Part shown: in pieces, positions 1 through 27,611 of the stretch
Position numbering within the stretch: position 1 is the stretch's first letter
Layout: each line of letters begins with the position of its first letter
Virus record (IMG/VR): IMGVR_UViG_3300025132_000220
Coordinates: 1-27,611 of that record
Source: a virus
Taxonomy: Duplodnaviria > Caudoviricetes
Length of the DNA: 27,611 nucleotides
Direction: 5' to 3' (one strand)
The notes under the pieces: generated by a model
Told to the model about the DNA's origin: nothing
Database searches by the model: none
Seen by the model: only the letters and a program-made list of their open reading frames with translations
Made by a program: the position numbers and the translations under genes

Positions 1-1
1 T

Positions 2-202
2 GCTGCACCAGAGGGCAGGGATATGCCTGACTTCGCAAGCATGACTATTGGGAACGGCTACGAGAACCTACTAGACGAGGAGAGCGAAGAAGCCCCAGCC
101 GAGGAGTCTAGTGAGGAGGAAGCGGAGGAAGAAGCTCCAGCCGAGGAGGAATCATCTGATGGCGGCGAAGAAGAAAGCTCAGAAGAAGCCGAAGCCGAGT
201 AA
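2..202 (+). CDS. 3' end of a hypothetical protein with a very acidic C-terminal tail (partial, starts before the window)
   Basis: Frame 2 is open from the window edge: AAPEGRDMPDFASMTIGNGYENLLDEESEEAPAEESSEEEAEEEAPAEEESSDGGEEESSEEAEAE, with TAA at 200-202. Not in the supplied ORF track. Confidence 0.7.
   Translation, partial: AAPEGRDMPDFASMTIGNGYENLLDEESEEAPAEESSEEEAEEEAPAEEESSDGGEEESSEEAEAE
86..148 (+). repeat. Imperfect 21-nt direct repeat encoding EEAPAEE twice
   Basis: gaagaagccccagccgaggag at 86-106 and gaagaagctccagccgaggag at 128-148. Confidence 0.7.
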
Positions 203-323
203 TCCTTCTCTTTGGTCAAGGGCGCAGTCCGAGGCCAAGAAGAAGTACAAGGTTCACCCTTCAGCTTACTCTAACTCTTATGCCGCTAAGTGGTATAAGG
301 AAAAAGGAGGTAGGTGGTCGTAA
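159..323 (+). CDS. Small basic phage protein (54 aa, MAAKKKAQKKPKP...PSAYSNSYAAKWYKEKGGRWS)
   Basis: ATG at 159 preferred over GTG at 111. The PSAY-x4-A-x-K-x-YK-x2-GG-x-W pattern resembles, from memory, small proteins of aquatic phages. TAATG coupling to the next gene. Confidence 0.7.
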   Translation: MAAKKKAQKKPKPSNPSLWSRAQSEAKKKYKVHPSAYSNSYAAKWYKEKGGRWS

Positions 324-586
324 TGGCTTACTCTGGTGGTCTACGCCGCTGGCACAAGGAAAAGTGGAAGGACGTTAGGACGGGCAAGGCGTGTGGGCGT
401 TCCAAAGGTGAGAAGCGTGGAACCCCATACTGCCGCCCGTCTAAGCGCGTAAACGCTTCCACCCCGAAGACTAGCGGGGAGATGTCGGCTGCTGAGAAGA
501 AGAAGAAGATAGGGGAGAAGAAACGTCTTGGTCAGCCAGAGGGCAAGCCAAGAAGGGTTAAGAATACCAAGAGAAAGAAGGGCTGA
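323..586 (+). CDS. Small basic conserved viral protein (GLRRWHKEKW...CGR...PYCRPSKRV...TPKT type)
   Basis: ATG at 323 overlaps the upstream TAA. The motif resembles, from memory, a family in marine phages and giant viruses (DUF5872-like, unverified). Confidence 0.7.
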   Translation: MAYSGGLRRWHKEKWKDVRTGKACGRSKGEKRGTPYCRPSKRVNASTPKTSGEMSAAEKKKKIGEKKRLGQPEGKPRRVKNTKRKKG

Positions 587-705
587 TGTGTGACAATAAG
601 GACTGCTTTGAGGATACTTGCAAGGGTGGGTGCAAACCAAAGAAGAGAAAGAAGCCGCCTAAAGAAGACTGGCCTTGGTATCGGCAAGTCAAAGCGGATG
701 AATAA
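586..705 (+). CDS. 39-aa Cys/Lys-rich microprotein (MCDNKDCFEDTCKGGCKPKKRKKPPKEDWPWYRQVKADE)
   Basis: TGATG stop/start overlap at 584-588. Four Cys in a C-x4-C-x4-C-x3-C pattern. TAA at 703-705. Below the ORF-track size cutoff. Confidence 0.55.
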   Translation: MCDNKDCFEDTCKGGCKPKKRKKPPKEDWPWYRQVKADE

Positions 706-710
706 GGGCC

Positions 711-748
711 GACAATAACTTATAACCTTAGATTATAAGGGGGTTGTC
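711..748. other. Imperfect inverted repeat in the intergenic region (possible terminator or operator)
   Basis: gacaa..cttataa pairs with ttataag..ttgtc, between the stop at 705 and the start at 785. Confidence 0.4.
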
Positions 749-773
749 AGGATCAGCTTCCTGCTGCTAGAGT
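744..773 (+). promoter_or_regulatory. Putative sigma70-type promoter TTGTCA-N18-TAGAGT with extended -10 TG
   Basis: TTGTCA at 744-749, TG at 765-766, TAGAGT at 768-773. ATG follows 11 nt later with no Shine-Dalgarno. Same -35 and spacer as the promoter at 10572. Confidence 0.45.
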
Positions 774-784
774 AGCTTCCTCTT

Positions 785-982
785 ATGGCTGATACTGATA
801 AGCAGCAAGTAACACAGGCGTTGCAAATTCTTGCAAACGCATCGGCTCAGGCTAGGCTAACTAGCCCGGAACATGATCAAGTTAGGCAGGCTGTGCAAAT
901 ACTAGCACAAGAGCTTGGCATAGCTGAAGGACAACCAGAGCAATCTCCTGACATAGAAATGTCAGAGGTTGTGGGGGGTTGA
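785..982 (+). CDS. Hypothetical protein, 65 aa, helical with internal QAxQILA repeat
   Basis: ORF track. QVTQALQILA and QVRQAVQILA form an internal repeat. Confidence 0.65.
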   Translation: MADTDKQQVTQALQILANASAQARLTSPEHDQVRQAVQILAQELGIAEGQPEQSPDIEMSEVVGG

Positions 983-983
983 T

Positions 984-1133
984 ATGGGGTGGGTTGACGA
1001 TATTAAAGTTTGTTTTGCTAGTGTTCTCGGTGTGGGGAATTGGATGCTAAAAATTGATATCGTCCTACAAGTGGCAATTAGTGTTGCCACTTTAATTTAC
1101 ATTATCCTTAAAATCAGAAACCTTAGAAACTAA
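984..1133 (+). CDS. Small membrane protein, holin/antiholin-like (49 aa)
   Basis: MGWVDDIKVCFASVLGVGNWMLKIDIVLQVAISVATLIYIILKIRNLRN: hydrophobic segment(s) and a basic C-terminus. Fills the gap between 982 and 1136. Not in the ORF track. Confidence 0.65.
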   Translation: MGWVDDIKVCFASVLGVGNWMLKIDIVLQVAISVATLIYIILKIRNLRN

Positions 1134-1135
1134 AA

Positions 1136-1471
1136 ATGAAGTACACACACATAAAATCATACCTACTTATTGGAGTGTTTTTTGCTATTGCATCTAACGC
1201 TAACGCTGGGCTTTTCGGTGGAAGCTGGAAGCCCTCTCCTAGTCTAAAGCTGTTCGGGCAGACAGTGTCTTGGCCTATTCCCTCATTGTGTTTGGGAGCC
1301 AAGGCTGGAGTCCTGCCTGACGCTGGCATTTCCCCAGATGGAATCAATTTTAAGATTCCTTACTTCTCGGTGGACTTGCCATTCCCCAAGCTGACAATCC
1401 AAACAACTAACTCTGTGACTGACGTTAAGGTTGGGTCAATTGAGAAGTCTAAAAGAAAGGATAGCAAGTAA
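1136..1471 (+). CDS. Secreted or periplasmic hypothetical protein with Sec signal peptide
   Basis: Basic N-terminus, hydrophobic core LLIGVFFAIA, A-N-A cleavage motif, beta-strand-like mature region. Confidence 0.65.
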   Translation: MKYTHIKSYLLIGVFFAIASNANAGLFGGSWKPSPSLKLFGQTVSWPIPSLCLGAKAGVLPDAGISPDGINFKIPYFSVDLPFPKLTIQTTNSVTDVKVGSIEKSKRKDSK

Positions 1472-1650
1472 TGTTAAAATCTAAAACTACTTGGACTGCA
1501 ATAACTGGTGCGCTTGCTGGCGTTGCTGGCTATTTCACCGGAGAGCTTGAGCTTGGTGCTGCGGCTAACGTGGTGATTACTAGTCTTCTTGCCTTGTTTT
1601 TAAGGCACGGAATCAAGAAGACTGAATCTGCGGCCAAAGGAGAAGCTTAA
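1471..1650 (+). CDS. Putative holin (59 aa, two TM segments)
   Basis: MLKSKTTWTAITGALAGVAGYFTGELELGAAANVVITSLLALFLRHGIKKTESAAKGEA. The KSKTxW...LRxG pattern is typical of small holin-like proteins. TAATG coupling, directly upstream of the spanins. Not in the ORF track. Confidence 0.7.
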   Translation: MLKSKTTWTAITGALAGVAGYFTGELELGAAANVVITSLLALFLRHGIKKTESAAKGEA

Positions 1651-1664
1651 TACTGTGACAGTAT
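1650..1664. promoter_or_regulatory. Palindromic motif ATACTGT-G-ACAGTAT, copy 1
   Basis: Perfect 7-1-7 palindrome ending 1 nt before ATG 1666. Identical copy at 23642-23656. Confidence 0.7.
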
Positions 1665-1665
1665 A

Positions 1666-2088
1666 ATGGGCATCCTCAAACTCATTTATGCTATATTAAA
1701 AGCCGTCCCTGTTTTGGGGCGGCTTTTTAATAAAGCCTCAGAAAACATAAAGGAAAAGAAAGCTTCAGATAGGTATGAAGAAAAACTCAACCTTATTGAT
1801 AGTGCTGTTGATAAGTATCATCGGGCCGGGTTGCGCGACAACAGCCCAGTACAACAACACGAAGGAACTGATGTCTCACCCAGAGTTTCCCAAAGCGGCG
1901 TTCCATGCCCCGGAGTTCACAAGGGCAGCACTCAAAAGATTAGCAAGCCTAGAGTACGAGCTAGAAAGAAAGTAGCTAAGAAGAAATCAGTAAAAAAGAA
2001 AGTAGCCAATGCCAAAGAAAAAAGACCCACGGCTCGCAAGAGCAGGGGTAAGCGGGTACAACAAACCAAAAAGGACTCCGAATCATAA
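1666..2088 (+). CDS. Putative inner-membrane spanin (Rz-like) with Lys-rich tail
   Basis: Hydrophobic/amphipathic N-terminus followed by a coiled-coil-like segment. Contains a lipoprotein ORF in the +1 frame and follows the holin. Confidence 0.55.
   Translation: MGILKLIYAILKAVPVLGRLFNKASENIKEKKASDRYEEKLNLIDSAVDKYHRAGLRDNSPVQQHEGTDVSPRVSQSGVPCPGVHKGSTQKISKPRVRARKKVAKKKSVKKKVANAKEKRPTARKSRGKRVQQTKKDSES
1775..1975 (+). CDS. Putative outer-membrane spanin lipoprotein (Rz1-like), nested
   Basis: MKKNSTLLIVLLISIIGPG-C: type II signal peptide with lipobox-like Cys. Fully embedded in the +1 frame of 1666-2088, the classic Rz/Rz1 layout. Confidence 0.7.
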   Translation: MKKNSTLLIVLLISIIGPGCATTAQYNNTKELMSHPEFPKAAFHAPEFTRAALKRLASLEYELERK

Positions 2089-2296
2089 AACAAAGTCTCA
2101 CGTTGTTGTCGCCAAGCAAGGAGACAAGGTAAAGACGATAAGGTTTGGGCAGCAAGGTGTTACTGGTGCTGGTAAAAACCCAACAAGTGCAAAGGATAAA
2201 GCCCGGAAGAAATCCTATTACGCTAGGCACAATGCTCAAGATAGCAGTCCCTCAAAATTATCAGCGCGTTATTGGTCGCATAAGGTTAAATGGTGA
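2009..2296 (+). CDS. Conserved basic phage protein (IRFGQQG...RKKSYYARH...SARYWSHKVKW type)
   Basis: ORF track. The motif pattern is recalled from aquatic phage proteins of unknown function. Confidence 0.75.
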   Translation: MPKKKDPRLARAGVSGYNKPKRTPNHKTKSHVVVAKQGDKVKTIRFGQQGVTGAGKNPTSAKDKARKKSYYARHNAQDSSPSKLSARYWSHKVKW

Positions 2297-2318
2297 TTGA
2301 AAAGGAGGTGATATAATA

Positions 2319-2438
2319 ATGCCACACGTAGGTAAAAAGAAATACCCATACTCAGCTAAAGGAATGGCTCAGGCTAAAGCAGCCGCCAAGAAGTCAGGCA
2401 AGCCGGTGAAGTATGGAGCCAAGAAGAAAAAGAAGTAA
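2319..2438 (+). CDS. 39-aa basic microprotein (MPHVGKKKYPYSAKGMAQAKAAAKKSGKPVKYGAKKKKK)
   Basis: Near-perfect Shine-Dalgarno AAAGGAGGTGAT at 2301-2312, ATG at 2319, TAA at 2436-2438. Not in the ORF track. Confidence 0.75.
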   Translation: MPHVGKKKYPYSAKGMAQAKAAAKKSGKPVKYGAKKKKK

Positions 2439-2458
2439 GGTCTTTGCGTCCCCTAAAA

Positions 2459-3931
2459 TCAAAGTGGGACGGAAGTTAAGCCGATTCTTCCGGTTGTCGG
2501 ATCGCTGGAAATCTCAAGATCGGCAGACATTTCGCCAATTAAAGCATAGCTTAGTGAATCAAAGCTGTGCTTATTATCATCACTAGCCACATATCTGCCC
2601 ACACTGCTGCCTCTTTTTAGGTATCTAAACATATCAATAGTTCCGATACAGTGGGCAGATATGTGCAGTCTGTTCTGCATTAGTAAATCTTTAAGAAGCT
2701 TCACCCTTTGTCTTACTGATCCAGCAAACTTGGGTGCGCCTATAAGGTTTATTCTTCCTCCGCTTGCGGCTGCCACAACCCTGTGGTCATAGGAGTTTGC
2801 GCTTGCTCTATACCTGACCATTGAAGATGTGTCAGACCAGTGAGTCCACCTAACTTTCTGCCCGATGTGTTCTTCTAGTTTCTCAATTCTTTCCATTGCC
2901 TCTCCGGTAAAGTCTTCAAGAGAGACATCTTGGTGAAGCACGATAAGTTCATCAAGCACAGTCCATCTGGTTCCGTTGAGTGTGTCTACCTTTTCTAAGA
3001 TATGGAACGCATGGTTCCTGTCACCTAAATCCCACCCTCCAATAAGTTCAGTGCAGTTTTCTGTTGGCAGGATAACTTCCCAGTCGCTTGCTATTGGGCT
3101 GTCGGTATTACCGACAACATGGGTGTCATGCCTAAACACTTTTCCAAAGTGAGCGTTTGTTGAAGATGCAGTCCACTTCCCCAGCACATATCTGTCATAC
3201 ATTTCCGGGTCTCCCCTAAATGTGGCTATCAAGTCCTTCTTGTCATACTCGGAAAGATAAGGGTTATCATCAATCATGGACTCAATGATTGAGAATTGTT
3301 CGGCATACTCTGGGTCTGGGTGGTCTTCTTTGTTTGGCTCTTCATACCACAATTTGTATATCCAAGAGTTTGTTCCTTCTTCGGCAGGGTTGGTGTCACC
3401 TATCCATTGGTGTGCCTTGTAATCCAATCCGGGCAAACGTAGCTGGCCTTTTGATATGGAGAACACACACATATCTTTAAAGTTGGATAGCTCAGAGAAA
3501 AATATTAATGAGAACCTAGTTCCTTTAATCTTCTCCTCAATATCGTGGTCAACATCTAGAGAATGAAGCTGGATTTCTGTCTCATTGCCGTGCATATTGC
3601 TGACCCGCAAGTAGTGCATCTTAGTAACCCCATCAACTTTAGGAGGAACAGTTATCTTAAACCCGATTAAGTTGGCTTCCCACTCTGGCAATATAAGGTC
3701 TATAAGATCAGACCATACGCCAGACTTAGCGTTGCGTATGGTTTTACAAAAGATTCCAACTCGCCCTCCCTTTGTTTCCCAGCAGTGCCTTACTAATCGG
3801 TGGAGGACTCCTATTGTTTTTGAGGAGTATCTAGGCCCACTGACCAATAGGTATCTTTTGGAACAGTTGAATATCTCAAGCTGCTTAGGACTGATTGATG
3901 GATACCAACACCCACTAGCATCAAGCGGCAT
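2459..3931 (-). CDS. terL: Terminase large subunit
   Basis: Q motif (SPKQLE), Walker A-like VSGPRYSSKT, KIKG preceding Walker B-like SLIFFSE, motif III DTNP, DNPYL and RYVLGKW linker, RNase H-like GGWDLG and HSFDSLSY. Confidence 0.9.
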   Translation of the reverse strand: MPLDASGCWYPSISPKQLEIFNCSKRYLLVSGPRYSSKTIGVLHRLVRHCWETKGGRVGIFCKTIRNAKSGVWSDLIDLILPEWEANLIGFKITVPPKVDGVTKMHYLRVSNMHGNETEIQLHSLDVDHDIEEKIKGTRFSLIFFSELSNFKDMCVFSISKGQLRLPGLDYKAHQWIGDTNPAEEGTNSWIYKLWYEEPNKEDHPDPEYAEQFSIIESMIDDNPYLSEYDKKDLIATFRGDPEMYDRYVLGKWTASSTNAHFGKVFRHDTHVVGNTDSPIASDWEVILPTENCTELIGGWDLGDRNHAFHILEKVDTLNGTRWTVLDELIVLHQDVSLEDFTGEAMERIEKLEEHIGQKVRWTHWSDTSSMVRYRASANSYDHRVVAAASGGRINLIGAPKFAGSVRQRVKLLKDLLMQNRLHISAHCIGTIDMFRYLKRGSSVGRYVASDDNKHSFDSLSYALIGEMSADLEISSDPTTGRIGLTSVPL

Positions 3932-3962
3932 ATCTGTGATATCTTAACGATTTGCAGGCTTT
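3932..3962. promoter_or_regulatory. 31-bp divergent intergenic region with overlapping -10-like hexamers
   Basis: + strand TG-A-TATCTT at 3937-3945. Minus strand TAAGAT at 3946-3941, 9 nt before the terL ATG. Confidence 0.4.
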
Positions 3963-4211
3963 ATGGCAAATGAACTGAGAATAGACTTAACAGACCCGGC
4001 AATGCAAGAGGCGTTTGCTGATTGCCAACCGGGAGAAACTCACACCATAACTATGGATATTCTGGTAAATGAAAACGGGGAGGAGTTAGTGGCTGACTTA
4101 GACCCGGATTCAGTTGAGAAGTATGGTGATGAATTTGATGAGGAGTATAACGAAGAAGATGCCCCAAAAGCTGTGGCTATAATTATGAAGGAGGATGCCA
4201 AGAAGGCTTAG
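3963..4211 (+). CDS. Acidic hypothetical protein (82 aa)
   Basis: ORF track. First gene of the + strand head module. Confidence 0.7.
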   Translation: MANELRIDLTDPAMQEAFADCQPGETHTITMDILVNENGEELVADLDPDSVEKYGDEFDEEYNEEDAPKAVAIIMKEDAKKA

Positions 4212-4458
4212 TAAGAAAAGCATCTTGGTTAACTACAAGGAAGACGAAACCGTAGATGCAGTTATCCAGTTAAATGGGCTAAAGCCCAAGACGGGGCGTG
4301 GCTACAGAAGCGTTTTGTATTTTGAGGGCAGGGTTAAAGAAGCTGGTATGGTTGGATATGTTAAGCTTTGGAGGCCGGTGAGTAAGAAGAAGAGAAAGCA
4401 AATAATGGATCAGTTCTACAAAAACATGGTGGCCCAAAAGTCGCCTAAGATTATCTGA
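4195..4458 (+). CDS. Basic hypothetical protein (87 aa)
   Basis: ORF track. Overlaps the upstream gene and has TGATG coupling to the portal. Confidence 0.6.
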   Translation: MPRRLSKKSILVNYKEDETVDAVIQLNGLKPKTGRGYRSVLYFEGRVKEAGMVGYVKLWRPVSKKKRKQIMDQFYKNMVAQKSPKII

Positions 4459-6752
4459 TGATAGATTTAAATGTACTAACAAAGCGTGGGGTGACGGCAG
4501 AGGCCGCGAAGCAAGTTTTTGCTGGGGACGATTCAGACATATCCGATAAGGGTTTATATCTTCTGGACAGGATACAGGACAGGATAGACGAAGGGCTAAA
4601 CCACTGCATACAGAACCATAAGATTTACCACGCACTAGATGTTGCGTGGGATGCCCCACTTAAACAAGTAAGCCATACCCTTGCCCATTCTCTTCAGCAC
4701 GAAGACTTGAGTGAGGAGACTGTTCTTAATGCCGCCAGAGACTGGGGTCTTACTGGCATGATTGAGACAGTTGAGGACACAAAAGGACAGAAACAGAAGC
4801 TGAACCTTCCTGTGTTCTTTAATATTTTTGTCCCATTGGTGCGCTCATACGTTACAATTAGGTGGGCTAGAATTTACAATGACCGCAGGCAGTACCCATT
4901 GTTCAAGTATGAGATGGGTAAAAACACCACCACAAATAAACTGCGTTCAGAAATTTTAACAGATCGCGTACAAGTTATTTCCAATCAGTATGGTTACAGT
5001 GAGCTACTCAAGCAGTCTATATTCCATATGCTTCACTATGGTTGGGCGGCTCAATTCCCGCAGGAAGAGTGGCATTCCGAGAAGCAACTAGCTTTAGATG
5101 AGGCTGGGGAAGAGGTGGAGAAATACACCAAAGAGGGTATCCGTTATCACCTTCCTCACCCAAGTCGCGTATTCATAGACAAAGCCCACAGGCCCACCAC
5201 TTTCAACTCTGACTCAGGATGTACGTATGGCGGTTACTGGAGGATAATGCGGTACAAGGATATCAGAAGTAATCCTAAGTTTTGGAATACAGATAAGATA
5301 ACCTATGGAAGAACAAGTGATCTGCTTGGCCGAGCTAAAACTTATCTTGAGTTGGTCTCTCCTTGCACTATGGAGTTCCCTAAAAGCAGGGCTTCATTCG
5401 GTATTACTGACAGAGAGGCCAGCATCAACACGGTTTATAAGACCGCTGATGATGATAAAGCGGTTCTAGTTACCGAGTATTATGAGAAACTTATTCCAAG
5501 TGAGCATGGCCTTGGCGATTATGACCATCCTGTGTGGTTTCGTTTTTGTTTGGCTAACGACGACACTATTTTGTATGCTTCTCCTATCCCCTATTGCCCG
5601 GTTGTTTACTATGCTTACGATCCCCATGAAGGGAAAAGCATTAACTCGTCATTAAGCCTTGAGATTGTTCCGTTCCAAGATCAAGTGGGGAATCTATTGA
5701 GCCAGTACTTGTTAAGCGTTAAGCAAAACCTAGCCAACATGACCTTTGTTGACACTGATCAAGTGCCAAAGGACATGATTGATAGGCTACAGAACTGGGG
5801 CGAAAAGCTTTTCAGAAGCTTAAACTTCATGCCCTTTTCAAGCAGGCAGAACAAGTTTGCCCAGAGTGATGTAAGGGAAGCTTTCACTTCTGTCCGGTTC
5901 ACGGCACTAGACACTAATGGGATAGTTGGGGCTATGCGCCAAGTGATAGATATGCTTGAGCGTTTGCTGGTCATATCAGCACAAGAGATTGCTCAGGTTG
6001 CCAGCCATGAGCAGACCGCCGAGGAAGTTAGGACGGTTGCAAATACTACTACCACGCGCCTCGCGTTTACTGCATCAGCAGTAGATGACGCCATGCTTGC
6101 ATGGAAAGAGCAGATATACAGAGGTCTGATGGCGTATGGAGAAGATGAAGTTTATGCAGAAATTAATTCTGGTTATACGCCAGAGCAGATTAATGATCTT
6201 GGCTTCACGCTGGAAGAGGAAGATACGGATAGGGCTGGCCTTGTTGGAGTACGAGGACAGAAGACTGCACTTGGCCTTGATGTTATTGGCAGCTATCGCG
6301 ATTCTACGGATCGTGTCTCTGATAACGCAATGGCTGCTGCGTTGACCCAGCTTTACCAAATTGTGGCAAGTGACCCAGAGATAAGACAGACTGTGGGCAT
6401 TGACCAAGTGCTAGATGTTGTAAACCAGATCGGTGAGATGCTGGGATTACCAAAAGACTTTAAGCTGCAAAAGATAGACCAAGGAGATCAACCCCAAGCT
6501 CAGGGTGATCAGATGGCGGCAGTGGCCGAAGAGATACGGAACTCAATAATCTCAGAGGTAGGAGAGGCAATAGAGCCTTTAGCTCAAGGGACGCAGCAAA
6601 ACGCAACTATGATTCAGCAGATAGTAGATGTGCTTCAGCGCGGGCCGCAGCCTCCTAGCCCTCAACAGTATGATACAAATAACCCAGTCCCCACTGGAGG
6701 CCCAGCAGATGTTGGAAATCCAGAACTGGCTCCAGCAGGGCCAGTGCGCTAA
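4458..6752 (+). CDS. Portal protein
   Basis: 764 aa, between terL and scaffold/capsid. Portal-like segments PFQDQVGNLLSQ and EQTAEEVRT, with a Gln/Pro-rich helical C-terminus as in P22-like portals. Confidence 0.8.
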   Translation: MIDLNVLTKRGVTAEAAKQVFAGDDSDISDKGLYLLDRIQDRIDEGLNHCIQNHKIYHALDVAWDAPLKQVSHTLAHSLQHEDLSEETVLNAARDWGLTGMIETVEDTKGQKQKLNLPVFFNIFVPLVRSYVTIRWARIYNDRRQYPLFKYEMGKNTTTNKLRSEILTDRVQVISNQYGYSELLKQSIFHMLHYGWAAQFPQEEWHSEKQLALDEAGEEVEKYTKEGIRYHLPHPSRVFIDKAHRPTTFNSDSGCTYGGYWRIMRYKDIRSNPKFWNTDKITYGRTSDLLGRAKTYLELVSPCTMEFPKSRASFGITDREASINTVYKTADDDKAVLVTEYYEKLIPSEHGLGDYDHPVWFRFCLANDDTILYASPIPYCPVVYYAYDPHEGKSINSSLSLEIVPFQDQVGNLLSQYLLSVKQNLANMTFVDTDQVPKDMIDRLQNWGEKLFRSLNFMPFSSRQNKFAQSDVREAFTSVRFTALDTNGIVGAMRQVIDMLERLLVISAQEIAQVASHEQTAEEVRTVANTTTTRLAFTASAVDDAMLAWKEQIYRGLMAYGEDEVYAEINSGYTPEQINDLGFTLEEEDTDRAGLVGVRGQKTALGLDVIGSYRDSTDRVSDNAMAAALTQLYQIVASDPEIRQTVGIDQVLDVVNQIGEMLGLPKDFKLQKIDQGDQPQAQGDQMAAVAEEIRNSIISEVGEAIEPLAQGTQQNATMIQQIVDVLQRGPQPPSPQQYDTNNPVPTGGPADVGNPELAPAGPVR

Positions 6753-6963
6753 GTTAAAAAAACAAATAAGAGGATTGATTGCCTTCCATCAAGAAGCAGC
6801 TTCTAGGCTGTTGATTGAATCTATTTCTGACCCGCGCAAAGAAGCTGACGCTAAAGAGGAAGCTGATAAAGCTAGTCAACTGCTAAACTTTTTGACTATA
6901 TTAACCACAATTGCTGCGGGCAAGATGGAGCTTCCAATAACTAAAATTTCTATAGAACAATAA
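6670..6963 (+). CDS. Small helical protein between portal and scaffold
   Basis: ATG at 6670 (MIQITQSPLE...) preferred over GTG at 6628. Overlaps the portal 3' end by 83 nt. This position is commonly occupied by a small gene in podovirus head modules. Confidence 0.6.
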   Translation: MIQITQSPLEAQQMLEIQNWLQQGQCAKLKKQIRGLIAFHQEAASRLLIESISDPRKEADAKEEADKASQLLNFLTILTTIAAGKMELPITKISIEQ

Positions 6964-6967
6964 TCTT

Positions 6968-8551
6968 ATGAGCGAAATAGCTGAAAGAGTAGAACAACAC
7001 ATGGCGGCTTCGGCTTTGCCACAAATGAAAATCCGCAAAGCCCCTGAGCCAGAAGGCTTAACCGGCAATGAGGACATTAATAAACCACAGCCTAAAGCTT
7101 CTGGTGTGGTACGCGCATTAGACGCCATATCTCCGAACATGGCAGAACAAGAAGAGCCAGCCCAAACTGAAGAGCCAGCTTCCGATGCCGCTCCCGCCAC
7201 AGAAGAACCACAGCAAGCAGAAGAGGTTTCAGATGCTGTGGACAGCTTTATGGATCGCCTCGGTTTTTCAAAGCCCAAGAAAGCAAAAGCAGAGCCAGAG
7301 CAACCTTCTGAGGCTGCACCAGAAGAGGCCCAAGCGGAAGAAGTTGCTGGAGAAGAACCCGCAGAAGAACCCGCAGAAGAACCCGAAGAGGAAGCCCCGG
7401 AAGAGCCAGCAAAAGCCAAGCGTAAAAGGAGAAAGAAAGAGGGCATTGACGCTGAAGAGATTAAGGAAATAATTAGAGAGACCGCACAATCTGTGGCCCA
7501 GCAGCCTGCCCCGGCAGTTGTAGAAGCCGCCCCCACTGAAAAGCCAGTGAGCCAGATTGAAGCCAAGAACAGGGCCGACCTTGAGGTCTTTTCAGAAATG
7601 GAGAAAGACCCTAAGTATGCAGGCATTAAAGATAAATACTTAGGATACCTTACTAAACTGTCACAGTATAAGACCCAGTGGTTAAAGGATAATCCTTCTT
7701 CCGAGTTCAGCATGGATGACCTAGAGCATGAAGATTTTATTTCTGGTAACCAGCCCGGTTATGAGGCTAACGATTTCACTGATGCCAGAATCACCGTAAA
7801 AGCTAGAAGCTTAATCAAAGAGCAGGAGCGGGCTTACCGGAGTGAGATAGAAGAACTGCGCTCTTCTGTTGAAGAGGGGAACATGAAGGGGGAATTGCAG
7901 GAGGCTTCCAATACTAGCGTTGCTGAAATAGTAAAGATAGCTGACGAGAACTACTTAAAGGTAGTTCAAGACGGAGGGGGAGACGCCCTCAAGGAGGCCG
8001 ACCCTGTGGCCCACGATGTACTTAATGAGGTTTTAGCTTCTAATGAAAAAGCCTTATATGAACTTGAAAAGCTTACTCACCCCTCTAAAAAGTTTAGGCT
8101 TAATGTGAACAATGACACCCACAAAATGCTTATTGATTTTGCAATAAAGAAAGAGCAGGACATCTCTAAGCTTCCTTTAGCTGACCAGATGCACGAAGGG
8201 CGTAGGTTCGCGACAACTAAACAGTGGTCAGAAATGAATGAGTCACAGCGTTTAGGGTACTGGCATTTACAGCCAGAGCATATAAAGGCCATGTATATAT
8301 CTGACGTAGGAAGTGAGGCTAAAAGCCGCATAGATAAACAAAGGGATATATTTGACAAGTATGTTCAACATAAGTCCGGGCAAAAAAGTTCCCCAAAGAA
8401 AAACGGAGAAGTTAAAAACACTCAACAAAAGCGGGCTAAAACCAACCCTCCATCAACAGCGGGAGAGGCAGTAACTGCCACAGGGGGAAACCCCTCTACT
8501 ACTGTAGACATGGGTGATAATAAAAAAATGCATAAGCGTCTATGGGGATGA
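6968..8551 (+). CDS. Probable capsid scaffolding protein
   Basis: 527 aa, directly upstream of the capsid gene. Acidic E/P/A-rich disordered N-terminus, coiled-coil core, basic C-terminal tail, no Cys. Confidence 0.7.
   Translation: MSEIAERVEQHMAASALPQMKIRKAPEPEGLTGNEDINKPQPKASGVVRALDAISPNMAEQEEPAQTEEPASDAAPATEEPQQAEEVSDAVDSFMDRLGFSKPKKAKAEPEQPSEAAPEEAQAEEVAGEEPAEEPAEEPEEEAPEEPAKAKRKRRKKEGIDAEEIKEIIRETAQSVAQQPAPAVVEAAPTEKPVSQIEAKNRADLEVFSEMEKDPKYAGIKDKYLGYLTKLSQYKTQWLKDNPSSEFSMDDLEHEDFISGNQPGYEANDFTDARITVKARSLIKEQERAYRSEIEELRSSVEEGNMKGELQEASNTSVAEIVKIADENYLKVVQDGGGDALKEADPVAHDVLNEVLASNEKALYELEKLTHPSKKFRLNVNNDTHKMLIDFAIKKEQDISKLPLADQMHEGRRFATTKQWSEMNESQRLGYWHLQPEHIKAMYISDVGSEAKSRIDKQRDIFDKYVQHKSGQKSSPKKNGEVKNTQQKRAKTNPPSTAGEAVTATGGNPSTTVDMGDNKKMHKRLWG
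7352..7385 (+). repeat. 12-nt tandem repeat GAAGAACCCGCA x~2.8 (EEPA repeats)
   Basis: Direct reading. Lies within the scaffold low-complexity region. Confidence 0.8.
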
Positions 8552-8557
8552 TACAAT
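8549..8557 (+). promoter_or_regulatory. Putative extended -10 (TG-A-TACAAT) for the capsid gene
   Basis: Overlaps the scaffold stop codon. Followed by a ~45-nt leader with a small agccc/gggct stem and AAGGA before ATG 8609. Confidence 0.35.
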
Positions 8558-8608
8558 ATGCTTTTCAGCCCAATTGTTGAAGGGCTTTTAAAAAGGAAAC
8601 AATAAATT

Positions 8609-10537
8609 ATGAGCGCAGGAGCAACTATACCGGGCGTATCAAGCGGCACGGTTTTTAAAGAAAACAATAATCCGAATAGTGTGGCTATTTGGAATAACTA
8701 CGACACGTGTGGAACAATGACACGTGCTGATGTGGGTCTGGCAGAATCTGCTGATCTTGATGCAATATTCACAGACTCAGGTGGAACCAACAACATGGGT
8801 AACTTTGACAGATACCGCGACATGGAGAGCCTTCTGGTGACTCAGATGGAACTCAAAACTTGCGGTGGCCGTCAGTACGGTATGTATGATTGGTTGATGT
8901 CTGGTGCTAAGTCAATGGGTTCTGGTGTTACTAAGCGCAGTGTTGCGGGAGGGGCCAGTGAAATTGAGCCATTTATCTTGGCGGCACAAAAAGACACAAT
9001 CAAAGACAATTACTGGATTGTTGATAGGTTACTAGACCACCAATACAAGTTTGAAACAAGTGCCAGCACTAGCTCACTTACTTTAGCACCGGGTGGGGCA
9101 ATAACTCACAGCCCTGCACTCCACGCTAGTGCAGCAAATGCTGGAGCTAACTTTGTTATTCGGCTTAAAAGGTCAAACACCAACCAAACTAATAGCATAG
9201 GTTATTTCAAGCCGGGAACCACAATTAACTATTTTTCTAAAATAAGTAATACTGGGGCTGCATACCGGGTTGCTTTTAAGATAGTATCTGCTGTTCCCGC
9301 TACTGTTAGTAGTGTGGATTATGTTGATGTTGGTGTTAAGTACCTAAGTGGATGGGGTGCTGGCTCAGACATTGGATCAACATTTGCTTTCGGAGACGGA
9401 ACTCATGCTTCTAAGATTGGCGCATATGACACAGGCGGTTCTGGCGTATGTGTTCTTGGTGCTAACAATGTTAACGATTTTGAGTATTGGTGCGAACAGC
9501 GTCCTGCTCTTAATACGTTAAAGCACGTTCCTTTTTGGTATCAAACATCTCGCCACTCTCTTTGTGTTTCTGAATTCTACAAAGAGTGGCTAGAGCGGAT
9601 GATGAGAACAAACGCATTCTTCAATAAGTTTGGAGATGTATCACTTGCGGAGCGTAATGCTCAATTAGGATTAATGCACCAGAAAGAGTGGACTAACTCA
9701 TTCTTCTGGGGTCAGCCTATTAGCAGCAAGCAAACACTTGCAGACTACAAGGAACTGGATGTTATCCAGTCAGTTGATAGTTCTACCTTCGCCGCAGGGT
9801 CTGATATTGAAGGAGCCGCAATTGGTTATCGCGCCAACGCAGTTGGTGTATACCGCCAATTGGCAGACACTGGCCGTGTTTTTGACAGCAGCGGAGCAAC
9901 ATTGAAGTTGGATGAACTTTTAGAGACTCACATCTTTAATATTGTTCGTTCGCGTAAGGATCAAGGCAAGCCTGCTGATTCTATTGACTTGTTCACGGAT
10001 TCAAGAACAGCGAAGAACATCTTTAACGCAATGGTTAAGTACTACGCTGTAGAAGGCGGTGGAACTGTTGACGGTAACAACGCTCTGACTAATGCTGGCG
10101 CGTTACGGATGAACTACGACATCACCAACAAGAACATCTCTGATCTGGGATTCTATGCACAGTCTTACAAGTTGCATTACCCAGCCGGGGTGACACTCAA
10201 CGTGATCACTAATGAGTTCTTTGATGACATGGTTACTGCAACTGAAGCAGGAACCGCTGAGACAGGAAACACTTCTAACGGTTCTATGGGAAGGTTTGCT
10301 ATGGTCTTGGATTTAGGTGGCGGTGTTTATCCCGGCATCTTGGGTTCAAATCGTGTTGTCCATAAAACTGGAGACTTGGAAGACTTAGCTAAAGTTGACC
10401 CTTCATACAAATGCGTAATGAAGAATCCAACTTCTGAGACGACCTTAAACTCCACAACGTGGACAGCAATTGTTGAGTGTCCTACAGACAACTTAATAAT
10501 TGAAAACTTTGCTGGAGACAAAGTAGACCAGACCTAG
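8609..10537 (+). CDS. Major capsid protein (large, with probable inserted domain)
   Basis: Follows the scaffold and is followed by a strong terminator. Capsid-like segments FWYQTSRHSL and EWTNSFFWGQ. 642 aa. Confidence 0.75.
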   Translation: MSAGATIPGVSSGTVFKENNNPNSVAIWNNYDTCGTMTRADVGLAESADLDAIFTDSGGTNNMGNFDRYRDMESLLVTQMELKTCGGRQYGMYDWLMSGAKSMGSGVTKRSVAGGASEIEPFILAAQKDTIKDNYWIVDRLLDHQYKFETSASTSSLTLAPGGAITHSPALHASAANAGANFVIRLKRSNTNQTNSIGYFKPGTTINYFSKISNTGAAYRVAFKIVSAVPATVSSVDYVDVGVKYLSGWGAGSDIGSTFAFGDGTHASKIGAYDTGGSGVCVLGANNVNDFEYWCEQRPALNTLKHVPFWYQTSRHSLCVSEFYKEWLERMMRTNAFFNKFGDVSLAERNAQLGLMHQKEWTNSFFWGQPISSKQTLADYKELDVIQSVDSSTFAAGSDIEGAAIGYRANAVGVYRQLADTGRVFDSSGATLKLDELLETHIFNIVRSRKDQGKPADSIDLFTDSRTAKNIFNAMVKYYAVEGGGTVDGNNALTNAGALRMNYDITNKNISDLGFYAQSYKLHYPAGVTLNVITNEFFDDMVTATEAGTAETGNTSNGSMGRFAMVLDLGGGVYPGILGSNRVVHKTGDLEDLAKVDPSYKCVMKNPTSETTLNSTTWTAIVECPTDNLIIENFAGDKVDQT

Positions 10538-10560
10538 TTTCATCTAGGGAAAGGAATTCC

Positions 10561-10594
10561 AATAGGGGCGGTTGTCAATACCGCCCCTATTTTT
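10561..10594 (+). terminator. Rho-independent terminator after the capsid gene
   Basis: aataggggcggt-tgtcaat-accgcccctatt stem followed by a T run. Confidence 0.85.
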
Positions 10595-10601
10595 ATATAC
10601 T
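10572..10601 (+). promoter_or_regulatory. Putative sigma70 promoter TTGTCA-N18-TATACT overlapping the terminator
   Basis: -35 lies in the hairpin loop (10572-10577), -10 at 10596-10601. ATG 10610 follows 8 nt later with no SD. Confidence 0.55.
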
Positions 10602-10609
10602 GATCCGGT

Positions 10610-11050
10610 ATGGCTAGTTCAAAGAAATACTATTGGAAAAAGGTACTACCAAACGCACGTGTCAAACTTTCAGCAGACCCTTTGATTTACTTGGATGTAG
10701 AGGATTTGGGGAGGTTTTCAAGCGAAGGGCATATAGGCTACTCTATTGTTGACGAGGCAACCAATAAGCTGATTGAACCTTTTGAAGGGGAATACGGAAT
10801 ATCAAAAGGCTCTAAAGAGGAGTATGATTCCTTAAAAAAAAACAATCAGTCATCAGCATCCGAGCCGCTATGGAGAGAGGAAATCAAAGGAGGCAAAGCC
10901 TCCCGATCCAAGACCGTGGCCGAAGCTGCTGTGGGGGCTAAAGAGCCTGCTGCTGCTGCTGTTCAAGAGCAAGCGCAAGCTGAACCTCTTCCAGAAGATT
11001 CCAAGCCTAAAGTAGGAAAGCGTAAAGCTACTGCTGATTCAGAAGACTAA
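10610..11050 (+). CDS. Hypothetical protein after the capsid gene, with an internal A9 slippery site
   Basis: ORF track. TTA AAA AAA AAC at 10832-10843. Confidence 0.75.
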   Translation: MASSKKYYWKKVLPNARVKLSADPLIYLDVEDLGRFSSEGHIGYSIVDEATNKLIEPFEGEYGISKGSKEEYDSLKKNNQSSASEPLWREEIKGGKASRSKTVAEAAVGAKEPAAAAVQEQAQAEPLPEDSKPKVGKRKATADSED

Positions 11051-11052
11051 GC

Positions 11053-12891
11053 ATGAAATTCACCGAACTGGTAACAGAGTTACGTAGTGACATCTGGCCC
11101 GAAGGGGTTCCAGAAAACCTTGTCGCGCCCATCAATAAAAACTTTGAGGCAGCAGTAACTCATCTCCAGCGGTATATTCCATGTCTTCAGTCCAGAAATA
11201 TCAACAGATACCCACAGTGTTCCACTTACTACCAAGGAGGGAAGACTGTCATTGACGCTCCTAAAGGGCGCATCAACAAGGTATACACAATACTAGATCA
11301 AGATGGGGACGAGGTTTATCCCGCCCTGTTTACCCAAGTAACACTAGACCAGCTTGAGTGTAACAGCCTCAAGCTGTTGTCTATGGTTTATCCTCCAAAG
11401 AATCTGGACAGGGAGCCTTTACCGATGGGCTTCAAGTACCCGGATGAAGATTCTGATTACAAGGTAAGCCGAAGCGGGACAACCAAAACCTTGCTAACAA
11501 AAAAACATGGCAGGGCTGTAATTGGTCAGTGGGCAATAGACCGTAACCGCATCTACATATCTCCTTGGATTAATTCTGACGAGATTGTTGTTGTTGAGTG
11601 GGACGGGGTAAAGACTAAGTACTCACCAGATGATGCAGTCATTGAAGACATAGACTTCAAGAGGGCTGTTAAGTTGTATGTCCAGCGCGAGTATGCCCGT
11701 GACTTTGATAACGACTATGAGCGTTACAAGTACATGAGTATGGACTTTGACACTGCAATGGGCGACTTGATCCATGAGTGCAAGAGGCAAACAGAAGTTA
11801 AGAAGACATTCTTCTGCCCAGAGGCTTATGACATTTTAGCCGTCAGGAGAAATCAGCGTTTCAATGAGGCGTTGAAAGCAACGATAACAACTGTCGCGGA
11901 AGCCGCCACAACAGAACTAGCTCCCTCTCAAGCAGTGGATGTTAGTTTTACGTTTGGAGTAATAGGAGATTACGGAGCATCAGTTGGAGGCTCTGGCTCT
12001 GCTTATGACGGGACTAATGCTAGTGCAGTGGCCACCTTGGTTAAGGGTTGGTCTCCAGAGTTTATTATTACAACTGGTGATAATAGTTATGGAGCAACCG
12101 GGGGTGATCAAAGCACTGTTACAGATTTAGATGCAAACGTAGGTCAGTGGTATTCAGACTTCATATTCCCATATGGCCAATCTGGATTGCATGGATACAC
12201 AAGCACATCTAATGCAACAACTGGCAATAGGTTTTTCCCGGCAATAGGAAACCATGATATTACTGACGCCTACGGGACAACAGATGCAGGGTTGGCCCAC
12301 TACAAAAACTATTTCACCCTGCCAAACAATGAGGAGTACTATGACTTCGTCAAAGGCCCGATTCACTTTTTCTGCTTATTCTCCAACAAGAGAACTGATA
12401 ACAGTGTATATAACGCCAAGCTAGGTGTTGGCATTACTGGGGGGCAGCATGAGTGGCTGGAGTCAAAGCTTGGGAGTAGCACATCTCACTGGAAGGTGGT
12501 TTACTTCCACCATTCTCCATACACATCAGAAACCGCAAGTGGTGGTCACGGCCCCGGAGATACAGATATGCGCTGGGATTTCTCCGGTATGGGGGCTGAT
12601 GTTGTTATCTCTGGTCACTCTCATAACTATGAGAGGATTAAGGATGCAAATGATTTTAGATACTTAGTGAACGGGGCTGGTGGTGCGCCTCTTCGCGGGA
12701 GCGGAGCAACCCTGCCTAGCGGGTACTCCTCAGAGAAATTTTACAGTACAGAAAACGGAGCTATTAAAGGAACTGTTGATGGAACTACTTTGAAGTTTGA
12801 GTTCATCAACAAGTCAGGAACCACAATAGACACATACACTTTAACTAAAGCTCTGTCTGATACGTCCACCACAAGAACAGTAACCAACTAA
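11053..12891 (+). CDS. Head-tail adaptor-like protein fused to a purple-acid-phosphatase-type metallophosphoesterase
   Basis: The N-terminus (MKFTELVTELRS...INKNFEAA...RIYISP...AVKLYV) has adaptor-like pattern and position. After a T/A/E linker, the C-terminal domain carries GDYG, GDNSY, GNHD, VYFH and GHSH, the five PAP metal-binding motifs. Confidence 0.85.
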   Translation: MKFTELVTELRSDIWPEGVPENLVAPINKNFEAAVTHLQRYIPCLQSRNINRYPQCSTYYQGGKTVIDAPKGRINKVYTILDQDGDEVYPALFTQVTLDQLECNSLKLLSMVYPPKNLDREPLPMGFKYPDEDSDYKVSRSGTTKTLLTKKHGRAVIGQWAIDRNRIYISPWINSDEIVVVEWDGVKTKYSPDDAVIEDIDFKRAVKLYVQREYARDFDNDYERYKYMSMDFDTAMGDLIHECKRQTEVKKTFFCPEAYDILAVRRNQRFNEALKATITTVAEAATTELAPSQAVDVSFTFGVIGDYGASVGGSGSAYDGTNASAVATLVKGWSPEFIITTGDNSYGATGGDQSTVTDLDANVGQWYSDFIFPYGQSGLHGYTSTSNATTGNRFFPAIGNHDITDAYGTTDAGLAHYKNYFTLPNNEEYYDFVKGPIHFFCLFSNKRTDNSVYNAKLGVGITGGQHEWLESKLGSSTSHWKVVYFHHSPYTSETASGGHGPGDTDMRWDFSGMGADVVISGHSHNYERIKDANDFRYLVNGAGGAPLRGSGATLPSGYSSEKFYSTENGAIKGTVDGTTLKFEFINKSGTTIDTYTLTKALSDTSTTRTVTN

Positions 12892-15287
12892 TGAAGTTTG
12901 ATAATATAAAGAATGTTCCCTGCATTGGGGAGAAAGCACCTGTGGTTATTGAAGACACCGAGGACGCACGTTGTTTATCTGACCCATTGTATGCAGCCAT
13001 CATGGGTGAAAACTTCTGCACCAATGCTCCAGTTATTGACGGGCTATACATAAGGCCAGCAAGTGGGGTAACGATTGGTTCGTCAGGCAACGCTCAGTTT
13101 TCTGCTTATTTAGATTTAAAGTACAAAGACGGAACCAAGAAAGCTATTGATGTAACTGAAAAAGCTGCATGGTCTTCGGCCAACTCAGCTATTGCACGAA
13201 GCTTAGGAAGCGGAGAGTTTAAAGGCGGCGAGGCCACAAACAATTTAACTGTAAAAGTTACAGCCACTTACACTCCCTCTGTTGTTGTTGATGGTGTAAC
13301 CAAAAACTACACAGACCAGTTAAGGTCAACCTCTTCTATCACAATTAAAGCTAGTTGCTATGGCAGTGCAATTGACATTGTTGTTGTTTTAGATAGAAGC
13401 GCATCAATGCTTAAAACAGATTCTGCTATCTCAGGAGAAGAGACCCGCACTGAAGCTGCCCGCGCAGCTTGCAGGCAGCTAATAAAAAACTCCAAGCTTT
13501 GGGACAGTGAAGACGAAAAGATAGTTACGTCTGGGAACACATCCGTTAACACCACTGTTGGCAAAGAAATAGATAGGATGGCGTTTGTTAGCTACGCTGG
13601 AGATGATGGGGAGAAAAGAGTTTCATTTGTTAGCGGTTTTGTTGACACAAAAACAGCGGCTCTAGGGTTGGTTGATGACGAAGAATTTTTAGTCTCTGAA
13701 GATTGTGATGGGGGGACTGGTAAACCGGGTGGCGGGTGCTGGACTAGCATAGGAGGAGGTCTTCAGTTAGCTTATGACATATTGAAAGGTGAGTCAGATG
13801 ACTATGATTTAGAAGGAGAAGTTGGGGCTAGGGTTAACCCGGCTGGGGCAAATGCTTGGCCAAGAAAACTTATCATTCTCCTTACTGATGGTTATGAAAA
13901 TGTATGTGATCCCGACCCCATAGCAGTAGCCACTGCTATACGCGCAGACAGGCTAGGACAGTCAGGCGCAACAAAAGCTCACGACACAATGATTGCTGTG
14001 GTTGGGTTCATGCTGGATTCAAGTAAGTCAATAAAGCGGTGTTCCAATAATTCTCCTAGCGGAGCTACTGTCACTGTAGAAAACTACTTAAAACTGATAG
14101 CAAACTGCTACGGCAACGACACAGCTAACGCAACCTCATTAACTTTCTTCCCCACAGACCATGACGGACTGAAGGGATTGTTTGGTGAAATCTTAAATAC
14201 AATATGCCAAGACAACACAAAAGGGACTGGGGGTTCTAATAATTCCTGCCATTACATTTCTACAACAGGGCAAGGCAAAGGAGACACCCCTCAATTAAGA
14301 GATCAGTTTGGGATAAAGAGCGGGTTAAAGAGATGGAATGTATGTAAGAACAGTATAGATTTAAGAGGTAAAGACCTATGGAACACAGCGCACCCTAATG
14401 CTGGTATGTATGTCAGTTTGATAGGTAACACTGGGTATCCTCTGCTAGATGAAGCACACTCAGGAAGCCGATGGGAATTAAAAAGTGCTTATAATCTTAA
14501 CTACACTTCAGAATGCCAAAGTGTAACAGTTCCATTTGACCACAACTTCGGCGGCATTGAAACAATAGATGAGTTCACCCTAATTAAAGATGCTCAATAT
14601 AGGTTGGTATTAAAGATGGGCGGGAACAGGGTTAAAAATAAAGCAGCTTTTCAGAATCATCACGGCCTAGACGGGGCCAAGCTGGGTAGTAGCTTTAGGG
14701 TCACAATTGGAGGAACCCAAAAAGGAGAGCTTGAAGGAGTAAGGGCGACTGACCCTAGCGTAGACGGAACCTTGGAAACTGTGGATGGCATTCCTGTTTT
14801 AGTGACAAGGAAAATTGATGGAGCGTTCTATGAATTTGCGGAAGAGGTAGACCCGGAAAGCGGACTGAAAGAATACATACTACCTTTGCCCATTGGTAAC
14901 GGAGGCTCTTACAAAATAAGAATAGAGCAGTTTCCTTATCGCTATGGAGAAGTTAACCGCAAGTTTGAGTATGTTATACCAGACGCAGAGAGAGTTAAAA
15001 TTTTCTCAGGTAATAACTGCAAGGATATAAAAGGAACACAAGAGAACCCTTTAAAAATTTCTGATTTTAGTGGGTTCACTGACGCTTTTGGGGAAGTTGT
15101 GGCTGGAGACAGGAACCAAAGCCACAAGTTTTATACCAGCGGGGCAGATGAGTTCTTAACTCCCCTCCCTTACGGAATAGTTCTGGCAGAGGTTAAGCTA
15201 CAAAAAGGAACCCAGTCAGGAAACACTTGGACTACAAGTGAAACTGTTTTTACAGAGGATTTTGAATCAGAAACTGGCGTTAACTAA
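12891..15287 (+). CDS. Virion-module protein with Ig-like (Big_2-like) domain, vWA domain and beta-rich C-terminus
   Basis: Ig-like segment AQFSAY..DVTEKAAWSSANSAIA..VTATY. MIDAS motif DIVVVLDRSASM, then TSIGGGL and IILLTDG. Confidence 0.8.
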   Translation: MKFDNIKNVPCIGEKAPVVIEDTEDARCLSDPLYAAIMGENFCTNAPVIDGLYIRPASGVTIGSSGNAQFSAYLDLKYKDGTKKAIDVTEKAAWSSANSAIARSLGSGEFKGGEATNNLTVKVTATYTPSVVVDGVTKNYTDQLRSTSSITIKASCYGSAIDIVVVLDRSASMLKTDSAISGEETRTEAARAACRQLIKNSKLWDSEDEKIVTSGNTSVNTTVGKEIDRMAFVSYAGDDGEKRVSFVSGFVDTKTAALGLVDDEEFLVSEDCDGGTGKPGGGCWTSIGGGLQLAYDILKGESDDYDLEGEVGARVNPAGANAWPRKLIILLTDGYENVCDPDPIAVATAIRADRLGQSGATKAHDTMIAVVGFMLDSSKSIKRCSNNSPSGATVTVENYLKLIANCYGNDTANATSLTFFPTDHDGLKGLFGEILNTICQDNTKGTGGSNNSCHYISTTGQGKGDTPQLRDQFGIKSGLKRWNVCKNSIDLRGKDLWNTAHPNAGMYVSLIGNTGYPLLDEAHSGSRWELKSAYNLNYTSECQSVTVPFDHNFGGIETIDEFTLIKDAQYRLVLKMGGNRVKNKAAFQNHHGLDGAKLGSSFRVTIGGTQKGELEGVRATDPSVDGTLETVDGIPVLVTRKIDGAFYEFAEEVDPESGLKEYILPLPIGNGGSYKIRIEQFPYRYGEVNRKFEYVIPDAERVKIFSGNNCKDIKGTQENPLKISDFSGFTDAFGEVVAGDRNQSHKFYTSGADEFLTPLPYGIVLAEVKLQKGTQSGNTWTTSETVFTEDFESETGVN

Positions 15288-16249
15288 TGGAACTAAAGAC
15301 TCAAGCGGATCATATAAAAAACCTTCCAAGGCAATCTGAAGAAGGCCCGTCTAATCTTGAGTCTTATTGCACGGTAGCAACTGGCAACCACGGCTATGAA
15401 GCGGCACTGCTTATGAATAGCATACGCCTTCATTCTGATAAAAAAATCTACCTACTGACAGATGCCTTTGGACATCAATGCTTGGAGGAAGATATCCCAG
15501 ATAACGTAGAAGTCACTGTCATCCCAGATGGGTTCCTTGAAGAAAGGCGTAGTGAGTTCCCCGAAAACTTGGGAGACATATGGCCTGACTGTGCAAGCTG
15601 GGGCAGCTTGTGGAATCCTGCGGAAGGAAGCCTAAAGATGGACATCATGTCTAAGGCCATCAAAGGCAGTGGCAACACATTGTTCCTAGATGCGGATGTG
15701 ATTATGGTGAACCCTATCACGTGCAACTTTCAGCACCCGGTATCACTAAGCCCGCACTTGATAACAGAGGAAGCCTGTCAGGCTTACGGTATTTACAACG
15801 CAGGATATGTGTACTCCAGTGACCCAAGCTTCCCAGAGTTTTGGGCTAACGCATTTAGAAGTGATTCTAAATTCTTAGAGCAGGAGTGCTTAGGGAGAAT
15901 CTACAAACAGTATGACACCTCCTTATTTAGTGAGGCTCATAACTACGGGCTTTGGAAGTCATCCTTTTCTAACATAGACAGCAACAAAGACCAGCTACTT
16001 GCCGAGCTTGGTATGTCAGCAGGAGATGACATCTACCTAAACAAAGAGAGGATGGTTAGCTTTCACGCCCATTTAAAACCGAAAGAAGCGCAACGCCACA
16101 TATCCTACAACCTAGTGAGGGCTTTTTATGAGTGCTTAATTAGATCAAGTAAGGAGTGCCACAACAAGTTAATGAATTTTATATCTGATGTTTTCCTTCC
16201 TAAAGCAACAATGCTTCGGTTAGGGGAGCCTTATCCTGTTACAGTATAA
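15287..16249 (+). CDS. GT-A fold glycosyltransferase (nucleotide-diphospho-sugar transferase-like)
   Basis: SLKMDIM, TLFLDADV (DxD), YNAGYVY, FLEQECL, NYG and SFHAH, in the order seen in GT8/GT77-like enzymes. Confidence 0.75.
   Translation: MELKTQADHIKNLPRQSEEGPSNLESYCTVATGNHGYEAALLMNSIRLHSDKKIYLLTDAFGHQCLEEDIPDNVEVTVIPDGFLEERRSEFPENLGDIWPDCASWGSLWNPAEGSLKMDIMSKAIKGSGNTLFLDADVIMVNPITCNFQHPVSLSPHLITEEACQAYGIYNAGYVYSSDPSFPEFWANAFRSDSKFLEQECLGRIYKQYDTSLFSEAHNYGLWKSSFSNIDSNKDQLLAELGMSAGDDIYLNKERMVSFHAHLKPKEAQRHISYNLVRAFYECLIRSSKECHNKLMNFISDVFLPKATMLRLGEPYPVTV
16231..16249. promoter_or_regulatory. Palindromic motif, copy 2 (TTATCCTGT-T-ACAGTATAA)
   Basis: 19-bp palindrome with one mismatch, ending 2 nt before ATG 16252. 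The core matches 13/15 to ATACTGTGACAGTAT. Confidence 0.6.
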
Positions 16250-16251
16250 CA

Positions 16252-17505
16252 ATGCCTAGTAATATCAGACCCAAAGATTTTGAGAACCATCTCCCCAAGG
16301 AGACGGATACAGTAGCACAGGGTCTAGTTAAGTACGTGCAGTTTGCCATTTTGTTTTGGCGTTGGTTCCGCTCAGAGTTTAAGTCTGATGGGACATTTGG
16401 ACATAACGTAAAGTATGAGATGTGTAAGTCGGGGTGTTTGGAGAAGGAGATTGTTAACCCCGGCAACAACAATGAAGAAGACATAGAAGGGGAAGATGAC
16501 GAGGATGTTCTTCCCGGCCCTATTGCCCCAGAGCCAACAAATCCTGACGCAGGCCAAGGCGGGTGCTGTAAAAAAGTAGAGAACTATGGGGTTCCAGAAA
16601 ATGATTTTGAGTTTCTTACCCTAAGTGAAAGAAGCCCTGACGGCACAACATCTAATGTTGATATACTGTGTGACGGAAACAATCATAAGTTTGTAGGCTT
16701 CACAAACAAGAGAGAGCAAGCCCTTACCCTCACCTCTAATGATAACTGGAGAAAGGCAACTGATAGGTACTTCTTTCACCAAGGGTATTCTGAAGGTGGA
16801 CAAAAACACTTTGATGTAGGCAATGGAAATTATTCGGGAGACGCTAAGGTTGCTATCAAAACAAATACTTGGACTCAAGTTGAGGTTGTTTTGTACGGGA
16901 AGATGGATGAGCTTGAAATACCTAATGGGGTTTCTGATGACGCTCAAGTAACAGGGTATTTCCAAATCAACCCTACGGCTGACGGTAGAAAGTTTAATGT
17001 TAAGCTAGGGAATGGCGGCGACTGGTGTGTAAGAATTATAATCCACACATGGGAGGCGGTCAGGACAGAGCATACGGGATTAATGACAAGAGACTTTAAG
17101 TTTAAAATCCAAACAAAAGTTGATCCACAGTACATAACAGGCAGAAATAAAAATGTGTACTGGAGGAAACGCGCAGATAAGCCTTACTTTTTAAAGTTCT
17201 ACGGGATGAGAATGGTACACCTTGGGTATGGTCAGGCTTCTCTGGCTACATCTCAGACAGGAAACCCTGTTCTTGTTGGGGTAGAAAACCACTTGCGCCC
17301 TGACTTTGTTCTTTATGATGAGCGTTGGCAGAACGATGGTGCAGAGCCGTGCTTCAAGCCAACAAGCGCATGGCTTAGAGGTAAGGCTCAAGCATGGACA
17401 TTTACTTATGACGGACACCTTTCCGGGTACGCACAAATTTATCCTCACAGTACAGTGAACAACCTTAAAATAACATACGATAGTATCAATGGCTTCCCCA
17501 ATTAG
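16252..17505 (+). CDS. Putative tail fibre/spike-type structural protein A
   Basis: N-terminal ~60 aa paralogous to the next gene, acidic/Pro linker, beta-rich C-terminus. Lies in the structural module. Confidence 0.55.
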   Translation: MPSNIRPKDFENHLPKETDTVAQGLVKYVQFAILFWRWFRSEFKSDGTFGHNVKYEMCKSGCLEKEIVNPGNNNEEDIEGEDDEDVLPGPIAPEPTNPDAGQGGCCKKVENYGVPENDFEFLTLSERSPDGTTSNVDILCDGNNHKFVGFTNKREQALTLTSNDNWRKATDRYFFHQGYSEGGQKHFDVGNGNYSGDAKVAIKTNTWTQVEVVLYGKMDELEIPNGVSDDAQVTGYFQINPTADGRKFNVKLGNGGDWCVRIIIHTWEAVRTEHTGLMTRDFKFKIQTKVDPQYITGRNKNVYWRKRADKPYFLKFYGMRMVHLGYGQASLATSQTGNPVLVGVENHLRPDFVLYDERWQNDGAEPCFKPTSAWLRGKAQAWTFTYDGHLSGYAQIYPHSTVNNLKITYDSINGFPN

Positions 17506-19435
17506 ACCAAGTGACATAAAGGATACGCTCCCGTCTACTGACAGTAGTGCGTGTGCAAGATTGAAGAAGGTAATAGTGGACTTTCCGCGCCGAGTATATG
17601 ATTGGTTCAGTTACATATACAATGAGGACGGCACATTCTCTGAAGCCTTTAAGAATGATTTCTGTGAGATTCAATGTGATGACGTAGAGACAGGCGAAGA
17701 GCGTCCTATTGACGTAACAAACCCCGGAGGAAATTTAGAGGCTCCTTTTGTAAAAGCTGGTGCAGCAATGAGGCATAACGGCAGCATTCCGATTGTGTTT
17801 AATAAAGTTGATGGAGCCACAAAGTATGACATCTATCGTGGAACTTCAGATAGCATCACGGCTGCAACCACAAAAAGAATTAGGAAGGACTTACGTGCGG
17901 GATTAAAGAATATGAATGCGCCAAGGACGATGCTTTGTGAGCGCAGGGATGGAACCATATTGTATTTAGATGTTAACGGTGGGCCTGTTTATAACCCTAC
18001 AACAAGGCAGGATGATAAGAACTCTAACAGGGTGGACGGAACTACTCCTTATTATTACTGGGTTGTTGCCAAGAATAACAACGGAGCAAAGAGTGACTTT
18101 GCTGGGCCGGTGATAGGATTTAGCAGGAATGTTACTAACTATTCATCCATAGGAACACCTAAGCTATTGTTCTCAGGGCAAAGTGAAACCCCTACTGGAA
18201 TGTCCTCAAAGAAAAGAATGAGAGTTGTTCTTCGTGGCGGCGGGGGAGGAGGGGGTGCTGGAGGAGATTATGCGCTGGCTACCTTTAATAGATTTCATAT
18301 AACCAACATATCATACACAAGTGGTCAGCCAATAACTTTCACGCTGCACCAAGTTGGTGGCCAAGTTCATAACTTTGATGTGGGGGATCAACTTATTCTA
18401 AGCGGGCAGACTACAGCGGCTTGGAACACTCAAGTTTTAACTGTTAAAGAAATCTTAAACCAATCCAACCAATTTACGTGTGAGCCTATCAATGGACTTG
18501 CCGCCCCTGCTGCAAGCACGGCAATAGACATTCCAAACACCAGCACTAAAACATGGGGTGTAATTTACGCACTTGCTGACGCGCAGCCAACAAGGGTTCC
18601 GGGCGGCGGCGGTGGAGCAGGAGGAATACTTCAAGCTGTTTTTGACATAGACGGCAACAGTGTTACTGGCGTCAGGGTAAGGACGTTTGATTCTGCAAAC
18701 ACAGAAGTATTATTATCCAACTCATCTTCTTTTGGTTCCGGTTATCAAGGAGATGAGTTTACATATATACGTGGAGGGGTAGGCAGACAGTCTGCTTCGG
18801 CAGACCCTACAGCAGGAGAACCAAAAGCTAATGACAGTGTAGCAGGTAAAGCTGCACCTTACAGAACTCAACTTGAAGTTCAAAAAGGGGGATCGTGGTA
18901 TTTAATTGCATGGGTTGCTAACGGAGAAGGAGGAGGCCACGCTGATGCGGACACGACTCAAGGAACGTCTAGCAATGGTGGCGGTGGCTCAAAACAAGTT
19001 TACTGGAAAGCGTCTGATGGCACATTTTCAGCAAGCACAGCCAGCGGTTATTCTTTAAGTCAGTATGGAACTAAAGATCACTCAGGCGTTGCTGCTCTTA
19101 GGACAGATTCCTTTGGTGGGAAAGGAACAATATTTTACCCCGGAGCCGATGGGGTTATGGGAGTTGGTGCTATAACAGCAGGAACCGCTGGATCGCCCGG
19201 AGTTGGAGGCCATGCGTGGGATAGCCTAGAGCCTAAAGCTCCGTCCATAGCAGCAGTAAATACAAACTCATACAAAAGGGTAGCAAACGCATTTGATTTC
19301 AACGCACCCGGAAGTGGGGCTTATGGGTCATTCGGTGATGCCAGTGAGATTCATGGGCCTTTTGCTAATGGCGGTCATGCTTTCGGGGGATGTGCATATA
19401 TTACTTACGCAACATCAGACTATGATACAGCATGA
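17489..19435 (+). CDS. Putative tail fibre/spike-type structural protein B with FN3-like and glycine-rich domains
   Basis: FN3-like segment VDGATKYDIYR...YYYWVVAKNNNGAKSDF. VVLRGGGGGGGAGG and GGGGGAGG motifs are typical of phage Gly-rich tail proteins. Confidence 0.65.
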   Translation: MASPIRPSDIKDTLPSTDSSACARLKKVIVDFPRRVYDWFSYIYNEDGTFSEAFKNDFCEIQCDDVETGEERPIDVTNPGGNLEAPFVKAGAAMRHNGSIPIVFNKVDGATKYDIYRGTSDSITAATTKRIRKDLRAGLKNMNAPRTMLCERRDGTILYLDVNGGPVYNPTTRQDDKNSNRVDGTTPYYYWVVAKNNNGAKSDFAGPVIGFSRNVTNYSSIGTPKLLFSGQSETPTGMSSKKRMRVVLRGGGGGGGAGGDYALATFNRFHITNISYTSGQPITFTLHQVGGQVHNFDVGDQLILSGQTTAAWNTQVLTVKEILNQSNQFTCEPINGLAAPAASTAIDIPNTSTKTWGVIYALADAQPTRVPGGGGGAGGILQAVFDIDGNSVTGVRVRTFDSANTEVLLSNSSSFGSGYQGDEFTYIRGGVGRQSASADPTAGEPKANDSVAGKAAPYRTQLEVQKGGSWYLIAWVANGEGGGHADADTTQGTSSNGGGGSKQVYWKASDGTFSASTASGYSLSQYGTKDHSGVAALRTDSFGGKGTIFYPGADGVMGVGAITAGTAGSPGVGGHAWDSLEPKAPSIAAVNTNSYKRVANAFDFNAPGSGAYGSFGDASEIHGPFANGGHAFGGCAYITYATSDYDTA

Positions 19436-21468
19436 GAACACCACCAGATGCAAAGCTTTATGAACTGCGCCCCCTGACAGGGCCGCTAGACCCTTCTTCT
19501 TCTCCAGATGCAGTGCTTGCTGGAGGACATAGATGGGTACAGAACTTTAGAATTAATTCTGCCGGTGCATTAAGCAGAGCCAACGGGTTCAGAAGGTTAT
19601 TGTACACTGAAGGAGCAACTTACAATAACGCAGATTTACATTGGCAACTAGAGAACACATCTTCGGGCGCAGCGGTTGAAGACCTTAACTTTCTTTTTGA
19701 GGCAGAGATATCTAATGGTGTTACTAAATTACTGGCTGGCTCAAAAGGAAGACTGTACGCGCTCAATATAAAGACAAACAACTGGAAGCTTATAGGTGAG
19801 GGGCTTGCTACGGCAGGGCAATGGAAAGCTGCACAGTTAGGAGAGTTTATTGTTTTGGTTAATGAACACGCCAAGCCTGTTTACTACAAACTTGATCAAC
19901 CGAAAGAGTCACAAAGAACTAACTCAGGTCTTGTTGACAAAGTTAACTCACTGAAAGAAATAGAATCATTCAAGGGGATCGGACTTAACCGAGTTAAGCA
20001 TATTACCGAATGGCGTGGGCTAATGTTTTACGCCAATGTGAATGAAGGAAACGAATGGGTTCCTGACAGGCTTGTGTGGAGTGACTTTAAAAAGCCATTT
20101 GAAATTACACCAAACGTAGAAGATTCCCTAGCAGGATACCAAGACCTTGGCCAAGGTGAAGACATCATAGGAATGGAACCCTTGTCTAATGTCTTACTAG
20201 TCTACACGACTAAAGGCATCTGGCAGTTTGAGATTGCTGGGGGGACTGGGACTGATGTTCTCACGTTCCGTAAAAGATATTCAGATGATGATAGCGGGAA
20301 CATGATTCCTAACTATCCGAATACAATAGTAGCGGCTGGGAATGAACATTTTTATTTGGGCCGGGATGGCATATACTATTACAGTATATACCGGAGTGAG
20401 CCTGTCCGTGATAACTGGCTTCACCTAGCATCCAGCATTATCTTTGACGACATAAACCAATCTAAGTGTGAGCTTCCTATAGCAGCATTCAATGCTAAGA
20501 CAGACGAAATATGGATTAGCTGGCCAAGTAAAGGGGCAACAAAGAATGATAAGACACTAATCATTAATACTAAGTACAAGCACGTATCTTATATGGATGC
20601 GGGCTTTTCTGCTTTCACGAATTTTACCAACCAGAACTACACAAGCATTGCGGAATGGGCTATCAGTAATTGCGTATGTGCTGAAGGAGGAGCAACTCAT
20701 GGAATCCACCAATACAGAGACTCGTCTGAAGGCTCTTCAGTTTGTTCCGGGTCTGAAAACTTTAGCACCACAAGGTGTTCGCCAAACATAAACAATTTAT
20801 TTACCACATCTACTAAGACTTACTCTGACTCTGCTTTCCCAGATGACAACCTAGCTACGGAAGATTGGACTAGTTCTGCTGCGTCAGACACTCTTTATAC
20901 AAAGCTTGGCCTTAACACGTTTGCTGATCTTTGTGATGAATCCTGCCCCGAAGAAGTAAGGTTTGTGATGGTGTGGACTAAAGACAACTGCATAAAGGAA
21001 GACGGGAATCATTTCAAAAGAGAGCGTTGCACAAGCACACACCCGGCTGGGACATCTTCATGTCCCACCTATACTGATGAAGACTTTAACTCAATACTAA
21101 CAAGCCCAGCTTTAAGGCTTAATGATCCCACTAGAAATAAACTATTAAGGACATTTACCTTGGAGTTTGACCATGATCAAGTAGGAGGCCAGATTAGTTT
21201 GAGGATAGGAAACTCAGCACAGGCTGCTGACCCAAACAAGGTGGGATGCGGACTGGTGTGGAGTAAAGCTGGAACCAAGGAAGTCAAATGCGTCACTGAC
21301 TTCAACCGAAACGCTCACACAGCAAATAACACGCGAGCTTCAGAGGAGCTTACTTGGCCTGTCTATGAACAAGGAAGAAACCTTTATTATGAGTTGTCTG
21401 TAAGCGGAACAGCGGGAGCGTTTGAGGCGACAGCTATAAGACTTTATGCCTCAACTAAAAAAGCGTAG
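19432..21468 (+). CDS. Probable tail nozzle/stabilisation protein (P22 gp10 / T7 gp12-like position)
   Basis: 678 aa with beta-propeller-like repeats (NFRINSAGALSRANG, RLVWSD, FYLGRDGIYYY, EIWISWP). Lies upstream of the ejection-type genes. Confidence 0.7.
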   Translation: MRTPPDAKLYELRPLTGPLDPSSSPDAVLAGGHRWVQNFRINSAGALSRANGFRRLLYTEGATYNNADLHWQLENTSSGAAVEDLNFLFEAEISNGVTKLLAGSKGRLYALNIKTNNWKLIGEGLATAGQWKAAQLGEFIVLVNEHAKPVYYKLDQPKESQRTNSGLVDKVNSLKEIESFKGIGLNRVKHITEWRGLMFYANVNEGNEWVPDRLVWSDFKKPFEITPNVEDSLAGYQDLGQGEDIIGMEPLSNVLLVYTTKGIWQFEIAGGTGTDVLTFRKRYSDDDSGNMIPNYPNTIVAAGNEHFYLGRDGIYYYSIYRSEPVRDNWLHLASSIIFDDINQSKCELPIAAFNAKTDEIWISWPSKGATKNDKTLIINTKYKHVSYMDAGFSAFTNFTNQNYTSIAEWAISNCVCAEGGATHGIHQYRDSSEGSSVCSGSENFSTTRCSPNINNLFTTSTKTYSDSAFPDDNLATEDWTSSAASDTLYTKLGLNTFADLCDESCPEEVRFVMVWTKDNCIKEDGNHFKRERCTSTHPAGTSSCPTYTDEDFNSILTSPALRLNDPTRNKLLRTFTLEFDHDQVGGQISLRIGNSAQAADPNKVGCGLVWSKAGTKEVKCVTDFNRNAHTANNTRASEELTWPVYEQGRNLYYELSVSGTAGAFEATAIRLYASTKKA

Positions 21469-21907
21469 TGATGAAGAAGGGCAAAGGGTAGATGAGCTAC
21501 TAACCCAAGCCCAAAGCAGGACTCTTACCCCAGACGAAGTTAAAGAGATCATTTGGATTCTCATTCCATTTATTGATCTCCCTGCATTTTACCTAGACGG
21601 TAAGCAATTCTATTTTGATGCATACCTTGGCTTGCTGTATGAGTATAGAGATGGGGAGAGGCTGTACTTGCAAATTTCTCCAGACAAGTTGTCTTCATTA
21701 ATCGGCACTGGCGGCGGGGCGAACAGGGGTAGCGGCCCCTTTGCAAGACTTGCTGCCGACCCAAGCAGATTGAAAGTACCCTTGCCAGAGTTCCCTAAAG
21801 TTCCAGCTAATGTGAAGTCTAAGTTCCCAGAATTAAAAGATGAGTGGGAGAGATGGGAGGATTCAGTTCAAGATTGGGTCAGAGTTGTTCAGAATCAATT
21901 AAGCTAA
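21446..21907 (+). CDS. Hypothetical structural-module protein (153 aa)
   Basis: ORF track. C-terminal ~43 aa paralogous to the next gene. Confidence 0.65.
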   Translation: MPQLKKRSDEEGQRVDELLTQAQSRTLTPDEVKEIIWILIPFIDLPAFYLDGKQFYFDAYLGLLYEYRDGERLYLQISPDKLSSLIGTGGGANRGSGPFARLAADPSRLKVPLPEFPKVPANVKSKFPELKDEWERWEDSVQDWVRVVQNQLS

Positions 21908-21908
21908 A

Positions 21909-22664
21909 ATGCCAACAGAATCTGAATTAAGCTTATTAACGTGGCCGTTTGACAAAGATTTGTCAGATTTGGATAGGTATGATGACCTCTTGAGAAAGCA
22001 ATCACAGTTTAACGGCATTAATGTAGGTGTAGTTTTCAGCTACTATCAGTACCCTAATACTAGGTTTTCCCTGCAAGACGGAGGTAGAGACAGGCCGTGG
22101 GTTGCGGTGTGGCAAGGGCTTTGTGAATTACTCTTTGCTTTGAGGAGGCCGTGGGAAAACGAAGACAGTGATACAAGCACACTTGGAGAAGGTGGTATTG
22201 TTAAATGGATTTGGGAATACGGGAAAGATGATGGCAATCGCCATGTCTTGCGTGACTTAAACGGGAATCAAACATCATTGCCATTGTACTCTTACTATGA
22301 AGAGCCAGATAAATATGGATGGGTTTTGTATTCTGATCTTGAGTCTTTAATAGCCAAGGGAATTGCCGGGATAACGACCGGCTCGACTGGTATTTTTTTA
22401 GGGGAAAGAGTATCTAGAACGGATATTGATAGTCAGATATTTAAAGCAGAAGGGCCAGAAAGCGGATCAACTGAAGCACAAGCTTCAGTTTCTGGTGGAA
22501 TATCTCAGCCATCCGCTTCAACTCCTATAGATATACCAGTTTTCCCCAAGTGGTCTGATAAGATTAAGGAGAAGTTTCATAGGTCAGTTGATAGGGATAT
22601 GTCTGAATGGGATGATTCTCTAGATAACTGGCAAATTGAACTGCAAACCACCCTTGCAAATTAG
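21909..22664 (+). CDS. Hypothetical structural-module protein (251 aa)
   Basis: ORF track. Shares the P-x-FPK...K-x-KF...W...S...W C-terminus with the previous gene. Confidence 0.65.
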   Translation: MPTESELSLLTWPFDKDLSDLDRYDDLLRKQSQFNGINVGVVFSYYQYPNTRFSLQDGGRDRPWVAVWQGLCELLFALRRPWENEDSDTSTLGEGGIVKWIWEYGKDDGNRHVLRDLNGNQTSLPLYSYYEEPDKYGWVLYSDLESLIAKGIAGITTGSTGIFLGERVSRTDIDSQIFKAEGPESGSTEAQASVSGGISQPSASTPIDIPVFPKWSDKIKEKFHRSVDRDMSEWDDSLDNWQIELQTTLAN

Positions 22665-22682
22665 CCGATAATAACTCCCGTG

Positions 22683-22691
22683 TGGTATTAT
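22683..22691 (+). promoter_or_regulatory. Putative extended -10 (TG-G-TATTAT), leaderless geometry
   Basis: The hexamer at 22686-22691 ends 7 nt before ATG 22699. No SD. Confidence 0.5.
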
Positions 22692-22698
22692 CCTCCGC

Positions 22699-23637
22699 AT
22701 GGCTGTTAATTATTTTGATAGGCTTCAGAGCGGAAAGCAGAATACAAGGAGGTTTTCCGCTCCACTTGCTACCCCTCTAGGACAGCAAACTCAAACCCAG
22801 TCTCCATATGAGACTGTGGCTACCCCAAGGAATCAAGAGCTTGCTGATAGAGTTAAAGATATTATTGGAGGAATAGGCTCTCAACAGAAGAAAGACGCCA
22901 CCGCTCTTAACCGATATGAAAGCGCATTAAACCGTGGCGGGGTAAAAGGATATGCCACGGAAGAAGCGGGTGCTTTATCTAATATTTATGGGGGTGGAAT
23001 GGAGAACAAGCTTTCTGCTTTACGCTCTGAAAGAGCAGACGCAATGCGCCAAGCTGGTGACTTAGCTAGGCAAGGTCTCCGAAGAGACCTAAAGCTTGCA
23101 GGGTTTAGAAGCCGAGGGGGTGCTGGTTCTAGGTTGGACAAGATGGCCGCTGACAGGAGCCAGCAAATTGAGGTAGGGATTGCCAACCAATTAGCCGACC
23201 AAAGCAGGGCAGACTATGACTACCTAAACCGGCTACAGTTGGCAAACATAGGCAGGCGTCAGGGCATTATGGATTCTTTAGCATCCAGAGAATTAATGCC
23301 GATGCAAGCTAGGAACCAGATGATGGGACAACAGCTTAACAGGCTTGGTCAGTTAGGTCAGATTGACAGGACAAATCAGATATACCACCTAGCTGAAACC
23401 CCAGAGTACACGCAGGCCCGCGAGTACCAAGCAGCATTAGAGGCGCAAGGAATGGCTCCAATCCCTCAAGAGAATGCTGGCTTTGTTAATTATGACATGA
23501 GCCAGACAGAGCCTTTTGCAAGGTTCCCTAAACAGCCATTCATGGGGTACGGAGTTAATCCGCTTAATGGTCTTTACGGATATCAGTACGCTGCCCCACT
23601 TTACAACAACTACCCAAGGGTACTTGAGAGAGTTTAA
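22699..23637 (+). CDS. Probable internal virion/ejection protein 1
   Basis: Q/A/G/R-rich, helical, Cys-free. Located after the nozzle gene. Confidence 0.6.
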   Translation: MAVNYFDRLQSGKQNTRRFSAPLATPLGQQTQTQSPYETVATPRNQELADRVKDIIGGIGSQQKKDATALNRYESALNRGGVKGYATEEAGALSNIYGGGMENKLSALRSERADAMRQAGDLARQGLRRDLKLAGFRSRGGAGSRLDKMAADRSQQIEVGIANQLADQSRADYDYLNRLQLANIGRRQGIMDSLASRELMPMQARNQMMGQQLNRLGQLGQIDRTNQIYHLAETPEYTQAREYQAALEAQGMAPIPQENAGFVNYDMSQTEPFARFPKQPFMGYGVNPLNGLYGYQYAAPLYNNYPRVLERV

Positions 23638-23641
23638 CTTT

Positions 23642-23656
23642 ATACTGTGACAGTAT
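23642..23656. promoter_or_regulatory. Palindromic motif ATACTGT-G-ACAGTAT, copy 3
   Basis: Identical to 1650-1664 and again 1 nt before an ATG (23658). Confidence 0.7.
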
Positions 23657-23657
23657 T

Positions 23658-25397
23658 ATGGCTACCTTTTACGATATAGCTAGGAAGACAAGGAATGCCC
23701 TCCCGTATATGCAAAACTATGCGGGCGGCATTGGTTCTGGGATGGCAAGAAACTCTGCGCCAGCGGGAATGGATCAAGGCTTTATCCAGCCAGACTATTA
23801 CACCCCTCCGGGCATGGCTAATAGGACTGTGTTCTTTGAGAACGCTGATCCTCAGATGCAGTACTCAACCTTTGCTGATGCAGTTGCTGCTACTGGAGGC
23901 GACATAGATCAAGAAAGAAAGGTTGCCTACATGAACGCGCAAGAGGCTGAGAAGAGAAGGCAAGCGCAACAAAAGATGGCGTTGGCCTTAATGCAAGAAC
24001 AGCGTCAGCGCGAAAAGAACCGTCAGCTTGCAGTTGGCAGGCAGAATGCGCTCATGGCAGACATAGCTAGGGCAAACAGAACCCAAATGAGTAAGGAAGA
24101 AGACCGGAAAAATGCTTCTATATATAGGGCTGGTCTTCTTGACCCCAAGAATGCAGACAGATATCTGCGTCAATACAAAGGGAACCAAGAGGAAACAGAT
24201 TTGTTCCGTCTGGCTATGGCTGATGCTGCCAAAACAAACACTCAACAAGAGCTTAACAAGAGAAGGATTGAAGGGGGAAATCTGTATAGCCTCATCTCCC
24301 CTTCGGTTCAGTACGGAAACAGGGAAGGGTTCCGTAATTTTAATTTAAAACAAGGAGACCTACCAGAGCAGTATGAAAACGCTTTGCGGCTGCAAGCAGA
24401 TCGGTATGATAATATTGCAGACGACAACGAAAATGTAGCAGCCGCTGGCCTTAAAAGGAGAGGCGAGCTTAAAGCATTAATAGCTAAAGCAAAAGCAGAT
24501 AACAAAAGTGGCGAAGCAGATAAACTTCAAAGAGAGCTAGAAAGGCTGGACTTTGATTACACTGCAAAAGGTTTATGGGGACGTAGTGCAGACAACAACT
24601 TTGTTAACGTGTGGACTGAAGATAAAAGACCTAGATGGAGAGGGAAAATTTTTGAGGGATCAGCAGAGCCAGACCAAAGTTCATTTATAGATTTCAGCAA
24701 CCAAACATCTGAAGCCGAAGTGGCTGCTGAGATTCAAAGGAGAAACGCAGCAAGAGAAGCCGCACAAAGAGAGCAGCTAGAGAGAGATGCGGCCTTCCGG
24801 GCGCGAAGAAGTTCTGAGCAAGTTGAGGCTGAACAGCGCAGAGAGTTTGCTGATCTTCAAAGGCAGCTTGATTACGCAAGAGCTAATCCCTACTCCCCGG
24901 CCACCGAAAGATTCTTTAGGGAAAACCCAGCACGAAGATCAGAGTCTGCTATTCAAATGCCAGATTGGGATGGGGCGGGTATGAGCAGTCCAGAAGTTAA
25001 TCAGCCTAACCCATTAAGCCAGAGTCCTACTGTTACTCCCGCGCCAGTTGTTCCAACTGTACCAGTTCAGCCTCTTGCTGTTCCCGGCCCCAGTACGTTA
25101 CCCGGCGGGCAGTCAATGGCAGATGCACTGAACTTAGCCACCACAATGACGCCGGGGCAGACAGGAGATTCTTTAAGACCAGAGCAAGAGGAATTAATTA
25201 GAAACACTAGGGCAAGAGATTTGATTGGTGTTAGCCCTAGTGAGTTCAGAGGACTTATTATAGGTGAGGCAGCAAACATAGCAGGAGTTTCTGTTGAGCA
25301 GTTAAATGACCCAGCCTTTCAAGCAACACTTAACATGAGAAATTTACTTGAAAGGGCTTCAGCAAAAGTAAGTAGAAATTATTATCAAAAAGACTAG
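23658..25397 (+). CDS. Probable internal virion/ejection protein 2
   Basis: 579 aa, coiled-coil A/Q/R/E-rich, Cys-free, with a Pro-rich linker near the C-terminus. Confidence 0.6.
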   Translation: MATFYDIARKTRNALPYMQNYAGGIGSGMARNSAPAGMDQGFIQPDYYTPPGMANRTVFFENADPQMQYSTFADAVAATGGDIDQERKVAYMNAQEAEKRRQAQQKMALALMQEQRQREKNRQLAVGRQNALMADIARANRTQMSKEEDRKNASIYRAGLLDPKNADRYLRQYKGNQEETDLFRLAMADAAKTNTQQELNKRRIEGGNLYSLISPSVQYGNREGFRNFNLKQGDLPEQYENALRLQADRYDNIADDNENVAAAGLKRRGELKALIAKAKADNKSGEADKLQRELERLDFDYTAKGLWGRSADNNFVNVWTEDKRPRWRGKIFEGSAEPDQSSFIDFSNQTSEAEVAAEIQRRNAAREAAQREQLERDAAFRARRSSEQVEAEQRREFADLQRQLDYARANPYSPATERFFRENPARRSESAIQMPDWDGAGMSSPEVNQPNPLSQSPTVTPAPVVPTVPVQPLAVPGPSTLPGGQSMADALNLATTMTPGQTGDSLRPEQEELIRNTRARDLIGVSPSEFRGLIIGEAANIAGVSVEQLNDPAFQATLNMRNLLERASAKVSRNYYQKD

Positions 25398-27611
25398 TGA
25401 GCTACTTTGACACCTTAACAGATAGTGATTGGTCAAATCTTTACAAGAAGTATGACCCTTTAGATTTCCGCAATGATGAGAGGAGGCGCATATGGGAAGA
25501 GTCTGAAGAGGAAGATTTTCTTGAAAGCTCGCCGTTCCTTAGTGGGTTAGGTGGTGCTTACTCTTCTATTGCTGGAGACAGTGATGAGTTTTCAAACTTT
25601 ATCTGGGAGCCAGAGTTTTACCAAGACTTCCCAACTGCCGATGGCCTCGGTGCTACTCTTCAAAAGACTGCCGCTGATATAGGGTCACTGTACTCAGGTG
25701 CTGGTTTAGCATTAACTGAAAGGCTTAAAGATTTACCGGATTGGATGGTGCTGGATGAGTCTCCAGTTACTGGTGAAACCGTAGATGAAGTGGCAGATAG
25801 GAAGCGTGAAGAATTTCAAGACGCTTTGGTAGAGAGAGATACCTACGCTCAGGTGCTTGGAGATGTAGTTGAAAGCCAGTATGAAACCATGCCCGACCCA
25901 GAAGCTGCTGCTACTGGAGGCATGATTGGAACTGCCTTAGCCCAAGAGCTTCCCTTTCTTCTTACGACAGCAGGAATAGGAAACGTAGCTGCGGCGGCAG
26001 GAAGGCAAGGTGTTAGGTATGGAGCGCAGCGTTTAGGTAGAGAGGTAGGCGAAGAAGCTGTAGAAAGATTAGCTGGCAGAGCAGGAAGAAGGCTTCAGAA
26101 GAAAATGAGTATCGGTTCTATGGCTGGCATACACGGCCTCCGGTCTGGTGCTGGAACTTATGCTTCTGCTTTAGATACCTATGCTGCCGAAAAGGTAGGA
26201 CAACTACGTGAAAACAACCCAGACTTAACAGACGATCAGATATGGGATATAGCATACGCTAACTCAGCAGAAGAAGCCTTACTTCCAGCAACAATTGGAG
26301 GTGCTGCAACGGCGGGCATTGTCGGTTTATTTGGGTTAACTGGTATTGAAGCTTTATTAGCCAACCCTAAAGCCGCACAAAGCATTGGAGGAATAATTAA
26401 AGCTTCACTGAAACAATCTCAGTTTGAAGGGGCTGAAGAAGTTGCAGACTCTATTGCCCAGAGCATTGTCCAGACAGCAACTTACAACCCAGATAAACCT
26501 TGGAAGCAAATAGTTAATGAGGTTGTAACTGCCTATGGTCTTGGGGCTGCAATGGGAGGAACATACACAGGAGTAGGAAGTATTCCCGGCTATGTTGGAA
26601 GAAAGGCGGCTATCCGTAAATCAAACAAAGAGCTACGCAATGAGAGAAGTAAGCAGCGGGAAGAATTTAAGAAATCTGTTGCCACGCAAATAAAGTCTTT
26701 TAGGGAGGCGCAAGGCGAAGAGATCACAGAGGAAGAGGTTGAGCAAATAGCTGAACAAATGGCTGTTGAGATTATAGATAATAACCAAACAGTCCTTGCT
26801 GAAGCCGAAGCCGTTGAAACAGAAGAAGATTTACCAGTAGTATATGACGAAGATTTAGAAACAGAAGAAGACTTAGCGTACCAAGAGTATGAGGAGGCAA
26901 GGCAAGAACGTCAGTCCCAAACAGCAAGGCCAGAAGAGCGTGATATAATTTTTGAAAGGCTTGGGTTCCAGCGTAAAAGAGATGCATACATAGCTGAAGA
27001 ATTAGAAAAACTAAAAGGGCAGATTGTCCCATCTTCTCAGCTAGAAGACGGGATGACTGTTGCTGAATTTCACCAAGCCATAGCAGAGCTAAGAGCAGAC
27101 GAGCGTATAGAAAAAGAAAACAGGCAGGCTGTAGTTACCCAAGAAGATGGCGATGTAGGCATAAGTACAACCCTTCAGCCACAACCAAAAAGTGCAATTA
27201 AAGGCTTGGATGATTTTGAAAAATTATATCGGGCTGATGGTGTTAAGCTAGGAAAACGTGAAACTGAAGAATTAGATGATGGAACTTTTAGGGTAGGTGA
27301 CAAAAGGGAAGAGACTTTTTCTGAAGAAAGGCAAGACGCTAACTGGTTGCAAGTTAAAAGAAAAATTCGCAGAGGAATAGAGGAAGGAAAGTCAGCAGAT
27401 GAGATAGCCCAAGATGTGTATGGTTCTTTTTGGGATTTAACAATCGGGACGACATCAAGGGCAGATGTAAGCAACAGTTTTATAGATGCTATTCAAGCTG
27501 AGATCAACACACAAAAAGATGGTGATGTAGGCATAGGGACAACCACCCCGCCAGCACCACCGCAAGGGCCAAGACCTATCAAGAACAAGACTGTCTACGA
27601 GCTTGGTAAAA
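25397..27611 (+). CDS. Large internal virion/ejection protein 3 (partial, runs off the window)
   Basis: GTG at 25397 overlaps the upstream TAG. Reads MSYFDTLTDSDWSNLYKKYDP... and was open wherever I checked, to the window end (about 738 codons). Gly/Ala-rich hydrophobic helices and an EGAEEVA segment are typical of large ejection proteins. Absent from the ORF track because it has no stop. Confidence 0.75.
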   Translation, partial: MSYFDTLTDSDWSNLYKKYDPLDFRNDERRRIWEESEEEDFLESSPFLSGLGGAYSSIAGDSDEFSNFIWEPEFYQDFPTADGLGATLQKTAADIGSLYSGAGLALTERLKDLPDWMVLDESPVTGETVDEVADRKREEFQDALVERDTYAQVLGDVVESQYETMPDPEAAATGGMIGTALAQELPFLLTTAGIGNVAAAAGRQGVRYGAQRLGREVGEEAVERLAGRAGRRLQKKMSIGSMAGIHGLRSGAGTYASALDTYAAEKVGQLRENNPDLTDDQIWDIAYANSAEEALLPATIGGAATAGIVGLFGLTGIEALLANPKAAQSIGGIIKASLKQSQFEGAEEVADSIAQSIVQTATYNPDKPWKQIVNEVVTAYGLGAAMGGTYTGVGSIPGYVGRKAAIRKSNKELRNERSKQREEFKKSVATQIKSFREAQGEEITEEEVEQIAEQMAVEIIDNNQTVLAEAEAVETEEDLPVVYDEDLETEEDLAYQEYEEARQERQSQTARPEERDIIFERLGFQRKRDAYIAEELEKLKGQIVPSSQLEDGMTVAEFHQAIAELRADERIEKENRQAVVTQEDGDVGISTTLQPQPKSAIKGLDDFEKLYRADGVKLGKRETEELDDGTFRVGDKREETFSEERQDANWLQVKRKIRRGIEEGKSADEIAQDVYGSFWDLTIGTTSRADVSNSFIDAIQAEINTQKDGDVGIGTTTPPAPPQGPRPIKNKTVYELGK
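27137..27544 (+). repeat. Imperfect 36-nt direct repeat 372 nt apart (TQEDGDVGISTT / TQKDGDVGIGTT)
   Basis: acccaagaagatggcgatgtaggcataagtacaacc at 27137-27172 and acacaaaaagatggtgatgtaggcatagggacaacc at 27509-27544. Confidence 0.7.

Follow-up and report, generated by a model that had tools for sequence, protein, structure and literature searches.

The window, a stretch of 27,611 nucleotides, is a 27.6-kb virus record from an uncultured marine short-tailed phage. Within it, a 612-aa open reading frame joins an adaptor-like domain to a metallophosphoesterase of the purple acid phosphatase (PAP) type. The features are as follows.

2459..3931, minus strand: terminase large subunit, identified by family matches, encoded on the other strand from the portal and all remaining virion genes
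4458..6752, plus strand: probable portal
8609..10537, plus strand: probable major capsid protein
11053..12891, plus strand: fusion gene of adaptor-like domain, helix and linker, and PAP-type metallophosphoesterase (ORF, 612 aa)
11053..11817, plus strand: head-to-tail adaptor-like domain, residues 1-255 (two helices, then a beta domain, two more helices and a C-terminal arm)
11818..11943, plus strand: predicted helix (residues 256-284, low confidence) and Thr/Ala/Glu linker (285-297)
11944..12852, plus strand: PAP-type domain, residues 298-600, with seven metal ligands intact
12891..15287, plus strand: vWA-domain protein (VWA_2 E 3e-5, below the cut-off), overlapping the fusion gene start to stop in TAATG
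19432..21468, plus strand: probable tail nozzle (PHROG 3287, E 5.8e-29; PHROG 8094, 'tail appendage')

The locus represents a short-tailed phage's virion module. Terminase, probable portal, scaffold, capsid gene and a 146-aa ORF precede the fusion gene, and the vWA gene, a glycosyltransferase-like gene, two fibre-like genes and the nozzle-like gene follow it. This virion gene order is conserved across related loci. The portal, capsid and fibre labels come from position, size and conservation and have no family match. A vWA gene comes after most fusions in the near clades, and its homologues in L021 and L086 combine an Ig-like domain (Big_2) with VWA. The terminase is also on the opposite strand in mapped related loci. 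No Shine-Dalgarno motif precedes ten inspected virion genes, and many starts overlap the preceding stop. Glycosyltransferase-like genes (window 15287-16249, L006:14047-15087, L056:10759-11787) and one GH130-like gene are located within the tail module, in loci that also include L108:8798-9838. Those of L006 and L056 match GT4; the window gene has a DxD motif by eye and no family match. Together, these genes may serve virion glycosylation.

Weak hints place the host in the PVC group. The DnaB of the close relative G001 had two confirmed matches, both from Verrucomicrobiota (39-40%), and the fusion's N-terminal domain matched one 1.7-kb contig in a Planctomycetaceae bin. No relative of the terminase was found in cellular genomes. 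Among cultured phages, the N-domain had no matches and the phosphatase three weak partial ones. G001 (L138:4900-5781, 5784-16208; L139:2323-2544, 1182-2196) also carries an integrase, two DUF2589 genes, a 3475-aa protein without a Pfam match located after ejection-like genes, and a 74-aa ORF that appears pilin-like by eye.

A sequence-only reading of this DNA had raised an assembly chimera as a possible source of the fusion. This origin is ruled out by homologues with the same fusion and by contigs that cross the junction in three of four runs: X2 (11522-12713), X4 (11410-11998) and X9 (11296-12617). The spanning evidence consists of assembled contigs, not raw reads, and run X13 has a 32-base gap at 11871-11902, within the fusion gene. 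The RNA runs contain at most 7% of the stretch's words. We rejected a programmed frameshift or an internal start in the linker because 14 homologues had neither a conserved slippery site nor a conserved internal start there. The adaptor-phosphatase fusion is real and conserved, and both halves are under selection, with dN/dS against L008 of 0.036 (adaptor) and 0.034 (phosphatase).

The predicted structure of the N-domain has helices at residues 3-14 and 21-41, strands across 49-184, helices at 200-219 and 222-246, and coil to 255. A helix bundle, a beta dock domain and a C-terminal portal-embracing arm are all present in this model. The end of the adaptor-like domain lies near residue 255, the point at which its stand-alone homologues stop. 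The fusion and the Thr/Ala/Glu linker noticed in the sequence-only reading stand, but its N-domain of about 280 aa is too long and its phosphatase start at about 11941 moves to near 11944.

Across three structure searches, the predicted fold matched short-tail connector chains. The likeness to solved adaptors spans the whole N-domain at a high rmsd (7-8 A in one search, 10.7 A in another), with about 10% structural-alignment identity to known adaptors. The model, built from 22 input sequences, is of low confidence over residues 113-151 and 248-294, and the fold searches were based on the two-domain model. A language-model search (ESM Atlas) matched the N-domain to clusters of SU10 adaptors (similarity 0.97), which we treat as a lead. 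No usable match to the N-domain came from HMM searches of Pfam, PHROGs, NCBIfam and PDB sequences, and the arfaptin matches that did appear (E 0.13-0.19) were dismissed. The PF24175 SU10_adaptor HMM matched neither the window protein nor five homologues, though the same model matched L086, and the N-domain is not assigned to PF24175. No significant similarity emerged when the N-domain profile was compared with the SU10-type adaptors of L086 and L105. A three-copy complex prediction for residues 1-262 scored 0.31 against a mark of 0.42, which is evidence neither way.

We predict that the N-domain is the phage's head-to-tail adaptor, of the SU10 gp11 / T7 gp11 type, because of the predicted fold, the language-model match and the stand-alone homologues of 255-272 aa that occupy the same gene position in the virion module at 24 of 57 loci. 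What began as a guess from position and pattern is thus backed by three kinds of evidence. If the N-domain were some other protein, the argument about location would fail. We find this scarcely credible, given that all three structure searches and the language-model search returned short-tail connector proteins, that size, gene position and domain order fit an adaptor, and that no other adaptor candidate was found in the window.

The C-terminal domain is of the PAP type by sequence and by predicted fold. Residues 300-526 match Pfam Metallophos (E 2.8e-11, better than the cut-off), and all 12 PDB sequence matches of the fusion protein are PAPs. PAPs are defined by five motifs, DxG, GDxxY, GNH[D/E], VxxH and GHxH, with seven ligands (PMC2553084). 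All five, as first recognised from the letters alone, are present: GDYG (11965-11976), GDNSY (12076-12090), GNHD (12247-12258), VYFH (12499-12510) and GHSH (12613-12624). The seven ligands are D306, D343, Y346, N400, H486, H524 and H526, and H401 is present too. Y346, the Tyr ligand of motif 2, aligns with GDNFY of mammalian PAP. The predicted structure has the PAP core fold, with PAPs as four of the top five VIA matches and as the top Foldseek matches. We infer an Fe(III)-M(II) site and catalytic activity. By eye and without a predictor, the N-terminus of the 612-aa protein has no hydrophobic signal stretch, in agreement with the earlier call of no signal peptide.

Homologues with and without the phosphatase were sought, as had been suggested, and both were found. 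A search with residues 1-280 screened 1213 candidates and recovered 24 proteins, 474-622 aa long; PF00149 was detected in 21, and the other three retain the domain with changed ligands. When viral contigs were scanned with the N-domain alignment, 90 pattern matches yielded 57 loci; many of these loci are near-copies, and the family's reach as found here is a lower bound. The N-domain is phosphatase-fused in 26, stand-alone in 24, joined to other C-terminal cargo in four and cut by contig ends in three, so that 28 of the 57 are without the phosphatase fusion. On a tree of 46 non-redundant N-domains, the fused, dead-fused and stand-alone states need five changes, compared with a shuffled mean of 16.2. 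Stand-alone L027 groups with the dead-site fusions L023 and L026 in this unrooted tree, which reads as loss of the phosphatase. Adaptor and phosphatase distances co-vary (Spearman 0.61 for 29 fusions, and 0.50 for 22 with the near clade excluded; 0 of 2000 permutations each). The fusion clade is wide and old, with a GC content of 33-65%. Other additions to the adaptor C-terminus include DUF5977 repeats in L042:10001-12190, which also has a large insert in its beta domain, and fibre-like short motifs or extra domains after the phosphatase (L029, L055, L060; L022, L082, L083; L118; L099).

The same phosphatase is found on other tail proteins, a wider pattern that the sequence-only reading did not pick up. 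Scanning with the phosphatase alignment produced 599 pattern matches and at least 73 loci; 52 were examined, and the other 21 were contigs met before. Among the matches listed, these 52 comprise 18 adaptor fusions and one fragment of the adaptor-fused clade, five split nozzles, six phosphatase-Ig-vWA proteins, three copies that end a 926-aa nozzle-like protein, two copies in proteins of 1762-1923 aa, five free-standing phage genes, four of them in a tail region, and 12 cellular-looking loci. The two long proteins, L100:5592-11363 (1923 aa) and L106:6162-11450 (1762 aa), carry the phosphatase mid-protein. L100 probably belongs to a contractile-tailed phage, as it lies two genes from a baseplate-wedge gene.

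In the split nozzles, positions 1-60 of the clade-nozzle profile match before the phosphatase, positions 64-77 match weakly after it and positions 80-660 match in the next gene. Split nozzles occur in L056-L058:14344-17499 and in L085, L093, L094, L097 and L107, and the first gene ends in a Ser/Thr/Val/Pro tail; in L056-L058 the two nozzle genes are in frame across one TGA. A1002 offers a precedent for a split nozzle. In Pa223, the adaptor ring is bound by a tail-hub domain that includes the hub's N-terminal 46 residues (10.1101/2025.06.11.659172, as far as that report was available). By analogy, the phosphatase of a split nozzle would also sit near the neck. L086-L090:7620-9869 and L105:7635-9893 encode phosphatase, Ig (Big_2) and vWA in one protein, and a separate PF24175 adaptor in a podophage setting; in the window, these domains are split over two adjacent genes. 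The N-terminus of the L086/L105 protein resembles a nozzle piece by eye only, as nozzle profiles gave no match.

Non-adaptor copies of the phosphatase are interspersed among adaptor-fused ones in two unrooted trees, and an AU test did not reject a single origin of the adaptor-fused copies (p 0.243). We therefore claim neither a direction of transfer nor an order of events. Three cellular matches, from Chlorobiaceae, Hymenobacter and Ignavibacteriaceae, have 38-47% identity over the phosphatase domain. By eye, all three have sorting-type C-terminal domains and both complete N-termini resemble signal peptides. The family thus seems to act outside cells.

Solved adaptors are dodecamers at the junction of portal and nozzle. 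By analogy, and provided that the fusion stays uncut, each particle would bear some twelve phosphatase domains. In podophages the adaptor joins the filled head from outside, which would leave a folded 300-aa domain on the exterior. With a phosphatase domain size of about 45 A, twelve domains need a ring radius of at least about 86 A, a figure from arithmetic and not from a model. In the SU10 adaptor, the C-terminal loop terminates against the stem and wing loop of the portal. With such a C-terminus, the 42-residue helix and linker must route the domain out under the capsid floor, and the phosphatase would begin at that floor, a crowded place far from the tail tip, which counts against the proposal. 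Outward display of a phosphatase collar on the virion is our interpretation, and we consider display in some form quite probable. A collar outside the neck would meet host surface layers, where it would likely bind and cut phosphate esters. We tentatively favour a displayed, active phosphoesterase that binds and cuts host-surface phosphate esters as the particle settles, accessory to the fibres. Since half of the related loci are without the fusion, the collar would be an adsorption aid and not essential. The least supported element is the substrate, for which phosphorylated LPS, capsule or surface glycan are candidates.

Alternatively, the fusion might only set enzyme dose or timing, with the enzyme cleaved off at or after assembly or acting inside the cell (on nucleotide signals, RNA or DNA ends, or phosphorylated proteins), leaving a bare adaptor on the virion. 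The linker is indeed of low complexity and fast-evolving, and free-standing copies lie in the tail region of L084, L104, L108 and L117 (among the matches listed). Precedents are phi24B gp84, an esterase with a capsid-binding domain that is processed after release (10.64898/2026.04.10.717836, available in part), and the mycobacteriophage metallophosphoesterase gp48, described as having an intracellular counter-defence role in the available part of PMC12287305. However, no conserved cleavage-like motif was visible by eye in 13 linkers, the nearest cellular kin appear secreted, and repeated fusion to various tail proteins, including inside the N-terminal piece of a nozzle, is hard to explain without display. 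We regard this alternative as improbable.

Among the 24 homologues found with the N-domain, 18 are intact, one is without the Tyr only, two have one His changed and three have several changes. The phosphatase is therefore 'intact', as the sequence-only reading had it, in the window phage, but this is no rule of the clade, as ligands are changed in 6 of the 24 full-length homologues. Among 29 non-redundant fused loci, 19 are intact, seven are without the Tyr only and three are dead, in a set that is biased toward intact sites because it was partly drawn from a motif search. Changed sites within a full-length domain occur in L010/P0003/P0007, L023/L024, L026 and P0020. An identical set of five replacements (D to N, Y to M, N to D, H to R, H to Q) is common to L010:10001-11821, P0003 and P0007, suggesting that the site was re-tuned. 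Most lineages, including the window phage, thus appear to have kept catalysis, yet the fold can probably outlive it, since some fusions carry changed or dead sites.

These changed sites give weight to a domain that is mainly a binder or a structural part: a metal-site pocket that holds surfaces bearing phosphate, or a platform on which the Ig/vWA protein and fibres dock, with catalysis optional. Full-length domains with dead or changed sites are retained in separate lineages, and the five shared replacements resemble re-tuning and not random decay. The Ig+vWA fusion in 6 of the 52 examined loci (among the matches listed) and the vWA gene after most near-clade fusions fit a platform, and Plasmodium GAP50 (3tgh), a PAP-fold protein titled as an anchor, came third in the fold search. 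Against this, the window protein and the 18 intact homologues retain all seven ligands and H401, and the copies called nozzle-borne (L056, L085, L093, L086, L105) likewise keep all ligands. We consider a mainly binding role rather unlikely.

A broader picture, which we advance with more reserve than the active collar itself, is that of a mobile PAP module attached in at least four ways: at the adaptor C-terminus, inside a split nozzle, at the nozzle C-terminus and together with Ig and vWA. It would form an iron-containing catalytic collar that removes or grips envelope phosphates, and its dead-site versions would be phosphate-reading adhesins.

Docked or released particles could instead act at the cell surface on dissolved organic phosphorus, liberating inorganic phosphate and thereby enlarging the burst where seawater is poor in phosphate. 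The stretch is present in marine, estuary and vent runs of 13 studies, and the nearest cellular kin resemble secreted phosphatases. Such a nutrient role is very improbable: twelve enzyme copies per particle would provide little flux, the domain carries no signal for export, versions with a dead site persist, and the fusion extends across a wide, old clade with its broad range of GC content.

If the neck collar of active phosphatases is true, phage adsorption would gain both an enzyme class and a site that are new to it, and phosphate esters would stand out as a barrier or a handle on hosts that have yet to be brought into culture together with their phages. Live and dead versions of one re-attached domain make catalysis versus binding testable with few recombinant domains. 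A viral gene labelled 'acid phosphatase', as P0016 is in one source, may be structural and not phosphorus-cycling.

To our knowledge, adaptors are regarded as passive connectors, and known virion enzymes are on fibres, spikes, baseplates or capsids. We found no enzyme-bearing adaptor or adaptor-phosphatase fusion in searches of open-access main texts. The N-domain is like podophage adaptors (SU10 gp11, T7 gp11, KP32 type, Carin-1, A4, GP4, A1002 gp47) in its helix bundle, beta dock domain and C-terminal arm, in its gene position between capsid and nozzle, and in the size of its stand-alone homologues. Unlike these, the window protein continues beyond the C-terminal arm into an enzyme domain of 300 aa; none of them is described with an enzyme domain in the available parts of the reports.

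Compared with PAPs such as pig and human ACP5 (7ov8, 1war), kidney bean PAP (6ofd) and lupin PPD1 (3zk4), the window domain is fused to a virion protein, is without a signal peptide and has 17-21% identity. It resembles the secreted bacterial PAP-like phosphoesterases of the three cellular groups above and of Chloroflexota clusters (ESM Atlas score 0.97), which nest near the phage copies in a quick tree. In contrast to the window domain, these are exported by a signal peptide and have the sorting-type C-terminal domain (by eye). We found no characterisation of them.

Phosphoester-cleaving enzymes on tail structural proteins have a parallel in the GDPD-BppU fusion of enterococcal phage 9183 and its relatives, a proposed cutter of surface polymers, but there the enzyme family is unrelated, the site is a siphophage baseplate and the target is Gram-positive teichoic acid (PMC10194240, available in part). 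ORF22 of Thermobifida phage P1312 (metallophosphatase and CBM, after the tail genes) likewise places a calcineurin-like domain beside a tail gene. It differs in belonging to a siphophage, in not being on an adaptor and in being secreted according to its authors, and the table in the available text gives no MS coverage value for it (PMC4569894). Over its positions 778-935, PHROG 1696 ('major tail protein') aligns with several relatives in their C-terminal half. In a survey of jumbo phages, calcineurin-like enzymes are treated as intracellular in the part available (PMC7824862). The phi24B gp84 protein, with its NanS-type esterase and capsid-decorating domain, is a virion-borne hydrolase anchored by fusion to a structural domain, as here, but it is an esterase, sits on the capsid and not the neck, and is processed after release (available part of 10.64898/2026.04.10.717836). 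Virion-borne hydrolases are therefore already known, and it is the enzyme class, the position and the mobility that are unusual here.
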